This document shows positions 1-62,333 of a DNA stretch of 62,333 nucleotides, piece after piece. Within the stretch, counting starts at the first letter, position 1. Each line of letters opens with the position of its first letter. The notes under the pieces are model-generated. The model saw only the letters and a list, made by a program, of their open reading frames with translations. It did not search any database and was not told the origin of the DNA. The DNA is taken from the NCBI GenBank assembly GCA_013202285.1, contig JABMRV010000161.1, positions 1 to 62,333 of the forward strand, read 5' to 3'. Made by a program: the position numbers and the translations under genes. Origin of the DNA: a bacterium. Lineage in GTDB: Bacteria; Electryoneota; AABM5-125-24; Hatepunaeales; Hatepunaeaceae.

Positions 1-34
1 AACTTGTCTGGATTCCCGCCTGCGCGGGAATGAC
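1..34 (-). repeat. Family-1 REP-like palindromic intergenic repeat, inverted copy, cut by window edge
   Basis: AACTTGTCTGGATTCCCGCCTGCGCGGGAATGAC is the exact reverse complement of GTCATTCCCGCGCAGGCGGGAATCCAGACAAGTT seen at 51631, 57452 and 61984. It contains the 8-bp stem ATTCCCGC/GCGGGAAT. Confidence 0.85.
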
Positions 35-70
35 AAAATGAATACTTTTTCAGCAGAAACTAAAAATAAA

Positions 71-1939
71 TCAGCCTAACTTCCATCTGTTTAACTTTTC
101 AACTCTGTCAGTTTCATCTCGTCTCAGATGGAACGGTCTGCCTCTGGTATCGATCACTAACCCGACAACGCCTCCGTGGAGAACCCGTTCGACAGCTTTT
201 CCCGGTCCCTCACCCATGTCGAATCCCCTGCTCGGTTTGATATGTGCACGTATAGATTTACCGAGTTCAAAAGGAATCAGCTTGAGTTCACCGGCTTTGA
301 CAGAGATGTCGATTTCCTCACCATCTTCACTCTTGCCTGAGATATGGATAGAGTCTTTTCCAATCTTGGGTTTGCCAACGGGTGCAACACAACTACCGAG
401 GTGGATCAGGCAGTCCTTCTCAAACACATCGGTAGCTGCCTTTTCATTGACCGTAGCCAGCACACCCAACTGTGGCATCATGAAGATCGAGTCGACTGCC
501 AGCCGCGTGACTCCTTCCGGCTGGAAGGCATCGATTAACATCTGAGCAGCCTGGGAGCGCAGCGGTGCATGGGACAGAACGCCGCCGGAACCGACGAGCA
601 GATTGAGTGACATCATGTCCACCAGTGTTTCTCCGGATATTGTCTGCTCGAAGGCATCCGATATTGAGCGTTCCTGTTGGACGCCCTTCAAGCCGACAGC
701 GAACGATTTGTGCTGGATGAATGCCAGTCTTAACGCTTCTCTGGCGATAGCCTGCTCGATCTGTAGGTCTTCAAGCGTCTGGGGTATCGTTGTCGGGCGG
801 ATCATCTTGTTGCCGATCCGATCCCTCAGCACCTCTGAGCTGATGTCGAACGGTACCCAGCGCATGATGTTGTCGAATCCGGCTTCCGCGAGTACGTTGG
901 AGACCGAGTAGCTCATGCCGAGATTAGCGGAAACTGTGCGGTTGAAGACTCCGCCGAAAACGGAGAATATATCTGTTGTAGCACCCCCGATATCCACGCC
1001 GACCAGTTCGATATTGTGATTCCTGGCGATGGTTTCCATAATCGCGCCGACTGCGCCGGGAGTGGGCATGATGGGAGCATCCGTCCATGACATCAGCTTG
1101 CTGTAACCTGGAGCCTGAGCCATGACATGTTCCATGAACAGGTCGTGGATCTTGTCACGAGCCGGTCCGAGGTTTTCGGTTTCCAGTACCGGTCGGATGT
1201 TCTCGGTCAGTTGCAGATCGACCATTTCTTCGAGTACTTTTGCGACATCCTCGCGTGCCATTTCATTGCCGGCAAAGATGACCGGCAGTTTGTAACTACT
1301 GCCGAGGCGCGGTCTCGGTTTGGCTGCTGCTATCAGTTCGGCGAGTTCGACGACGTGCTTGGTCGTTCCACCGTCGATGCCTCCTGACAGCAGAATCATA
1401 TCGGGACGCAGGCGGCGGATGCGTTCTATCTTTTCATGCGCCAGCCGCCCGTCGTTTGAAGCTAATACGTCCATGACGATAGAACCGGCGCCGAGCGCGG
1501 CTCGTTCGGCTGACTCGGCGGTCATGGACATCACCACTCCGGAGACCATCATCTGCAAACCGCCTCCGGCGGAGGAAGTTGAGATATATATGTCGGTGCC
1601 TTTGCCGTTATTTTCCGGACGAATGATGGTCTCATCATCAGACACGAAGGACTTTCCGGACAGTTCTTCGACTTCATGCACGGCGTTCAGCACGCCTTTG
1701 GTAACGTCCTCGAACGGTGCTTCAACGGTCGTAGGCGCTTCGCCCCTGACAACCAGTCTATATTCTCCCGCCTCCTGCTGTTCGATGAGGATCGCCTTGG
1801 TCGTCGTCGAACCGCAGTCGGTGGCGAGGATGGTTTTGGGGTTGTTACCTGTATCCAAGCTGGATCGTGTTTGCAAGTTTGTCAATATCCTCTTATAAAT
1901 GGAATCACTTGAAATCCTCCCGTTCCGGATGAAAGACAT
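71..1939 (-). CDS. GlmL/MutL-like (glutamate-mutase accessory protein family) ASKHA-fold ATPase
   Basis: 622-aa ORF with two actin/Hsp70-like phosphate-binding motifs (ATDCGSTTTKA, VGVDIGGATTD). Overall resemblance to the GlmL/MutL family. Its start lies 17 nt downstream of the DprA-like gene stop. Confidence 0.7.
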   Translation of the reverse strand: MSFIRNGRISSDSIYKRILTNLQTRSSLDTGNNPKTILATDCGSTTTKAILIEQQEAGEYRLVVRGEAPTTVEAPFEDVTKGVLNAVHEVEELSGKSFVSDDETIIRPENNGKGTDIYISTSSAGGGLQMMVSGVVMSMTAESAERAALGAGSIVMDVLASNDGRLAHEKIERIRRLRPDMILLSGGIDGGTTKHVVELAELIAAAKPRPRLGSSYKLPVIFAGNEMAREDVAKVLEEMVDLQLTENIRPVLETENLGPARDKIHDLFMEHVMAQAPGYSKLMSWTDAPIMPTPGAVGAIMETIARNHNIELVGVDIGGATTDIFSVFGGVFNRTVSANLGMSYSVSNVLAEAGFDNIMRWVPFDISSEVLRDRIGNKMIRPTTIPQTLEDLQIEQAIAREALRLAFIQHKSFAVGLKGVQQERSISDAFEQTISGETLVDMMSLNLLVGSGGVLSHAPLRSQAAQMLIDAFQPEGVTRLAVDSIFMMPQLGVLATVNEKAATDVFEKDCLIHLGSCVAPVGKPKIGKDSIHISGKSEDGEEIDISVKAGELKLIPFELGKSIRAHIKPSRGFDMGEGPGKAVERVLHGGVVGLVIDTRGRPFHLRRDETDRVEKLNRWKLG

Positions 1940-1956
1940 CGATTATCCTGCAGTAG

Positions 1957-2919
1957 TTAATCAAAGATGCTTTCCTGTTGACCATAATCTATTTGTTCTG
2001 CTGTCTTTTCCAATAAAATGGTCGGATTCTCCAATGCCGCATTCGGAAATTCACTTCCCCATCCCATCCTTATCATGCTACGATTGCCTGGAATGTCGGC
2101 ATCGCGGACGAACAACGGCACGCGCCAGTGACGGTGGTTTTCATCTGCGCCCGCCCAAGTTCCGCCTTTGTTCTCCTCAGAACTCACGATAACCGCCGCT
2201 TGCGCCAGTCCGTATATCATCTTGTTGCGTTCCATCGCGCCACCCACGCTGAAAGGAGTATCCGGTTTACGCAGCGTAATCATCGTCAATCGTCCCGTTT
2301 CGAGCATATCGCGGAGTTCAGGTACAGCCGAGTTCCGCGCCAGATCACCGGCAAGCACGCCGATGACCTCGCCCCCGTTTTCCAGCGCCCCTCTCATAGT
2401 CCAACTGTCCGAGCCGCGAGCTCCGCCGGAGATTATCGTCAATTCGTTGCGCGCACATGATTCGCCGAACTGAAAAGCGAATTCTTCGCCATCCTGGTCG
2501 ATGTTTCGAGAACCCACCACTGCGATGCCGGGTGTATTTAATAGGTTTTGATCGCCCGCGCCGAACAGCAGCAGGGGAGCTTTACGTTCCAGCGTTTCTA
2601 TTGCCCTGTCGGGGTATGCGTCGTCCTCGCGACTGATTATCCAAAATCCGCTGCTGAGCCATGATTCTACACTCAGCGCCAGCTCGCCGCCACGGTTCAG
2701 TAGGTCTTGCAACCTGTCCGGTGTAATGCCTGAAACCGGCAGTTCTGCGTACTTTCCAATGGTAGATATTTCAAGCAGTTCCGATGGTTTCATATCCCGT
2801 TCGTTCAACCAGCCCGACAGTGCGTTGTATTCCGATAAGGACAACGGTTGGTTGTGATTGTCGTCGCCTAACCTGCCGCATAATAATAGAACGGTCTGTG
2901 TTTCCAATGTCAGGTTCAA
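1957..2919 (-). CDS. DprA/Smf-like Rossmann-fold protein (PsyrA/ShosA-like putative antitoxin)
   Basis: 320-aa ORF with the DprA core GIAVVGSRN...TIISGGARGSDS...VIGVLAGDL. A 4-nt ATGA-type overlap (2916-2919) links it to the upstream helicase-PRTase gene. Confidence 0.8.
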   Translation of the reverse strand: MNLTLETQTVLLLCGRLGDDNHNQPLSLSEYNALSGWLNERDMKPSELLEISTIGKYAELPVSGITPDRLQDLLNRGGELALSVESWLSSGFWIISREDDAYPDRAIETLERKAPLLLFGAGDQNLLNTPGIAVVGSRNIDQDGEEFAFQFGESCARNELTIISGGARGSDSWTMRGALENGGEVIGVLAGDLARNSAVPELRDMLETGRLTMITLRKPDTPFSVGGAMERNKMIYGLAQAAVIVSSEENKGGTWAGADENHRHWRVPLFVRDADIPGNRSMIRMGWGSEFPNAALENPTILLEKTAEQIDYGQQESIFD

Positions 2920-4241
2920 TTGCGAATCCCCTTCGAGGTTCGCGCCAGGGCGAATGGAAACACCGCTCCGGATCCAGCGCGTCGTAGTTCCAATCCGGCG
3001 ATGGCGAGCGTCCAGCCGGAATCGACCATGTCATCGATAAGTAATACAGCTCTGCCGGTTGCCCCCTTCAATTCCTTAATCTCAAGCGATCCAACTAAGT
3101 TGTTCGCCTGATAATATGAGTTCTCCATCTCTTTTTGTGGTAAGGTGTCTTTTACTTTCCTGATATAGTTTTTCCCGTAAGGTATTCCCAATTTGGCACA
3201 TAGCCTCCTCGCCAGGTCTGTAACCAGGTGGGGATGTCGTGTTGACGGTATCGACGTACCCCATTCAGGAAACGGTTTGGGACGCCATCGCTCTCGGATC
3301 ATCTGGGCTGCGTCGTCGATAAGCTGTCCGTCGAATCTACCGAGTATGTACTTGCCTTGTTTTACCAGTTCGCCCAGACCCGGATCACCCCAGCGGCATA
3401 GGATGCGACCGGTTTCATTGCGCCACTCTTCTGGAATTTTGGATCCGGATATACCGTATATTTCCAAAACTCCCGCTGGAGCCATCTTACGAGCCTTGAG
3501 CGGCATTTCGAGGCGACTTAGAAAAACCTGCGCTCGTTTTAAGGTTTCCTCATGATATTCGGTAGGGACAATATCCTCACCACGGCAGTTTGCGCAGACA
3601 CCACAGGGTTCCGGTTCAGGGTCGTTAAGTTCCCGAATTAAAAAAACCATCAAACATTCGTGGCAGTTCATATACTGGAGCATTCGCTCCCGCTCCATAT
3701 CGCGCTGCCGCTTCAGGCGTTCGATGCGGTCAGTGTCCGGCTGGTATGACACCGGTGTCCGGAACCATTTACGCCCCATTAGATTGACAGGTTGTGGTGT
3801 TTCCACGCTTAACACCTTTAGAACGTGCTCCATCTCCCCTGCCGATATGTTGACCTTGCCATGCAATTCATGTTGTGTAAGCCCATCCCGGGTGTCTTCA
3901 AGCGCTTTTATAACCTCCTGAATGGCAGACAAGGGAGGCATGGCGGTACCCTGGAAATAATCGAGGATATCCTGGTCCTCCGCACCCTGGAAGAGGATAC
4001 CGTAAGCATTATCCACAGCCCGCCCGGCGCGTCCAACTTGCTGGTAATAGTGCACCACCGATCCGGGCGTCTGGTAGTGAATTACGAATCCCAAGTCTGG
4101 TTTGTCAAATCCCATTCCCAGCGCTGTCGTCGCCACCATTGCCTTTATTTCATTGCGGAGCAACCGTTGCTCCAGAGACGCTCGCAAACCGGTACCCCTC
4201 CGTGTCCACCTCGCTGTGATATGATACGGCTTCGATGCCAT
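2916..4241 (-). CDS. RecQ-family helicase::phosphoribosyltransferase fusion, C-terminal fragment (helicase C-domain, Cys-rich region, PRTase domain)
   Basis: 441-aa ORF. Real homology begins at LEQRLLRNEIKAMVATTALGMGFDKPD, followed by motif VI QQVGRAGR and the Cys cluster CHEC...CGVCANC. The C-terminal PRPP-binding signature is VLLIDDMVDSGWT. The N-terminal ~20 residues are an out-of-frame artefact of the frameshift. Confidence 0.85.
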   Translation of the reverse strand: MASKPYHITARWTRRGTGLRASLEQRLLRNEIKAMVATTALGMGFDKPDLGFVIHYQTPGSVVHYYQQVGRAGRAVDNAYGILFQGAEDQDILDYFQGTAMPPLSAIQEVIKALEDTRDGLTQHELHGKVNISAGEMEHVLKVLSVETPQPVNLMGRKWFRTPVSYQPDTDRIERLKRQRDMERERMLQYMNCHECLMVFLIRELNDPEPEPCGVCANCRGEDIVPTEYHEETLKRAQVFLSRLEMPLKARKMAPAGVLEIYGISGSKIPEEWRNETGRILCRWGDPGLGELVKQGKYILGRFDGQLIDDAAQMIRERWRPKPFPEWGTSIPSTRHPHLVTDLARRLCAKLGIPYGKNYIRKVKDTLPQKEMENSYYQANNLVGSLEIKELKGATGRAVLLIDDMVDSGWTLAIAGLELRRAGSGAVFPFALARTSKGIRN

Positions 4242-5028
4242 TCTGCTTCAGCCAATCCGCTGTTCGGTCGGCGTCGTGCTTGGTAAGTGTGTAGATTATA
4301 CCTGACCCCGGCAGTCCGGGTAGATTGTCCGCCAGCCATGCCAACCGCGCCGCCGGGTCGAGCAGGCAGATGTTCTGCAGCATCAGCGATTCGCGCTTTA
4401 AGGGACCCCTTCGTACGTCGATCCCACCGCCGAACTGTTCGACAATATCCGTGATGACCCGGTCATTGGCGGTAGCAGTTGTAGCGAGCAGCGGTACATT
4501 GGGGGGCAGAGCCTTGATTATTCTCCCGATGCGCCGGTAGTCAGGGCGGAAGTCGTGACCCCAATCTGATATGCAATGAGCTTCGTCCACCACGAACAGA
4601 CCTGTCTGCTGCGCCATAGGCAGTAGATACTCACGTCTAAACCTTTCATTCGCAAGCCGTTCCGGCGCTACCATGAGCAGGTCGATTTCGTTATTGTTTA
4701 TTTGTCCCTTAATGCCTTCCCAATCAGCACGGTTTTCCGAGTTGATAGTAGCAGCGGTAATAAGCAGCGAACCGGCGCTATCTATTTGATTGCGCATTAA
4801 TGAGAGCAGGGGTGAAATGAGCAGTGTCGGTCCTGAGCCTCTATCCCTCAGAAACCGTGTAGCGAGAAAATATACAATGCTCTTTCCCCACCCCGTCTGT
4901 TGTACCAGCAGCAGTTTCCCATGCCGGTTGACCAGATCGTCGACTGCCTCCCATTGCCCCGGGCGAAAATTGGCTTCGGGATTCCCAAGGGCTGATTTTA
5001 GGGCAGAAAGCGCTTCGTCTTGCTTCAA
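4150..5028 (-). CDS. RecQ-family helicase, N-terminal fragment (DEAH ATPase domain), separated from the rest by a frameshift
   Basis: 292-aa ORF with a TTG start. Walker A is QQTGWGKS and the RecQ-type DEAH box is VVDEAHCISDWGHDFRPDYRR. After AVSYHSEVDTEG the frame runs into a short nonsense tail, and the continuation is in the frame of 2916..4241. Confidence 0.85.
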   Translation of the reverse strand: MKQDEALSALKSALGNPEANFRPGQWEAVDDLVNRHGKLLLVQQTGWGKSIVYFLATRFLRDRGSGPTLLISPLLSLMRNQIDSAGSLLITAATINSENRADWEGIKGQINNNEIDLLMVAPERLANERFRREYLLPMAQQTGLFVVDEAHCISDWGHDFRPDYRRIGRIIKALPPNVPLLATTATANDRVITDIVEQFGGGIDVRRGPLKRESLMLQNICLLDPAARLAWLADNLPGLPGSGIIYTLTKHDADRTADWLKQNGIEAVSYHSEVDTEGYRFASVSGATVAPQ

Positions 5029-5185
5029 TTTGTCAATTAATTAATCTGTCTTCAATTATCTATTAAATCAGTCAGTGTGGCATACCATCGGAGAATTACA
5101 ATGTTATCTCTTTTCCCTCATCCTTCCCACACCACTAACAACCTCCTCAACGCTACGATCTGGGCGGAAAGGTAATACAAGCCGC

Positions 5186-5575
5186 CTATCTCTTCGCCAA
5201 CTCAGTAATTTCCAAAGCAGTATCGAATAACTGCATGATTTCATCAGGTTTGAAATGGGACTCCGGTAATGGTGGATACCGATGCTTGAAGTAAAACGCT
5301 GATATGGTTCGTCCAAAGCGATAATACTTCTCAAATGTCTTATCGTATCCGGCAGCTTTGTCCATCAAGTATTCATTATCGTGTGTTTTTATCAGTTCCC
5401 ATCCTCTGTGGATAAGATATCCTTTTAGATACTTTTCAACAGCCTGCTGAATATGCGTCGCCACCACATCCTCAAGACCCTTGCGAGTCAACAGAATACG
5501 TGCGCTTTCCAAGTCACGCTCAGCGTATTCAAACCACTCGTTGCGTTCTTTTTCTTTTTCGTCCATCTCGTTCAT
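5186..5575 (-). CDS. HEPN domain protein (toxin-type partner of MNT)
   Basis: 129-aa all-helical ORF with the conserved C-terminal KHRYPP segment of the MNT-associated HEPN family. It overlaps the upstream MNT gene. Confidence 0.75.
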   Translation of the reverse strand: MNEMDEKEKERNEWFEYAERDLESARILLTRKGLEDVVATHIQQAVEKYLKGYLIHRGWELIKTHDNEYLMDKAAGYDKTFEKYYRFGRTISAFYFKHRYPPLPESHFKPDEIMQLFDTALEITELAKR

Positions 5576-5912
5576 ACAACATCCTGCCCTTTGTAACTAT
5601 CTCATTCAAGAAGGCATCGCCTCTGCCCAACCTCTCTTTTATTTCTGAGGGTGTATAAACATTAGGCGATACCGGAATTCCCCGCTGTGGATCGAAGATT
5701 ATCTCCTTGACCTTTACGAATCGATCCACCCAGCGAAGTGCCGTCTCCTTCACAATAAACAGATCAATATCGCTGTGCCGCGTCGGATTACCCCATGCGT
5801 AGGAACCGTAGAGAATGATCCTCTCCGGATGGTAATCACGCTTGAGCTTTTCGACTATGTCGTCCAGGATTTTATCTATATCGTGATTCAAATATGTTTC
5901 CTCATCCTTCAT
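5529..5912 (-). CDS. Minimal nucleotidyltransferase (MNT) domain protein
   Basis: 127-aa ORF with the pol-beta-type NTase motif RIILYGSYAWGNPTRHSDIDLFIV. It sits directly upstream of the HEPN gene. Confidence 0.85.
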   Translation of the reverse strand: MKDEETYLNHDIDKILDDIVEKLKRDYHPERIILYGSYAWGNPTRHSDIDLFIVKETALRWVDRFVKVKEIIFDPQRGIPVSPNVYTPSEIKERLGRGDAFLNEIVTKGRMLYERDGRKRKRTQRVV

Positions 5913-5915
5913 CCT

Positions 5916-6332
5916 TCATATATCTCGTCCATCGCTCTTCTTCTCCTTTTCTGAAGCCCTGCGCTGTTTTTTCTCCTCACGACGCTGCCGACGCTGCGCC
6001 TTGTGTTCTTTCCGTAATTTTTCCTCCGCCGCCAGCACATCTCCCTCCCGTTTCTCGATCAGATCGAGGAAGTAGGCTATCGATTCGCGTCTCTCCAGTA
6101 CCAGCTGAAGTTCATCCCATTCGGGAAGCCCGAAGAAACCCCTTACAATCGGTGCAAAGAAGACCATCACCTGGCTGCCGATATAGTTCATCGGTCGTAC
6201 CGATTCGAGGAACAGGATTGCCGGTACGGTCATCCGCAGTTTAACGACTCTGTCAGCTAATTTATCGAGCAGCTCACGCTGGCTGTCGGTCAACTCATCG
6301 GCAAAGGAAGCCGGAATGTTCTCACCGGTCAT
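5916..6332 (-). CDS. Hypothetical small protein (hydrophobic core, highly basic/acidic Lys-Arg-Glu tail)
   Basis: 138-aa ORF. ATGA overlap with the upstream gene (6329-6332), and only 3 nt before the MNT start. No family recognised. Confidence 0.5.
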   Translation of the reverse strand: MTGENIPASFADELTDSQRELLDKLADRVVKLRMTVPAILFLESVRPMNYIGSQVMVFFAPIVRGFFGLPEWDELQLVLERRESIAYFLDLIEKREGDVLAAEEKLRKEHKAQRRQRREEKKQRRASEKEKKSDGRDI

Positions 6333-6811
6333 GACGAATCGCCCTCGTTTTCAACAAGTGAGGTTGGTTCAGTTTCAGGCAGCCCTTTGACTTCAGGTGA
6401 GTATTTCCTGATTATCTCGATAATCCTGTCCCGGTTGTCCCGGTACGGCAGATATAACCCGCGAAAGTTTTCCAATCGCGATTTGACCGGAAAGGGGGAG
6501 AGGAATATGCCATCTTTTTCATCATTGATCGATCTTATTCGATCCCATCCGATTTTACGATTGAACAGCCATCGGTTCATGCTGGCGCCGCTGTCGTTAA
6601 TAATATAGGTTGTCGGCAGAAAGAAAGAAGTCAGCGAAATGAGCAGTATCAAAGCCGCGCCTATCGTGAACAGGATACTGCCGATGTTCCAGTACACCGC
6701 CCATATAGTTATAATCACCACCGACCAGAAGAGTATTCCTTTCATCGGGCTTTCGCGCATGGGAAAGGCAGTGTATCTGTATTCAGCGGTGTTTTTATTG
6801 ACTTCTTCCAT
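6329..6811 (-). CDS. Hypothetical 2-TM membrane protein with a possible PH-like C-terminal domain
   Basis: 160-aa ORF. Two hydrophobic helices (GILFWSVVIITIWAVYW, ILFTIGAALILLISLTSFF) are followed by a soluble ~80-aa domain. Confidence 0.5.
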   Translation of the reverse strand: MEEVNKNTAEYRYTAFPMRESPMKGILFWSVVIITIWAVYWNIGSILFTIGAALILLISLTSFFLPTTYIINDSGASMNRWLFNRKIGWDRIRSINDEKDGIFLSPFPVKSRLENFRGLYLPYRDNRDRIIEIIRKYSPEVKGLPETEPTSLVENEGDSS

Positions 6812-6911
6812 CTGTCCTCAAGATGAGAATCCTCAAAACTGCTCAACTTATCTAATATATCTCTGCTCCCATATCAAGTCAAGCGATAAGTCCGGATATC
6901 AATCAACCTTC

Positions 6912-8609
6912 CTAATACCTGTCCTTCGCCAGCCTGAATCCGACATCGTAAAACCTCGCACTGGGACGTCCTCGATTGCGATATGCCGACCTGCTACGCC
7001 TCGCATTATCCTCCCACGTAGGCAGTACGGAACTGCCTCCACGAATCACACGATGCGAAACCACCGGAAATAGCCACGGATCACCGACGTCGGGAGCAGT
7101 CTCATACCAGTCGTGATACCAGTCCTCGCACCACTCGGCGACATTTCCGTGCATGTCGTACAATCCCCATGGGTTCGGCATCAACTGACCGACGGGAAAA
7201 CTGCTTCCTGAAAGTCCTTCCGCACTCCAGGAGAATATCCCCAATGCATGGTAATCCGGATCATCTCCCCAGGGAAACCTCGTATCGGTTTCGACCCGAC
7301 ACGCATATTCCCATTCGGCTTCCGAGGGCAGGCGGTAATTCTTCCCCGGATCAAGTAGGTTCAGCCTTCTGATAAACGCCTTGACTTCATTCCATGACAC
7401 CTGTTCGACGGGGAGATTGTCTTCCTTGTAGTAAGAGGGATTGTACCCCATGACCTGTTTCCATTGAGACTGCATGACTTCGGTTGTCTGGAGATGGAAT
7501 GCCTTGACGGTGACTTGATGCTGCGGTCCTTCATCGTCATCACGCCCCTGCTCAGATGGTGGGGAACCCATGACGAATGTCCCGCCGGGTATAAATGTAA
7601 AATTGATTTCAGGGATGAATGTATGAGGCTTTAGATTGACTGATTGAGAGAGCTGTTCAACCGATTCAGTTTCACCATTTGGCTCTGTGAAAGGAGGCTG
7701 AGGGAGAGCCGGACCGAATTGCTCGATGGGGAAGATGAAATCTCCATGATGGTTACCTGGGTCGGTGATCTGTCCATATTGAGGGTGCTGCCTGGCGAGC
7801 GAACGTTTTATCACATTGTCCCGCAGGTAAACGCTGATCTCAGATGCGGTCATGTAACCGTCGCTGTTGAGGTCGGCGTCGCCATCGAGCGCCTGCAGAA
7901 GACAGTAGTTGAAAATGCTCCGGTCGGGGACCTCTTCATCCTTCTTCCCCGCGGTGATGAACTGGCGCGCAGGATGCATCAGGTGTGCCTTATCAAGCCT
8001 CCTGTTGTTCCAGTCCGGTGGAATGACCGCTCCGGAAAAGCAGCAGTCGAATATGAACAGGGCATGTCTAACGGTCAGACTTTCCGCAATGGCAGCAATG
8101 TTCTTCATCGGAATGGCTACTTCGAGGAATCTATCTCTGTCCACCTCGACCTTTGGTGCCTCAACCGGAAGGATATAGCCCTGGTTATTTCCGTCCTCAT
8201 CGGTGACGGTTTCACCGTGTCCGCTGAAATAGAACAGGAACCGGTCATCTGATTCTCCAACTCCTCGGCTGATAGAGTCCAGAACCGCTTCCAGCGCTGA
8301 TTTGTCCGGATCGAACAGTGTTACAACTTCAAACCCTCGTTTCCTGAGCGCTTCCGCGATGGACCTGGCGTCCTTAACCGCATGGTGCAACTGGAGCCAG
8401 CCGTTTGTGTAGTTGCTTACGCCTATTACAAAGGCGTAGCTGTAGCGGTACAGAATCGTATCCGCACCGGAGGGGGTTCGACCTATTGTGGCATGTTCTT
8501 CATTGTCTCCGAGAGAGACTGCTGAGAGAGAGGATAAGAGGAATGTAATCAGTATGACGATCAAACGTTTCATTTGGAAGGTTGTATCCCGGAATAGTCT
8601 GTAATACAT
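6912..8609 (-). CDS. Secreted caspase-like (C14) peptidase fused to an FGE/SUMF1-type (formylglycine-generating-enzyme-like) domain
   Basis: 565-aa ORF; the likely true start is M13 at 8573, giving the signal peptide MKRLIVILITFLLSSLSAVS. Caspase His and Cys contexts are FYFSGHGE and IFDCCFSGA. An EF-hand/dockerin-like DGDADLNSDGYMTASE is present. C-terminal FGE-type motifs are YRLPSEAEWEYACR, GLYDMHGNVAEWCEDW and RVIRGGS. Confidence 0.85.
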   Translation of the reverse strand: MYYRLFRDTTFQMKRLIVILITFLLSSLSAVSLGDNEEHATIGRTPSGADTILYRYSYAFVIGVSNYTNGWLQLHHAVKDARSIAEALRKRGFEVVTLFDPDKSALEAVLDSISRGVGESDDRFLFYFSGHGETVTDEDGNNQGYILPVEAPKVEVDRDRFLEVAIPMKNIAAIAESLTVRHALFIFDCCFSGAVIPPDWNNRRLDKAHLMHPARQFITAGKKDEEVPDRSIFNYCLLQALDGDADLNSDGYMTASEISVYLRDNVIKRSLARQHPQYGQITDPGNHHGDFIFPIEQFGPALPQPPFTEPNGETESVEQLSQSVNLKPHTFIPEINFTFIPGGTFVMGSPPSEQGRDDDEGPQHQVTVKAFHLQTTEVMQSQWKQVMGYNPSYYKEDNLPVEQVSWNEVKAFIRRLNLLDPGKNYRLPSEAEWEYACRVETDTRFPWGDDPDYHALGIFSWSAEGLSGSSFPVGQLMPNPWGLYDMHGNVAEWCEDWYHDWYETAPDVGDPWLFPVVSHRVIRGGSSVLPTWEDNARRSRSAYRNRGRPSARFYDVGFRLAKDRY

Positions 8610-8744
8610 ACGGTTTCGAACGATAAAAGCTCAAGATAAACCATTATCGGAGATATGTCAACGAATCAAATCGCCGAGCGGGGATTAATTCCCACTCGGC
8701 GATTGTTTACTGTTAATCAGTCTGGATTATATTTCAGAGGAGTT

Positions 8745-9314
8745 TTACGTCACGAGCCCCAGTACCTTCCTGGAATACCTGGTGCTGGGTGGAATAAGAT
8801 TCAGATCGAATGTGCCTTTCCGTCCGCGGTTATAAGCAGTCAACGCCCAGTGTTCCGTATCGTGGAAATCGAGGAAGTAATCCATGTGTCGTTCGAATAT
8901 CTCAATGCCGATCCGCACATTAAGCACTGGATCGAAGAGGTCGTCCGGCGTCAATTCCGGTTCGATCTCCATTCCCGCCACCGGTCTGATCTGCATCAAA
9001 CCCCTGGCGTCACGGGGTGAAAGCGCATCGACCCGCCAGTTTGATTCAACCTCGATGATCGACTTAACGAGTTCGGGATGGCTGCTGTTTTCAATAAGTC
9101 CGATTATTTCAATTGCAATATCCGAACCGGTCTGTTGTAACAGATCCCTATAGCCTTCGTAACTGTTGAGTGCGACCAGCAAAGGCTCAACCTCAGCCAT
9201 CTGTGCCGCATACTCCGGTGAACGTTCAGGCGCATACCCATAACCGACGAACAGGATTACTGCCGCTGTTAGCAGGTATGCGTAGCGTTTGAGTGGTTCT
9301 AACTGTTCTCGCAT
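8745..9314 (-). CDS. Lytic transglycosylase (SLT domain), membrane anchored
   Basis: 189-aa ORF with an N-terminal TM helix. SLT catalytic region: IIEVESNWRVDALSPRDARGLMQI. Confidence 0.8.
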   Translation of the reverse strand: MREQLEPLKRYAYLLTAAVILFVGYGYAPERSPEYAAQMAEVEPLLVALNSYEGYRDLLQQTGSDIAIEIIGLIENSSHPELVKSIIEVESNWRVDALSPRDARGLMQIRPVAGMEIEPELTPDDLFDPVLNVRIGIEIFERHMDYFLDFHDTEHWALTAYNRGRKGTFDLNLIPPSTRYSRKVLGLVT

Positions 9315-9601
9315 TTATGTTCTCTTATAATGTCATGCTGAATCCGCCAGTTTGCGGATAATCTTTATGTTGTATGCAAGACCCGTGCCAGAATCCGAAT
9401 TCGTTATAACTCCATTATAACAATAGCTTTGCGAATCGATAGATTCAGTTCCATGCACCGAATGCGCACTAAATGCCGTATTTTCATTAGAATTAGCGGA
9501 AAATCCCGACCTATTCGGGATAAGTGGAAGGAGGAGATGATGTGGATGGGGTTTGTAAAGGGATGTCTAATTACTTAGTAAGGCAGGAGGTCATGATGAA
9601 G

Positions 9602-11632
9602 TTATCTTATCAGAAGCAGCTTTGCGGTTCTTTCAAGCTTACCTGCAGTTAACCGAAGCAGGTACACTCCCGAAGGCGACGCTTCTGCATTCCAGATCGT
9701 TTGGTAATTCCCTGCAGATTGTCTTTTGTTCACGAGATTCGCAATCTCTCTTCCGGAAAGATCGTATAGTTTCAGAGTCATAAATACATCCCGGTCGAGG
9801 GTGTATTTGATGTTTGTGGTGGAATTGAAGGGATTGGGGTAGGGTGGAAGGAGACAGAATATTGAAGGTACAGTATTTCTATCAGGATTTTCGATTGAAT
9901 GAAATACTCGTTCGATATCCGATATCCTTACTTCGTCTATGATACCGTAGAACTGATAATCGCCAATCCTATCTCTGTCGTTGGAACCGATAATTAATTC
10001 GCAATCGTCATAAAAAACGGCTTCATCAACCTCTCGTTCAGCTCTTACAACACCATCGTAGTACAACTTCATCTCACTACCATTGTAAATACCTGCAATG
10101 TGATGCCACTCGCCATCATCGGGAGCTGTATCAAATCGCACTAAGAATTCATTTTCTTCCGTTGAAATCAGAAAACCGATCTCATCAAATTCATTACTGA
10201 CATAAAGCAGGTAACTTTGATATTCCACATCCAGAACTTTGTTAATTATCGCACCGGTATGCTCGTCCATTCCGATGGGTATATAAAACCAGCCTTCTAT
10301 TGTAAATTGCTCGGGTCTCAGAGATTCATCATCGGGAATCGACATGCAGCCACCTGATTCCGAGAGGAGATTCAAACCACCATCCCACAAACCTTCGATC
10401 TGTTCAGCTTCGCCATATAATATGCCATTATTACTGTAAGAGGAGACGTCCGTTGTTATATCCAGATCTGGCGTCGTTCTGAATAAAATCGATTCATAGT
10501 TTTCATTATCATCGCTACTTCCGCTTACTAAGTAACTACGATCATCTAATGCAACGACATTCCAAGCATGTTCAGTATCCTCCCCACCGAAGGTTTTTTG
10601 CCAGATTATTTCTCCTTCGGGTGAAACCTTCATCATTCCTATATCTCCGCCTATCCGATCATGTTCTTCCAAGTAATAATCATATATCCCTACTATCAGG
10701 TAGTTATCATCCATTGTGTGGATTATTTCTTGACATACATCGATATGCTCGCTGCCCGTATTAATGGACCAGAGTTGATTGCCTACTTTGTCGATGGCAA
10801 ATACCCAGTAATTATCTCTATCCTCGCCTGCACATATAAAGACCTCATCATCCTGCAATATGCTGTTTATTCTCGCATCATTACCGTATTGTCTGGACCA
10901 ATTCACTTCGCCATCCTCATCCAACGATATAATAAATCCTCTTGATTGCCATCCTATTAAGCCGCAAATTAAATATTCTTCACCTGACTTCAGTATATCT
11001 TCGCACCAGGCAATAGATGGATATTCGCCTTCCTCAAAAGACCAAACCAAGTTACCGTCAATGTCGAATTTAACAACAAGTACCTTTAGACTATCAGACA
11101 TTCCACCTAAAATAATTCCATCATTTTCAGCTTCAACGATTTCAGTGCACGAAGAGAAATTAAGATTTTCATCTGTGAAAGCTGTAATGCTGTCGCCGTC
11201 ATTTTCCGTTATAAATACCCAATAATCAGTGTTATTTGGGTCGTCCGGATCATAACTACTACAAACCATGGCTATGTTGCCATTGGAGCACTGGATTAAA
11301 TTAATGCCTCTATCGCGCATTCCAAAGTCAAATGTGCGACACCAGTTAACCTCACCATCCTCATTCATGTTGGCAAGCGCAACATCATCATTCTGATAAC
11401 CGCAAACCAGGAGGTTGTCATCATCAGCTCTGATGAGTGAATAAATATGTGATATCACGTCATCCTCATCGATCACCTTCATCCAGAGACTGTCCGGTTC
11501 CTCAACGTCCATGTGCCAGAGCGCGATAGTGTGTTCGTCGGGTTGTAAGGGTTCTACTGGTTGAGATTGAACGTCTTGCGATGTAAATAAAGCAAATATA
11601 CTCGCAAGCATGACTGATCTTAACAATTTCAT
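9602..11632 (-). CDS. Secreted beta-propeller-like / LamG-domain protein with T9SS C-terminal sorting domain
   Basis: 676-aa ORF with a signal peptide. Repeated DGEVNW / DGNLVWS / GNQLWS / EGEIIWQ motifs, then a ConA/LamG-like region (FTIEGWFY...HHIAGIYNGSEMKLYYDG). C-terminal sorting domain: PYPNPFNSTTNIKYTL...GVYLLRLTAGKLERTAKLLLIR. Confidence 0.7.
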   Translation of the reverse strand: MKLLRSVMLASIFALFTSQDVQSQPVEPLQPDEHTIALWHMDVEEPDSLWMKVIDEDDVISHIYSLIRADDDNLLVCGYQNDDVALANMNEDGEVNWCRTFDFGMRDRGINLIQCSNGNIAMVCSSYDPDDPNNTDYWVFITENDGDSITAFTDENLNFSSCTEIVEAENDGIILGGMSDSLKVLVVKFDIDGNLVWSFEEGEYPSIAWCEDILKSGEEYLICGLIGWQSRGFIISLDEDGEVNWSRQYGNDARINSILQDDEVFICAGEDRDNYWVFAIDKVGNQLWSINTGSEHIDVCQEIIHTMDDNYLIVGIYDYYLEEHDRIGGDIGMMKVSPEGEIIWQKTFGGEDTEHAWNVVALDDRSYLVSGSSDDNENYESILFRTTPDLDITTDVSSYSNNGILYGEAEQIEGLWDGGLNLLSESGGCMSIPDDESLRPEQFTIEGWFYIPIGMDEHTGAIINKVLDVEYQSYLLYVSNEFDEIGFLISTEENEFLVRFDTAPDDGEWHHIAGIYNGSEMKLYYDGVVRAEREVDEAVFYDDCELIIGSNDRDRIGDYQFYGIIDEVRISDIERVFHSIENPDRNTVPSIFCLLPPYPNPFNSTTNIKYTLDRDVFMTLKLYDLSGREIANLVNKRQSAGNYQTIWNAEASPSGVYLLRLTAGKLERTAKLLLIR

Positions 11633-11828
11633 GATTACCTCAAGTATGATAACGTCGTTGATTATGTATCGATATGGTGAAGGAGTGTCAACTCAGGAGG
11701 AATCTGACTTCTTCAGTGCTCTACTTTAACGCTGACATATCAGATACATGTAATTTCATAATATACAAAATTGATAACGATATGCAAGTTTTTCGATTTT
11801 AATTTATATTCGGCTTTTCAAGCAGGAT

Positions 11829-14800
11829 TCAAAAAAGCTGCGCCCCTGACTTCTCATTCAATTCCTGCAGATTCAACGGCTTCAGTTTACGATCCTGGAT
11901 TGCCGCTCGGATTGCTTCAATGGCGGCTTCCGCCGCTGAAAGAGTGGTTATTAACGGAAGCCCCGTTCGGTAGGCGGTTTCGCCGACAATTCTCTCGTCG
12001 AAATAGGATTCTTTTCCAAGAGGCGTGTTGATAAGCAGTTGGATTTCACCGTTCTTTATGAGATCGACAATGTTGGGGCGTCCCTCGTTTACCTTGTAAA
12101 CAAATTCCGCCTCAATTCCGTGCTCTTCGAGTACCCCTTTAGTGCCCCGAGTAGCCACAAGCTTGAATCCCATCTCGGTTAGACTTCCGGCGATCTTGAC
12201 AATCCGCCCGCGGTCATGTTCGTTGACGGAAACGAAAACCGAGCCTTTCAGCGGAAGATAGGTTCCGGCGGCATAGAGAGCCTTGGAATACGCCTCACTG
12301 AAACTGTCGGCAATCCCCATAACCTCACCCGTTGAGCGCATCTCCGGACCGAGAAACGGATTGAAACCCTCAAAACGGCTGAAGGGAAAGACCACCTCTT
12401 TTACCGCATATCGACCCGGATTGAGGTTTTCACGCACACCCTGATCCTGAAGAGACTTCCCGATCATGCACAACGTTGCTACCCTGACCCAGTTGACGCC
12501 GGTCGCCTTGGAGACGAACGGTATGGTGCGGCTGGCGCGCGGGTTCACCTCGATGATGTACATCTCTCCGTCGCGAAAGGCGAACTGAACGTTCATCAAT
12601 CCCACGACCTGCAGCGCATCGGCGAGGGTACGGGTTATCCCGATCATCTGGTCTCGCTGCTCGTCCGTCAGGATGAACGGAGGAAGAACGCAGGCGCTGT
12701 CACCGCTGTGAATTCCGGCTTCTTCGATATGCTGCATGATGCCGCAGATTATCGCTTCTCTCCCGTCCGAAACAGCATCGACGTCGAACTCGTAGGCATT
12801 CTCAATGTAGCGGTCGATGAGAACCGGATGTTCAGGAGTCACTTCTCCAGCCGACTCACGGAGGTATTTCTTCAGGCGTTCGTTATCATAGACGATCTCC
12901 ATTGCCCGCCCGCCCAACACGAAACTCGGACGAACCAACAACGGATAGCCGATACTCTCGGCAATGTCCTCAGCCTCAGTGAAGTGTTGTGCAATGCCGT
13001 ACTGAGGGTGAGGTATGTCAAGCGAGCGCAGCAATGCTCCGAATTTCTCCCTGTCCTCGGCATCGGCGATATGGGATGGCGGCGTGCCGATGATGTTAAC
13101 ACCGTTCTCTTCGAGAGCGGCGGCGATTGTGAGAGGCGTCTGCCCGCCGAATTGAACGATTACGCCAGCCGGTTTTTCTATCCTGCAGATTTCAAGAACA
13201 TCCTCAAGCGTGATAGGCTCGAAATACAGCCGTCCTGAAACGTCGTAGTCGGTCGAGACGGTCTCCGGATTGCAGTTAATCATAATACTCGTGTATCCCT
13301 CGCTGGACAGTGTGAGAGAAGCATGAACACAACAATAGTCGAACTCAATACCCTGACCTATCCGGTTCGGTCCGCTGCCCAGGACGATGATCCTTGGTTT
13401 GTCACCCGTTTTTACTTCGCTCCTGCCCTGTTCATACGAGGAATAGTAGTACGGAGTATAAGCCTCAAACTCAGCCGCACAGGTATCGACCGATAAGAAC
13501 ACCGGACGGATGTCATGCACCTCACGCAGCCTTCGGATAGTGGTTTGGTTGGTCTGAAAGATGTGCGCGAGCTGTCTGTCGGAGAAGCCTGCCTGTTTTG
13601 CCTCGAAGAGTTGCTCGCGGGTTACGGCTCTCCGCAGGGTTGTTAAATCGTGCGAACCGTTTGGCACAAGTGTTCTGAGATGCTTCTCCTGTTCAACGAT
13701 AAGGGCGATCTGGTCTATGAACCAGGGATCGATTCCCGTGGTCTCGGCTATCTCTTCGACCGAGATTCCGAGTTTGAGGGCATGTCGGAGGTAGAAGATG
13801 TTCTCCTGTCGTGGAGTTGACAGCTTACGCCTGACCAATGCGCGCCATTCAGACAGCAGATGCGGTTCGACGTGATCTGAGAGCAGAACATCGCGTCCGT
13901 CAGCGCCCAGTCCCGCGCGGTTCTGTTCCAGGCTGCGCAATGCTTTCTGCAACGCTTCGGGGAAGGTTCTCCCGATAGCCATCACTTCGCCGACTGATTT
14001 CATCTGACTGCCGAGTGTCTGATCGACGGTGGGAAATTTCTCAAACGCCCACCTTGGTATCTTTACGACAATATAATCGAGAGCAGGTTCGAAGCTTGCG
14101 GGCGTCTTACGGGTGATGGCGTTCGTAATCTCATCGAGACGATAGCCCACTGCCAGTTTGGTCGCAATTCGGGCAATTGGGAAACCTGTGGCTTTCGACG
14201 CCAGGGCGGACGAGCGGCTGACGCGTGGGTTCATCTCGATTACCACCATGCGACCGTTTTCAGGATTGACGGCGAATTGTATGTTGCTGCCGCCGGTATC
14301 AACGCCGATTTTACGAATGACAGCGAATGCAGCGTCCCGCATCAGTTGATATTCCTTGTCGGTCAGTGTCATTGCCGGAGCGACGGTTATGCTGTCGCCT
14401 GTATGAATACCCAATGGATCGAAGTTTTCAATCGAGCACACAACCACGCATTGATCGGCGCAATCGCGCATGACCTCAAGCTCGAACTCCTTCCAGCCTG
14501 TCAACGCTTCCTCGATCAGAACCTCTCCAATAGGGCTGCGCTCCAGCCCCCACGTTGTGCGAGCCTCGAATTCCTCCTGGTTATATACAATAGAGCCGCC
14601 AACTCCTCCCAACGTGAATGAGGGACGAATAATAGCCGGTAGTCCTGTTTTTTCGAGGACGAACGATGCCTCGGTCATCGTCTTGGCAAAGCCGCCGTTC
14701 GGCATGTCAAGTCCAATGCTGCGCATGGCATGATGGAATTGCTCGCGATTCTCCGCCTGCCGGATGGCTCTGACCGAAGCGCCCAGTAACCTGATACCGT

Positions 14801-15131
14801 ATCGTTCGAGGATGCCGGCGTTGTCCAGTTCGATAGCAAGGTTGAGAGCCGTCTGTCCGCCCATTGTCGGCAACAGCGTATCTGGTTTTTCACGCTCGAT
14901 AATCCGCTCGATGATGTCCAGTTCGAGCGGTTCTACATAGGTGGCATCCGCGAGAGCCGGATCGGTCATGATCGTAGCAGGATTACTGTTGACCAGTATT
15001 ACTCGAAAGCCTTCTTCTTTAAGTGTGCGTATTGCCTGGGTGCCGGAATAGTCGAATTCACATGCCTGCCCGATGACGATGGGTCCACTGCCCAAAACCA
15101 GCACCGATTTGATGTCATCACGTCTTGGCAT
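11829..15131 (-). CDS. carB: Carbamoyl-phosphate synthase large subunit
   Basis: Unmistakable CarB sequence from [33 protein letters not shown], with two ATP-grasp halves and an MGS-like C-terminus. The ORF extends to 15260, but the conserved N-terminus starts at the ATG at 15131, which overlaps the carA stop by 14 nt. Confidence 0.97.
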
Positions 15132-16257
15132 GACGCATCTCCCTGATGAAGCGGTCGAAATATGTCCGTCCTTCATGCGGACCGGGGCTGGCTTCCGGGT
15201 GGTACTGGATGGAAAAGAAGGGCTTTTGTGAATGTTCGAGTCCTTCCACCGTGCCGTCATTCAGATTCAGATGGGTGATTTGCCACTCGTCTCTTAGACC
15301 GTCAGGATCGACGGCGAAGCCGTGGTTCTGGCTTGAGATTTCAATTATCCCGTCACCGAGCATCTTTACCGGATGATTAGCGCCGCGATGACCGAACCGC
15401 AGTTTGAATGTCTTGAGACCCGCTGCGAGTGCGAGTAACTGATGTCCGAGACAGATGCCGAACAAGGGGATATTTCCCCTCAACAGTTCTGAGATAGTCT
15501 CAATGCCTTTGAGAACTGCTGCCGGGTCGCCGGGTCCGTTCGAGATCAGCACACCGTCATAATCCGAGCCTTTTATCTCTTCAGCGGTTATTTCAGCCGG
15601 AAGGACGGTAACTTCACAGCCTCTGCAGGCGAGTTCTCGCAGGATATTGCGTTTTACACCGAAGTCGATCACCGCCGTCCGCAGTCCTTCACCGCTTTTC
15701 AGAACCGGATTCCATTTCGAGTTGACATCGGAAGCCGGGAAGCTATATGGTTTGTTACATGAGACCTCAGTTGCGAGATCTGAGCCTGTCATGGATGCGG
15801 ATGATTTGACTAACTCCATAGCATCGCTTACTGGCTTCTCGACGGGGAAAATACCGGCGCGCATTGCACCCCGTTCCCTCAGATGGAGTGTTATCGAGCG
15901 AGTATCTACACCTGATAAGAGCGGAACATTCGACTCAGCCAACCATGAAGGCAGGTCTCCTTCGGAACGCCAGCTCCGCGGAGCGGGAGCGATGCTGCGC
16001 ACCACAGCTCCGGTTGCGTGTATCCGGTCGGATTCATTGTCCTCGCTGTTCACACCGACATTTCCGATATGAGGCGCGGTGAAGACTATAATCTGGCGGG
16101 AATAGGAGGGATCTGTAAGGATCTCCTGGTAGCCGGTGTGAGATGTATTGAAGACGGCTTCTCCGAGGCATGGCTGACTGCCGAGAAAGGAGTATCCCCT
16201 GAACTTCTTCCCATCCTCAAGTAATAAATATCCTTCGCGAGAGTTTTTTAATTGCAA
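15118..16257 (-). CDS. carA: Carbamoyl-phosphate synthase small (glutamine amidotransferase) subunit
   Basis: 379-aa ORF with a TTG start. N-terminal [16 protein letters not shown] and GATase triad context [12 protein letters not shown] ... [13 protein letters not shown]. Confidence 0.97.
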
Positions 16258-16270
16258 TGACTTATCTGTT

Positions 16271-16312
16271 TGAATTTTGGATTATGAATTTTGAATTTTG
16301 AATTGAAAATTT
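16271..16312. repeat. Tandem ATTTTGR heptamer block 1 (upstream of carA)
   Basis: TGAATTTTGGATTATGAATTTTGAATTTTGAATTGAAAATTT starts 14 nt upstream of the carA TTG start. Confidence 0.7.
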
Positions 16313-16458
16313 AAATGCAGAGGAATATTGACGAAGAATCTCAGTCGAGTGAAATTAAAACAGTGATCTAAACTATCAAAGAGTCATATTGTCAAATGAA
16401 GGATTATTGGAAAATATTTGGGTCTTCGCTGCATTGAATGGGGAGCGCTGACAACATC

Positions 16459-16492
16459 AAATTTTGGATTTTGAATTTTGGATTTTGAATTC
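16459..16492. repeat. Tandem ATTTTGR heptamer block 2
   Basis: AAATTTTGGATTTTGAATTTTGGATTTTGAATTC has the same unit as block 1, about 190 bp away, in the carA / 16728 divergent intergenic region. Confidence 0.7.
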
Positions 16493-16727
16493 AACATCGT
16501 GACAAGGGGGAAATTGATCAATAAGACGCTTTTAATCCAATCGTTTTTTCGAGTACCACTTGCATTGTAAATTATTATCATATATATTAGTAATATGATG
16601 TAAAGGAACAGCATACATTTATCAACTAAACGGGGTTCCTGATACTATTTCGAGAACTCTAAACACATTCCGCTCTTAAAAAAATCATATTTATCAGGCA
16701 TAGAACTAATGTTATGGAGAAGTTATC

Positions 16728-19070
16728 ATGTTCAGGTTTACGTATGTCGGTGGAATAGCTGCCATTATTGTCTTTATCATGATGTCATGTACATCAGAGC
16801 AGCCGACCTCACCTTTAGAATCTCTTCCCGATCGTTCCCTTAATCTAAAGATCACCCAGCTTGACAGCACAATTATCGCCGAGGAGGGTGAACTCTATCC
16901 TGCAGCCTTCGAAGTCATAGTCACAGATGAGGAGCATCTTCCCGCAGCGGATGTCGCGGTGATGATTGCCGTTGTATCCGGACCCGGTTCAGTCGCGCCC
17001 AACAGAGCGTTCTGCGATAGATCCGGCGTCGTGAGAGCCCTCTTCTACATGACCGTACCTTACGGTGATACGACCGTTACCATTCGAGCGTATGCAGGAA
17101 TCGATTCTACTTCTCACGAGATCGCAGTACATGGCGATGCCGCTCCCGCGGAGTTGTGGCTTTCTGCCTCCCCAGGTGAATTCCGACCCTTTTACGGTCG
17201 GGCTTATGAGGGTCGGGTGAACGCCGCCGTTTTCGACAGACGCGGAAATCCGATTCAAGGCAGGAATATCTCCTTTTTCCTATTGGACGGTGAGGCTGTC
17301 CTTCAGGGATACGATTTCTCCGATGAGCAGGGAGAAGCTGACGCATCTGTACAGCTTGACGGTCACTGGTTCGGTGTCCTGCAAATCGCCGCGGTGGTGA
17401 ATAGTAACAGTGCATCCGCTCAGTCGGTTGAAGATGCGCCTGCTTCGATTCTGAAGGACTATGTCCGAAAATCATTCAATATCTCCACCGCCGACAGTTA
17501 TATCTCTGATACCCTTGCGGTTAGAGTCACGCTTGCCTCAGAGGTCGGACTGCACATCTCCACCAGCGACACCATCATTTCGAATTACTTCCCGAAGAAC
17601 TGGATCGATATAACCGTTCGGTTGAGCGACGAGGCTGGACATCCCCTGCCGGGCGAAACGATCGAGTTCTCATCCGATCCGGAGTTTCTGCTCATTCAGC
17701 AGACGGCTTTCACCGATTGGGATGGTGTCATCATGACGCGGGCAGATCTGACCGGACAGGCGGGTATTACTACGATCACCGCCCGCTTCACGCCTCTGTA
17801 TCTCATTGATTCGCTGACAGTTGAGATACTCGACCGATGTCCGACGTCGTTAGTTATGATGATGATACCTGATACTATGGATCGAATCTGGGCGGATTCG
17901 ACCTATTCAATCACAGTGCGTGCCTTAGACGAAAACAACATGGGCATGGTCGGTGTGATGACCAAACTGGTCAGCATGATCGGCATGCGCGAATCGGAAC
18001 CTGTGTTTACGGATAACTCTGGACATGCAGCTCATAATTATACTCCTGTATCGGGGGGTATGGAGAGTCTCTATGCGATCACCGAACCAAGTGGAGTAAC
18101 CAGCGCACCGATTGAATTCAGGGTTTACGAGGAACCAGCGAGGTTCTCCAGTGAATTGATACGCTGCGGTGAAAACGACGAGTTCCGGGTCTATGATGTT
18201 TATGTCGGTGTGCTTGATACCAATGATGCGTTTGTACCGGGTGAAGAGATCAGGATGGTGATCGACATCGGCTGGCTGAGCGAAAACCAACTGATTACTG
18301 GTTCCGGCAGGGCGATGTTCTCTATCTTCCATGACCCGGATAGATCTGGTGGGGTAGCGACGCTCACCGTGATCTGGCGATCGAAGATTGGACATACAAC
18401 GATCAACCTTCCAGCTCGCCCCCGAACGGGACACATCGAGTATGACCTCAGCCCCAGTAGGATATCCCCGCCTGGTGTAGGTGCTTTGGATACAACGGCA
18501 CAGTTCACCTTGTGGATAGCAGATGATGAAGGGGATACTCTCAGGGATGTCTATGCCATTGGGAGGTTAAATTTGATGACTCGCTCGCCTCCACCGTGGG
18601 GTTGTACTATAGATGGCGAACTGTCTGCGGAGTTACACACCGAGCTTGGAGTAGCGAGAGCTACTATTTATTCGGGAACTTCTGCCGGTTCGAAATTGTT
18701 CACGATTAGATGTTGGCTGTATGAATCGCCGCAGGACACTATATCGCAATTATTGAGTTTACTGGTTAAACCCGGACCACCCGAGATAATCGAACTTGAC
18801 ATCCATGTCTGTCAGTCGGACAGGGAATATTACTACCTGATATATCCATCAGTTCGGTTGTATGACCGCCATAGAAATGCAGTCGAGGAGGCTGACCGGA
18901 TCAGTTATACGTATGTTCCTCCCGATGTAACGGTAGAGACTGAATCACTCCTTTACGGCGGTGAATTGGAGTGGAATTGGCAGCCGGGGAGCGATGTATC
19001 GGTGACTGCGGAGGTGGAATCGCACAACGTTCTATTGCGAGCTGAAAGGACTGTCCGCATTCCGCAGTGA
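16728..19070 (+). CDS. Large lipoprotein with repeated bacterial Ig-like (invasin/intimin Big-type) domains
   Basis: 780-aa ORF. The lipoprotein-type signal IIVFIMMSC is followed by serial ~90-aa beta-rich modules with recurring patterns (e.g. TD..G.A...). The function call is weak. Confidence 0.55.
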   Translation: MFRFTYVGGIAAIIVFIMMSCTSEQPTSPLESLPDRSLNLKITQLDSTIIAEEGELYPAAFEVIVTDEEHLPAADVAVMIAVVSGPGSVAPNRAFCDRSGVVRALFYMTVPYGDTTVTIRAYAGIDSTSHEIAVHGDAAPAELWLSASPGEFRPFYGRAYEGRVNAAVFDRRGNPIQGRNISFFLLDGEAVLQGYDFSDEQGEADASVQLDGHWFGVLQIAAVVNSNSASAQSVEDAPASILKDYVRKSFNISTADSYISDTLAVRVTLASEVGLHISTSDTIISNYFPKNWIDITVRLSDEAGHPLPGETIEFSSDPEFLLIQQTAFTDWDGVIMTRADLTGQAGITTITARFTPLYLIDSLTVEILDRCPTSLVMMMIPDTMDRIWADSTYSITVRALDENNMGMVGVMTKLVSMIGMRESEPVFTDNSGHAAHNYTPVSGGMESLYAITEPSGVTSAPIEFRVYEEPARFSSELIRCGENDEFRVYDVYVGVLDTNDAFVPGEEIRMVIDIGWLSENQLITGSGRAMFSIFHDPDRSGGVATLTVIWRSKIGHTTINLPARPRTGHIEYDLSPSRISPPGVGALDTTAQFTLWIADDEGDTLRDVYAIGRLNLMTRSPPPWGCTIDGELSAELHTELGVARATIYSGTSAGSKLFTIRCWLYESPQDTISQLLSLLVKPGPPEIIELDIHVCQSDREYYYLIYPSVRLYDRHRNAVEEADRISYTYVPPDVTVETESLLYGGELEWNWQPGSDVSVTAEVESHNVLLRAERTVRIPQ

Positions 19071-19165
19071 GGGCGGGTGGCATGGGTTATCCGGCAGTTG
19101 CCGGAACCTGTCAGGCAACCGACTGATTACCCATGTTTCATTACTTGATGTAACCCCCCCTGAGT

Positions 19166-19188
19166 CCCCCCCTACTCTGTAGGGGGGG
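19166..19188 (+). terminator. GC-rich hairpin downstream of the 16728..19070 gene (possible terminator, no U-tract)
   Basis: CCCCCCCTAC-TCT-GTAGGGGGGG forms a 10-bp perfect stem, preceded by a second C7 run at 19154-19160. Confidence 0.35.
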
Positions 19189-19248
19189 AGAGTTATATCG
19201 CTGAGTAACTACACAGTACAGAGACTGTAAAGAATAAGGAGCAGAAAG

Positions 19249-21393
19249 ATGTATAAACGTCTGATGTTGATTTTGGTTGCAGCGGTTGTAATAATGATTG
19301 TTTTTTCTCGAAAACCTTCAGCCGAACCGCCAACCTATTACATGCACCTCACCAATTTTGAAGTAACCAATTTCGATGAGATCATTTGGTTCTGGTCTTA
19401 TGATACACTTTATGGTCCGGTTCATTCCAACGGTTTCATAGGTATCAAATATTCGCCGCATTTCTACGGTCCGATCTCTACCTGTCAGTCCAGGTTTGAG
19501 TACTACGCCCCCGATCCGTATTTTGAATATGAGCCACAGTTTAATGCTCCACCTGTCTGGTTTCTAAGGCATTACCCATCAGATGACCTTGCCGATCTGA
19601 TTATCGATGATAACGATGGAAGATCGATAACCCGCGTCGTATTAAAGGGTGATGAGGGGATTGAAATTCACCAGTTCCCCATCGGCGCTCCCACCCCCGA
19701 GCCCGGTGAGGAGGATGAGCTGATCAGGAGATTGAATCCTCCGGAATGGCAGGTGTTGAAGATAAACGGTCAATGCGAAGTTTATGGTACTCTTGTTGGT
19801 CGGTTGACTATAAGCTCATCCGGTGATATGTACCTGATTGATAACATACTCTATGAGGGTGCCGATCCATATACCGGGGAATACGACGAGGAGGAGATGG
19901 ATCACATACTCGGTCTTGCATCCGGAGGGGATATCATTATCAAGGATAATGAGAAAAATGGCGCTAATGACGGCTTCAATCGGTATGATGAAGATGACAT
20001 CGATCATCATTCCATTACCATAAACGGTTCTTTAATAGCGTGGGATGAATCGTTTACCTTCGAGCATCAAAATGATGACTGGGAACCTTACCAGGGACCT
20101 GAACCCGATCAGCGGGGTATAATCCACTTAAAAGGGAGCCTTGCTCAATGGCGTCGTGGTTATGTGCATCGATCGAATCACTGGGCTACCGGTTACAGTA
20201 AAAACTATGATTATGATCAGCGATTGATGGAAGATGCTCCACCCGGCTTTGAACCGGAATATTATCCCTATGTCCGCGGCAGTTACGATGTGCTGGAACT
20301 GTCTCATGGACCCTATACTTTCATCGATGTAAGTGTCAGAAAGCTGATTATCAACGCCGGAGTGACGATAAAAATCTATGACGACGATGTTTTAAGAGTC
20401 AGGGATACGCTATTGATCAGAGGCACGGAGGATGAACCTGTTACGATAACAACTTATAGAGATACCTTTGACATTCATATCGAAATGGAACCTGAGCAGG
20501 CTTCACTTGTATCCATTCGTCAGGCGCGGTTTTCCCCAAATTTTAACTTCTGGTTCGATGCAGACCGAATCGATATAGAACGCAGCAGTTTTGGAGGCGA
20601 CCTGTATTTGAACGGCAGAGTTAATTTTTGCCGGAATAATTGCGAATCAGAGGTCGTTCTGACCGGGCAGGATTATGCGCTGGTTGAAGAGAATATACTC
20701 CGCGGAGGATTATCGATCGATGGCGAGGATTTGCATGTCAGGATTTACAATAACACCATTGTCGGCAACCGCGGTTCAGGGATCAGTGCGATAAATTTCG
20801 GAATACTTGAAGCCTTCAACAACATTATCGCCTTTAATGACAAGGGGATAGATAATCGAAATCGACAATGCGCTGAACCGGTGTTAAGATATAACGATGT
20901 TTACGGTAATCCGGACGGTAATTACCTGGATTGTGAACCGGGCGAGGGTTCAATCTCTGCCGATCCGCTATTCCTCGATTTCAGGAGTGAGGATTATCGT
21001 CTAATCTGGGGATCACCCTGCATAGATGCGGGAGATCCTGCGTTTCCCCGCGATCCGGACGGTTCGGTAATAGAGATGGGAGCGCACTATTTTGACAGCG
21101 AGTTGACCGTCAAATCGCGACCGGAATTGATAAGTGAGTGCAGGCTCGATGCCATGCCCAATCCGTTCAACCGGAGGACATACCTGACATTCAATTCCGA
21201 GCTTCCGGGGCTGGCACATATCAGTATTTACGATTTACAGGGACGAAGGATTTACGAGGATTTCAAGTATGTCGAGACCGTGAGCAACCGCATTGTCCTC
21301 GACGGCAGGGATCTCGGCGGTGCGGGCGTCTATCTTGCGCGGGTGACGACTGCAGGCAGCGAACGGGCGATAAAGCTTGTGTATCTGCCGTAG
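19249..21393 (+). CDS. Secreted right-handed beta-helix repeat protein with T9SS C-terminal sorting domain
   Basis: 714-aa ORF with an N-terminal TM/signal and AAGGAG RBS. Parallel beta-helix-type repeats (NNTIVGNRGSGISA, NNIIAFNDKGI) and SPCIDAGDP motifs. C-terminal sorting domain: MPNPFNRRTYLTF...GVYLARVTTAGSERAIKLVYLP. Confidence 0.7.
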   Translation: MYKRLMLILVAAVVIMIVFSRKPSAEPPTYYMHLTNFEVTNFDEIIWFWSYDTLYGPVHSNGFIGIKYSPHFYGPISTCQSRFEYYAPDPYFEYEPQFNAPPVWFLRHYPSDDLADLIIDDNDGRSITRVVLKGDEGIEIHQFPIGAPTPEPGEEDELIRRLNPPEWQVLKINGQCEVYGTLVGRLTISSSGDMYLIDNILYEGADPYTGEYDEEEMDHILGLASGGDIIIKDNEKNGANDGFNRYDEDDIDHHSITINGSLIAWDESFTFEHQNDDWEPYQGPEPDQRGIIHLKGSLAQWRRGYVHRSNHWATGYSKNYDYDQRLMEDAPPGFEPEYYPYVRGSYDVLELSHGPYTFIDVSVRKLIINAGVTIKIYDDDVLRVRDTLLIRGTEDEPVTITTYRDTFDIHIEMEPEQASLVSIRQARFSPNFNFWFDADRIDIERSSFGGDLYLNGRVNFCRNNCESEVVLTGQDYALVEENILRGGLSIDGEDLHVRIYNNTIVGNRGSGISAINFGILEAFNNIIAFNDKGIDNRNRQCAEPVLRYNDVYGNPDGNYLDCEPGEGSISADPLFLDFRSEDYRLIWGSPCIDAGDPAFPRDPDGSVIEMGAHYFDSELTVKSRPELISECRLDAMPNPFNRRTYLTFNSELPGLAHISIYDLQGRRIYEDFKYVETVSNRIVLDGRDLGGAGVYLARVTTAGSERAIKLVYLP

Positions 21394-21458
21394 TATTATC
21401 AACAATTTCCCACATCGTCGTTCCGGCGAAACAGACTGTCCGAGAATGATGCCTAAGC

Positions 21459-21484
21459 GGTGTCAGCTCTCTGCGGCTGACACC
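21459..21484. terminator. Hairpin between convergent genes (possible bidirectional terminator)
   Basis: GGTGTCAGC-TCTCTGCG-GCTGACACC forms a 9-bp stem. No clear U-tract. Confidence 0.35.
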
Positions 21485-21563
21485 ATATACTCACAATATT
21501 CAAATGCTTAGCTGTCAACCGCTGAGGGTTATAGACGCTTTACGGTGACAGCGGGTTATATTC

Positions 21564-22691
21564 TCAATACCTCAACAACGCCCCGATTCCCCCCACCTTA
21601 ACCAACCTCGGCGCCTTCTCTAACATATCGATGCGCGCTCCCTGATCCATCGCCTTCTGAATGGCAAGATCGAGCATATAATTCACTTTCCTCATCTCAC
21701 CGCCGCAGAACGGGCAGGGTCGATCTCTCTCTGTCGTCAGTGCGGAACAGACCTTGCACACCATCCCCGGTGAAACCATGTTCGACATCACGTACAGCTT
21801 GTGTACGTTGCCCTGCTGTATAGCATCCAGCACGTCCGACAACCCTAAGACTGCGCCAGCGCCGCCTCCGCCGGTGCTGAACAGTTCATCTAACGCCTGG
21901 CGTTCGAACTTGTACTCGATCTCCTTCATCAACGGCAGGCAGCGTTTTAGAACATCAGTAGGTGAAGCGTTGTATTCCACGGCAAAATCACCGACAACCC
22001 TCTCCTTCAGATCGCCGGGCAGCCATTCCTCGAAACGACCGCGCGCCGATTCAGTTCCTCCGAGGAGAATGCGTTTGATTCCCTCATCACGACGGAAACT
22101 GTTGATGACGTTGGTTAATTCCCTGTAGAGTTGTTTCCGGCTCGTATCCTTCTTTTTACGGGCGCGTACTTCGCCCATATCGCCGGAGCTACCGTCTCTG
22201 GTAGGATCTGTTTTCGGACGCGGATTAATTATAATCTTTATCTCTTCGATCTGTCCCATATCGGCAATCAGCACCCTGGCGCGTTCTCCACGTACCACGA
22301 TTACCAGGTAACGCTGGTACAGATCTACCATCGCAGCTAAAGGCTTGATATACGGATCATGGTCAATAATCATTTGATTGGTGAAGGGCATGGCGGTGTG
22401 ATATATGCGCCAGAAATCGTCTGCCTGACTGCTGAACAGCGCCAAGCCCCGCCTTAAACCCTCCGGTCGGTCTTTCAAGTATCGTTCAATTCTAACAATA
22501 TCCGGTTTGACTGATTTTTTATCCTCCGGTTTCATTTTTTTTGTAGTATCACGTGCAAGATTCTTAAACTGCAGTAACCATTCATCTTTTTTTAGTTTGT
22601 TCTTCGGATCAACATCGAGAAAGAGACTAATGAAAAACTTGTCACGCATAACGTGTGACGCCAGTTCTTTCAGTTCTTTCCTGGTGAGCAT
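21564..22691 (-). CDS. Bacterial eRF1/Pelota-like (baeRF family) protein with C-terminal Zn ribbon
   Basis: 375-aa ORF with GGAGG RBS. N-terminal FISLFLDVDPKN is typical of baeRF families. The central region parallels the eRF1 M-domain (DGSSGDMGEVRARKKK...YRELTNVINSF...IKRILLGGTESARGRF). The C-domain has VLGLSDVLDAIQQGNVHKLYV plus CKVC...CPFC. Confidence 0.6.
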   Translation of the reverse strand: MLTRKELKELASHVMRDKFFISLFLDVDPKNKLKKDEWLLQFKNLARDTTKKMKPEDKKSVKPDIVRIERYLKDRPEGLRRGLALFSSQADDFWRIYHTAMPFTNQMIIDHDPYIKPLAAMVDLYQRYLVIVVRGERARVLIADMGQIEEIKIIINPRPKTDPTRDGSSGDMGEVRARKKKDTSRKQLYRELTNVINSFRRDEGIKRILLGGTESARGRFEEWLPGDLKERVVGDFAVEYNASPTDVLKRCLPLMKEIEYKFERQALDELFSTGGGGAGAVLGLSDVLDAIQQGNVHKLYVMSNMVSPGMVCKVCSALTTERDRPCPFCGGEMRKVNYMLDLAIQKAMDQGARIDMLEKAPRLVKVGGIGALLRY

Positions 22692-22894
22692 GGGCTTTCC
22701 TCCGGATTTGTTAAATGGATTGAAGTACAGGAGTGAGGCTGAGACACGTCTATCCTGCTGGTAGTTGGAAACGGTGAGTTATTGGGAATTATCATTGGGT
22801 GGATAATTGATAATTCAAATTATATGAAGGAGATATACGACAATAAATTGCTCCTCTATATATGATACGTAGCAGTGTTGAATGAGTTGTTAAT

Positions 22895-23494
22895 TCAGGC
22901 AGATTTCACTTTCGTTACGTTTGAACCGGAGCACATTTCCCTGACGAAATAGCTGTGGATGCGCACATCGCCGGTCAGCTCAGGATGAAAAGCCGTTATC
23001 AGGATGTTCTCCTGTCTCGCCATCACCGGATCATTCTCAAACTCAGCCAGAACATCGACGGAATGACCGGCATTGATCAGTCTGGGAGCCCGGATGAACA
23101 CACCGTCGAACTCCCCTTCAAATCCCTTGATTCGCAGAGGTGCGACGAATGAATCGATCTGCCTCCCGTAACCGTTTCTTATGACCTTTATATCTATTAA
23201 ACCCCAGCCGAGCGGAGAAGTTCCGCTGGCGTTTCCAAGCAGGATTGCTCCGGCGCAGGTTCCCCATGCCGGTAGTCCGCCGCGCAGTTCTCTGAGCAGG
23301 CTGTCGCCGAGTTCACTCTCGTCAAGAATAATCCGGAATGTCGTCGACTCGCCTCCGGGAATGATGATTCCAGCGAGGTTTTTCAGGTCGGCGACATGCC
23401 TCACTTCAATGGGTTTGACACCGATTTCTCTGAGGATTCCGGCATGCAGGCTGAAAGAACCCTGCACGGCGAGAATGCCGATTCGCATTACCAT
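22895..23494 (-). CDS. pdxT: Pyridoxal 5'-phosphate synthase glutaminase subunit
   Basis: [12 protein letters not shown]...IIPGGESTT...GTCAGAILL...AFHPE. The alternative start at 23488 gives a TAATG overlap with pdxS. Confidence 0.95.
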
Positions 23495-24399
23495 CCCCGG
23501 TTCTGCAGCATCTCTTCTTCTGGGATCTGGGCGATTTCAAGCCCCGGCATTGCGTCGCCCAAGTCACGGCTGGCAGTTAGAACTTCGGCGGCATCCTGGT
23601 AGTGAGTGGTGGCATGTACGATTGCCCGGGCACGGTTTGCGGGATCAGACGATTTGAATATTCCGGAACCTACGAAGACTGTTTCGGCGCCGAGCCTCAT
23701 CATCATTGCCGCATCAGCCGGAGTGGCGAGACCTCCTGCGGCAAAGTTCGGCACCGGCAGTTTACCCGTTTCGGCAACCTTGAGGACGATCTCGTAAGGT
23801 GCTCCCATCCGCTTTGCTTCCGCCATCAACTCATCCTTTCGCATTAAAGTGAGGTTCCGCATTTCACTCTGTACCTGCCTCATGTGACGAACCGCTTCGA
23901 CAACATTTCCCGTTCCAGCCTCGCCCTTGGTGCGGATCATAGCCGCGCCTTCTCCGATACGGCGTAAGGCTTCGTCCAGGCAGGTGCAGCCGCAGACGAA
24001 CGGCACGCGGAAATCGTGCTTGTAAACGTGGTTGCTCTCGTCCGCAGGTGTCAGTACTTCGGACTCGTCTATGAAATCGACTCCCAATTCCTGCAGTATT
24101 TCCGCTTCCATGAAATGCCCGATGCGCACTTTAGCCATCACCGGAATGGAGACCGTGTGCATTATCTCTTCAAGCACCTTTATGGATGACATGCGAGCCA
24201 CACCGCCATCTTTGCGTATATCGGAAGGGACTCGTTCCAGCGCCATAACAGCCACTCCTCCGGTGTCTTCAGCGATACGCGCCTGTTCGGCATTGGTCAC
24301 ATCCATAATCACACCGCCTTTGAGCATCTCGGCTAATCCGACCTTCAGCAGGAAGCTGTCTTTGACGGGTTCAGGTTTAGGTAAGGTTTTATCGTTCAT
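23488..24399 (-). CDS. pdxS: Pyridoxal 5'-phosphate synthase lyase subunit
   Basis: 303-aa ORF with [38 protein letters not shown] and [12 protein letters not shown]. Confidence 0.97.
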
Positions 24400-24453
24400 T
24401 TATTATCCTTTTAATTGAATATTTGTATTGAATTACTTACTAATTCAGGAGCA

Positions 24454-25011
24454 TCAACTTAAGTGCTCGATTAATATTTTAACGCCGATTCCAACAAGCA
24501 TTACTCCACCGAAGAGTTCAATTTTCTTTCCGAACAACACACCAACTTTTTCACCGATGAAAACACCGGTGAAGGACAATATAAATGTCACCACTCCGAT
24601 GATAATCGCTGCACCTACAATAGGAGCATCGAGAAAGGAATAACTTAATCCGACAGCGGCAGCATCGATGCTGGTGGCGACTGAGAGCGCGAGAAGTGTC
24701 GATATTGCCAGTGGATTTATTATTGATTTATCACCCTTTTTTCTGCTTGCGTTAATAATCATTTTCCCGCCGACGAAACAGAGTAGTCCGAAGGCAACCC
24801 AATGATCGAAGTTGCAGATCAAGGCGTGGAGATTCTCGCCTGCCAGCCAGCCGAGGACCGGCATCACTGCCTGAAATAATCCAAAGAACGTTCCCAGAAG
24901 GAGAGCATGACGCAGTCCGGGATTTTTTATAATAACGCCGCTGGCAATCGATACGGCAGTGGCGTCCATAGCCAGACCCACCGCGATAAATAAAGTTGTT
25001 ATTAGATTCAA
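24454..25011 (-). CDS. mntP: Manganese efflux pump MntP family protein
   Basis: 185-aa ORF with a TTG start and 6 predicted TM helices. Duplicated motif: GLAMDATAVSIASG / ATSIDAAAVGLS. Confidence 0.8.
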   Translation of the reverse strand: MNLITTLFIAVGLAMDATAVSIASGVIIKNPGLRHALLLGTFFGLFQAVMPVLGWLAGENLHALICNFDHWVAFGLLCFVGGKMIINASRKKGDKSIINPLAISTLLALSVATSIDAAAVGLSYSFLDAPIVGAAIIIGVVTFILSFTGVFIGEKVGVLFGKKIELFGGVMLVGIGVKILIEHLS

Positions 25012-25307
25012 TTCTTAAGTGTGTTCACCTGTATTAATACTACCTGAAAATCTGAATAACTGAAAGTTTTAAGTTTAATTTTCGCGGCTTTATCTTGTCC
25101 ACCTGAAACTTGTTTGTTAGAAGGGTGAAGTGATATTAAATTACTTGTGCTGATTAAGTTTGATGTAACCTTAAAATATAGCCTTGATGAACCTTCAAGT
25201 CAAGTGAGTTTTTTGACTCCGGGTTCTCTCAGACAGGCATATTACTGCACATTCAGGTTACAGTTTCCATATCAGTTTAACACCAACGTACAAAACGAGG
25301 TTTTTAT

Positions 25308-26279
25308 TTGTTAAAACGAATACAACTGGCTAATATACCCACCCCCTTACATAGACTGAATAAGCTCTCGGAACTCTGGGAGAGCGATATCTGGATTAAG
25401 CGTGACGACCTGACCGGTTCGGGTCTCATGGGAAACAAGGTTCGTAAGCTGGAATACCTGCTTGCAGATGCATCAGAGAAGGGCGCCGATACCGTCATCA
25501 CGGCAGGCGGTATGCAATCCAATCATTGCCGAGCTGTGGCTATTGCCTGTGCACAATTAGGCTTCAAGTGCAGGCTCCTGCTGAGAGGAAATACTCCCTC
25601 CGATTTTGACGGTAACCTGATGCTCGACAAACTCGCCGGTGCGCAGATGCACTTTATTACTGAAGAGGAGTACTATTCCAATCTTCCATCTGAATTCAAC
25701 CGTATTGCAGAGGAGGTCCGAAGCGAGGGAGGCAGGGCTTACATGATCCCTGAGGGTGGATCTAATGCAATCGGAGCCTGGGGTTATGTTGAAGCGCTTC
25801 GGGAATTGCGCAAGCAGTGTTTCAGCAGTAAAATCTTCCCGGATCGCATTATCTGTGCTACCGGTTCCGGCGGGACACATGCGGGTCTGTTGATGGGAGC
25901 GCTTCTCGAGAACTGGGATGTCGAGATCGACTCGGTCAGTGTCTGTTACGACCATGATGAGACAATTCGGATAGTGCTGGAAATAATTGACAGCTCAATC
26001 GATCTGCATAAACTTGATATTTGTGTCAGCAGACAGGATATCAAGGTTATCGATGGATATATCGGAGAGGGATATGCAAAGGCGGGACGTGAAGTCTTCG
26101 ACCTGATAACCGAAGTCGTGCGCAATGAAGGTATATTTGTAGATCCGGTCTATACAGGTAAAGCTATGCTGGCGTTGAAACAGGAGACTGCAAAGGGTAA
26201 TATGAAAGGAACGACACTGTTCTGGCATACGGGCGGTTTGTTCGGACTGTTTCCTTTCAGGAACGAGTTGACAGGATAA
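25308..26279 (+). CDS. PLP-dependent ACC deaminase / D-cysteine desulfhydrase family enzyme
   Basis: 323-aa ORF with a TTG start. TPLHRL...IWIKRDDLTGSGLMGNKVRKLEYLL includes the PLP-Lys motif; ITAGGMQSNHCRA is also present. Confidence 0.85.
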   Translation: MLKRIQLANIPTPLHRLNKLSELWESDIWIKRDDLTGSGLMGNKVRKLEYLLADASEKGADTVITAGGMQSNHCRAVAIACAQLGFKCRLLLRGNTPSDFDGNLMLDKLAGAQMHFITEEEYYSNLPSEFNRIAEEVRSEGGRAYMIPEGGSNAIGAWGYVEALRELRKQCFSSKIFPDRIICATGSGGTHAGLLMGALLENWDVEIDSVSVCYDHDETIRIVLEIIDSSIDLHKLDICVSRQDIKVIDGYIGEGYAKAGREVFDLITEVVRNEGIFVDPVYTGKAMLALKQETAKGNMKGTTLFWHTGGLFGLFPFRNELTG

Positions 26280-26280
26280 T

Positions 26281-27477
26281 ATGCAACTGCTGTTAATTAT
26301 AGGCTTGACGCTTCTCCTTGGACAGGTCGGGGCATCGCTTCTCAGGCGGATAAAGATTCCCCAGGTGGTCGGTTACATCCTGATGGGAGTTCTATTAGGG
26401 AAGTCCGTATTCGGCTTGCTTGAACCGAAAGAACTGGAGATGGTGACCAGCATAGCTTTAGGATTGATAGGTTACACCATCGGTTCACAGCTTCGCATCA
26501 GTCAACTGCGAAAGTTGGGGCGCAGCATACTTATGATTTCATTCTTTGAGGCTTTCTCGGCATTTATGCTGGTTACGCTTGCTGTCTGGCTGATCACAGG
26601 CAAGCTTTATCAAGGTCTCATCTTCGGCGCCCTGGCTTCAGCCACAGCCCCGGCTGCGACAATCGATGTTCTCGAAGAGTACCGTTGCCGAGGTACTCTC
26701 ACCACCACTATTTATGCCGTGGTGGGAATAGATGACGGTATTGCGCTGATTATTTACTCAATAGCATCATCCTTTGCCGTAATGCTCTACCAGCCGGAGG
26801 CGGGAGTCGGTCTGGCAGCATCGCTGATCGAACCGATTCGCGAGTTAGGCGGTAGTATCCTGTTCGGTGCGATACTTGGGGTCATATTCGCCAGAATATT
26901 GTCATTCTTCTCGCTGCATGGCGAGAGGCTGTCTGTCACATTAGCGATAGTGTTTGTGGGATGCGGTCTGTCAGAGCAGTTTCATCTCTCGCTGATTATG
27001 ACCAACATGGTGATCGGAATCGTGGTGGGAAACATGGTCCCCCGCCAGTCACGACGTCTAAGTGAGATAATAACCGGATTTACACCGCCGGTTTACATAC
27101 TTTTCTTCGCTCTGGTCGGCGCACGTCTCGATATAAGTCTGTTACCGTTGATGGGTCCGCTCGGTCTGATTTATATAATTGCGCGTGCCGTGGGCAAGTT
27201 CGGAGGTTCATATCTGGGGGCAAGATTGTCAAATGCCGAGGCGGTAGTGAGGAAATACCTCGGACTGGCGTTGTTCTCTCAAGCTGGAGTAGCCATCGGA
27301 CTGGCGATTGCCGCTTCTTCCGATTTCGCAAGAGTGGGTCCCGAAGGAGAGAAGTTCGGGAATCTCGTAATTAATACAATCACCGCCACCACCTTCGTTG
27401 TGCAGATGATCGGTCCATCTCTCACACGCCTTGCCGTTTTCAAGGCTGGTGAGGCAAGAGATGTTCAGAAACGATAA
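26281..27477 (+). CDS. Cation:proton antiporter (CPA2 / Kef-type Na+/H+ exchanger family)
   Basis: 398-aa polytopic membrane ORF. N-terminal LLLGQVGASLLRRIKIPQVVGYILMGVLLG is typical of the family. It starts 1 nt after the upstream stop. Confidence 0.8.
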   Translation: MQLLLIIGLTLLLGQVGASLLRRIKIPQVVGYILMGVLLGKSVFGLLEPKELEMVTSIALGLIGYTIGSQLRISQLRKLGRSILMISFFEAFSAFMLVTLAVWLITGKLYQGLIFGALASATAPAATIDVLEEYRCRGTLTTTIYAVVGIDDGIALIIYSIASSFAVMLYQPEAGVGLAASLIEPIRELGGSILFGAILGVIFARILSFFSLHGERLSVTLAIVFVGCGLSEQFHLSLIMTNMVIGIVVGNMVPRQSRRLSEIITGFTPPVYILFFALVGARLDISLLPLMGPLGLIYIIARAVGKFGGSYLGARLSNAEAVVRKYLGLALFSQAGVAIGLAIAASSDFARVGPEGEKFGNLVINTITATTFVVQMIGPSLTRLAVFKAGEARDVQKR

Positions 27478-27482
27478 ACCTG

Positions 27483-30400
27483 ATGCAGCATTCCTCTTCC
27501 AACCGTAACTTCATCATCATCTCGGCTCTGATAGCGGGCGTGTTCCTGATTTATGGGATTCTTAACTTCAACCGGGCATTTCCTGAGACCGCTGTTAATT
27601 TCAAACTTTCCCGCAAAGCTGCTTTGAACTGTGCCCGGGATTTCCTGATAGGAAGGAGCTTCGGTTTACAGAATTACCGCGAAACGATAGTTTTCAGTTA
27701 CGACGAGCAGACCAAGCTGTTTCTTGAGAAACAGCTTGGCGTTGAACGGATGAATACCCTTGCTCGAGACAGCATCGATGTCTGGCGATGGGAAGCGAGG
27801 TTTTTCAAACCGCAGGAGCTGCTGGAATATTCGGTCCAAGTCGATCCGGGTGGGAGGATAACCGGTTTCAATCGTAAGATGCCTGAATCAGCCAAAGGTC
27901 CCATACTTGATACTGAAACTGCCTTAACGCTTGCTGAGGCATTCATCGTCGGTCCGATGGGAGTGGAGCTTAAAGATTGGATACTCATTGAGAGCGAGAA
28001 CATTGGTCGTCCCGACCGACGCGATCACAGTTTCACATACGAACAGAAGAATTCCGCGCCCGGTGGAGCATCATACCGAATGGAAGTCGAGGTGCAGGGC
28101 GCTCAGGTTGGTGGATTCAGACGTTATCTGGTAGTACCGCAGGAATGGCAGCGCGAGTACACGGCTTCCCGCTCACTGAATGTTATGCTGCATGGGATAG
28201 CGAATATTCTCTATGTCATCATCTCGATAGTAATCTTCATCTATTTCATTATCAACGTTTACCACCGTCAGTTCAAGTGGCGGTTTATTATCATCATAAG
28301 TATCATCCTTGCAGTGGTGACTGCCGCAACAAACCTCAATTCGCTGCCGCTTGCGCTCTTTAAGTATCAGACGTTTGAATCTTCATTCTCTTTCATAGTT
28401 CATCGAATTCTGTTCTCACTGATTGCAGGACTGGGAACCGGAGCGCTGGTTTTGGTGCTGTACGGAGCGGGGGAGAGGCTCTACCGAAAAGACAATCCGG
28501 ACAAACTGTACATTCCCCGTTTGTTCTCAAGAGGAGGTATTCAAACTCGGGAGTTCTTTCAAGCAACCCTGATGGGTTATATCCTGGCGGCGTTTCACAT
28601 TGGTTTTATCGTTTTTTTCTATGTAACAGGGAGAAAATTCGGTTTCTGGTCACCGGCTCAGGTGAATTACGATAACACGGTTTCAACACTCCTCCCCTGG
28701 TTATTTCCACTGGCGATCTCAATGACAGCCGCATTAACTGAAGAGTTCTGGTTTCGGCTGTTCGGCATCGCCTTCTTCAGAAGAATATTCAAATCGGTTG
28801 TTCTTGCAGTGATATTTCAAGCCTTGATCTGGGGCTTTTTCCATTCGAACTATCCTCAACAGCCGGGTTTCGTGCGGGGAATTGAACTCACTTTGATAGG
28901 TATCGCAGCCGGTTTCGTAATGCTCAGATTCGGTATCTGGGCGACTTTGACCTGGCATTTCGTGGTGAACGCAGTTCTTGTCGGGCTCTTCCTCTTCAGG
29001 TCTGACAGCGCCTATTTCTGGATATCGGGGCTTATCGTCTGCGGCGGTTTGAGTATCCCATCACTTATTGCAGGTCTGATATATCTCAGGCGTCGAAAGT
29101 TCGAGCCGATGGATGATATGCTTAACAGTGTAGCAGACAAAGAATTTGTCTCACTGGCGGATTCGCCGACAGGAATGTCGGCGCTCCTCATTCAAAATGA
29201 TGGAGCAGATACGGAACTTGTGCGCGATGACGAATCGAAGTACAGACCTCTCTCTCGCAGAATCCGTAAGGTAGTGCTGATCATCGGTGCGTTGTGTATT
29301 CTGCTTGCACTGCTCCCGAAACCCCGGCAGTTTGGCGACGATCTAACCCCGGTCATCAACCGCCGGGAAGCGGTCCGGATCGCAGGAGCTGCCCTGCAGG
29401 AACGTTACCTTGTTTCACCGGATTCATTCGGGATCGGAATAATCCACAGTCAACGGTATTCTGCAAAATGGGATACGCTGCGATCTTATCTCAAGAAACA
29501 TACCGACATGAGATCAGCAGAGGATCTTCTTCTATCGCCAAGTCTGGACGCGAGTCCGCACTGGCTGGTCAGTTTCAAACGTGAACTGGATCAGGTTCAA
29601 TATCAGGTATGGGTGAGCCAGTTGGTGGGGACTACCACCATAACACGGGTAATCCCGGACAGCGCTCTCGGCGCCGATCTGTCGGTCGAAGAGGCGAGAA
29701 CGATTGCGGAAATGATCTTTGAACAGACAGAATCTTTTCCAGAGAGATATGAGCTTATTAAGGGATCAAGCAATAAATTCGATCATCGACTGGATCATTA
29801 TTTCACCTGGGAGAGCATTGAACCTGTTTTGGGTGAGCTTCATTATCAAAGACAGTTAAAACTAATTGGTGATGAAGTTCTGATCGGAAATCGCACAGTA
29901 AGGATTCCGGAAGAATGGCGGCTTCACGAAAAGGAGAAGGGACTGCGAGGAGTCCTGTTAAATCTTCTTCTCGCTCTGTTGATTATCGGTATTGTGCTGG
30001 TATTCATAAGGCTTCGTAACAGATTGAAACCGAGGGGGATTCACTGGCGCAGCGGGGTATTCATCGGAGTAACTGTTCTCATACTGGGTGTATTCAATCA
30101 GGTGAATGACTGGGGAAGTTTCTGGTTGAATTATCCAACCAGTGTTTCCTTTAACAGCTTTGCTGCGATGAAGCTCCTGGCGACCAGTGCACAGTTGCTG
30201 CTCACATCGTTGTTTGTCACTATTGTGGTTATGACAGCCGATACTATCCTTCAGGCGAGGTATGCGATGCAAAGCTGGTTCTGGGGATCAGATGTCAGAT
30301 TGAAGCTTGAGAACGGAATCATCCTGATGCTGGGAACAATCGGAATCGGTTTTGGTCTGTTATGGTTCTTCAATTACCTTGAGCTTTCCTTCAACCTGCC

Positions 30401-30887
30401 GGTTCACAGTTACAGTCTGCTAATACCATCCAATCTCGATATGTACCTGCCCTGGTTCAGTCTGCTTTATGAGGCGTTACTTGACGGACTGATAATTGCT
30501 TCATTGACGGCTATAGTCTTTACGATTATCGACGTGGGAATTAGATCGGTGATCTTAAGGAGTGCGGTGTTGATACTTCTGTCTGTCGCCTGTGCACGTT
30601 TCATCGTTCCCATATCAGGTAATCCGAATTATGGTGAGTTGCTCTGGAGCATGGTTCAAACGCTAGTAATTGTAGCTACCGGATACATGGTGCTGAAGTA
30701 CTGGATTAAGGGCAGGTTATGGGTGCTGGTGGCTTCATGGCTGATGGCAGCGCTTATCCATAATGGTCTGATTTTCCTCGATTGGGGTGATACTCCATAT
30801 AAGCTGCAGGGATGGTGGCTGTTGATAATGGCAGCGATTATAACCGGTGGGATGTTTGTCGGAGCTTTACGGACGAAAGCGCGGTAG
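27483..30887 (+). CDS. Very large polytopic membrane protein containing a CPBP (CAAX-protease/bacteriocin-processing) intramembrane metalloprotease domain
   Basis: 1134-aa ORF. CPBP motifs appear in order: TEEFWFRLFG, GFFHSNY and WHFVVNAV. These are flanked by two large extracytoplasmic segments and about 8 further C-terminal TM helices. Confidence 0.7.
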   Translation: MQHSSSNRNFIIISALIAGVFLIYGILNFNRAFPETAVNFKLSRKAALNCARDFLIGRSFGLQNYRETIVFSYDEQTKLFLEKQLGVERMNTLARDSIDVWRWEARFFKPQELLEYSVQVDPGGRITGFNRKMPESAKGPILDTETALTLAEAFIVGPMGVELKDWILIESENIGRPDRRDHSFTYEQKNSAPGGASYRMEVEVQGAQVGGFRRYLVVPQEWQREYTASRSLNVMLHGIANILYVIISIVIFIYFIINVYHRQFKWRFIIIISIILAVVTAATNLNSLPLALFKYQTFESSFSFIVHRILFSLIAGLGTGALVLVLYGAGERLYRKDNPDKLYIPRLFSRGGIQTREFFQATLMGYILAAFHIGFIVFFYVTGRKFGFWSPAQVNYDNTVSTLLPWLFPLAISMTAALTEEFWFRLFGIAFFRRIFKSVVLAVIFQALIWGFFHSNYPQQPGFVRGIELTLIGIAAGFVMLRFGIWATLTWHFVVNAVLVGLFLFRSDSAYFWISGLIVCGGLSIPSLIAGLIYLRRRKFEPMDDMLNSVADKEFVSLADSPTGMSALLIQNDGADTELVRDDESKYRPLSRRIRKVVLIIGALCILLALLPKPRQFGDDLTPVINRREAVRIAGAALQERYLVSPDSFGIGIIHSQRYSAKWDTLRSYLKKHTDMRSAEDLLLSPSLDASPHWLVSFKRELDQVQYQVWVSQLVGTTTITRVIPDSALGADLSVEEARTIAEMIFEQTESFPERYELIKGSSNKFDHRLDHYFTWESIEPVLGELHYQRQLKLIGDEVLIGNRTVRIPEEWRLHEKEKGLRGVLLNLLLALLIIGIVLVFIRLRNRLKPRGIHWRSGVFIGVTVLILGVFNQVNDWGSFWLNYPTSVSFNSFAAMKLLATSAQLLLTSLFVTIVVMTADTILQARYAMQSWFWGSDVRLKLENGIILMLGTIGIGFGLLWFFNYLELSFNLPVHSYSLLIPSNLDMYLPWFSLLYEALLDGLIIASLTAIVFTIIDVGIRSVILRSAVLILLSVACARFIVPISGNPNYGELLWSMVQTLVIVATGYMVLKYWIKGRLWVLVASWLMAALIHNGLIFLDWGDTPYKLQGWWLLIMAAIITGGMFVGALRTKAR

Positions 30888-30896
30888 GAAGGTTAT

Positions 30897-31073
30897 GTGG
30901 TCTGTCTGAGAATAGCTCCAAGCGTTCGTTCTGGCAGGTCTTGCACCGTAAGGTGTGTGACCTGCCAGTTTTGAAACACTTGTATATTAGTCATTTACCG
31001 TCGGATCACACTGCGACTTTGTCGCAGCAAGACCCGACGGAACTGTAGGATTTACTATTTTCGGACAGACTGT
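30897..31073 (+). repeat. Family-2 structured repeat, copy 1 (~175 nt, two hairpin modules)
   Basis: Near-identical to 35912-36081 except for a 29-nt central spacer. Hairpin A is 30931-30968 (10-bp stem CTGGCAGGTC/GACCTGCCAG, inner CACC-GTAA-GGTG). Hairpin B is 30998-31040 (CCGTCGG/CCGACGG, inner CTGCGAC-TTT-GTCGCAG). Confidence 0.85.
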
Positions 31074-31087
31074 TGCGCGGGAATGAC
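31074..31087 (-). repeat. Family-1 repeat half-site (partial, inverted)
   Basis: TGCGCGGGAATGAC matches positions 21-34 of the window-start copy and abuts the end of family-2 copy 1. Confidence 0.5.
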
Positions 31088-31112
31088 ATAGAAGGAACTT
31101 TATCGATAGACA

Positions 31113-32237
31113 TTATATATCCAACAATTCCCTAACTCTTTCTATTAAATAGACTTCGCTGCCTTCGGGAACTTTCATACCATCATATTTCTTAACATTT
31201 TCCAGCGCTCTGGCGAGGTTGAAATCCGACTGGTTCTCACAGTAGAATTCTTGATTTCGTAAGAATTTCTTCGCGAGGTATTCCTGTTCAGTCTGTCCTG
31301 GTGTGGGAACGAGAATGGCTCTCCTGTGCAGCATTGCCAGATCCATGATTGTGGTATGCCCCGGTCGGGTGAGGATCATTCCGGCGTTCAGGATGGCGAC
31401 GTTCATCTCCTGAGTACTGATATGTGACACGATCCGGACATTGTCGGTTACCTGTCGAGTCTCCTTCCTGTCTGTTAATCCCTGAAGTATCAATGTATTC
31501 AGGCTTGGGATCATGCGTACCTGTTCGATTACAATGTTTTCAAAAATTGTGCGCTGAGGTTCGGGACCGGACAGGATCACCAGCAGATCGATTTTCTCCG
31601 TTTGCTGAGAATCTACTGCCGTTGTTTGTGAATTCGTTTGAAGAGATATTTCCTCGGAGAAACGCGTCTGCGGACCGATGTAGTATGCATTTGCCGGTGG
31701 TTTGTATTTATGCGACAGATCACCGGTGAGGTTTCGACTACCGCTGTAATCGGGAATCCAGCATTCCGTATAATGATGAGCCTGGCGTCGGTGGAGAAGA
31801 TAGAACAGCGGTTCGAGGAGCTTCAGAGAGAAGGGAAATTTCACCATCACCTGGTGTGTCAAATAGACGCAGGAGACGTCTTTGCTCCACAACCCGAATC
31901 TGCCGTCTGAGATTACGAGATCTATTCCGTATTGCCTGATGATTTTCTGCAACTGACGGTGTTCGACATTGATCATCTTGATAATCCGCGGTACCTGCCG
32001 GATCATCTTCAGCGCCATCCTGCTGCTGTGCGAATACTCAACCTCGTAACCGGGCATGCGAATCATTGTCAACAGCGGGAATTCTTTTTTCAACAGCGCA
32101 TAGGGACGTCTGTCAGCACCAATGATAACATTAGCGTCAGCATTGCATAGCTTGCGGATAATCGGGATACTCCGCGTCGCATGTCCCAATCCCCAGTCGA
32201 GCGGACAAATTAGTATATTCTTTCCCTGCATGGTCAT
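31113..32237 (-). CDS. Glycosyltransferase (MurG/GT28-like fold, MJ1255-type uncharacterised GT family)
   Basis: 374-aa ORF. N-terminal ILICPLDWGLGHATRSIPIIRKL and a C-terminal nucleotide-sugar-binding-like region (RPGHTTIMDLAMLHRRAILVPTPGQTEQEYLA). Confidence 0.65.
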   Translation of the reverse strand: MTMQGKNILICPLDWGLGHATRSIPIIRKLCNADANVIIGADRRPYALLKKEFPLLTMIRMPGYEVEYSHSSRMALKMIRQVPRIIKMINVEHRQLQKIIRQYGIDLVISDGRFGLWSKDVSCVYLTHQVMVKFPFSLKLLEPLFYLLHRRQAHHYTECWIPDYSGSRNLTGDLSHKYKPPANAYYIGPQTRFSEEISLQTNSQTTAVDSQQTEKIDLLVILSGPEPQRTIFENIVIEQVRMIPSLNTLILQGLTDRKETRQVTDNVRIVSHISTQEMNVAILNAGMILTRPGHTTIMDLAMLHRRAILVPTPGQTEQEYLAKKFLRNQEFYCENQSDFNLARALENVKKYDGMKVPEGSEVYLIERVRELLDI

Positions 32238-32383
32238 AATATAGGTAAAAAGGAGGGATCAGGCAATTAGTCGGATATACATAAAGGATGGCACAGGGAG
32301 TGATTACAGTGTGTGACTTGGGTTTGCGTGAAACAGTACAATAACTCTATGATATAACAATTAGATAGTGAAACTACTAATGA

Positions 32384-33217
32384 TTAATCGAGGTTGAAGT
32401 TCTCCTCTTCATGATTGTTTTCAGGTTCGATTGATTGGATCATATCCTGTCCGATTGAGGATTCTGTCGAATCTTCCCGGGAGGTTCCTGTCACGGTTTT
32501 CTCCCCGTTATTATCCTCTCCAACTTTATTCTCCTGCATCTCCTCAGCCTGTTCTTCGGATATCTCCTGCATTGCTTTTGACTGTTTACGACTGGCGTTA
32601 GCAGCAACTTTGCGATCCTGTGCAGATGGTTCAGCAGGCGCCAGAGCCGCACGCTCTAATTGCTTTGCATTACGCAGGTCAACCTCAGGATCATCAGAGT
32701 CAGACATACTTATATTTACTTTGCCACCAACGGCGTATTGTCTGCCATCGGGACCGGTCTGATATGAGTAGTTCGGACCGCTGGTCGGCAGTGATCCTGC
32801 CGCAGCTTTATGAGCCTGCTCATGTGATCTGACTTCACGGTCACGCTCCTGTAGTTCTCTGACTTTTTGCTCCTCAGATTCTGAGAGAGGTTCGTCGTTA
32901 ATGCTCTTCTCCTGCTGATCGTCGGTTCTTGCACCGGAACTGATCTCAGGATTATTTGGAGAGTTATCAGAATTATCACTGTCATCAGTGCTATGCCGAT
33001 TTTTCTCACCTTCCTCTCCCTGTTCGATAGCACTGAAAAGTGCACGAGCCTGCGGGGAGATCACAGCAGTATCGCCGATAGGTTCGGAGAAAGGAGTATT
33101 CCCTTTGTCTAACTGTTGATTTTTAGTTGGGATAATTGCATTGAAGTATTCTATCTGTTCGCTCCAGACAGAATGAGTAATCATGTATGCATACTGGTCG
33201 TTAATTTCCATTTTCAT
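32384..33217 (-). CDS. SprA-related family protein (putative metalloprotease-like), highly acidic, low complexity
   Basis: 277-aa ORF. Core: VRELQERDREVRSHEQAHKAAAGSLPTSGPNYSYQTGPDGRQYAVGGKVNI, characteristic of the SprA-related family. Confidence 0.55.
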   Translation of the reverse strand: MKMEINDQYAYMITHSVWSEQIEYFNAIIPTKNQQLDKGNTPFSEPIGDTAVISPQARALFSAIEQGEEGEKNRHSTDDSDNSDNSPNNPEISSGARTDDQQEKSINDEPLSESEEQKVRELQERDREVRSHEQAHKAAAGSLPTSGPNYSYQTGPDGRQYAVGGKVNISMSDSDDPEVDLRNAKQLERAALAPAEPSAQDRKVAANASRKQSKAMQEISEEQAEEMQENKVGEDNNGEKTVTGTSREDSTESSIGQDMIQSIEPENNHEEENFNLD

Positions 33218-33296
33218 GTTCCTTGATTAGTCAGGGAATAATTACCCATATCTGTTATCGGCAGGTTTGGCTAAAACTTAAGTGAAATTACAGGGC

Positions 33297-33331
33297 AAAA
33301 AAAAGAGAGTGAAGAAACTTCACTCTCTTTT
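33297..33331 (-). terminator. Rho-independent terminator (bidirectional architecture) after the M23 peptidase gene
   Basis: A8-GAGAGTGAAG-AAA-CTTCACTCTC-T4. On the minus strand a 10-bp stem is followed by a T8 run, 34 nt downstream of the stop at 33365. Confidence 0.8.
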
Positions 33332-33364
33332 GAGAAGGTGTATTTTTGGTAGCTATTCTGTGCG

Positions 33365-34291
33365 CTAATTAATTCTTGTTAAATTGGCATAACCCTCGAA
33401 GAAATAGTCCATCGGATCAACAGCTTTTCCATCTAAATGAACCTCATAATGCAGGTGTGGTCCGGTCGATCTTCCGGTATTGCCGACCTCGCCAATCTTC
33501 TGTCCTCGCTTGACCTGCTGTCCTTTGGCAGTACAGAAAATGTCAAGATGACCGTATGCTGTACGGAATCCGTAACCGTGATCGATAATGATTACCTTGC
33601 CAAGACCATGGGATCGTTTTGAATGAACAACTATACCGTCAGCCGTCGCAAACACCGGCGCGCCGCGCTCATGTGCGAAATCGAGACCATTGTGATGAGT
33701 CCAACGATGCGTGAAGGGATCTCTCCGGCGACCAAAGCCCGAACTTCGGTAACCGCCGACAACTGGACGAATGGAGGGTGTGTGTTTCAGCAGCTCTTCC
33801 TTTTCGGCGAACTGATGCCCGATCTCAAGGAAGCTCTGTCGCTGCAACCGTATCTCGCGTACAAGCTTGTCAAGGTCGAAGATAAGTTTGCTGACTAATT
33901 CATCTTCATCGCTGTAGTCCGTTCTCGGCAGACTTACACCGCCGATACCGACCTTACGAATATCATTGTCAATCTTTGGAATATCAGCCAGAACTCTCAA
34001 CTGGTCGTCACTGTCAGCTAAAGTCGATAACTGATTGTCGATTTCGCTAAGCCTTTCGCTCATGTTGGTCATATGTTCTTGCAGATCCTGATTCTTCTCC
34101 AGAACATCATTCATCGCGATATTGATGTATCGTTGAGAGAGGAATCTGCCTGTAGTATATGTGAGCAGACCGATGACGACTACGGCGGATAGGGTGAAGA
34201 GAATGATCTTCGTTCGGGAGAGTCGAAAAGACCGCATCTGCGTCGTACCGTCGGAAAACGCTACAAGATTGATGCTATGCTTTTTACTCAC
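33365..34291 (-). CDS. M23 family (LytM-type) metallopeptidase, membrane anchored with coiled coil
   Basis: 308-aa ORF with HNGLDFA, GYGFRTAYGHL and GNTGRSTGPHLHYEV. Confidence 0.9.
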   Translation of the reverse strand: MSKKHSINLVAFSDGTTQMRSFRLSRTKIILFTLSAVVVIGLLTYTTGRFLSQRYINIAMNDVLEKNQDLQEHMTNMSERLSEIDNQLSTLADSDDQLRVLADIPKIDNDIRKVGIGGVSLPRTDYSDEDELVSKLIFDLDKLVREIRLQRQSFLEIGHQFAEKEELLKHTPSIRPVVGGYRSSGFGRRRDPFTHRWTHHNGLDFAHERGAPVFATADGIVVHSKRSHGLGKVIIIDHGYGFRTAYGHLDIFCTAKGQQVKRGQKIGEVGNTGRSTGPHLHYEVHLDGKAVDPMDYFFEGYANLTRIN

Positions 34292-34464
34292 TACAACTCT
34301 CCACGTAAACCATCGTTGATTTGAAACTCAGAACTCCTCCACTTTGAAATGCCGGATTGAATGTGATGACACTTCACTTAACAGCCTAAAATAATGCGCT
34401 TATTCTCTGTTGTCAATAGTTCAAACAGAATGTTAGTAAAAAAAGGTGGCAAATAACAGGAATC

Positions 34465-34493
34465 TTGACTTTATTTGCTTATATTTGTATCAT
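34465..34493 (+). promoter_or_regulatory. Sigma70-like promoter for the biotin carrier gene
   Basis: TTGACT-N17-TATCAT lies about 85 nt upstream of the TTG start, which is preceded by the AAGGAGA RBS. Confidence 0.4.
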
Positions 34494-34577
34494 TTCTGGC
34501 AAGAGGAATTATTTAGTGAAACCGCATGAGAGGTAATGAATCCGTAATATTTTGTATTTCAAGGAGATCAAATAGTT

Positions 34578-35096
34578 TTGAAGTTTTTTGTAGATATATC
34601 TGACCGGCGTTATGAAGTTGAAATACCCGGCTCCGGCGATACGGAAAAGTTGAAGGTGGATGGTAAATCCGTTGATATTGATTATCGATGGCTGCGTGAC
34701 AGTAGAACAGCCTCACTGATAATCGATGGCACTACATATACAGCCGATTATATGCCATCCGGTGATAGATGCCGCATTCAGGTCGATGGTCGGAACTTCG
34801 AGGTTGAAGTATCCGATGAGCGTTCCGACGCCATCAAACGTTTGAGCGGTGCAGGACAGACCGGGAGAGAAAGTTCTCAGGATGTCAAGGCTCCCATGCC
34901 CGGACTGGTAGTGAAGCTTAATGTTCAAGAAGGTGATGTCGTCACCAAAGGGCAGGGAGTGATCGTTGTTGAAGCAATGAAGATGGAGAACGAAATTAAG
35001 ACATCGACCGGCGGTGTTGTGAATAAAATCCTGGTTGAACCGGGAAAGTCCGTCAATAAAGGTGATCTGCTGCTTGTTATTGAGAAGGAGACATAA
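34578..35096 (+). CDS. Biotin/lipoyl-attachment protein (biotin carboxyl carrier subunit of a carboxylase/decarboxylase)
   Basis: 172-aa ORF. C-terminal biotinyl domain with VVEAMKMENEIK. Confidence 0.85.
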   Translation: MKFFVDISDRRYEVEIPGSGDTEKLKVDGKSVDIDYRWLRDSRTASLIIDGTTYTADYMPSGDRCRIQVDGRNFEVEVSDERSDAIKRLSGAGQTGRESSQDVKAPMPGLVVKLNVQEGDVVTKGQGVIVVEAMKMENEIKTSTGGVVNKILVEPGKSVNKGDLLLVIEKET

Positions 35097-35128
35097 TCAC
35101 TCGGATTCTGTGTTAACTCCTTCCGATA

Positions 35129-35860
35129 TTACCTCTCCAGCATCTTCTTTGTAAAGGTATCCTCAGGAAAATTCACACCGAATTTCATTTCCTCAATATC
35201 AAAACGCGTCCATTTATCTTTTACCAGTAGACTGCGTATCTCAGTGCTCACCGGATATATACGGTCACCGAAACGCTTGGTTGCGAGTGTGATGATCTCC
35301 TTTATTGGCATTCTACCGACGCCGCTGTTAACTATCCTGATAGGTATCACTGTTCGTTTGTCAATTAATATCTCTCTGAAGGGATAGCTGACGGTCATAT
35401 CATGCGATTCGAGCATGATTGTAACCGTTGTGTCGGTTTCACCGATGAGCAATGCTTCATACTTTTCCAGCAGGCTTGAGCTTTCAGTCATATCCTCAAA
35501 CGACATATCACCACCCTGAACACCCTTTCTCAGCATGTGACCCTGAATCTGCATGGTTCGATCCTGTCTGGGGAAATAGATCCAGAGGTTATCGTCCCGC
35601 TTCAGGTAACGCGTTCCTCGCTGTCGAGGTGGATCGAGATATTCCATCAACGCGAACTGATCGCCGACAACCTTTCCCTGCATGCGGAAGTATCGATCCG
35701 TGCCACCGGGTGAATGAACTGTCATCAGTGCGGTATATTCGGCTGATTGGTAAAACATCTGCTTATCGAGTTTTTCAATCCATTCAGCGGCGGTTTGCGC
35801 CTGACATGGGAGGATTATTGAGATGGTTAACAGGATTAAAATTATTGGTATGATCTTCAT
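35129..35860 (-). CDS. Outer-membrane lipoprotein-sorting (LolA-like) protein
   Basis: 243-aa ORF with a signal peptide. Motifs LMEYLDPPRQRGTRYLKRDDNLWIYFP and VQGGDMSFEDM are typical of the LolA-like family found next to FtsX/ABC genes. Confidence 0.7.
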   Translation of the reverse strand: MKIIPIILILLTISIILPCQAQTAAEWIEKLDKQMFYQSAEYTALMTVHSPGGTDRYFRMQGKVVGDQFALMEYLDPPRQRGTRYLKRDDNLWIYFPRQDRTMQIQGHMLRKGVQGGDMSFEDMTESSSLLEKYEALLIGETDTTVTIMLESHDMTVSYPFREILIDKRTVIPIRIVNSGVGRMPIKEIITLATKRFGDRIYPVSTEIRSLLVKDKWTRFDIEEMKFGVNFPEDTFTKKMLER

Positions 35861-35911
35861 TCGATCTCCGGTTCAATGTTGGGCGTTACTGGTTTGTATG
35901 TTCGTTTATCA

Positions 35912-36081
35912 GTGTGTCTGAGAATAGCTCCAAACGTCCGTTCTGGCAGGTCTTGCGCCGTAAGGTGTGTGACCTGCCAGTCTATAATATTCTGTTTTTG
36001 CGATACTTGCCGTCAGGTCACACTGCGATTTCGTCGCAGCAAGACCTGACGGAACTTTAAGATTTACTATTCACAAACTGT
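35912..36081 (+). repeat. Family-2 structured repeat, copy 2
   Basis: Aligns with 30897-31073. Hairpin A is 35943-35980 (inner CGCC-GTAA-GGTG). Hairpin B is 36010-36052 (CCGTCAG/CTGACGG). Confidence 0.85.
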
Positions 36082-36098
36082 CTATTATGCTCTACCAC

Positions 36099-37334
36099 TT
36101 AATTTGATCTGAGAGCCTCGGCTGGAGCAAGCTTAACGGCTTTTCGAGCCGGATACCACGCGGCAACAAGCGTTAGGATCAGTCCAAATATCGCCGCCTT
36201 TACTGCCGTCATGACACTCGGATCGGGGTAAAGGATCGGCTTCATCGGCCACTCAATATTCTCCATCGCACCCGAGAAATCAATCCCCGTGTGCTGCAAT
36301 AACAGTGAGACCGCCAGCCCTAATACAAGACCGAAAAACGTACCTGCAATACCGATCACCAGCGATTCTCCAAGCAGCAGCTTCACAATGGTTCCCCGCT
36401 CGAATCCAAGCGCTCTGAGCATCCCGATCTCGCGTGTACGCTCCATCACCGACATCAGTACCGTGTTAACCACCGTCGTCAAAGCGATCAACCCCAACAG
36501 GAGCATTATCACGGGCCCGACGATCTTAGCCGTCGCCATCATTCGATACAGGGTTCCCTGCTCCTGCCACGGCAGGGCAACCACATCCGAACGTCCAGCC
36601 TTCTTCAGATCTTCATTCAATCTTTCGGCAACCGGTTTTGCGCCGTCAAGTCCGTCCTCTACTCTGCAGACCACTTCCATAGCCATATCATCCATATACA
36701 GTTGCTCCTGCCCAGCCAACAGGGGCACATAGAAGGTCTTTTTGTCGATGTATCCGACTCCAGTGCGAATGATACCGGTTACCCTGTACAACCCGGGTCC
36801 CAGCCCACCATAAGAGTCGGTCGTTACCATGAACAGCTCATCGCCGATACCAATCCCGAGCTTTTCAGCTAACTTGAATCCCAGCGCCACATCCCAGGCG
36901 CTGTCGGATGGAGCACTGCCCTCGGTTACCAGCTCATCGATGCTCATTAGCCTCTTTTCCCTCGATGGAGAGAGTGCTATGCCTAAAGCCGGTATACTGC
37001 TTGAACCTCTCTCCAGCAGCACAGGAAATCTGATCCGTGGAGATACGTCTGTTATCCCGGGTGTTGATTTAGCAATACTCACTATCTCAGAGATTTGCTT
37101 TATTCCCTTTTCCAGCGGCAGAGGTCGCGATCTGTCCGCAGCTTCCAACGGTACGATCTTGATATGACCTGCCTCAAGCTGAACGAACGTTTCGAGTATG
37201 GACTCGGTAAAACCCTTCACGTAAGCATCCATGAAAGTAACGGCAGCCACGGCGATCCCCACGGCAAGACCAGTAAGCAGCATCCGCCTCGGATGCCGTC
37301 TGGCATTCCGTAGCGATAATCTCATCAGGTTCAT
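36099..37334 (-). CDS. ABC transporter permease, FtsX/MacB-LolE type
   Basis: 411-aa ORF. TM1 is followed by a large periplasmic domain and 3 TM helices; conserved REIGMLRALGF. Confidence 0.85.
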   Translation of the reverse strand: MNLMRLSLRNARRHPRRMLLTGLAVGIAVAAVTFMDAYVKGFTESILETFVQLEAGHIKIVPLEAADRSRPLPLEKGIKQISEIVSIAKSTPGITDVSPRIRFPVLLERGSSSIPALGIALSPSREKRLMSIDELVTEGSAPSDSAWDVALGFKLAEKLGIGIGDELFMVTTDSYGGLGPGLYRVTGIIRTGVGYIDKKTFYVPLLAGQEQLYMDDMAMEVVCRVEDGLDGAKPVAERLNEDLKKAGRSDVVALPWQEQGTLYRMMATAKIVGPVIMLLLGLIALTTVVNTVLMSVMERTREIGMLRALGFERGTIVKLLLGESLVIGIAGTFFGLVLGLAVSLLLQHTGIDFSGAMENIEWPMKPILYPDPSVMTAVKAAIFGLILTLVAAWYPARKAVKLAPAEALRSN

Positions 37335-38557
37335 AGCATACCCTCCCGCAGCGCTCGAACTATCTGTCCCCGCGCTGCATGCCTGGCGGCTCCCCAGCTT
37401 GCCAGCACAGAGATCACAAGACCGAAGACAAAGCTCATGGCAACACTCGCAACGTTCACAATCGGATAAATCGCATCACGTACAGGATAACCGATGTCCA
37501 TATCACCGTATCCCGCCAGACTGATTCCCGTATGCCCGAGATAAACCAAAATCGCTACGCCGATGACAACGGCAATTATTCCGGCGAACAACCCGATCAG
37601 GAAACCCTCAAGAACAAATATCCTCCAGATCAGACCGGAATTGAAGCCGAGTGCCCGCAAGGCGCCAATTTCCCTTGTTCTCTCATGAATGGACATAATC
37701 ATCGTGTTGCCGAGACCGATAGCTGCTACCAGGATTATTATACCGATAATGATGCCATTACCAGTCCGTTTCATCCTGGCAAGCTGGATAAAATCATCAG
37801 CAAGTGTTTGCCAGGATCGCCATTCGAGCTGGGGAAGTATCTGCGTGAGCTTATCCATCAACCGTTTCGAGTAAGTTAGTTTTGACGCCATTATGGCAAT
37901 TTCGGTCGCGCCTTCAGGCAGCAGCGTCATATCGCGCGCTACCGCCAGAGGAACATACACCGTCATCCTGTCCACCGCGGGATGTCCGGTAGAGATTATT
38001 CCGGCAATGGGCAGCATCTTAGGATTGAACGCTCCTGGAGCGCTGCGCACAAGCAGCGTTATGACATCTCCGACGTTCAGACTCAGGTCCGACGCTAAAC
38101 GGTCACCGATAAGCGCTACCGGTTCGTCAGTTGAGATGGTTAGTCCTGATCTGACCGCTTCAAGTGTGCGGAAAACATCTGTATCTTGAGCAGGATCAAC
38201 ACCGATGATACGGACAAAAACCTCCTCGCTGCCCTGTATCAGCATACCGATAATTTCGAGCCTTTCCGTAGCTGCCGATATTCCGCTCAGGTTTCTCACT
38301 ATGTTGAGTAAACTGTCTGCATGCGGAATGGTATGTTCAAGATCGGGGAAATCCTCGTCGAGATAGCCGTCGGCAAATCCTTTCACGTGAGCGAGGTCGT
38401 AGTATATCAGGTTGTCGATTGACTGACTGTCGATCCCATCCAGCATCCCCATCATTGTGATGAGCACGATCAAACCGACTGTCAAAGCCGAAGCAGTCAG
38501 CACAGTTCGCCGCCTGTTTCGCCGCAGGTTGCGGTAAGCCAGCCTTAATGCGATCAT
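37331..38557 (-). CDS. ABC transporter permease, FtsX/MacB-LolE type (paralogue)
   Basis: 408-aa ORF with REIGALRALGF. 4-nt overlaps with both neighbouring genes. Confidence 0.85.
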   Translation of the reverse strand: MIALRLAYRNLRRNRRRTVLTASALTVGLIVLITMMGMLDGIDSQSIDNLIYYDLAHVKGFADGYLDEDFPDLEHTIPHADSLLNIVRNLSGISAATERLEIIGMLIQGSEEVFVRIIGVDPAQDTDVFRTLEAVRSGLTISTDEPVALIGDRLASDLSLNVGDVITLLVRSAPGAFNPKMLPIAGIISTGHPAVDRMTVYVPLAVARDMTLLPEGATEIAIMASKLTYSKRLMDKLTQILPQLEWRSWQTLADDFIQLARMKRTGNGIIIGIIILVAAIGLGNTMIMSIHERTREIGALRALGFNSGLIWRIFVLEGFLIGLFAGIIAVVIGVAILVYLGHTGISLAGYGDMDIGYPVRDAIYPIVNVASVAMSFVFGLVISVLASWGAARHAARGQIVRALREGML

Positions 38558-39243
38558 GATTCCACCTGTCCGTCCACCAGTCGGATCAGAGTTTCAGCAC
38601 GGTCCATGACTCTGGGATCGTGGGTCGAGAGGATGAAAACGGTGTCGAGAGTATCACGCATCTCCTTCATCAGGTCAACGATTGCCCCGCCCGTTTCTCC
38701 GTCGAGGTTGGCAGTCGGTTCGTCAGCAAGCATCACTACCGGCTTTTTGACCAGCGCCCGAGCAACTGCGATACGCTGCTGCTGACCTCCGGACAGTTCA
38801 TTAGGCAGTCTGTGTTCCATCCCCTTTAGACCTACGCGTTTTAGAATAGACATAGCCGCTTCGCGTCTTGAAGCTCGTGTATAATCAGGGAGAATCTCAA
38901 GCGGCAGCTCGACATTCTCGCAGGCTGTCAACACCGGTACGAGATTGAACTGTTGGAATATGAAGCCGATCTTCTCACGTCGGAGCTGTGTGCGTTCCCG
39001 GTCATTCAAGTGTTCGAGATTCTGACCGGCGACTATTACAGTTCCTTTGTCCGGTACATCGAGAGCACCGATCAGGTTCAACAGAGTGGTTTTTCCCGAT
39101 CCGGAAGGACCTGCAAGCGCGGTGAAACTGCCGAGTGGAATATCGATATCTATTCCCCTTAAAGCTGTGACTCTGCCATTATCATAAGATTTCCACACCT
39201 TACTGGTTTTGATGATGGTTTTGGAATTGTTGTTTGCAGCCAT
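38554..39243 (-). CDS. ABC transporter ATP-binding protein (LolD/MacB-ATPase-like)
   Basis: Walker A GPSGSGKTT, signature LSGGQQQR, Walker B VMLADEPT. The ORF extends to 39309, but the conserved N-terminus fits the ATG at 39243 (MAANNNSKTIIK). Confidence 0.93.
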   Translation of the reverse strand: MAANNNSKTIIKTSKVWKSYDNGRVTALRGIDIDIPLGSFTALAGPSGSGKTTLLNLIGALDVPDKGTVIVAGQNLEHLNDRERTQLRREKIGFIFQQFNLVPVLTACENVELPLEILPDYTRASRREAAMSILKRVGLKGMEHRLPNELSGGQQQRIAVARALVKKPVVMLADEPTANLDGETGGAIVDLMKEMRDTLDTVFILSTHDPRVMDRAETLIRLVDGQVES

Positions 39244-39506
39244 ATTCAACTCGTATAACATTAATGAAAGATAAGAAGATAATATGGTTTCTTTTAGGTG
39301 AAGCATCAAGTTATAATTTCATGCATAGCAACTGCATATTAAAGAAATCCGTATTATTACTTGCCATTATGCAATTTATTGGTTATTTTACGGATTATTA
39401 AGGGTTGTTATTTCATGTAAGTGTTTGTATTTGCTTTCCTTCTTTGCCACAACGGCTTCACTTACACATCGGATCAATCCTAAAATGGCAAGCAATAAGG
39501 AAATCA

Positions 39507-39572
39507 AACAAGGATGAACAGGATAAACAGGATTATTCCAATCATATCATGAATATCCTGACTATCCTTGTT
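39507..39572. repeat. Family-3 palindromic element, copy 1
   Basis: AACAAGGATGAACAGGATAAACAGGATTATTC...GAATATCCTGACTATCCTTGTT is an imperfect long hairpin followed by AAAA. It is related to 47272-47337. Confidence 0.7.
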
Positions 39573-39685
39573 AAAAGAGTGAAGCCGCGCCGACACCGGC
39601 TTACGCTGGGCATGTTTTAGTCGGCGACCTTACACTTTCGATTCAGCGAGGAACCAATTTCTTAAACAATACAAATGAGGTGCCC

Positions 39686-40861
39686 ATGAATGTATTAAAA
39701 CGTATCATGTGGCTAACGACTGTCCTGTTTCTGCTGGGGATCACTACCAGTGCATCTGCTTACGATATTGAACTAAGGTTTCTTTCGGGTAATCCTATGA
39801 TTTTCCCGCTCGGACCATTCATACCTGATGACCTTTCCAATGCATCTGATATCAACTTCGGTCAGTTCGAATCATTCTTCGAAATGCGGGTTAGCGGGGG
39901 AGAGAACTCAGATGCCTTCCAGGTCTTATTCGTGCGGTTGCAGAGGAGAGATGAGATACTATTCACCGTCACCAGCAGTAAGTTTGATGTTTCCTCTACA
40001 CTGCTCGGTCGGGGCTGGCTTGATAATCGAGAGCTTAGTATGATCCCACAGATAGGGCATGGTGATGGCAGTCAGGTCAACGCTGGACGGCTGATGCCGT
40101 TTTTCGACGGCGGTAATCTCAGCCAGGGGCTTTATATTCTTACGTTGATGTTCAGCAGTCACTCTGACTGGAACACTGCCCTAGGTGACAATTCGGGCAT
40201 AATCAGCGGTTCAATCCAGGTTTACAATCCGAGCCGGGTCGATCTGATCGAGCCGATGGATAACACTATCATCGGTGAGAAACCAATTTTTGTCTGGTCA
40301 TTCCCAACGGAAGCGGGAGTTGAATATCATCTCGATATCGTATCCGGTGATGAGGATGACGATCCGGGGACGGTAATAGAATTCGCCAACCCTACCAACA
40401 CTTATGCTTCTCTGCTTATTGAACCTGAAGACTGGCAGATTGGTGGTAATCTGGCATCCTTTCCATATATCGGCATTGGTGAACAGCGACCACTCGATCC
40501 TGAGCTAACATATTACTGGCGAATCATTGCCAAAGCGCCATCGATGTTTCCGCATCAGGAGATTGAGATTTTCTCGCCGATTTATCGCTTCTTATACTCC
40601 CCGGGTGGAAACGGTGATGGAGGTGACTTAGGTGGTGAGGAGGAAAACCCACCACCATCCGTAGAAGACCCGCTATTCGACATACTGAGAACTCATCTTA
40701 CCGAGGCGCAGATAGCGACTCTTATCTCTATGCTGGGTGACCTGTCACAATGGTCTCCAACGTTGTTGAGTCTTGATAATCGAGAAATCACTCAGCAGGT
40801 ACTGACAGACCTTCTCGCAGAGGGCGAGATTAGAATCGTCCTGGTGACGGTCAGTGAATAG
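39686..40861 (+). CDS. Hypothetical secreted protein
   Basis: ATG at 39686 is preceded by GAGG (the ORF opens at GTG 39680). Signal peptide MNVLKRIMWLTTVLFLLGITTSASA. No family recognised. Confidence 0.55.
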   Translation: MNVLKRIMWLTTVLFLLGITTSASAYDIELRFLSGNPMIFPLGPFIPDDLSNASDINFGQFESFFEMRVSGGENSDAFQVLFVRLQRRDEILFTVTSSKFDVSSTLLGRGWLDNRELSMIPQIGHGDGSQVNAGRLMPFFDGGNLSQGLYILTLMFSSHSDWNTALGDNSGIISGSIQVYNPSRVDLIEPMDNTIIGEKPIFVWSFPTEAGVEYHLDIVSGDEDDDPGTVIEFANPTNTYASLLIEPEDWQIGGNLASFPYIGIGEQRPLDPELTYYWRIIAKAPSMFPHQEIEIFSPIYRFLYSPGGNGDGGDLGGEEENPPPSVEDPLFDILRTHLTEAQIATLISMLGDLSQWSPTLLSLDNREITQQVLTDLLAEGEIRIVLVTVSE

Positions 40862-40930
40862 TCTCCCGACAGTTGGTTTCAGGACATACGCAATATCCAC
40901 CAGCACTGGTGGATTGAAATCGAGGAAATA

Positions 40931-41641
40931 ATGTTCAAACGAATATTACCCTTATTCCTAACAGTTTTGATATTTGGTGTCTGCGCGAGTGATTTACATG
41001 CCAGCGCTTCAAAAGCTATCGCCCTGACATTGAAGGTAACCGGTGATGTGGATCTCCTGAAAGAGGGTGCTGACAAAACAGCGCCGCTCAAATTCGGTAC
41101 ACCTCTCGATGATGGAGACCGGATAAAAACCGGCAATGACGGATTTGCAATCCTTATCTTTGCCGATGATAAAAGTCAGATCAAACTTCGTCCCAATACC
41201 GAGGTTGTAATCAACGGCAAACGTGACGCCCAGTCAAATATCGCCAAGCGAATTACCATGGAAGTCGGCGAGATATTTACCAGGATTGATAAACAGAGAG
41301 GCTCGTTTGAGGTCGTTACACCTACTTCGGTGGCATCGGTGAAGGGAACTGAATTCTGGATGGTGGTTCACGAAGACGGCACTACCGAAGTACTGACCAT
41401 AAGAGGTCTGATCGAGTTGATGAATCGCATCTCCGGCAAGATTGTGGATGTATCTTCAGGTCAGCACGGTATTTCAGATCCACAGGGAGGCAATGAAGTC
41501 AACCCGACTAATCCTGCTGATATTCCGGAGGAACCTGAGGATCGAGATGTCGATATGCCTCATACACTGTTGATACAGGTTCAGGATCCAGATGGTCGAA
41601 CGCGCACCATTATAATCCAGTATTTTGAAGGAGCGGAATAG
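40931..41641 (+). CDS. FecR domain-containing secreted protein
   Basis: 236-aa ORF with a signal peptide. FecR-type motifs: GDRIKTGNDGFAILIFADDKSQIKLRPNTEV and VVTPTSVASVKGTEFWM. Confidence 0.75.
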   Translation: MFKRILPLFLTVLIFGVCASDLHASASKAIALTLKVTGDVDLLKEGADKTAPLKFGTPLDDGDRIKTGNDGFAILIFADDKSQIKLRPNTEVVINGKRDAQSNIAKRITMEVGEIFTRIDKQRGSFEVVTPTSVASVKGTEFWMVVHEDGTTEVLTIRGLIELMNRISGKIVDVSSGQHGISDPQGGNEVNPTNPADIPEEPEDRDVDMPHTLLIQVQDPDGRTRTIIIQYFEGAE

Positions 41642-41834
41642 TTCACAGTTTTTCACTTTAATGGGTGGCGCGCTATTTATTGCACGTGATTCACTATTTG
41701 GAGGAAGCTTGTTCCAACGCAGATTGGCTGCACTTATATCACGAGACATCTCTCCGCAGTTACCGGGGGGGGGATTAAGGAGGGAGGTAGGCGACAGTGG
41801 GGCAGACATTCCTGTCTGCCACGTAATAACCAGT

Positions 41835-44366
41835 TTGAGTTATGCTCATGGATTATCACTGATCTGCCTGTTGGTTTTCATAGCAACGGCTGGAAGTTTG
41901 TCGGCGCAGGAGGTTAATATCCTGCACAGTCCGGTCATAAGCGTTACTGCAGGTCAAGCCATTGAGATCGATGCTGCCATTGAAGGCAGTACTGAACCTG
42001 TAATAGAGGGTCGTATCTATTACCGTGTATCGGGTCAGGAGGCGTATGTTTATACCGAAATGCTGGTGACCCAGTTCAATCTTACCGGATCAATTCCTGC
42101 AGTTGCAGTAACCAGTGATTATATCGAATACTACATCGAGGTTTACCTGCCTGATAATCTTAAGTTGATTTATCCGCCCAATGCACCTTCCGTCGATCCC
42201 TTACATGTAACAATTCGTCCGATTGGCGCTGGTGAAGCCGACGGTGAACCGGCGGTTATCGTGCTCAGTCCTGCTCCGGGATCGAGTATCACCGGTGATC
42301 AGACACTCATTGCGCTATCACTGATGCAGCATATCCGACAGATGAATCCCGACAACCTGAGAATCATGGTCGATGGTTATGACCTTACTGGTCGAGCCCA
42401 GGTGAGTGAAGATATGATCACGCTTGTAGCTGAAGGAATGAAATCCGGCGAGCATTATATCGCGCTGTACATGCTCGAAGACGATCAGAAGCATAAACTG
42501 ACCGGGTGGAGTTTTATGATTCGGTCAGTCGAGGAAGCGCGCATAACTGCTTCAAGGATCAGGGGCAACCTTGCCGCAAAATATGATCATGAGGAGATTG
42601 GTGGAAAGACCAGGAATATCACCGCGATTGACGGTAGATTTAACGGCAGAATCAGTGAGTTTGACTGGGCGGGCAAACTGTACTTTACGAGTCTCGAAAG
42701 AGGATATCTCCAGCCTCAGAACCGTTTTCTCGGATCCGTACGCTATGGACCGGTAATCCTGCGTGCCGGTGACATCCAACCCCAGCTTTCTGAGTTCACT
42801 TTATGGGGAGCACGGACGCGCGGCGCTCAGTTTGCACTCCGAACCCGATCCGTGAACCTGGATTTGGTCTGGGGATTTCTTCGTCGTGATATTGAGGGTT
42901 CGTACACCACGATAGATGACATCATCACCAATCCCGATAAAGGAACCGTTGATACTCTGGAAGTTGACGTTATTACTCCAGGTACTTATTCTCGCAGGGT
43001 GCTGGCGCTCAGATCGGGATTTCCACTTTGGAAGAACGCTTACTGGAATATAAACCTGCTGAAAGTTAAGGATGATGCAGGTTCCATCGATTACGGGCTT
43101 GGACCGGCAGATAATCTGGTTCTCGGCACCGACTTGAAGATGGTTTTTGATAATCGGCGTATTATATTCACCAGCGAAGTGGCATTAAGCCTTTACAACA
43201 GCGATATTTCCGGCGGACCGATGGACGAGGCGAAGAAGCTGGAATCTATTATTGTAGTGAACCAGTTCTTTGAACCGATGCCTTCGAACGATGCGATTCT
43301 ACAGGACGATATCTCCGCGTTCGATTTGACCAAAGAAATCTTCCAGGAATTGCTGGAATCCGCCACAGCTCACCGCACCAGCCTGACGTTGAACTATTAC
43401 AAGAACGAACTGAGATTGGGATACAAGAACGTGGGACGCAGTTTTAATTCTCTCGGCAGCCAGACCGTGTTGACCGATTTGAAGGGATTTTCCATTCAGG
43501 ATCGAGTCAGACTTTTCGGTAATCGTATTTATCTTAATGCAGGTTACGAGAATTACCGGGATAACATCAACGACCGCAATGAGACAACTACGAAAAGGCA
43601 CATACTGAGAGGGGGTATCGCTTATTATTCCCCGCCTTCATATCCGAACGTAAACTTCGGTTACAGGATGCACAGCAGGAAGAATGATGGAACAATATAC
43701 ACTTACACGCTTCCCGATGATTCATTGGTCGCTATTGACGACAGAATCGAAAACGGCAATGCAAGTTACAACTTCGGATTAAGCCAGACATTTAATTTCG
43801 CTGGATTCAGCAATAATGCAGTTCTGATGTTCAGCAATTCAAAGACAACCGATCAGATCAACACAGAGGGTTACAACGATGCCAAAATGACCAGTGTCAG
43901 TATCAGTCTGAGAACACGCAAAGGCGCCAGGTTGGAGGGTAGTACCGCATGGCGCATGTTGCAGCAGGTATCGGTTAAGGGTGACATGGTTATCGATTAT
44001 AATACTCTCAACCTCAACACGCGGTACATGCTGACTCCTGACCAGTTATGGGTTTCTGGTGGGATCAATATGACAATAGCTGATGGCAGTAACACGGAAG
44101 TCAACCCCAAGCCCACCGATCCAGCTGACGCATCGGAAGAGGAACGTGAATTGAAGATCGACTACAATCGTCTGCGTTTTAATCTGGGAGTCGAATACCA
44201 TCTCAGCGATGTGCATCAGTTCCGTTTGAATACGTATAAGGTTCTGTATGAAGACAACGGTTACTCCAGATACTGGGATGATGAATATGTGTATAACAAG
44301 GATAAAGATGGTTTCATCAAGCATGATGACCTGGTTGCCAGGCTCGGTTACATATACAATTTCTGA
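41835..44366 (+). CDS. Large outer-membrane beta-barrel-like protein (function unknown)
   Basis: The ORF is open from 41625 (913 aa). A signal-peptide-like LSLICLLVFIATAGSLSAQE follows the in-frame TTG at 41835, and the upstream 70 codons cover a G9 run and a hairpin. The C-terminal half is alternating beta-strand-like and ends in ...RLGYIYNF (terminal aromatic, as in OMPs). The start is uncertain. Confidence 0.5.
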   Translation: MSYAHGLSLICLLVFIATAGSLSAQEVNILHSPVISVTAGQAIEIDAAIEGSTEPVIEGRIYYRVSGQEAYVYTEMLVTQFNLTGSIPAVAVTSDYIEYYIEVYLPDNLKLIYPPNAPSVDPLHVTIRPIGAGEADGEPAVIVLSPAPGSSITGDQTLIALSLMQHIRQMNPDNLRIMVDGYDLTGRAQVSEDMITLVAEGMKSGEHYIALYMLEDDQKHKLTGWSFMIRSVEEARITASRIRGNLAAKYDHEEIGGKTRNITAIDGRFNGRISEFDWAGKLYFTSLERGYLQPQNRFLGSVRYGPVILRAGDIQPQLSEFTLWGARTRGAQFALRTRSVNLDLVWGFLRRDIEGSYTTIDDIITNPDKGTVDTLEVDVITPGTYSRRVLALRSGFPLWKNAYWNINLLKVKDDAGSIDYGLGPADNLVLGTDLKMVFDNRRIIFTSEVALSLYNSDISGGPMDEAKKLESIIVVNQFFEPMPSNDAILQDDISAFDLTKEIFQELLESATAHRTSLTLNYYKNELRLGYKNVGRSFNSLGSQTVLTDLKGFSIQDRVRLFGNRIYLNAGYENYRDNINDRNETTTKRHILRGGIAYYSPPSYPNVNFGYRMHSRKNDGTIYTYTLPDDSLVAIDDRIENGNASYNFGLSQTFNFAGFSNNAVLMFSNSKTTDQINTEGYNDAKMTSVSISLRTRKGARLEGSTAWRMLQQVSVKGDMVIDYNTLNLNTRYMLTPDQLWVSGGINMTIADGSNTEVNPKPTDPADASEEERELKIDYNRLRFNLGVEYHLSDVHQFRLNTYKVLYEDNGYSRYWDDEYVYNKDKDGFIKHDDLVARLGYIYNF

Positions 44367-44396
44367 ATAGGAAAGTTAGTCTTGTCGAACATAAGT

Positions 44397-44436
44397 GGGG
44401 AGAGTGGTTGGCAATGCCTCTCTCCCCATTTCTTTA
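44397..44436 (+). terminator. Rho-independent terminator after the OM-barrel gene
   Basis: GGGGAGAG-(15 nt)-CTCTCCCC followed by ATTTCTTT, 31 nt after the stop at 44366. Confidence 0.6.
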
Positions 44437-44457
44437 ACTGTGGACAGTCGATAATCC

Positions 44458-46668
44458 ATGAGCAAGAATTCCACGAAAAACAGGATTGATTTCAGGGCAT
44501 GGATTCAAGGTGCTTTGATTGTCATCGGCGTGGCATTCTTTGCATTCCTCATCTCTCTGACAGATATCTTTGAAGGATTAGGGCTTAAGCTCTATGACAA
44601 GTCTTTCCTCTGGCGGGGGACTATTTCTATAGGAGGCAGTTCAGGGGTAGAAAATCTTCAACCCTTACGAGACAGCCCCGAGATCGTTGTTGTTGCCATA
44701 GATCAGGAAACCGCTGACAGCCTCTCCTTTCCCTTCAATCGAATCTACTATGCTCAACTCATCGGCAAGCTGAACGAACTCGGTGCAAGAATAGTTGTTC
44801 TCGATATTGATTTTTCAAGCAGGAGCATTATTCCCGAGTCGGATTCAATATTCTACCGGGCAATTGAGGAAGCCGGAAACGTGATACTTATGGGTAAGAT
44901 ATCCATGATTTTTCACCATGGATTGAAAGAACCAATTGCCGAGATAAAACATCCGGTTAAGGAAGTTGCTCCGGTTGATTGTCCCTGGGGACTGGCTAAT
45001 GAGATCATCGATCAGGACGGAGTCACCAGACGGTATGTACTCTACCTCAGCTTGAACGATAAGATTTACCTGTCTCTTGGGATGAAGATATACTCTCTCT
45101 TGTTTGGATTAGAGAATGAAATACCCGGTTTCAATTCAGCAGGTGAGCTTGAATATGGGGATCTCGTTATCCCCCGTTCCGGTCCGAGTGACTATTTTAT
45201 AAATTACTACGGTCCTGCAGGCACTTTTCCGACTTATTCCTTTTACTCTGTTGTGCAAGGTGATTATGACTTCGATGATCTGCTGGCGGGACTTTCACCT
45301 GAAGAAGTTGAACTGCTGACTGCGTCCGGGATGGCAGATATTCTTTCAGAGAGCCCGTTCAAGGATAAGATTGTACTGGTGGGCGCTTCTGCTGAAGACC
45401 TGCAGGATAACAAAATAACGCCTTTCTTTGACTATCTTGAGGTGGGCGACACTAAGCGAGAGCGTCGCAGGACTCCCGGTGTGGAAGTTCATGCCAATGC
45501 ACTGCAGATGCTGATTGACGGAAGCTATATAAAACAGATTGATATCAGATGGATAATTCTCGCAGTAGTCATCATCAGTCTGCTTATCTATCTCAACGGG
45601 AGACTAAAACGGCAATGGCTGGCATTTTTGATTATTATCTGCCTGCTTGTTCTTATTTCGGGAGGAGGTATCTGGCTGTTTATCAAACAGGGGATATGGT
45701 TCAACGAAGTTCCGCTGCTCCTGGTGGTATTTATTGGTTATCCCACCAACCTCGTTTACCGTTTTGTTCTTTCCCAACGTGAGAAGGCGATGATCCGCGG
45801 GATGTTCTCACAGTACGTTCCAAAGAAGGTTACCGATGCATTGATTGCCAACCCGGACCTGATGAAGTTAGGCGGTGAACGACGACGCATGAGCGTACTT
45901 TTCACTGATGTTGCCGGTTTTACGGCAATATCAGAGAAACTCCCACCGGAAGAACTGGTCATGTTGCTGAACGAATACCTTACAGCCATGAGCCAGGTAA
46001 TTGCCGACAACGACGGCATAATCGACAAGTATGAGGGTGACCTGATAATGGCTGAGTTCGGGGCTCCTTTATGGTTTGAAGATCACGCTGTACGTTGTTG
46101 CCTCGCAGCGCTCGGTATGCAGAGGTTGCTTTCGGAGATGCGTCGGAAATGGAAGACTGAAGGCAGGGATGAACTCTACAGCCGTATCGGTATCAACACC
46201 GGTGAGATGAGTGTCGGCAACATGGGTTCCAAGCAGTTGTTTGACTATACGGTGATGGGGGATTCGGTAAACCTGTCAAGCCGCCTGGAAAGCGCCAATA
46301 AGAACTACAATACGTCTATTATAATCGGGTATGGAACATGGCTGGATGTTCACGAGAGTTTTATCACCAGACCGTTGGATTTCTTACGTGTTAAGGGAAA
46401 GAATGAACCGGTTGAGGTGTTCGAACTGATAGGAGAAGATGAGTCTGATCTGATACAGACAAAAAGTAAGATACTTGAGATCTATAATCAGGGAATCGCT
46501 GATTTTCGTAACCGTCAGTTTGAGGATGCCGGGAAACTCTTCGAAAAAGCGCTGGAAATCGACTCACAGGATGGACCGTCCAAGGTCTATTATAACCGAT
46601 GTGAGGTGCTGATTGCCCAGCCACCGGCTGAAGACTGGGATGGCGCATATACTTTAACCGAAAAATAG
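44458..46668 (+). CDS. CHASE2 sensor domain / class III adenylate cyclase with C-terminal TPR-like tail
   Basis: 736-aa ORF. An N-terminal TM is followed by a ~330-aa extracytoplasmic CHASE2-like region and 3 TM helices. Cyclase core: RRRMSVLFTDVAGFTAISEKL...IDKYEGDLIMAEFGAP...FDYTVMGDSVNLSSRLES. The Lys and Asp specificity positions are consistent with ATP. Confidence 0.88.
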   Translation: MSKNSTKNRIDFRAWIQGALIVIGVAFFAFLISLTDIFEGLGLKLYDKSFLWRGTISIGGSSGVENLQPLRDSPEIVVVAIDQETADSLSFPFNRIYYAQLIGKLNELGARIVVLDIDFSSRSIIPESDSIFYRAIEEAGNVILMGKISMIFHHGLKEPIAEIKHPVKEVAPVDCPWGLANEIIDQDGVTRRYVLYLSLNDKIYLSLGMKIYSLLFGLENEIPGFNSAGELEYGDLVIPRSGPSDYFINYYGPAGTFPTYSFYSVVQGDYDFDDLLAGLSPEEVELLTASGMADILSESPFKDKIVLVGASAEDLQDNKITPFFDYLEVGDTKRERRRTPGVEVHANALQMLIDGSYIKQIDIRWIILAVVIISLLIYLNGRLKRQWLAFLIIICLLVLISGGGIWLFIKQGIWFNEVPLLLVVFIGYPTNLVYRFVLSQREKAMIRGMFSQYVPKKVTDALIANPDLMKLGGERRRMSVLFTDVAGFTAISEKLPPEELVMLLNEYLTAMSQVIADNDGIIDKYEGDLIMAEFGAPLWFEDHAVRCCLAALGMQRLLSEMRRKWKTEGRDELYSRIGINTGEMSVGNMGSKQLFDYTVMGDSVNLSSRLESANKNYNTSIIIGYGTWLDVHESFITRPLDFLRVKGKNEPVEVFELIGEDESDLIQTKSKILEIYNQGIADFRNRQFEDAGKLFEKALEIDSQDGPSKVYYNRCEVLIAQPPAEDWDGAYTLTEK

Positions 46669-46681
46669 ATTGGGAGGACAG

Positions 46682-47266
46682 ATGATTGAGAAAAACAGTA
46701 AAAAAGTAATAATAGATCCATCCGACGAGACGTCGGTTTCCGGGAGTTCGATTCCTGTCGAATGGTTGCAGATAAGTTTCAGCAAAGAGAAACGTGTTTC
46801 TGACACCCGGCGGATTCTATCCAACCTGCCGTTGTTTGAGAACCTTTCGATGCGGCAGTGGCGGGAACTCTCTGATCTATTTCATAAACGCACATTCACC
46901 AAAGACGAGATTATTTTCAAGAATGGAACACCCGGTCTTGGAATGTATGCCATTATCGATGGTTCAGTAGCGGTATATGAAAATGAAGACGGAGTAGATG
47001 TTGAAATTGCAAGACTTGGATCGGGAGATTTCTTCGGGGAGATGTCGCTGGTCGAGGAGGTTGAACGCAGCGCCACGATTGTCGCTCTTGAAACCACCAG
47101 GTTGATAGGAATATTTCGACCTCAACTAAAAGACCTGATGCATCGTCGTCCGCAGCTTGGACTGATAATAATCGAAAGACTGGCGCGGATTCTGACCAGC
47201 CGTTTGCGTGAAGCTGATCATCGTCTGGCAATGTACAAGAGGAAACTGAGCAATGGGAACAAGTAA
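46682..47266 (+). CDS. Stand-alone cyclic-nucleotide-binding (CAP effector) domain protein, no HTH
   Basis: ATG at 46682 is preceded by GGGAGG (the ORF opens at TTG 46670). The cNMP phosphate-binding cassette is GDFFGEMSLVEEVERSATIVA. No DNA-binding domain follows. Confidence 0.85.
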   Translation: MIEKNSKKVIIDPSDETSVSGSSIPVEWLQISFSKEKRVSDTRRILSNLPLFENLSMRQWRELSDLFHKRTFTKDEIIFKNGTPGLGMYAIIDGSVAVYENEDGVDVEIARLGSGDFFGEMSLVEEVERSATIVALETTRLIGIFRPQLKDLMHRRPQLGLIIIERLARILTSRLREADHRLAMYKRKLSNGNK

Positions 47267-47271
47267 GAACG

Positions 47272-47337
47272 AACAAGGATAGACAGGATGAGCATGATTC
47301 TGATATTTTTATCTTGAATTCACTGCACATCCTTGTT
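47272..47337. repeat. Family-3 palindromic element, copy 2 (likely terminator of the cNMP-binding gene)
   Basis: AACAAGGATAGACAGGATGAGCATGATTC...GAATTCACTGCACATCCTTGTT followed by AAATAA. It starts 6 nt after the stop at 47266. Confidence 0.7.
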
Positions 47338-47355
47338 AAATAAGGGACAGCAATA

Positions 47356-48441
47356 ATGAATCCGTCTGTAACCGACACCAACCCGATCTATCGGCGAATC
47401 TTTCTGGTGACCATCTTTCTGGTCGTGCTGCTGGCTTTCATTCTATCGTTTCATCTGATCAGCGATCTGCTGGTAGTTCTGATCATTTCTGTTATTCTAA
47501 CTTACGTATTCAAACCCTGTGTAGCATATCTCGAACATCGTGGTGTTCACAGGGTTATTTCTATTGTGAGTATTTTTGTCCTTGGGCTGTTGCTACTGGC
47601 GTTTGGAGCATGGTTCTTTGTTCCAATACTTATCGAGGAGGGAGCGGCGCTTATTGACCGTCTGAAGAGCTATGATTTCGTCCAGCTTCATTCAGAGTTT
47701 GTGAGATTCCTCGATACCAGGCTGCCTGTGCTCTCAGGATTGATTTCCATGGAACCCGATCAGGCTCAGGTTTGGCTTGATCGAATATCCGCTGCGTCAA
47801 CCACTTTTCTCCAGCAGTCTCACAAATTTCTGGCTGGTGCGATTAATATCATCGCCCTCGCCACACTTGTCCCGTTTCTTACTTTCTTTTTCCTCAAAGA
47901 CGGTTCAGTGTTCATGAAGAGATTCATTGAGAAGATTCCCAACCGTTATTTTGAAATGACACTGTCTCTGGCATACAGAATCGACCGGCAGATGGGTAAT
48001 TACATCCTCAGTGTACTGGTTGAATCTGCGGTTATCGGTGTTATGACATGGGTGGCTCTCGAGATACTTGGCATCAAATTCGCCATAGTTTTGGGGTTAC
48101 TCAATGGGCTTCTGAACAGCATTCCTTTTTTCGGTCCGTTTATCGCATATTTTCCCATTCTTCTCGTTGTTCTTATTACCAGCGGGGACGCTGCAGTGTC
48201 GAACATGATATGGACGATGGTTATCCTGATCGGAGTGCAGATAATAGACAATGTTTTTGCAAAACCGCTGCTCATCTCTCGTTCTGTCAATATTCACCCG
48301 GCAACGGTGCTGCTGGCGGTGCTGATTGGTGGGAAGCTTGCCGGAGCGCTTGGTATGTTCATCGCTGTTCCTGTCTATGCGATTATAATGGTTATCATCA
48401 TTGATTCATACGATCACCTGAAGCGATATAAGATTTTTTAA
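47356..48441 (+). CDS. AI-2E family transporter (PerM/UPF0118)
   Basis: 361-aa polytopic ORF with FFFLKDG and LLNSIPFFGPFIAYFP. Confidence 0.85.
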   Translation: MNPSVTDTNPIYRRIFLVTIFLVVLLAFILSFHLISDLLVVLIISVILTYVFKPCVAYLEHRGVHRVISIVSIFVLGLLLLAFGAWFFVPILIEEGAALIDRLKSYDFVQLHSEFVRFLDTRLPVLSGLISMEPDQAQVWLDRISAASTTFLQQSHKFLAGAINIIALATLVPFLTFFFLKDGSVFMKRFIEKIPNRYFEMTLSLAYRIDRQMGNYILSVLVESAVIGVMTWVALEILGIKFAIVLGLLNGLLNSIPFFGPFIAYFPILLVVLITSGDAAVSNMIWTMVILIGVQIIDNVFAKPLLISRSVNIHPATVLLAVLIGGKLAGALGMFIAVPVYAIIMVIIIDSYDHLKRYKIF

Positions 48442-48448
48442 ATCACAA

Positions 48449-49393
48449 TTGATTCAGCGAACCGCTGTGCATACACTGAATAAACAGACAAAGGCGTATC
48501 TTTACACAATCGCTACCGTTCTGCTCTGGTCAACTGTCGCTTCAGCTTTCAAGATCACCCTGCGAGAGCTGGATTATATCCAGTTGCTGTTCTTCGCATC
48601 ACTGGCGTCGCTGTTTTCTCTGTTTGTTGTACTTCTACTGCAGGGCAAAGTCACCCAGCTTTTCAGAATCGATTGGAAGGGCTTTCTGTATTCGGCTTTG
48701 CTGGGATTACTGAGCCCGACCCTTTATTATCTCGTCCTGTTCAGAGCTTACGATCTCCTGCCGGCTCAGGAAGCACAACCGCTCAACTGGACCAGGCCCA
48801 TCACCCTGGCAATCCTCTCAGTACCACTGCTCGGACAGAAACTCCCGCTCAGGTCTTTATTCGCAATCCTCATAAGTTTCTGCGGTGTTCTGATCATTGC
48901 CACCAGGGGCAACCTGACCAGCTTGGAGTTCACCCATCTCACCGGTGATCTGTTGGCAATCGGCAGTTCGGTGCTGTGGGCAACCTTCTGGATATTCAAC
49001 GTCAGGGACAAGCGCGATCCGGTTGTCAAACTGTTCTGCTGTTTCCTCTTCGGTTGTCTGTACAACAGTGTCGTGGTCGCCCTATTCTCTGATTTCTCCA
49101 TACCTTCACTTAACGGGATGATTGGCGCTGCGTATGTGGGGCTTTTTGAGATGGGGATCTCTTTCGTGTTGTGGTTGAAAGCGTTAAGTCTGTCACGAAA
49201 CAGCGTTTCAGTCGGTATTCTGGCGTATATTACCCCGTTTCTCTCGCTGGTGTTGATTCATTTCGTCCTCGGCGAGGCGATTATGTTCACATCTATTCTG
49301 GGGCTAACGCTGATTGTTGCCGGAATAATTATACATATTCGTTCCGAACGCGTGAAGAATGTGGAAGCATCCGGTGGGGTTGTCAGGGGGTGA
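48449..49393 (+). CDS. DMT superfamily (EamA-type) transporter
   Basis: 314-aa ORF with a TTG start and 10 predicted TM helices in two EamA-like halves. Confidence 0.8.
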   Translation: MIQRTAVHTLNKQTKAYLYTIATVLLWSTVASAFKITLRELDYIQLLFFASLASLFSLFVVLLLQGKVTQLFRIDWKGFLYSALLGLLSPTLYYLVLFRAYDLLPAQEAQPLNWTRPITLAILSVPLLGQKLPLRSLFAILISFCGVLIIATRGNLTSLEFTHLTGDLLAIGSSVLWATFWIFNVRDKRDPVVKLFCCFLFGCLYNSVVVALFSDFSIPSLNGMIGAAYVGLFEMGISFVLWLKALSLSRNSVSVGILAYITPFLSLVLIHFVLGEAIMFTSILGLTLIVAGIIIHIRSERVKNVEASGGVVRG

Positions 49394-49443
49394 ATTGACT
49401 GAAAGGGGAGCGAAGAACCGAAACTGTTTTCAACGTTCTCATA

Positions 49444-49472
49444 TTGCATAACGTAAATCTGTTAGTTATATT
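49444..49472 (+). promoter_or_regulatory. Sigma70-like promoter for the 49534 gene
   Basis: TTGCAT-N17-TATATT lies about 60 nt upstream of ATG 49534 (RBS AAGGAGAAG). Confidence 0.4.
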
Positions 49473-49533
49473 AATATGAGTGAAGTAATGTTCATTAAAA
49501 AGGTAAAGCAATCTATGCATAAGGAGAAGTATC

Positions 49534-51477
49534 ATGAAACGGTTTTGCAGGTATTTGTTTATCGCAGCAGTTTTTTCGTTCACAGCCTACCCTACACCCC
49601 ACACTTTATCAGCAAGAGTCATCAACATCCCAGATGATGAAGAGACCATCCAGAGCGGCATCGACGCCGCCGAGGATGGGGATACCGTGCTTGTCCAGCC
49701 GGGAACCTACTACGAAAATATCAACTTCGAGGGAAAGGCGATTACCGTTGGCAGTCTATTTCTGACAACAGGTAACGAAGCCTATATTGATTCCACGGTC
49801 ATCAACGGCGACAGCAGTGGATGTGTTGTATTGTTTGAGAATGGTGAGAGTGAGAATACTGTTTTAACTGGTTTCACCATCACTAATGGTTCCGGTACGA
49901 TATCTGGAAGGTATTTAAGAGGGGGTGGTATTTATTGCAATGAAGCTTCTCCAACGATTGAGGCTTGTGTTATACGTGATAATTTTCTATTGGAGGTTGA
50001 TGGTATTTTGAATGGGCAAGGAGCAGGAATCTGCCTTTATCGTCATTCCGACGCATTGATTACTAATTGCAGAATTACAAATAACATCAATCATTTTTAT
50101 ACAGGTGATGGTGGTGGGATTTATTGCTATTTTTCTAGTCCTCTTATAACCAATTGTACCATTGAGGATAATTCAGCACCGAATCACGGTTATGGTGGTG
50201 GGTTGTATTTTTGGTATTTCCGAAGTCATCCGGTGATAGAGAACTGCGTTATTAACCAAAATGAGGCTGGCAGCGATGGCGGAGGATTAGTAGTTTTTAA
50301 TCGAATGGAAGTGACAATAAGAAACACGATCATCAGTCGGAATAGAGCAGGACGATCACACGGAGGCATCGACTGTTCTGCATCCTCAGTGTTAATCCTT
50401 GAAAACTGTACCGTGTTTGAAAATGAGGGTCATGGTGGGGCGTTATTGCTGGCAGGTGATCGGGGAGAGTTACGCGATTGTGTTATTTTCGGAAATGAAG
50501 GAGGTGGTGTAACATTTTGGGCATCAGAAGGCACTCTTGAACGATGTCTAATTTTTAATAACACATCTGTTTCCGGTGCTGGAGTTTATTGTTATGGTAA
50601 CAGTTGTTCTTTAATAATGCTGGGGTGTACTATTGTGTATAATTCAGCGGAAGAAACAGGTGGTGGTATCTTCGCACGCTCCGGAATTGATGTCTCAGTG
50701 GTAAATACAATTCTCTGGGGAAACGAGCCAAACGAAGTAGGATTTGATGACTGGGAAAACCAAGGTTCTATTTCGTTTTCTTATTCACTTATTGACGGCG
50801 GGATGGATTCAATCGATACCACAGGTCAGGATCAAGTATTTTGGCTTGAGGGCAACATCGACGAAGACCCACTTTTTGCTGATCCTGACAACGACGACTT
50901 CCACCTGACCGCCGAATCCCCCTGCATCGACGCTGGTGACCCCGAATTCGACCTTGACCCCGACGGCACAATCACCGACATTGGAGCGTTCTACTTCCAT
51001 CAGAGAGACATTGAAATAGAACCCGAAACGATCTCATTCGAGACCCCCGGAACCCCCGACAGCGCTGCCGTAACCATCCGCAACATCGGACTGACCGCAC
51101 TGACGATCACTTCTCAATCGATAACTCCCGACGACTCACCGTTCAGCATAGGCAATAATGACGGCGAATTCGAGATCGAACCTGATGGCGAGCATATCAC
51201 ATTGGTTCGCTTTGAGCCCGATATGGCTGGCGAATACGAGGCTGTCCTGACCATCGAGTCCGACGACCCAGACGAGGAGGCGGTCGAGATATTGCTACGC
51301 GCTGTCTCTACGGGAATCGAGGATGATAAGTCGCTTAAACCGCTTGAATTCGGCATCGCGGGAGTTTACCCCAACCCGTTTAATTCGCAAGCCCTAGTCC
51401 GTTTCAGTGTACCTTTTCCCGCTGATGTGACAATGAAGATTTACGATATATCCGGCAGGGAGCGAGCGACCTTGTAA
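49534..51477 (+). CDS. Secreted right-handed beta-helix repeat protein; T9SS sorting domain interrupted by a frameshift (continues to 51605 in another frame)
   Basis: 647-aa ORF with a signal peptide. Many beta-helix turns (GGGIYC, NCTIEDNSA, GGGLVVF, ENCTVFENEG...) and SPCIDAGDP. The T9SS domain starts at VYPNPFNSQALVRFSVP...MKIYDISGRE and is then cut by a stop. Its second half, LVSGHLQAGVHSQLFDGTEMPTGTYLVEMRSGGNRSVDKVVLIK, is encoded at 51471-51605 in a different frame. Confidence 0.75.
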   Translation: MKRFCRYLFIAAVFSFTAYPTPHTLSARVINIPDDEETIQSGIDAAEDGDTVLVQPGTYYENINFEGKAITVGSLFLTTGNEAYIDSTVINGDSSGCVVLFENGESENTVLTGFTITNGSGTISGRYLRGGGIYCNEASPTIEACVIRDNFLLEVDGILNGQGAGICLYRHSDALITNCRITNNINHFYTGDGGGIYCYFSSPLITNCTIEDNSAPNHGYGGGLYFWYFRSHPVIENCVINQNEAGSDGGGLVVFNRMEVTIRNTIISRNRAGRSHGGIDCSASSVLILENCTVFENEGHGGALLLAGDRGELRDCVIFGNEGGGVTFWASEGTLERCLIFNNTSVSGAGVYCYGNSCSLIMLGCTIVYNSAEETGGGIFARSGIDVSVVNTILWGNEPNEVGFDDWENQGSISFSYSLIDGGMDSIDTTGQDQVFWLEGNIDEDPLFADPDNDDFHLTAESPCIDAGDPEFDLDPDGTITDIGAFYFHQRDIEIEPETISFETPGTPDSAAVTIRNIGLTALTITSQSITPDDSPFSIGNNDGEFEIEPDGEHITLVRFEPDMAGEYEAVLTIESDDPDEEAVEILLRAVSTGIEDDKSLKPLEFGIAGVYPNPFNSQALVRFSVPFPADVTMKIYDISGRERATL

Positions 51478-51630
51478 GCGGTCATCTGCAGGCTGGAGTT
51501 CATTCACAATTATTCGACGGAACTGAAATGCCGACGGGTACTTATCTTGTGGAGATGAGATCGGGGGGGAACAGGTCGGTGGATAAGGTGGTGTTGATTA
51601 AGTAGTACCTGTTGAAAAACTCTCTGCTGT

Positions 51631-51700
51631 GTCATTCCCGCGCAGGCGGGAATCCAGACAAGTTATTTATTTCATAGATTCCTGCCTTTGTAGGAATGAC
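51631..51700 (+). repeat. Family-1 REP-like repeat, full bipartite copy
   Basis: GTCATTCCCGCGCAGGCGGGAATCCAGACAAGTT plus a second hairpin ATTCCT-GCCTTTGT-AGGAAT. Confidence 0.85.
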
Positions 51701-51814
51701 AGTTTATTACTATTTTCGCGAAATAAATGACTTTCTCAACAGAAACTACTTAGTTAACACTCCCTAATCCAGAGGTAACATCGCAAGTTATTGAAAAAGT
51801 ATTACAAGCTCGTG

Positions 51815-51882
51815 CCGCAGGGTGTCCTCACCCTGCGGTCATTTGTACTGACTTTCGCTGCAGGGTGGGGACACCCTGCAGC
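51815..51882. repeat. Twin GC-rich hairpins (mutually inverted copies) just 3' of the DNA methyltransferase gene
   Basis: CCGCAGGGTG-TCCT-CACCCTGCGG (51815-51838) and GCTGCAGGGTG-GGGA-CACCCTGCAGC (51857-51882). The second is approximately the reverse complement of the first. Confidence 0.75.
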
Positions 51883-51901
51883 ACATGAGTTATACTTAGG
51901 G

Positions 51902-52786
51902 TTAACCCTCTCCGAATTTCCCCTCCAATCTTTTCTTTACAAGCTCGACAGCCTTCTCAGAACTGTCAATTCCGATCCATTTTCGCGAAAGAGCCTGTGC
52001 CACAACGAGTGTTGTGCCGCATCCACAGAACGGATCAAGGACAATATCTCCCTTACAACTTGATGATTCGATAATCCTCGCAAGGAGAGCCTCAGGCTTC
52101 TGAGTCGGGTAGCCGACTCTCTCATGCGCCATATTGTTAATTGTAGGTATATTCCAAAAATCAGGAGCTTTCTTAAACTGTCCCTTCATCTTTTGAGAAG
52201 TTGCCGGGATTTGTACAGCCTCGAAATAATGCCCGTTCTGTTCTCTGGAATACCAGAGGATATCGTCATGTTTGCGGGGCCAATAACGAGGTGAACTTCC
52301 ACCAAGACCGTAACACCAGACGATGCAGTTGAGGAAGTTCTCAGCTCCGAAAACGGCATCCATCAGCAGTTTGAGATATGCACTGGCGCGCTGATCGCAG
52401 TGAATGTAGATTGAACCGCTGTGCTTTAATGTTCGACGGAGTTCAACGATGCGCGGCGCCATCATCAGCAGGTATGCGAGCATACCGCTCTCACCGGTTA
52501 TTCTCTTCAGGGCAGGGAAGAGCTGAGATAGTTGACCGTCAGTCTCACTGGTTATCTTATTGAATGCTTCAACAGCGGAATCGTTCCAGCGCCAGGTGTC
52601 ATCAAAGACCTGTTCATTTCCGGAGTCTATCGTATTGGTTTTCTTTCCGGGTAGAACATTATAGCAGCGATTACTGTTAAAAGGCGGATCCATATAGATC
52701 AGATCGACCGATTTATCGGAGAAGTATTTTTTGAGAATAGTGAGGTTGTCTCCATGGAAGAGCCTGCTGCTCGAATCGGATTTCAT
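51902..52786 (-). CDS. DNA methyltransferase, beta-class N6-adenine/N4-cytosine type (orphan)
   Basis: 294-aa ORF. Catalytic motif IV LIYMDPPFNS is N-terminal and the SAM motif I VLDPFCGCGTT is C-terminal, which is the beta-class order. No nuclease gene is adjacent. Confidence 0.85.
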   Translation of the reverse strand: MKSDSSSRLFHGDNLTILKKYFSDKSVDLIYMDPPFNSNRCYNVLPGKKTNTIDSGNEQVFDDTWRWNDSAVEAFNKITSETDGQLSQLFPALKRITGESGMLAYLLMMAPRIVELRRTLKHSGSIYIHCDQRASAYLKLLMDAVFGAENFLNCIVWCYGLGGSSPRYWPRKHDDILWYSREQNGHYFEAVQIPATSQKMKGQFKKAPDFWNIPTINNMAHERVGYPTQKPEALLARIIESSSCKGDIVLDPFCGCGTTLVVAQALSRKWIGIDSSEKAVELVKKRLEGKFGEG

Positions 52787-53523
52787 TGAACCATTCCCAT
52801 GAATAGCGCATTCAACACCGCCGAACAGATAAATATGGTTCCAACCGCACCGGCTGCTCGCTGCACACTGACTCCATAGATAACCGACATGCCGATACTC
52901 ATAAGAATGGCTTGCCAGATCAGGAAAAAATCCATCACAACCAGAACGTTGCTGAGATATGATCCTACAACTTCGGGTGTGAGGAGGAGTGACAGGTTTG
53001 TCGGCAGACTCCAGTCTGAATTAATGAGTTTTAACGGGATACTCAACAGTTTCGCGAAACTGTTTATCATCGAAGTCCAGACGAACATTGACAGAACTCT
53101 TGAGAAATCAATCCATTTATTAAAGCCTAATCCGCCTATCATGTAGAGGATCACCGAAACGCCAGCCATTCCGAGAATCATTACAACAGCTGCGGAGATG
53201 ACTTCAGCGATTGCCAAATATGGTGCGGCATGCGACAGCATCTCGATCTGCCGGTCGATTTCAGAAGTTCTCTCGATTTTCATCTCTTCATACCATTCAT
53301 ACAGGTTGGCAGAGGAGTATCTATCGATGATATCCGGCAGCATGGTAAGTTGAAAACCGATGAAGACGATAACAACGATGATGGCTGGAGCGATGAAATC
53401 CAGCTTTCCGGTGAGGCGAGAGAAGGTCCGGCGAGGCGCCAGTACGATCCCCGCTGTCCTGGCAATGAGGAGTTCTAACTGGCTGTTAACTCTTGCTGAT
53501 TGTGAATTATGGGTCATTATCAC
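52783..53523 (-). CDS. Yip1-like polytopic membrane protein
   Basis: 246-aa ORF with 5 hydrophobic helices in a Yip1-like arrangement. 4-nt overlaps with both neighbouring genes. Confidence 0.5.
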   Translation of the reverse strand: MIMTHNSQSARVNSQLELLIARTAGIVLAPRRTFSRLTGKLDFIAPAIIVVIVFIGFQLTMLPDIIDRYSSANLYEWYEEMKIERTSEIDRQIEMLSHAAPYLAIAEVISAAVVMILGMAGVSVILYMIGGLGFNKWIDFSRVLSMFVWTSMINSFAKLLSIPLKLINSDWSLPTNLSLLLTPEVVGSYLSNVLVVMDFFLIWQAILMSIGMSVIYGVSVQRAAGAVGTIFICSAVLNALFMGMVQ

Positions 53524-54686
53524 GAATCGTCAGTTGGGAACTTAAAACCGCGATCAATTCTGCGGCGCATCTTCGACCTGTTTTGGATTTCAAGTTTAAG
53601 TGTTTCAATATCAGTGTTTAATACTTCATCCTTGATCTTGATCAGGAATAACCTCGCCGCTTCGTAATTGTTGGGGATCCTGCCGTCCAGAATGACATCC
53701 TCAATTCGACCTTTGAGCGCTCCGACCAGAGGTCCTTCCTTGATGTTGCAGATTTCGATAATTTCCTCACCGCTCACAGGAGATTGGAAACAGCGTATCT
53801 TATCTCGAGCCTGGACGTCCTTCATACGGCGGGACATCTCGTCAAAATTCGCCAGGTAGCGGTCAACAAGTTTCGGATTGGCGGTGGTAATGTCTGCCCG
53901 ACAAAGGATAAGCTGATCCTCAAGGTCTTCGCCGGCTTCGAACATCAACCTCCTGATGGCGCTGTCGGTGACACCCTCGGATGTCAGGTTAACCGGACGC
54001 ATGTGAAGTTTAACCAGTTTTGTCAATCGTTCGGTATTCTCCCTGCCTATCTTGAGCCTGCGACCGATCTTTCCTGCGATTCTCGCTCCGATTATCTCAT
54101 GTCCGTGAAATGTCCAGCCCTGGTTCGGATCAAGCTTCTTGGTCTTCGGTTTACCAATGTCATGCAGTAATCCGGCAAATCGAACTACTGGATCACTGCT
54201 GTTTTCAGACACATTTTTCAAGACTTGCAGCGTATGTTTCAGGATGTCTTTATGATGGTGTCTGCCAACCTGTTCGACGCCCTTCATTGCCATAACTTCG
54301 GGTAATATGAACTTCATCAGACCGCTGTCAATCATGAGTTTCACTGCTCGTTCCGCATTTTCAGCGCCAAGCAATCCCCAGAGTTCCCTGCCTGTCTGTT
54401 CCGGATTAATTGATTTGATAAGTTCTGAATTTCGGCGTATGGATTGCCAGGTTTCATTTTCGATGTTAAACGATTTTTCAACTGCAAGACGAATAAGACT
54501 GAGCATGATTAAAGGATTGCGGTGAATTGCCTCATCGGGATCGCGTTTTATTCTCAGTACCCCATCTTTTTTTTCAATCAAGTCTTCAAAATCCATCGCT
54601 TCCAAAGATTTGTCCGACTTATTGTTATCGGAATTATAAATGATATTTTGAGAATTAATCTTGTTTATTTTCAATATTTTCTGCAA
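53520..54686 (-). CDS. HD-domain protein resembling the body/tail of class II CCA-adding enzymes / poly(A) polymerases but lacking the nucleotidyltransferase head
   Basis: 388-aa ORF. NPLIMLSLIRLAVEKSFNIENETWQSI resembles the end of the PolyA_pol head / RNA-binding region. HD motif: RHHHKDILKHT...LLHDIGKP. No GG..RD / DxD head motifs. An alternative start at M31 (54596) would remove the overlap with the TPR gene. Confidence 0.7.
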   Translation of the reverse strand: MQKILKINKINSQNIIYNSDNNKSDKSLEAMDFEDLIEKKDGVLRIKRDPDEAIHRNPLIMLSLIRLAVEKSFNIENETWQSIRRNSELIKSINPEQTGRELWGLLGAENAERAVKLMIDSGLMKFILPEVMAMKGVEQVGRHHHKDILKHTLQVLKNVSENSSDPVVRFAGLLHDIGKPKTKKLDPNQGWTFHGHEIIGARIAGKIGRRLKIGRENTERLTKLVKLHMRPVNLTSEGVTDSAIRRLMFEAGEDLEDQLILCRADITTANPKLVDRYLANFDEMSRRMKDVQARDKIRCFQSPVSGEEIIEICNIKEGPLVGALKGRIEDVILDGRIPNNYEAARLFLIKIKDEVLNTDIETLKLEIQNRSKMRRRIDRGFKFPTDDS

Positions 54687-55713
54687 CTTTCTTTAATCCT
54701 CTCCTGTGGAGTTTCTTCAATCTTTTGAGATCTTTTGATTTTCTATCGGCAACTTGCACGCTGATCTCAAGCGCCAGAGCTTCACCGGCAAGTCTCACTA
54801 CCTCTTGCCAGTTGTTCAATTCTGCATTTGCAGTTGTCATGGCATGAAGGCAACTGATTTCATTGTACCTGTTATTACGCGATTCCTGTCTGACTGATGT
54901 AAGAATCTTCTTGTACGTCTCGATAGCTTCATCCCATCTCTTCAGTCCCATCCGGGATCTGCCGAGGCACCAGAGAAATGCTCGACTCTCCGGATATTGT
55001 TCGAGCAGTTCTTCAGCTATACTTAATGCGGTCTCATAATCTTCGCGGTATATCGCCAGCCAGGCGAGGTTTGACCTGGCGGCGAGCGCTGAGAATCTCC
55101 CTTTCTCAGCACAGATATGCAATAATCTCAAGCCTTCCTTCCTCCGGTCGGAAACCAGTCCGATGGTGCGGAGGATACCGGCGCGCTGGCTGCGCTGGTA
55201 ATAATATACACCCAATCCAAGATATGCATCCCAGAAGGATGAATCAATTTTAACCGTCTCTTCGTACCAGGCTGCCATTTTAGCAGCCTTTGACAGCGTC
55301 TCCAAAGTTCTGCCATTCTTCATCGCTTTGAAGGATAAATATCCCATTGTAGATCCGAGATAGAACCTGACCCATGCCGAATCTTCTCCATTGTCTATCA
55401 GGCAGTTGCAGATCGATCTCACACTGTCGCATGCCAGGTTGAAAGCCGGATCGTCGAGTTCATCCTCGAAATCAATCGACCGGCTGCTGAGAACCGATGC
55501 ACGCAGGAACCAGCCCTCGGGTGCATGCGGACGGCTATCGATCAGGCTGTCGGAGATGGAAAGAGCATCTTCATAACGTTCGGCGGTAATAAGAGAAACT
55601 ACCCTTAAAGCGAGCGCAGAATCAAGTCCTTTGGCGACAGGTGCGGCGTAAATGTATGATATAAAACCTGAAAGTAGCGTTATCAGGGGGATTATTTTGT
55701 GATTGATTCTCAT
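54655..55713 (-). CDS. Secreted TPR-like repeat protein
   Basis: 352-aa ORF with a signal peptide. All-helical with TPR-like A/Y/L periodicity (e.g. YETALSIAEELLEQYPESRAFLWCLGRSRMGLKRWDEAIETYKKIL). Confidence 0.5.
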   Translation of the reverse strand: MRINHKIIPLITLLSGFISYIYAAPVAKGLDSALALRVVSLITAERYEDALSISDSLIDSRPHAPEGWFLRASVLSSRSIDFEDELDDPAFNLACDSVRSICNCLIDNGEDSAWVRFYLGSTMGYLSFKAMKNGRTLETLSKAAKMAAWYEETVKIDSSFWDAYLGLGVYYYQRSQRAGILRTIGLVSDRRKEGLRLLHICAEKGRFSALAARSNLAWLAIYREDYETALSIAEELLEQYPESRAFLWCLGRSRMGLKRWDEAIETYKKILTSVRQESRNNRYNEISCLHAMTTANAELNNWQEVVRLAGEALALEISVQVADRKSKDLKRLKKLHRRGLKKVAENIENKQD

Positions 55714-55777
55714 ATTAAGATTTATAGAGTTGGATTATAGTCACCTTAACGCAGGCAGGGACGCCTGCCCCATCCGT

Positions 55778-56494
55778 TCACCTCGTAGCAACGAGTTGAC
55801 CTGTTGTTTCTCCAGTAAGTTCTTCCGTCTCAAGTGGGATACCGGTTACAATCTTGACCGGACCGACATTTTCAGCATACCAGATCACCTGCCGTCTAAC
55901 TCGCGTTGTTTTATTGGGATAATCGTCGATCCTGATGGACTCGATGACTGCCGTTTTGTCCCACTTTCCATAGGTTGTCACCACCCGGTCGCTGCCGATC
56001 AGTCGATACTTTTGACGTACATCTCCAGAGAATATTTTGTCACCCGAAACCGAGAATACGTTGTAATGGTAGTTGTGATTGTAATCTACTCCGATGTTGA
56101 GATTCGATGGCAGAACGATTCTCGCAGGTCTGAAATATGTACTGTCACCGTTCGCTGCAACGCGGTAGAGATGTTTCAATCCTTCGCTGTCCCACATATA
56201 AGCCGATCGGGAGACTTCAACAGTCTCATTCATAATTGTGGTGTCAACTACAATATACGTTGTGTATCCTTCTTCGTCGGTCATGTCGGTTACGCTCAAC
56301 ATCCCCTGCCATCTGTCTCCGCGGTTGTTCTCCCAATTGAATGACCAAGCACCACCTTCTCTGAAAGGGTAATATTCCTTCAATTGAATGCTGACAAGTG
56401 AATCATTCGTCTGTTGATCCTCAACTTTGCTGTCACAGCTCAGCATTAAACAGAGGATTAAAATGATTAATAGATTTTGTGAGAGCTTCAGCAT
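55778..56494 (-). CDS. Hypothetical lipoprotein
   Basis: The ORF is open to 56533. The ATG at 56494 gives the lipobox-type signal MLKLSQNLLIILILCLMLSC. No family recognised. Confidence 0.5.
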   Translation of the reverse strand: MLKLSQNLLIILILCLMLSCDSKVEDQQTNDSLVSIQLKEYYPFREGGAWSFNWENNRGDRWQGMLSVTDMTDEEGYTTYIVVDTTIMNETVEVSRSAYMWDSEGLKHLYRVAANGDSTYFRPARIVLPSNLNIGVDYNHNYHYNVFSVSGDKIFSGDVRQKYRLIGSDRVVTTYGKWDKTAVIESIRIDDYPNKTTRVRRQVIWYAENVGPVKIVTGIPLETEELTGETTGQLVATR

Positions 56495-56618
56495 GACATT
56501 AAATGATATAGTGCTTCTACAAAGTACATCCACTAATAATATAAACCTCTGATCTCAATGAGCAAGATATTTAAGCGATTTCCTTGCGGTGGAATGAGGT
56601 AGGTCTTATCTTTCACGG

Positions 56619-57368
56619 ATGCAATCGCAAGTGAGACATCTCGAACCAGGCCGACCGGCGAGGAGTGGGCAGCTTATCCTTGAAAGACGCTACCGAATTG
56701 TCTCATCCATAACCGGCAGTGAGTTAGTTGATGCAAGGATGCTGGATATCGGGTGCGGTAACGGAGCACAGACTGTCTATTTCAGTTCTGTCTCGCGTCA
56801 TCTGATTGGTTTGGATATTCTGCCTCCGGATGAAACTGCAGTAAAGGAAACGCCCGGTGAGTTTGACTTCGTCCGTGGTTCGGGAATGGAACTGCCCTTT
56901 GACGATGGCGTTTTCGATATTGTCACCTCTTTTGAAGTACTCGAGCATCTTCCGGATGACGAGAAAGCGGTTGCTGAAGCGATAAGGGTACTGAAGAGTG
57001 GGGGGATCTTATTCATTACAGTCCCCAACAAGTGGTGGATTTTCGAGTCGCATGGCGCGGTCATTCCGGGTGTGAACCTGATACCCTGGAATCGGGTGCC
57101 GTTTTTCGGATGGCTGCCGCGGCGAATACATGAGAGGTTCGCCCGAGCGAGGACATATACTATGAAACGCGCTCTGGAACTGGTCAGGGATAGAGGTTTC
57201 GACATCATCGACAACGGATATCTCACCGCACCGCTTGATGTGTTGAATGATACTGTGCTGCGACGAACACTCAGAAGAACGGTCTTCAAATCTGATAGAA
57301 CGAGAATACCCTTTCTGGCTGTTAATCTATTTGTGGCTGTGAGGAAGTGTGAAAGTGAGAAAGTGTGA
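56619..57368 (+). CDS. Class I SAM-dependent methyltransferase
   Basis: 249-aa ORF with the SAM motif MLDIGCGNGAQT, DIVTSFEVLEHLPD and GGILFITVPN. Confidence 0.8.
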   Translation: MQSQVRHLEPGRPARSGQLILERRYRIVSSITGSELVDARMLDIGCGNGAQTVYFSSVSRHLIGLDILPPDETAVKETPGEFDFVRGSGMELPFDDGVFDIVTSFEVLEHLPDDEKAVAEAIRVLKSGGILFITVPNKWWIFESHGAVIPGVNLIPWNRVPFFGWLPRRIHERFARARTYTMKRALELVRDRGFDIIDNGYLTAPLDVLNDTVLRRTLRRTVFKSDRTRIPFLAVNLFVAVRKCESEKV

Positions 57369-57390
57369 AAGTGTGAAAGTGTGGAAGTTA
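57343..57390. repeat. Tandem octamer repeat (GAAAGTGT)x6, imperfect
   Basis: GGAAGTGT GAAAGTGA GAAAGTGT GAAAGTGT GAAAGTGT GGAAGTTA spans the last 8 codons and the stop (57366-57368) of the methyltransferase gene. Confidence 0.8.
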
Positions 57391-57451
57391 TTAATCATGT
57401 CGATTTATACTTGTATAGACAATAGACAAATCGTCATTCCCGTGTATCTTT

Positions 57452-57522
57452 GTCATTCCCGCGCAGGCGGGAATCCAGACAAGTTATTGTAATTTTATGG
57501 ATTCCGGCTTTCGCCGGAACGA
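57452..57522 (+). repeat. Family-1 REP-like repeat, full bipartite copy (plus partial duplication at 57433-57444)
   Basis: GTCATTCCCGCGCAGGCGGGAATCCAGACAAGTT plus a second hairpin TTCCGGC-TTTC-GCCGGAA. GTCATTCCCGTG lies 19 nt upstream. Confidence 0.85.
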
Positions 57523-57568
57523 TAATATTAGATGAAATCCTTCATATCCGGTACATTTTCAACAAACA

Positions 57569-60500
57569 CTATTTTATCAAAACCATCTTCTTCGTTGTCA
57601 AAAAATCTCCCGCTTTAAGCTGATACAGATAAATGCCGTTCGGCAGATCTGCACCATTCAAGGATCTCCGATGCGTCCCAGCATTCCGGTACTCATCAAC
57701 AAGCCTCGCTACAACTCGCCCGTTCAGATCGAAGATTGTCAACCTAACGCTTCCAGATTCCTTTATCGAGTAACCGATGGTTGTCATACTGTTGAACGGA
57801 TTGGGGAAGTTCTGAGAGAGCGACCATTCCAATGGATGATCCGATACGTCGATCAGTCCGTTGTTGCTGTCAACATTCAAGTACACCGGCAGCACTATTG
57901 ACAACTCTGCTAACTCATCCTCGATAACAATCGCCCTCGAGTAATCGCCTTCTTCAAGCGTCCTTGTGTCTAAGGTTAGAGTCAATGTTGTATAATCCCC
58001 GGAGTTTACTGAACCGGTACGCGGTTCAAGATCAAGCCAGTCCGTGAAGCGGATGCGATTTTCAGATTGTTTCTTTCCGTTTGTTTCATGTGACTGCATG
58101 TTGGAATTATCTTCTATTAACAATCCAAGCGTTGCGGTGAATACGAACGGTCCTGTTCCCTCGTTCAGCAGTCTGATGAAGTACATCATTTTGTGATCCG
58201 ACGCTAACTCCAGGTTGAGTTCATCCGGGTAGAGCCGGATTACCGGGTGGGTAAGATGCAGATCAACTTCGAGTGTGTCTTCGCCAAGTGTGTCTATTTG
58301 GGTACGAGCGCCTCGATAACCCTGTTTGATACCGTCAAACCTTAGCGATGGCAGTCCGTACAGCCCGACAAGTTCAAACTCACCATCATCTCCCGATTGA
58401 GAGACGGCTTCGAAACCATACTCAGAATACGCCTTTATTTCAACGCCTGTAAGTGGCTCATCGGTTTCTGCATCGTAAACCGTCCCGAGTGTTATGCCTC
58501 TTGAATAGGGAGGTGTTGTGGTGAACATGATTGCCATCCGGTTTCTCAATCTGGCAGCGGCGGGATGATAATAATTACGGAAGGTGTAGCCTATGCCGGT
58601 TTTTCCATCGGGGCTTGAGATTCCCACGGATGCGTAAGGAATTAAGCCCCAGCCGGGAAGATTCTGAATATACTTGTATATAAAGAGAATTTTGTTGTCA
58701 CCGGTTGCAGTCGGGTGGTACTCCTCGTCGTAGATTATTGCCTGGAAAATAAATCTGTTTTCATCATCACCATCAAGATGAACATTGTACCATTCAATGA
58801 TAAACATGTGCTGCGCCTCAAAGTGATAGTACACAACAGCAGGATCACCACCACCAGCAATGCTTAAATCGCTCCAGAACGGTGCGATCATACCCATCGG
58901 ACCGGCAATCGACAAATCCAGTGGATAATTCTCAGAATTCACCATCCTGAGCTGATCGCCGACTCCAAGGAAACCATTTGTTCCGACGGTAATCCGATCA
59001 AATTCCTCACCATAAAAGTTGAATGTGAACGGCAGATCGAGCACTACGGTAGAGTTAATCGGGTTATCTTCAAATTCTTCGATGACTTCACCTGGTAGTT
59101 GAGGCATATCGTCATCCGGGCAGATCTCAAAAAAGAAGTAGCGGGGAGCATGCTGCCAGTTGTCTCTATCGCTGTTGTCATAGCAGTAATAACCGTAGGT
59201 ATCAGGTCCGATTGGATCGCTCGACTCCGGTTCAGGCAACTGCAGGTTGAACCAGGCAGTATCAATCGGATTCTCACCAATGTAGAAAACAACCGCCATA
59301 CTGATTTTATTGCCGGGAACGGCGAATTCACGGCTGGATACTATAAAGTTGTTCCCGTCTGCAGTGGCAGTTGAATCGACACCAATGGGAGGATAGTTCG
59401 CCTCGTCATCCAGTATTAGTATGTTAAAATCCTGTGCCAGCAGGCGAGCACTGATCTCCGGGACATCGATTCGCCCATTGTTGATTACCTCGAGGTTCAG
59501 ATCGCGAGCATCATACGAGACAGTGTTTCCACCCTCGATTGAGACGATCTCAAGATCGGGTCCCCAGACGTCGAGCCTGATTATCGAGCGCCAGATGAAA
59601 CCGGTTGAGGTGAAATCAACGAACAGTTCCGGTTCGCAACCGTCCGGACAGGCTGAATGTACCTCGATGGCGATACTCTCATTGCCTTGAGCGCTCTCAC
59701 CGTGTGCAATATCACCGAATGTGACGAGGCTGTCGGTTATGTTGATGTACGGTGATCTGCTGCTTACGATTGCCTGTACGTCCATAACATCCACGTCTGA
59801 GCCGAAGTTTGCAGCGGTCAGTTCCAGTTGGATGGTTTCGCCGGGGTTGATATTCCCGTCGTTGTTGCCTCCGTTTGAGTCATCGATTGAATAGTCCGAT
59901 ATGGCAATAAAAGCGGACTCTTCCACGATCTCGATTTCTTCACGGAGGGGATAGATGTCTCTTCCTGTAACAGTCAAGAACATGGTTCCAGTTTCGAGTT
60001 GCGTATTCAGAGGCAGTCTGACCTTGCCGGATGCATCTGTCTGTCCGGTGATTCCGTATTCAGGCTGCCAGGCGTGGTAGTCTTCCGGTTCGGGATATTC
60101 ACCGGGGTAGTATAATGTCACCTGGGCGCCTGAGACCGTCTCATCACTCTCTTCGAGGAAGACGGTTATCTCTACATGGTCGGCGCCGGGGGAGAGGGTG
60201 ACAGGAAATCTCGCCTCTACAATACGCGGGACACCGATCCAGGGCTGGATACCCGGATCGCCGTAGAGGTCGGTGTCGGTCTCATATTGACGCCGTAACT
60301 CTTCCACGTCTTCCATACCCCGGAAGATGGTGGGGAAGATGATTCCAGCAAAAGCTCTGCCCCAGCCGAGAGTCATGTCATGGATCATAACTCCTTTGAT
60401 GATGCCCAGCCAGATTGCATTATTATACACCGTCCCCCCCCTGCCCCAGCCGGTAATCATTGCAACGGGACCTTTCAGGTTATCTCGGTTGCCGGTTCTG

Positions 60501-61894
60501 AACATGTTGTTCATGGCGAATTCACCGTGACCGGTGGTGGTGATGAATATCGGGAAAACACTGTTGTTTTCGACGCCCAGGAAATGATCCTCCCAGTAGC
60601 GGATTTCAGCCCTGCCGATCATGATGCTCATGCCGTCGTTGAACCACTCAGCCAGTACAGGTCCAATTATATTTCCACCATCATCTCTTTCTCCATCAGT
60701 CTCCTGGATCCTGATCTCGGAAAAGCCGCGATTGCTTAAGACCTGTTCACCCCACCTGACAGTGAAAACCAGACTCGGGGTCCAGTCCGGACCCCAACGC
60801 TGAGAGAAGACGCCCGCTTTTTCAAACCAGTCGCTGTCCTCAAGCCTGGGGGAGGATTCATACGACAGCGTTCTGACGATGGCGAGTTCTATCATATCAC
60901 GTGTGCCGGAACCGAACCGACCGACAGCCACGTCGGGCAGATGGTCATCGCCTTCGAGCAAGCCGTAGATATAATCGGCATGGGCGGCGTTGTCGGGTAG
61001 TGAGGAATTACCACGAAAAGAAACCAGGCACCAGGCAGATGGCTGTGTATCACCGAAAATTCTGTCTCCGAGCAGAACGATATGATCGAACGGATCGATG
61101 CCCTGATCGAGATATTCATCGTAAAGTCCCTGAATGTCCGCTTTTATACTATCTGCTGAGGAGCGGGTATCCTCGTGAGAATACCTCAGGATGTCAACCT
61201 TGTATCCCGCTTTTCGTTTCCATTCGATAAACTGTCTGGCATAGACCAGGCAGCTATCGTGTGCGACGATCAGATAATGTGCGACGTGGTCTCGATCTTC
61301 TTCCGGTTGATCCCTGAGGAGCAGGTCGTCATTCAGCGCCAGAGAACGGATCGTTTTCATAAATTCAGGGCTGCGGTTGGCTCGACGTCCCGTATATTGA
61401 ACCGGATTAACCGGATCATCGTCGGTAAAGAGGATATCTACATCGATCTTGTCATGGTGGATATATTCTCCCGTTCGGGGATCATACTGGAGAGGGTAAA
61501 AGGTCACCAGGATCATCCTAACGCCGCGCAGTATTGCCGGTTGACCCATCACCACCGGTTGAGCGGGATATAAACCGGTGACGGATTTATCCTGATATGA
61601 GCGAGGCGGCGGGAGGTTTTTCAGACGTTTTGTTCCTTCACTGTTTACATTCAGCCTGACGCCGCATCGGGGAGGGATTACCACGTACTTCGAAATTGCG
61701 GGAAGAGTAATGCGATTTTCGTTATCATACAGGGCATTCAGATTGGTGGCATCGAATGATAGGCTGACACTGTGAGCGTCAGAACCGTTGACAATTATAT
61801 GATTGTCTGCGTCAACCTGCGGAGTGGCATACAGATGCGACAATGCAAAGAGCGTTGTGAGAAGCAGAGCTATCAGAGCCTGGTGATGTTTCAT
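57569..61894 (-). CDS. Very large secreted peptidase C25 (gingipain-like) family protein with T9SS C-terminal sorting domain
   Basis: 1441-aa ORF with a signal peptide. C25 hallmarks: HYLIVAHDS...FIEWKRKAGYKV, DHIVLLGD, HADYIYGLLEGDDHLPDVAVGRF, TTGHG and LYGDPGIQPW. C-terminal sorting domain: FPNPFNSMTTIGYSI...GIYLYQLKAGDFLTTKKMVLIK. Confidence 0.75.
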   Translation of the reverse strand: MKHHQALIALLLTTLFALSHLYATPQVDADNHIIVNGSDAHSVSLSFDATNLNALYDNENRITLPAISKYVVIPPRCGVRLNVNSEGTKRLKNLPPPRSYQDKSVTGLYPAQPVVMGQPAILRGVRMILVTFYPLQYDPRTGEYIHHDKIDVDILFTDDDPVNPVQYTGRRANRSPEFMKTIRSLALNDDLLLRDQPEEDRDHVAHYLIVAHDSCLVYARQFIEWKRKAGYKVDILRYSHEDTRSSADSIKADIQGLYDEYLDQGIDPFDHIVLLGDRIFGDTQPSAWCLVSFRGNSSLPDNAAHADYIYGLLEGDDHLPDVAVGRFGSGTRDMIELAIVRTLSYESSPRLEDSDWFEKAGVFSQRWGPDWTPSLVFTVRWGEQVLSNRGFSEIRIQETDGERDDGGNIIGPVLAEWFNDGMSIMIGRAEIRYWEDHFLGVENNSVFPIFITTTGHGEFAMNNMFRTGNRDNLKGPVAMITGWGRGGTVYNNAIWLGIIKGVMIHDMTLGWGRAFAGIIFPTIFRGMEDVEELRRQYETDTDLYGDPGIQPWIGVPRIVEARFPVTLSPGADHVEITVFLEESDETVSGAQVTLYYPGEYPEPEDYHAWQPEYGITGQTDASGKVRLPLNTQLETGTMFLTVTGRDIYPLREEIEIVEESAFIAISDYSIDDSNGGNNDGNINPGETIQLELTAANFGSDVDVMDVQAIVSSRSPYINITDSLVTFGDIAHGESAQGNESIAIEVHSACPDGCEPELFVDFTSTGFIWRSIIRLDVWGPDLEIVSIEGGNTVSYDARDLNLEVINNGRIDVPEISARLLAQDFNILILDDEANYPPIGVDSTATADGNNFIVSSREFAVPGNKISMAVVFYIGENPIDTAWFNLQLPEPESSDPIGPDTYGYYCYDNSDRDNWQHAPRYFFFEICPDDDMPQLPGEVIEEFEDNPINSTVVLDLPFTFNFYGEEFDRITVGTNGFLGVGDQLRMVNSENYPLDLSIAGPMGMIAPFWSDLSIAGGGDPAVVYYHFEAQHMFIIEWYNVHLDGDDENRFIFQAIIYDEEYHPTATGDNKILFIYKYIQNLPGWGLIPYASVGISSPDGKTGIGYTFRNYYHPAAARLRNRMAIMFTTTPPYSRGITLGTVYDAETDEPLTGVEIKAYSEYGFEAVSQSGDDGEFELVGLYGLPSLRFDGIKQGYRGARTQIDTLGEDTLEVDLHLTHPVIRLYPDELNLELASDHKMMYFIRLLNEGTGPFVFTATLGLLIEDNSNMQSHETNGKKQSENRIRFTDWLDLEPRTGSVNSGDYTTLTLTLDTRTLEEGDYSRAIVIEDELAELSIVLPVYLNVDSNNGLIDVSDHPLEWSLSQNFPNPFNSMTTIGYSIKESGSVRLTIFDLNGRVVARLVDEYRNAGTHRRSLNGADLPNGIYLYQLKAGDFLTTKKMVLIK

Positions 61895-61983
61895 TATGCC
61901 TCCTTTGCGATCGAGAAGTGTTGAATTCCGAAGAGATTTCTTGTTAAGTATTTATTCAGTTCCTGTCGATAAAGTGTTATTTT

Positions 61984-62017
61984 GTCATTCCCGCGCAGGC
62001 GGGAATCCAGACAAGTT
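61984..62017 (+). repeat. Family-1 REP-like repeat (first hairpin intact, second degenerate)
   Basis: GTCATTCCCGCGCAGGCGGGAATCCAGACAAGTT is an exact copy. The downstream GGTTTCCTATTTCGTTAGAA is a decayed second hairpin. Confidence 0.85.
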
Positions 62018-62208
62018 ATTGTTATTTTATGGTTTCCTATTTCGTTAGAATAAAGATATAATGTAATATGAAATAGATCTGAACTTTATCAACAAGTATC
62101 TATTAAATATAAGAACAGAAAACCGAATATAAAAATGGAATCTTGTTCAATCGCTGGAGTTTGCGATCTGTTGAGAGTGAAATGCCCTTTAACAGTACGG
62201 AAAATGAC

Positions 62209-62237
62209 TTGCATGAGAATCGATTTGTGATTATATT
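62209..62237 (+). promoter_or_regulatory. Sigma70-like promoter upstream of tRNA-Phe
   Basis: TTGCAT-N17-TATATT has the same hexamers as the promoter at 49444. The -10 element ends 51 nt before the tRNA 5' end. Confidence 0.4.
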
Positions 62238-62288
62238 ACATTCTTTATAATATTTGGTTTGTTAGTATCTAAATCCCAGAAAAACAAT

Positions 62289-62333
<45 letters not shown>

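Follow-up and report, generated by a model that had tools for sequence, protein, structure and literature searches.

In E. coli, RqlHI comprises a RecQ-like helicase whose C-terminal PRTase domain causes SOS induction and filamentation, and a DprA-like partner that binds the PRTase domain and neutralises it (Russell & Mulvey 2015, PMC4670107). The same work reported that an RqlI 1-320 truncation still blocked RqlH toxicity and that RqlH variants without helicase activity still do harm by way of the PRTase domain. The Bacillus counterpart, PsyrTA, provides phage protection (Millman 2022, 10.1101/2022.05.11.491447), and the literature on PsyrTA/RqlHI also includes Sberro 2013. The window analysed here (GCA_013202285.1 JABMRV010000161.1:1-62333; the whole 62,333-nt stretch, from a bacterium) holds a locus of this family within a block at 71-8609, in which two known TA/defence pairs, one with a broken toxin gene, occupy a slot between conserved housekeeping-type genes. 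The block and the genes beyond it are, in window coordinates:

71-1939, minus strand: GlmL-like gene, right flank; ASKHA-type, 'MutL' PF13941, 622 aa (Pfam MutL, 3.8e-128)
1957-2919, minus strand: psyrA/rqlI, cargo 2b; DprA/SLOG-like predicted antitoxin, 320 aa, intact (PADLOC PsyrA)
2916-5028, minus strand: psyrT/rqlH, cargo 2a; RecQ-like helicase with Zn/WH and predicted PRTase toxin, disrupted (PADLOC PsyrT)
5186-5575, minus strand: HEPN, cargo 1b; presumed toxin, ORF intact (Pfam HEPN PF05168, 2.6e-20, profile 3-115 of 117)
5529-5912, minus strand: MNT, cargo 1a; presumed antitoxin (Pfam Polbeta, 4.4e-10; NTP_transf_2, 1.1e-9)
5916-6332, minus strand: small, left flank gene 2; 138 aa, no family match (alignment)
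6329-6811, minus strand: 2TM, left flank gene 1; 160 aa, predicted TM hairpin and PH-like domain
6912-8609, minus strand: caspase-FGE; 565 aa (Pfam PF00656, Peptidase_C14, 5.5e-19; PF03781, FGE-sulfatase, 1.4e-47)
8745-9314: SLT, on the other side of the block, beyond caspase-FGE
11829-15260: carB, on the same side, beyond SLT

The toxin, antitoxin and defence functions in the block are those that family membership suggests. Every long ORF between 8609 and 71 lies on the minus strand, and the gene order, strand and domain calls proposed in an earlier note on this DNA were reproduced by ORF calls and Pfam, PADLOC and NCBIfam profiles, as were the housekeeping genes on the far side (SLT and carB). 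Its description of the spacers as very short or negative holds for five of them (-47, -4, -4, +3 and +17 nt) but not for the 100 nt between caspase-FGE and 2TM or the 157 nt between HEPN and psyrT; each of these two contains one promoter-like match, in a region where the number of such matches is not above chance. We consider it probable that 71-8609 combines three unrelated things: a stand-alone caspase-FGE gene, a conserved core neighbourhood, and a 3.98-kb cargo of known modules.

The RecQ-PRTase gene, taken for a single gene in that note, is in fact two overlapping ORFs separated by a frameshift. ORF 4150-5028 (292 aa) contains motif I (GWGKS) and DEAH, and ORF 2916-4241 (441 aa) contains Helicase_C, the Cys cluster and the PRPP loop VLLIDDMVDSGWT. 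They match adjacent parts of the PADLOC PsyrT profile (positions 5-278, 5e-126, and 279-686, 1.8e-140, respectively), which identifies the break as a frameshift, located at:

4195-4198, minus strand: GGGG run with an extra nucleotide that frameshifts psyrT (one-G-deletion repair and comparison with locus L025)

Removal of one G from this run restores a 703-aa ORF that matches PsyrT over profile positions 5-686 of 689 (6.1e-271) with 898.6 bits, compared with 916 for P0040, which is intact; the nearest intact homologue reaches only 65% identity. The downstream gene, psyrA, starts with TTG and overlaps the psyrT stop by 4 nt, and its product matches PADLOC PsyrA (9.2e-96, profile 1-300 of 398), Pfam DNA_processg_A (2.6e-34) and, in the PDB, DprA 3uqz (2.2e-13). 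It has no C-terminal HTH domain; the L026 orthologue, of 323 aa, covers the profile equally. The locus thus has the full-length match to the RecQ-like helicase and PRTase family and a DprA-like gene immediately 3' in the same operon, while the toxin is not a single intact helicase-PRTase polypeptide but is divided between the 292-aa and 441-aa ORFs. It is a PsyrTA member by descent whose toxin gene is probably a pseudogene.

With the extra base falling within a homopolymer (GGGG), the frameshift could be an assembly or sequencing error and PsyrTA fully functional, a reading with which the intact state of all catalytic motifs and a psyrT dN/dS of 0.18, indicative of purifying selection until recently, are compatible. 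Several observations make this error unlikely. A second assembly, L001, carries the same insertion and is identical to the window without gaps, with one mismatch elsewhere, although it may derive from related samples and its confirmation is therefore not fully independent. A single accession number lies between the NCBI proteins of GlmL (NQT34901.1) and HEPN (NQT34903.1), where there are two genes, suggesting a pseudogene annotation for the helicase, and the remaining long ORFs of the 62-kb contig show no visible split. Furthermore, L025, the closest strain, has one base fewer at the GGGG run, where its product P0045 reads through as ...AYHSEVDTARTGLRASLEQRLL, and carries psyrT lesions of its own (-59 bp and +1 nt in pairwise alignment with the window), independent of the +1 nt in the window. 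The same dN/dS implies that the lesions are recent, and the lower dS of psyrT (0.087, versus 0.303 for 2TM and small) that the cargo is younger than the flanks.

Alternatively, the split gene might itself function, either as a two-subunit helicase or through a toxic RecA2-PRTase fragment, initiated at ATG 4241, that keeps psyrA selected. The downstream ORF does begin with ATG and retains the PRPP loop, psyrA is intact, and the helicase-dead E. coli variants are harmful through this same domain; however, the first 18 residues of this ORF are out-of-frame sequence, and L025 is intact at the GGGG run and broken elsewhere in psyrT, which argues for decay rather than a selected split. We regard a functional split as highly improbable. 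With a +1-nt frameshift between its two helicase lobes, PsyrTA in the window is most likely inactive or decaying, with psyrA left intact.

The other cargo pair, MNT and HEPN, consists of adjacent, co-directional genes that overlap by 47 nt, the arrangement of MNT-HEPN pairs in general. MNT has a GSx10DxD motif at residue 36, matches the PADLOC candidate families PDC-S09 and PDC-M05A and is weakly similar in sequence to 5yep, a solved MntA; against NCBIfam MntA (NF047752) it scores 31.7 bits, under the cut-off of 60. The solved sequence closest to HEPN is 1wol (E = 0.006), and a regular-expression search of HEPN for R.{4,6}H returned no match, the nearest arrangements being R57-x7-H65 and R99-x7-H107. 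Because a strict Rx4-6H is missing and MNT falls under the MntA cut-off, RNase toxicity is uncertain; on the same grounds, and with HEPN belonging to PF05168, the pair does not qualify as type VII HepT-MntA. It is an ordinary small nucleotidyltransferase/HEPN pair, in which, by analogy with these families, HEPN would be a growth-arresting toxin, kept inactive by MNT through binding or nucleotidylation. A pairwise alignment between the window and L025 delimits the following segment:

5070-5899, no strand assigned: 830 bp absent from L025, comprising MNT from about codon 6, HEPN and 116 bp downstream

Since ~20 nt from the start of the MNT ORF survive in L025, the difference is a deletion in that strain. 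In another locus, L036, MNT is 89% identical to that of the window and the flanks just 64-72%.

The uncharacterised proteins that the earlier note saw as wedged between defence modules proved to be conserved flank genes outside any cassette. The 2TM protein has no family match at threshold, with weak matches to bPH_4 and DUF986 only, and 39 homologues. Its AF2 model (pLDDT 80) displays N-terminal strands, two long helices, a β-sandwich and a C-terminal helix, for which Foldseek returned EROS (8kei_D; E = 7.5e-3, TM 0.40) as the best match, followed by FERM-F3/PH domains. The 2TM gene is syntenic in nearly all loci with the small gene, whose start overlaps the 2TM stop by 4 nt. The small protein matches no family among the Pfam, PADLOC and NCBIfam profiles and has at least 523 relatives in metagenomes; its alignment reveals an invariant hydrophobic core, PAILFLESVRPMNYxGSQVMVFF, and a K/R/E-rich tail. 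On the right flank, the GlmL-like protein falls below the equivalog level of NCBIfam NF040745 (230.6 versus a cut-off of 475) and TIGR01319 (157 versus 204), and in relatives its gene is followed by Cupin_2, Aconitase_C, NIF3 and ECH genes, with mutase subunits absent from the neighbourhood. It is a highly conserved core gene, with 66-86% identity between loci whose small proteins share only 41-82%, and lies downstream of the small gene in relatives wherever it was located; 8 loci whose sequence continues for 6 kb or more downstream of small yielded no GlmL. 2TM, small and GlmL-like form a conserved neighbourhood of Ca. Electryoneota and other FCB-group metagenome bacteria and are not defence genes.

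Ten distinct close-relative loci, the window included, span both flanks, and in 10/10 the order is 2TM, small, cargo, GlmL, with the following cargo:

Window: MNT-HEPN and PsyrTA, 3.98 kb
L026: two DinB genes and an intact PsyrTA
L016 and L009: DinB and MmeI-type IIG restriction-modification
L019: DinB and SoFic (3.5e-114)
L007: SoFic, MNT and a split HEPN
L003, L014 and L021: NsnB/AriA-like ABC ATPase (about 1e-59) and a small partner
L008: MNT and a 331-aa protein

All ten cargoes contain a match to a PADLOC model (L008 through tblastn similarity of its MNT), and close-clade cargo is always co-oriented with the flanks inside an apparent operon. Including duplicates, 35 fetched loci have 2TM and small upstream and GlmL downstream, of which about two dozen are distinct, and the small-GlmL gap ranges from -30 bp to 4.76 kb. 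More distant loci include sites with DinB alone (L051 and L052) and empty sites where small abuts GlmL directly, at -30 to about 390 bp (L056, L061, L071, L085, L087, L090, L093, L109 and L110). The gap in more distant clades holds mostly non-defence genes (DJ-1/PfpI, M15 peptidase, amidohydrolase, OMP and PEMT), which indicates a site that is permissive to insertions in general and not reserved for defence genes. With the same flanking genes in relatives and a content that varies down to empty sites, the small-GlmL gap is a recurrent landing site, a small defence hotspot of an uncultured phylum that carries known systems. Synteny across relatives, proposed in the earlier note as a check, thus gave a split outcome: the flanks are core-like and the cargo variable. 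No integrase or transposase was found in the cargo of the window, and a search for att-like repeats returned none; the former, together with a psyrT synonymous divergence far below that of the flanks, suggests that cargo is probably exchanged by recombination through the conserved flanks, with relatives inserting different defence or TA genes in flank orientation or leaving the slot empty.

The constant orientation of close-clade cargo within an apparent operon, and the PADLOC matches in all ten of these loci, might also be expected if 2TM, small and GlmL-like were a conflict-related platform that recruits or regulates the inserted cassette. We consider this very unlikely, as the trio is highly conserved, is also found with an empty gap or one filled by plain metabolic genes, and gives no PADLOC/PHROG-type signal for any of its three members. 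A related but decidedly speculative reading, to which we give little credence, is that the trio is a widely conserved membrane-associated module of the FCB group whose internal gap is a dedicated 'plug-in' site: defence cassettes would enter only in operon orientation and be transcribed with the trio, and lineages would swap them by recombination through the conserved flanks. On this reading the trio itself might also have a functional link to defence.

Beyond the left flank, caspase-FGE is adjacent to the hotspot and is not part of it. Its SGHG (H131) and FDCC (C189) motifs lie at the places expected of the catalytic dyad and are conserved in orthologues, and a hydrophobic N-terminal segment is present in 9/9 orthologues that include the N-terminus; this signal-peptide-like segment suggests that the protein is probably exported. 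The score against NF047832 ('caspase, EACC1-associated') is 64.5, below the cut-off of 140. The orthologues occur singly among housekeeping genes, beside aspS, ExbBD or lipA, and have no conserved partner genes next to them, and among relatives caspase-FGE lies beside the 2TM gene in L025 only.

These contexts bear directly on the central proposal of the earlier note, a candidate composite or new defence locus of eight genes, taken here as one in which caspase-FGE, 2TM, small and GlmL-like would cooperate with the TA modules. The genes are indeed co-directional, some of them overlapping, and L025, as far as its 3.7-kb contig extends, keeps this gene order except for the missing MNT-HEPN. The combination was seen in no further relative, however. 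The trio of 2TM, small and GlmL is also found with no defence cargo, GlmL is conserved far above the level of a defence gene, and caspase-FGE, with its export-signal-like N-terminus, is found alone in housekeeping contexts. PsyrTA pairs likewise occur on plasmids without the other genes of the block, next to ParAB in Nostoc and inside a BREX-1 operon in Acinetobacter, and the promoter-like match in each of the 100-nt and 157-nt spacers also speaks against one unit. Synteny largely refutes the composite locus, which we hold to be extremely improbable. The conflict-type character that the note assigned to most of the genes stands for MNT/HEPN and RecQ-PRTase/DprA, the latter being the already described PsyrTA/RqlHI, both in a variably filled slot; caspase-FGE is not supported as part of the block, nor are 2TM, small and GlmL as defence genes.

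Compared with described PsyrTA/RqlHI systems, the locus has the same gene arrangement, in which a RecQ-like helicase carrying a C-terminal PRTase precedes and overlaps a DprA-like gene, PADLOC PsyrT and PsyrA matches along the proteins, and conserved helicase motifs, Cys cluster and PRPP loop; it differs in its frameshifted toxin gene, in a PsyrA without the C-terminal ~100 residues (HTH) of the profile, and in its host, an uncultured FCB-group bacterium. ShosTA (PMC11961720, PMC12961424) shares the antitoxin fold and the principle of a PRTase toxin, whereas ShosT has no helicase domain. The weaker PADLOC matches to ShosA (1.5e-21) and ShosT (1.6e-4) are far exceeded by those to PsyrT and PsyrA. 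As in type VII HepT-MntA, a small GSx10DxD nucleotidyltransferase gene precedes and overlaps a gene for a ~130-aa HEPN protein, but this HEPN is PF05168, and the Pfam search returned no match to the HepT family (DUF86). The slot resembles the core defence hotspots of P. aeruginosa (cDHS, PMC10250203) and E. coli (PMC10121019) in its constant flanking core genes, variable defence content, empty sites and lack of a single mobile-element type. Those hotspots have a median of 26 kb and are defined within species, whereas the slot holds 0 to 4.8 kb with one or two systems and extends across species to phylum level; unlike them, it has no border tRNA/tmRNA, and its cargo lies inside an apparent operon, always co-oriented. 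Finally, caspase-FGE shares with FGE-sulfatase orthocaspases such as Microcystis MaOC4 (PMC5756287) the p20 caspase with His-Cys motifs and the C-terminal FGE-sulfatase, and is distinguished from them by a signal-peptide-like N-terminus that is conserved in its orthologues.

The gene content of positions 71-8609, listed below, is confirmed by an ORF listing and three profile libraries; the minus-strand gene run and the domain calls described in the earlier note are largely right.

6912-8609, minus strand: caspase (Peptidase_C14) with FGE-sulfatase domain
6329-6811, minus strand: 160-aa protein with two predicted TM helices (2TM), without family match
5916-6332, minus strand: 138-aa protein (small), without family match
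5529-5912, minus strand: small nucleotidyltransferase (MNT)
5186-5575, minus strand: HEPN protein (PF05168)
2916-5028, minus strand: RecQ-like helicase with C-terminal PRTase
1957-2919, minus strand: DprA/SLOG-like protein
71-1939, minus strand: GlmL-like 'MutL' PF13941 protein

On the other side of the region are genes for SLT, a T9SS-tailed protein and carB. The window spans a complete NCBI contig of a MAG, whose closest named relatives are Ca. Hatepunaea meridiana and 'Calditrichaeota AABM5.125.24' (Ca. Electryoneota, FCB group). That the genes form one composite or new system, as had been proposed, is unsupported: what lies here is a small hotspot for defence and TA genes between core genes. 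Two known modules, of which one has a toxin gene in decay, occupy the slot between conserved flanks (2TM and small on one side, GlmL-like on the other), with a stand-alone caspase-FGE gene beside it.

The slot was surveyed with 2TM homologues and their contigs, by scanning GTDB genomes, and by searching metagenomes for the small protein, and in all of these the order is 2TM, small, variable gap, GlmL-like. The genes that follow GlmL in relatives are cupin, Aconitase_C, NIF3, and ECH. Identity across loci is 66-86% for GlmL, 41-82% for the small protein, and 27-65% for the 2TM protein. Both flanks are spanned in ten distinct close-relative loci, the window counted.

Gap contents of the close-relative loci (L numbers denote loci of relatives)
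Window: MNT-HEPN and PsyrTA, psyrT frameshifted
L026: two DinB genes and intact PsyrTA (PsyrT 62-70% identical)
L016, L009: DinB and MmeI-type IIG restriction-modification
L019: DinB and SoFic
L007: 376-aa protein, DinB, cupin, SoFic, MNT, and frameshifted HEPN
L003, L014, L021: NsnB/AriA-like ABC ATPase and small partners
L008: MNT and a 331-aa protein without known family

Every confidently called cargo gene is oriented as the flanks are, and no integrase or transposase was found in the close-clade loci. The uncharacterised 2TM and small proteins, previously suspected to be defence parts, are conserved flank genes that keep the same order in relatives with differing gap contents. Conserved same-place synteny, which had been held to speak against a defence locus, is found for the flank order, whereas the gap contents vary. 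In more distant loci the gap contains DinB alone (L051, L052) or is empty, measuring -30 to about 390 bp (L056, L061, L071, L085, L087, L090, L093, L109, L110). The gap of another distant clade contains DJ-1/PfpI, M15 peptidase, IS200-like transposase, amidohydrolase, and other genes; the site is therefore insertion-permissive, with defence genes apparently dominating in the close clade only. GlmL is missing from eight loci whose sequence runs on for 6 kb or more downstream of the small gene; L045, the one examined, has housekeeping genes downstream. In a distant relative (L053, 9372-11926), the gap carries genes for an amidohydrolase and for a 391-aa protein that weakly matches a TIR effector (PADLOC, 7.5e-9).

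The RecQ-PRTase/DprA pair is, judged from its sequence, the already described PsyrTA with its toxin gene broken. PADLOC identified the DprA-like protein as PsyrA (9.2e-96), and the helicase gene consists of two overlapping ORFs that match positions 5-278 and 279-686 of the PADLOC PsyrT profile. Shortening the GGGG run at 4195-4198 by one G restores a 703-aa protein that matches this profile end to end with 898.6 bits (916 bits for an intact homologue), and none of motif I, DEAH, the Cys cluster, and the PRPP loop is missing. PsyrTA, alias RqlHI, has been described as a toxin-antitoxin pair that acts against phages (Millman 2022, 10.1101/2022.05.11.491447); in E. coli, SOS induction and filamentation by RqlHI require the PRTase domain, which is bound by the partner protein, whose HTH tail is dispensable (Russell & Mulvey 2015, PMC4670107). 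The HTH-less 320-aa PsyrA of the window fits this dispensability. From what is known of the family, PsyrT would be a PRTase-dependent genotoxin that is checked by PsyrA and freed upon infection. The system is a self-contained pair; it occurs without the other genes of the region on a Nostoc plasmid, adjoining ParAB, and on an Acinetobacter plasmid, within a BREX-1 operon. In the latter (L114; NZ_CP090068.1, 107631-120476), PsyrTA and a DUF262 gene lie between pglX and pglZ.

The psyrT frameshift is probably real, because another assembly, L001, has the same sequence (a single mismatch over 9,706 bp, zero gaps), no other visibly split long ORF was found in the contig, and the accession numbering points the same way: only one number separates the NCBI proteins GlmL (NQT34901.1) and HEPN (NQT34903.1), yet two genes lie between them. 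We infer from this numbering that the helicase is annotated as a pseudogene at NCBI. A programmed frameshift or slippage of the transcript at the GGGG run was rejected as an explanation, as a +1 shift would be required and the run has only four bases, and as the closest strain, L025, has one base fewer at this site and reads straight through it.

L025, which is 90-96% identical to the window in nucleotide sequence, has separate lesions in psyrT, a 59-bp deletion and a 1-nt insertion. It also lacks an 830-bp MNT-HEPN segment while retaining ~20 nt from the start of the MNT ORF, which shows that L025 has lost the segment by deletion. Comparison of the two strains gives psyrT a dN/dS of 0.18 and a dS of 0.087, compared with a dS of 0.303 for the 2TM and small genes jointly, indicating that psyrT is younger than the flanks and was under selection until recently, before each strain broke it separately. 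The pair of strains thus provides a natural example of independent PsyrTA toxin loss in sister strains.

In the MNT-HEPN module, family knowledge would make HEPN the toxin and MNT the antitoxin, an assignment weakened by the absence of the Rx4-6H motif from HEPN and by an MntA score below threshold. Three assemblies of another species (L007, 5043-5443; also L006 and L018) show the HEPN gene of the slot as two ORFs of 60 aa and 73 aa that lie in different frames, a second decaying toxin gene at this site.

Cargo is probably swapped by recombination through the conserved flanks. This is suggested by the dS of psyrT, which is below that of the flanks, by an MNT that is 89% identical at one locus whose flanks are 64-72% identical, and by the lack of att-like repeats, direct or inverted, on either side of the cargo, where searches gave short chance-level matches only. 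GC content does not mark the cargo (MNT-HEPN, 0.446; 15% of contig windows are lower), no tRNA adjoins the slot, and Rfam identified zero RNA genes in the region. Promoter and terminator scans gave counts no higher than the shuffled expectation, though FCB-group promoters may differ from sigma-70; three promoter-like matches are suggestive by position alone. A promoter-like match lies just downstream of a near-perfect 18+18-nt palindrome (AATCGCCGAGCGGGGATT/AATTCCCACTCGGCGATT; 8669-8704, between the SLT and caspase-FGE genes), which could be an operator or terminator.

A 35-39-nt intergenic repeat (TTGTCATTCCCGCGCAGGCGGGAATCCAGACAAGTT), which contains a GC-rich hairpin and resembles a REP or terminator element, has four copies in the window (1-39, 51630-51664, 57449-57485, and 61979-62017), and both the window contig and the independent contig L001 stop exactly at the copy of position 1. 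A tRNA gene is cut by the other end of the window contig (62289-62333; Rfam RF00005, 34.9 bits); ARAGORN identified no complete tRNA in the contig.

AF2 models the 2TM protein (pLDDT 80) as a PH-like sandwich into which a TM hairpin is inserted. Foldseek returned weak matches, the best to EROS (8kei_D; E 7.5e-3, TM 0.40), followed by FERM-F3/PH domains. EROS is an NADPH-oxidase chaperone considered related to Ycf4. Pfam searches at E up to 10 found no family for either the 2TM or the small protein, with sub-threshold bPH_4 and DUF986 matches for the 2TM protein only. More distant 2TM homologues lie behind a HIT-family gene in housekeeping contexts. The small protein has a charged tail and an invariant hydrophobic core in the alignment; its single-sequence model (pLDDT 62) was too poor for use. 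The N-terminus of the GlmL-like protein is ~28 residues longer than in most orthologues (622 aa versus 593-598 aa), its Pfam match beginning at residue 37. GlmL of the PsyrTA-bearing L026 is likewise long (635 aa), and the psyrA-GlmL junction may therefore be common to both by descent.

The caspase-FGE protein has the His-Cys motifs and a signal-peptide-like N-terminus, shared by all nine orthologues that include the N-terminus. Its orthologues (50-54% identity) are single genes beside aspS, ExbBD, lipA, and similar genes, and it adjoins the 2TM gene only in the window and the closest strain. The analysis keeps the caspase, the membrane pair, and the GlmL-like gene from wrong annotation as defence components.

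The most useful by-products are the slot anchor genes, two easily searched genes now available for mining new cargo in Ca. Electryoneota, and the unannotated cargo proteins of relatives, candidates for new defence components that may act as partners of known defence genes.

Cargo proteins of relatives without Pfam or PADLOC match
L014 13589-14578; L008 4637-5632: 329/331-aa protein after MNT
L014 12880-13209; L021 6239-6568; L003 14173-14715: 109-aa and 180-aa proteins after NsnB-like ABC ATPase

As to known systems, orthocaspases that combine a caspase with an FGE-sulfatase domain have been described before (PMC5756287). The mapping of core-flanked defence hotspots has so far concentrated on well-sampled species, among them E. 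coli, P. aeruginosa, and Acinetobacter; the slot described here is of the same kind as those of P. aeruginosa (PMC10250203) and E. coli (PMC10121019), and shows that an uncultured phylum of the FCB group, Ca. Electryoneota, has such hotspots too.

Follow-up and report, generated by a model that had tools for sequence, protein, structure and literature searches.

A canonical PsyrTA (RqlHI) pair with a frameshifted toxin gene in an uncultured FCB-group bacterium

The two genes at positions 1957-5028, on the minus strand of the window (the whole 62,333-nt stretch of DNA analyzed), are a standard, canonical two-gene PsyrTA (= RqlHI) module, for which homology predicts a toxin–antitoxin and anti-phage function. 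Its host, a member of the FCB group, is uncultured, and is known solely through a draft assembly in 261 contigs. As the sequence stands, the antitoxin gene is intact and the toxin gene is broken. We place the probability of the explanation as a whole—a canonical PsyrTA, its toxin frameshifted and most likely recently inactivated, in a variable defence slot—at about 0.9. The parts of the pair are as follows.

1957..2919, minus strand: psyrA/rqlI, DprA-like antitoxin of SLOG/Rossmann type, a 320-aa short form that lacks the C-terminal HTH
4198..5028, minus strand: psyrT/rqlH N-terminal part, 277 in-frame codons with a TTG start at 5028; RecQ-like SF2 ATPase lobe 1 and the beginning of lobe 2
4879-4896, minus strand: Walker A, TGWGKS (K49), PsyrT helicase core
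4576-4590, minus strand: motif II, VDEAH (D148), PsyrT helicase core
4465-4479, minus strand: motif III, TATAN, PsyrT helicase core
5028..4150, minus strand: psyrT upstream ORF, 292 aa, which past the frameshift continues in the wrong frame as far as a stop at 4150
4195-4198, minus strand: frameshift site, a run of four bases, GGGG as the gene is read and CCCC on the plus strand, one-base shift
4241..2916, minus strand: psyrT downstream ORF, 441 aa
2916..4196, minus strand: psyrT/rqlH C-terminal part, 426 codons and stop; remainder of lobe 2, RqlH-type linker, zinc module and PRTase
4020-4043, minus strand: motif VI, QQVGRAGR, in the Helicase_C remainder of PsyrT
3585-3665, minus strand: Cys-rich, four-cysteine RecQ zinc module, PsyrT C-terminal part
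about 2931-3509, minus strand: ComF-like type I PRTase domain, PsyrT C-terminal part
3009-3047, minus strand: PRPP loop VLLIDDMVDSGWT, within the PsyrT PRTase domain

The PADLOC family profiles name both genes. Two ORF pieces of the toxin gene cover positions 5-278 and 279-686 of the 689 in the PsyrT profile PDLC03928, the N-terminal piece with an E-value of 5e-126 (419.7 bits) and the C-terminal piece with 1.8e-140 (467.4 bits); the second-best family for the toxin, DpdF, reaches 209 bits. The downstream gene matches the PsyrA profile PDLC03927 over positions 1-300 of 398 (E 9.2e-96, 319 bits). By comparison, the ShosT profile gives the toxin 19.6 bits (E 1.6e-4) confined to the PRTase core (profile positions 114-212 of 237), and the ShosA profile gives the DprA-like protein 75 bits. 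The housekeeping recQ model TIGR01389 scores 173 and 91 bits on the toxin pieces, under its equivalog cut-off of 640, and the dprA model TIGR00732 scores 83 bits on PsyrA, under its cut-off of 191. The first-pass annotation had placed the locus in the PsyrTA/ShosTA world, and profile, fold and gene order agree in making it a PsyrTA pair; in the HMM comparison that it had proposed, PsyrT and PsyrA outscore both ShosT/ShosA and housekeeping RecQ/DprA. ShosTA is a sister family of PsyrTA, not the family of the pair at 1957-5028. The copy in the window is of an already known kind, which any annotation of the PADLOC type would recognize by name.

The toxin has all of the parts of its family. Pfam finds DEAD in the N-terminal part (E 3.2e-22) and, in the C-terminal part, Helicase_C (E 8.3e-10), a weak match to RecQ_Zn_bind (E 1.1e-3), and a Pribosyltran match that, taken alone, is sub-threshold (E 2.4e-4; 20.9 bits against a curated cut-off of 26.3). 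A Pfam search for an HRDC domain in the PsyrT pieces gave no match. About 118 residues separate motif VI from the first of the zinc-module cysteines (C178, C181, C198, C201 and C204). In 31 sequences, three of these (C198, C201 and C204) are invariant and a fourth, C181, is nearly so. The PRPP-loop residues D389, D392, S393, W395 and T396 are invariant across 31 sequences, and each of the 30 homologues in the alignment, about 700 aa long, retains the loop. Because the PsyrT profile is matched end to end, canonical PsyrT/RqlH already possesses the helicase, the zinc module and the ComF-like PRTase. Nothing, then, is merged at this locus, and the helicase–PRTase ‘fusion’ is not new but native to the PsyrT/RqlH family. 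The features named in the first-pass annotation (DEAH ATPase, helicase C-domain, Cys-rich region, PRPP signature and DprA-like gene) are all present at the minus-strand positions listed above, with matches far beyond chance. Its reading of them, as a new merger of the toxin domains of two families, RecQ helicase and PRTase, that links the families, does not survive a PsyrT profile that already spans both. Nor does its account of PsyrT as a helicase only: the profile includes the PRTase part, the PRPP loop is kept, and the literature agrees, describing RqlH/PsyrT as a RecQ-like ATPase with a zinc module and a ComF/PRTase domain (PMC3378886, PMC4670107).

Structure prediction leads to the same assignments. 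The AlphaFold model of the PsyrT C-terminal part has a pLDDT above 85 in each 10-residue block of residues 231-420, and the C-terminal domain models as a PRTase. Its best Foldseek matches are ComF 7p0h (1.1e-5), the APRTs 5zgo and 6fsp, and ShosT 8zvb and 8zvd. A PDB sequence search with the same part returned helicase matches only, and no PRTase, so it is by fold search that the kinship of PsyrT to PRTases becomes visible. The downstream protein, claimed from the outset to be DprA-like, models as such with a pLDDT of 93.4; Foldseek matches the model to DprA 3uqz (E 3.7e-15, TM 0.68/0.76) and to ShosA 8zva (E 2.7e-14), and a PsyrA profile searched against the PDB finds DprA at 1.4e-20 and ShosA at 2e-15. 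PDB sequence, profile and Foldseek searches found no structure of PsyrTA itself.

PsyrA matches the Pfam families DNA_processg_A (2.6e-34) and SLOG cluster4 (2.6e-8). Its TTG start overlaps the TGA stop of psyrT (aaTTGA), confirming the 4-nt overlap with a DprA/Smf-fold gene reported earlier for this locus. This gene order and overlapping stop and start agree with the published arrangement, in which rqlH without exception precedes rqlI and in most cases overlaps it (PMC4670107). The likeness to PsyrTA/RqlHI extends to detail: the toxin has the full order of RecQ-like ATPase, linker, four-cysteine zinc module and ComF-like PRTase; conservation extends to the aspartates of the PRPP loop and to K49 and D148, which bear the same numbers as the residues altered by mutation in RqlH (PMC3378886, PMC4670107); and the next gene on the same strand, its start overlapping the toxin stop, is that of the DprA-like antitoxin. 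Both proteins match their family profiles. The differences are that the toxin frame here is broken by one base in the assembly, that the host is an uncultured FCB-group bacterium, and that PsyrA is 320 aa without the C-terminal HTH, whereas E. coli RqlI is 400 aa. The short form occurs also in about half of the homologues found, and in E. coli the HTH region is dispensable for neutralizing RqlH, residues 1-320 of RqlI rescuing fully (PMC4670107).

Two other identities for the pair were weighed. One, the reading of the first-pass annotation, is a novel chimera in which a PsyrT helicase toxin and a ShosT PRTase toxin have been fused, forming an evolutionary link between separate families. Both domain types are indeed present, and the faint ShosT profile match is accompanied by structural likeness to ShosT; but both domains already lie within the PsyrT family profile, and the same helicase and PRTase architecture is common to thousands of roughly 700-aa homologues. 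That architecture was described in 2012, for M. smegmatis RqlH (Ordonez et al. 2012, PMC3378886), and in 2015, for RqlHI (Russell & Mulvey 2015, PMC4670107), and the link between PsyrTA and ShosTA was drawn in 2022, when both were already stated to comprise a PRTase toxin and a DprA-like antitoxin (Millman et al. 2022 preprint). ShosTA resembles the present pair in its PRPP-binding PRTase toxic module and DprA-like antitoxin, in the folds represented by 8zvb, 8zvd and 8zva, and, among the known systems, in an outcome of DNA damage and filamentation (Pu et al. 2025, PMC11961720; NAR 2026, PMC12961424). It differs in that ShosT has no reported helicase or zinc module, and a full-length ShosT match is absent here. 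We regard a chimera as extremely improbable. PsyrTA is reportedly the subject of Sberro et al. 2013, and ShosTA is said to be that of Kimelman 2012 and Rousset 2022.

The other identity, a housekeeping RecQ and DprA acting in recombination repair or natural transformation with no conflict system involved, is scarcely more probable. It draws on homology to RecQ and DprA and on the resemblance of the PRTase domain to the competence protein ComF, and with housekeeping RecQ, DprA and ComF the pair has in common a helicase core, a Rossmann/SLOG DNA-binding fold and a PRTase fold. Set against this are scores that fall far short of the equivalog cut-offs for recQ and dprA, the missing Pfam HRDC match, and the combination of these modules in a mobile, patchy two-gene unit. 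Among 40 relatives, the distribution of PsyrTA is patchy: full-length, open, one-frame helicase–PRTase copies (699-733 codons) occur in six, and in all six the DprA-like gene comes next after the helicase gene. In the three genomes of the same family that carry one, the full-length copy lies on a different contig from the GlmL-like gene, which adjoins the pair in the window. Identity to the same-family copies is 48-63%, compared with 81-84% for the adjacent core gene, and relatives fill the slot of the pair with a restriction enzyme.

That slot is defined by comparison with relatives, in which orf138, a small conserved gene, and the GlmL-like gene form a conserved backbone flanking PsyrTA and one further pair.

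5186..5912, minus strand: MNT/HEPN toxin–antitoxin pair (MNT 5912..5529, HEPN 5575..5186), Pfam NTP_transf_2/Polbeta and HEPN

The MNT/HEPN pair is not part of PsyrTA, but other cargo of the inserted segment between orf138 and the GlmL-like gene. The junction looks like a small defence hotspot, because relatives carry a type IIG restriction–modification enzyme in the same position. No tRNA genes are present in the window, no meaningful direct or inverted repeats flank the inserted segment, and base composition gives no foreign signal, PsyrTA being 52-54% GC, similar to the core neighbours carB and the GlmL-like gene. A scan for promoters and terminators gave counts not above those of shuffled sequence; the sigma-70 consensus may not apply in the host phylum. 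The GlmL-like gene begins 17 nt downstream of psyrA, and the order PsyrT-PsyrA-GlmL-like is repeated on the contig of the closest homologue, as would be expected of a three-gene system with a GlmL/MutL-like ASKHA ATPase as its third component. Four relatives with both genes, however, have them on separate contigs or 600 kb apart, and none of 80 loci around GlmL-like genes of other species contains PsyrT or PsyrA. In many of those 80 loci, the GlmL-like gene directly follows an orf138 homologue, which marks it as backbone. We thus reject it as a third PsyrTA component, and rate such a system's chances as minute.

In the assembly, psyrT has no single reading frame. A one-base frameshift inside helicase lobe 2 splits it: the protein reads ...YHSEVDTE in one frame, then GTGLRASLEQRLL... 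in the +1 frame, while the closest homologue, P0001, reads YHSDIDPGGTGQREKLEQMLL through the corresponding point in one frame. The pair to which P0001 belongs is intact, its toxin 62-70% and its antitoxin 55% identical to those in the window. PsyrT profile positions 278 and 279 abut at the site. The earlier description of both toxin domains in one polypeptide, which hinted at a break only by speaking of a ‘repaired toxin’, does not hold for the gene as assembled, which yields ORFs of 292 and 441 aa. Since no further defect is seen in either half, PsyrTA here was most likely inactivated recently. Programmed frameshifting and phase variation we reject: the run is just four bases, and homologues lack a G run at the site, which argues against programmed slippage. 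At the frameshift point, homologues have no conserved slippery site and no conserved internal start.

Two further readings retain the PsyrTA identity and concern the frameshift alone. An assembly or consensus error, leaving the toxin intact in the cell and the defence module working, is unlikely, but deserves appreciable weight. A single base within a homopolymer accounts for the break, all conserved motifs are kept in both halves without a second defect, and the genome is a fragmented draft. On the other hand, homopolymer errors typically affect runs longer than four bases, and in a screen of the 62-kb contig psyrT was the sole broken gene among about 47 ORFs. PsyrA is in the protein collection and neither toxin ORF, with boundaries as used, is; this fits a pseudogene call by the depositor, and is a hint only. 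Toxin genes of toxin–antitoxin and defence modules are, moreover, frequent targets of inactivation. An exact-pattern scan of metagenome contigs for the frameshift site, with any run length permitted, gave no match, and the only other contig with an identical PsyrA (Logan, run SRR28106059) ends 337 nt upstream of psyrA, short of the site. Far less probable, and indeed very doubtful, is that the frameshift is real and tolerated, and that the downstream piece (partial lobe 2, linker, zinc module and PRTase) is translated alone and forms with PsyrA a helicase-less, ShosTA-like module. If so, the separately translated piece would be a natural intermediate in the emergence of a stand-alone PRTase toxin from PsyrT.

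How an intact PsyrTA of this kind might act can be borrowed from published studies of ShosTA and of RqlH from E. coli and M. smegmatis. By analogy, the PRPP-binding PRTase domain of PsyrT would be the genotoxic effector, held in check by the helicase domain and by the DprA-like PsyrA, which would bind the PRTase domain. Infection might halt the supply of antitoxin or disturb the complex, whereupon the PRTase would damage DNA or nucleotide metabolism and phage replication would be aborted. Anti-phage defence by PsyrTA has been shown (Millman et al. 2022).

As a canonical PsyrTA, the locus adds one copy, probably in decay, from a sparsely sampled lineage of the FCB group, and in itself matters little. 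There is a small gain in correcting the earlier account of PsyrT, which is natively both helicase and PRTase. Another small gain is that, in the family of the host, the contents of the slot between orf138 and the GlmL-like gene vary from genome to genome (PsyrTA, MNT/HEPN or a type IIG restriction enzyme), so that the slot could be mined for further defence genes.

The stretch 1957-5028 carries, on the minus strand, three ORFs rather than two. Together they constitute a PsyrTA toxin-antitoxin and phage-defence pair (also termed RqlHI), a system that is already known, and the toxin of this copy is probably inactivated. Every motif named in the first-pass annotation is present:

5028..4150, minus strand: ORF of 292 aa, N-terminal piece of psyrT, with a DEAD/DEAH helicase domain (Pfam DEAD, 3.2e-22)
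4879-4896, minus strand: psyrT Walker A motif, TGWGKS
4576-4590, minus strand: psyrT motif II, VDEAH
4241..2916, minus strand: ORF of 441 aa, C-terminal piece of psyrT, with the end of Helicase_C (Pfam, 8.3e-10)
4020-4043, minus strand: psyrT motif VI, QQVGRAGR
3585-3665, minus strand: psyrT cysteine cluster, CHEC...CGVCANC
3009-3047, minus strand: psyrT PRPP loop, VLLIDDMVDSGWT
2919..1957, minus strand: ORF of 320 aa, psyrA, with DNA_processg_A (Pfam, 2.6e-34) and SLOG cluster4

The C-terminal piece of psyrT also gives weak Pfam matches to the RecQ zinc-binding (1.1e-3) and PRTase (2.4e-4) families. The 4-nt overlap between the helicase-PRTase gene and the DprA-like gene is real: psyrA starts at a TTG inside aaTTGa, which overlaps the TGA of psyrT, and an AAGGGG stretch lies ~8 nt upstream of this start.

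Assignment to PsyrTA, as first proposed, is borne out by profiles, folds and gene order. The two toxin pieces span positions 5 to 686 of the 689 in the PADLOC PsyrT profile (E 5e-126 and 1.8e-140), and the downstream protein matches PADLOC PsyrA at E 9.2e-96 (319 bits, versus 75 bits for ShosA). The ShosT profile matches weakly, at E 1.6e-4, and its match is confined to the PRTase core. Housekeeping proteins are much more distant: the recQ equivalog model scores 173 + 91 bits against a cut-off of 640, and the dprA model 83 bits against 191. When the C-terminal piece was used as a query, 7,999 of 8,000 scored candidates passed E 0.001, the best 120 being mostly 690-720 aa, with some partial sequences. 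In an alignment of 31 sequences, PRPP-loop residues D389, D392, S393, W395 and T396 and zinc cysteines C198, C201 and C204 are invariant, and C181 is nearly so. By length, PsyrA homologues form two classes, with about half of 320-345 aa and the rest of ~420-440 aa; the short class, to which the window's protein belongs, lacks the C-terminal ~100 residues corresponding to the E. coli RqlI HTH region.

Structure prediction points the same way, with the toxin C-terminus modelling as a PRTase and the downstream protein as DprA-like. The AlphaFold model of the last 426 residues of psyrT has a mean pLDDT of 78.5. Its low scores over residues 1-70 fit the presence of only half a RecA lobe there; all 10-residue blocks over 231-420 exceed 85. 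A Foldseek search of the PDB retrieves ComF of H. pylori (7p0h, 1.1e-5), adenine PRTases and ShosT (8zvb, 8zvd and 8zvc), which identifies the modelled domain as a type I PRTase. Confidence is very high for the PsyrA model (pLDDT 93.4, pTM 0.90), which resembles DprA of S. pneumoniae (3uqz; E 3.7e-15, TM 0.68/0.76) and ShosA of E. coli (8zva; 2.7e-14); the PsyrA family profile also recovers DprA and ShosA among PDB sequences.

The same architecture has been described before. Ordonez, Unciuleac and Shuman (2012) reported RqlH, of 691 aa, as a RecQ-like ATPase followed by a linker, a four-cysteine zinc domain and a C-terminal ComF-like domain with PRTase motifs, without HRDC; K49A and D148A abolished ATPase activity (PMC3378886), and the window's PsyrT has both residues at identical numbering. 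Russell and Mulvey (2015) found E. coli RqlH to be genotoxic via its PRTase domain, toxicity being lost in PRPP-loop mutants. The DprA-like RqlI binds that domain and neutralises the toxin; RqlI 1-320, without the HTH region, gives full rescue, and rqlH lies upstream of rqlI in every case, usually with overlap (PMC4670107). The window's PsyrA, at 320 aa, is a short form like RqlI 1-320. The first-pass annotation took the combination of helicase and PRTase for a novel merger of PsyrTA with ShosTA. This misjudged the domain content of PsyrT: the PsyrT profile itself extends through the PRTase region, and the 'fusion' is thus normal PsyrT architecture. The proposed link between the families is likewise already in print: according to Millman et al. 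(2022), PsyrTA and ShosTA each pair a DprA-like antitoxin with a PRTase-containing toxin. ShosTA toxicity requires PRPP binding, ShosT perturbs purine metabolism as well as DNA replication, and the trigger is loss of the unstable antitoxin once phage shuts off host protein synthesis (PMC11961720; PMC12961424). Literature and PDB searches found neither a PsyrT substrate nor a PsyrTA structure.

In this assembly helicase and PRTase do not form the single polypeptide claimed for them, because a one-base frameshift splits psyrT. The first ORF reads in frame as far as AVSYHSEVDTEG and then out of frame up to its stop; the homologous continuation, GTGLRASLEQRLLRNEIKAMVATTALGMGFDKPD, is found in the +1 frame. 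The closest PsyrT homologue reads YHSDIDPGGTGQREKLEQMLLHNEIKALVATTALGMGFDKPD uninterrupted in a single frame, and from this we place the shift within a run of four Gs (CCCC on the plus strand, 4195-4198). Profile positions 278 and 279 meet at the break point. Neither programmed frameshifting nor phase variation is likely here, since homologues lack the G run and four bases are too short for slippage. Both halves retain all conserved motifs, no second lesion was seen in either, and PsyrT is the sole broken gene among the ~47 ORFs screened on the 62-kb contig. Metagenome contigs scanned for the sequence pattern across the break site gave no match, and the only other contig with an identical PsyrA stops short of it. 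We consider it roughly three times as likely that the sampled population truly carries the break as that the assembly is wrong at this point.

The source genome is a 3.0-Mb draft in 261 contigs, and neighbouring genes carry T9SS sorting domains. Full-length PsyrT occurs in only six of 40 relatives, each copy being uninterrupted over its 699-733 codons, with the helicase gene preceding the DprA-like gene in all six. Same-family PsyrT copies are 48-63% identical to the window's, the figure for the adjacent GlmL-like gene being 81-84%; in all three same-family genomes with a PsyrT copy, it and the GlmL-like gene lie on separate contigs. No informative signal came from the GC content of PsyrTA, from repeats around the inserted segment, from a tRNA gene search of the window or from scans for promoter and terminator consensus sequences; the promoter consensus was that of sigma-70, which may not hold for this phylum.

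The pair occupies a slot with the following limits:

71-1939: GlmL/MutL-like ASKHA ATPase gene (PF13941, E 3.8e-128)
1940-5915: slot, holding an MNT/HEPN pair and PsyrTA
5916-6332: orf138, the upstream border

We compared the window with the locus of the closest homologue (L018), with L022, L023 and L024 (from relatives G004, G010 and G020) and with L027-L105. Within the family, the slot of G004 and G010 contains one DinB-like gene together with a type IIG Eco57I/MmeI-type restriction-methylase fusion of 1,067-1,085 aa, and that of L018 two DinB-like genes and PsyrTA. Since relatives fill the same slot with other genes, PsyrTA is cargo of a small variable defence slot. In many FCB-group genomes orf138 and the GlmL-like gene are immediate neighbours, and their junction may be a small defence hotspot. 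Upstream of MNT/HEPN lie orf138 and orf160 (5916-6811), the latter with two predicted TM segments. They are 60-79% and 50-59% identical, respectively, to homologues beside the GlmL-like gene in L018, L022 and L023, and the compared stretches of these loci showed no MNT/HEPN-like sequence. Both are thus conserved backbone, and a four-gene MNT/HEPN cassette including them is rejected.

The GlmL-like ATPase was considered as a third PsyrTA component and likewise rejected as a backbone gene: of 80 GlmL-like loci in other species, none has PsyrT or PsyrA nearby, and in many an orf138 homologue lies directly upstream. The order PsyrT-PsyrA-GlmL-like recurs only on the closest homologue's contig. The gene is single-copy in its own genome and in four of six relatives examined, and missing from the other two; no glutamate-mutase subunits lie nearby. 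The proteins are 65-84% identical across the best 80 of 513 matching loci. The closest (79-84%) come from unclassified MAGs, and the nearest named homologues (~66-72%) mostly from FCB-group phyla, e.g. Eisenbacteria, Zixibacteria, Marinimicrobia and Ignavibacteria, which suggests that the source belongs to a candidate lineage of the FCB group.

Two other genes were observed. A 565-aa protein (6912-8609), adjoining the toxin-antitoxin and defence cargo, combines a caspase-like Peptidase_C14 domain (5.5e-19; PADLOC 'caspase', 1.2e-14) with a C-terminal FGE-sulfatase domain (1.4e-47). At 21564-22691 lies a stand-alone bacterial archaeo-eukaryotic release-factor-like protein (baeRF family 10, 5.4e-27).

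By analogy with the published systems, PsyrT would load on DNA via its 3'-5' helicase core, and its PRTase domain would use PRPP to damage DNA or nucleotides. PsyrA would restrain the PRTase through direct binding, and infection would free the toxin and so abort phage replication. Domain content, catalytic motifs, folds, gene order and the toxin-gene break are read from the window's locus itself. The break lies within helicase lobe 2 and, as assembled, the locus consists of an antitoxin and a dead toxin, with no full-length PsyrT produced. An antitoxin beside a dead toxin is a frequent end state for toxin-antitoxin modules.
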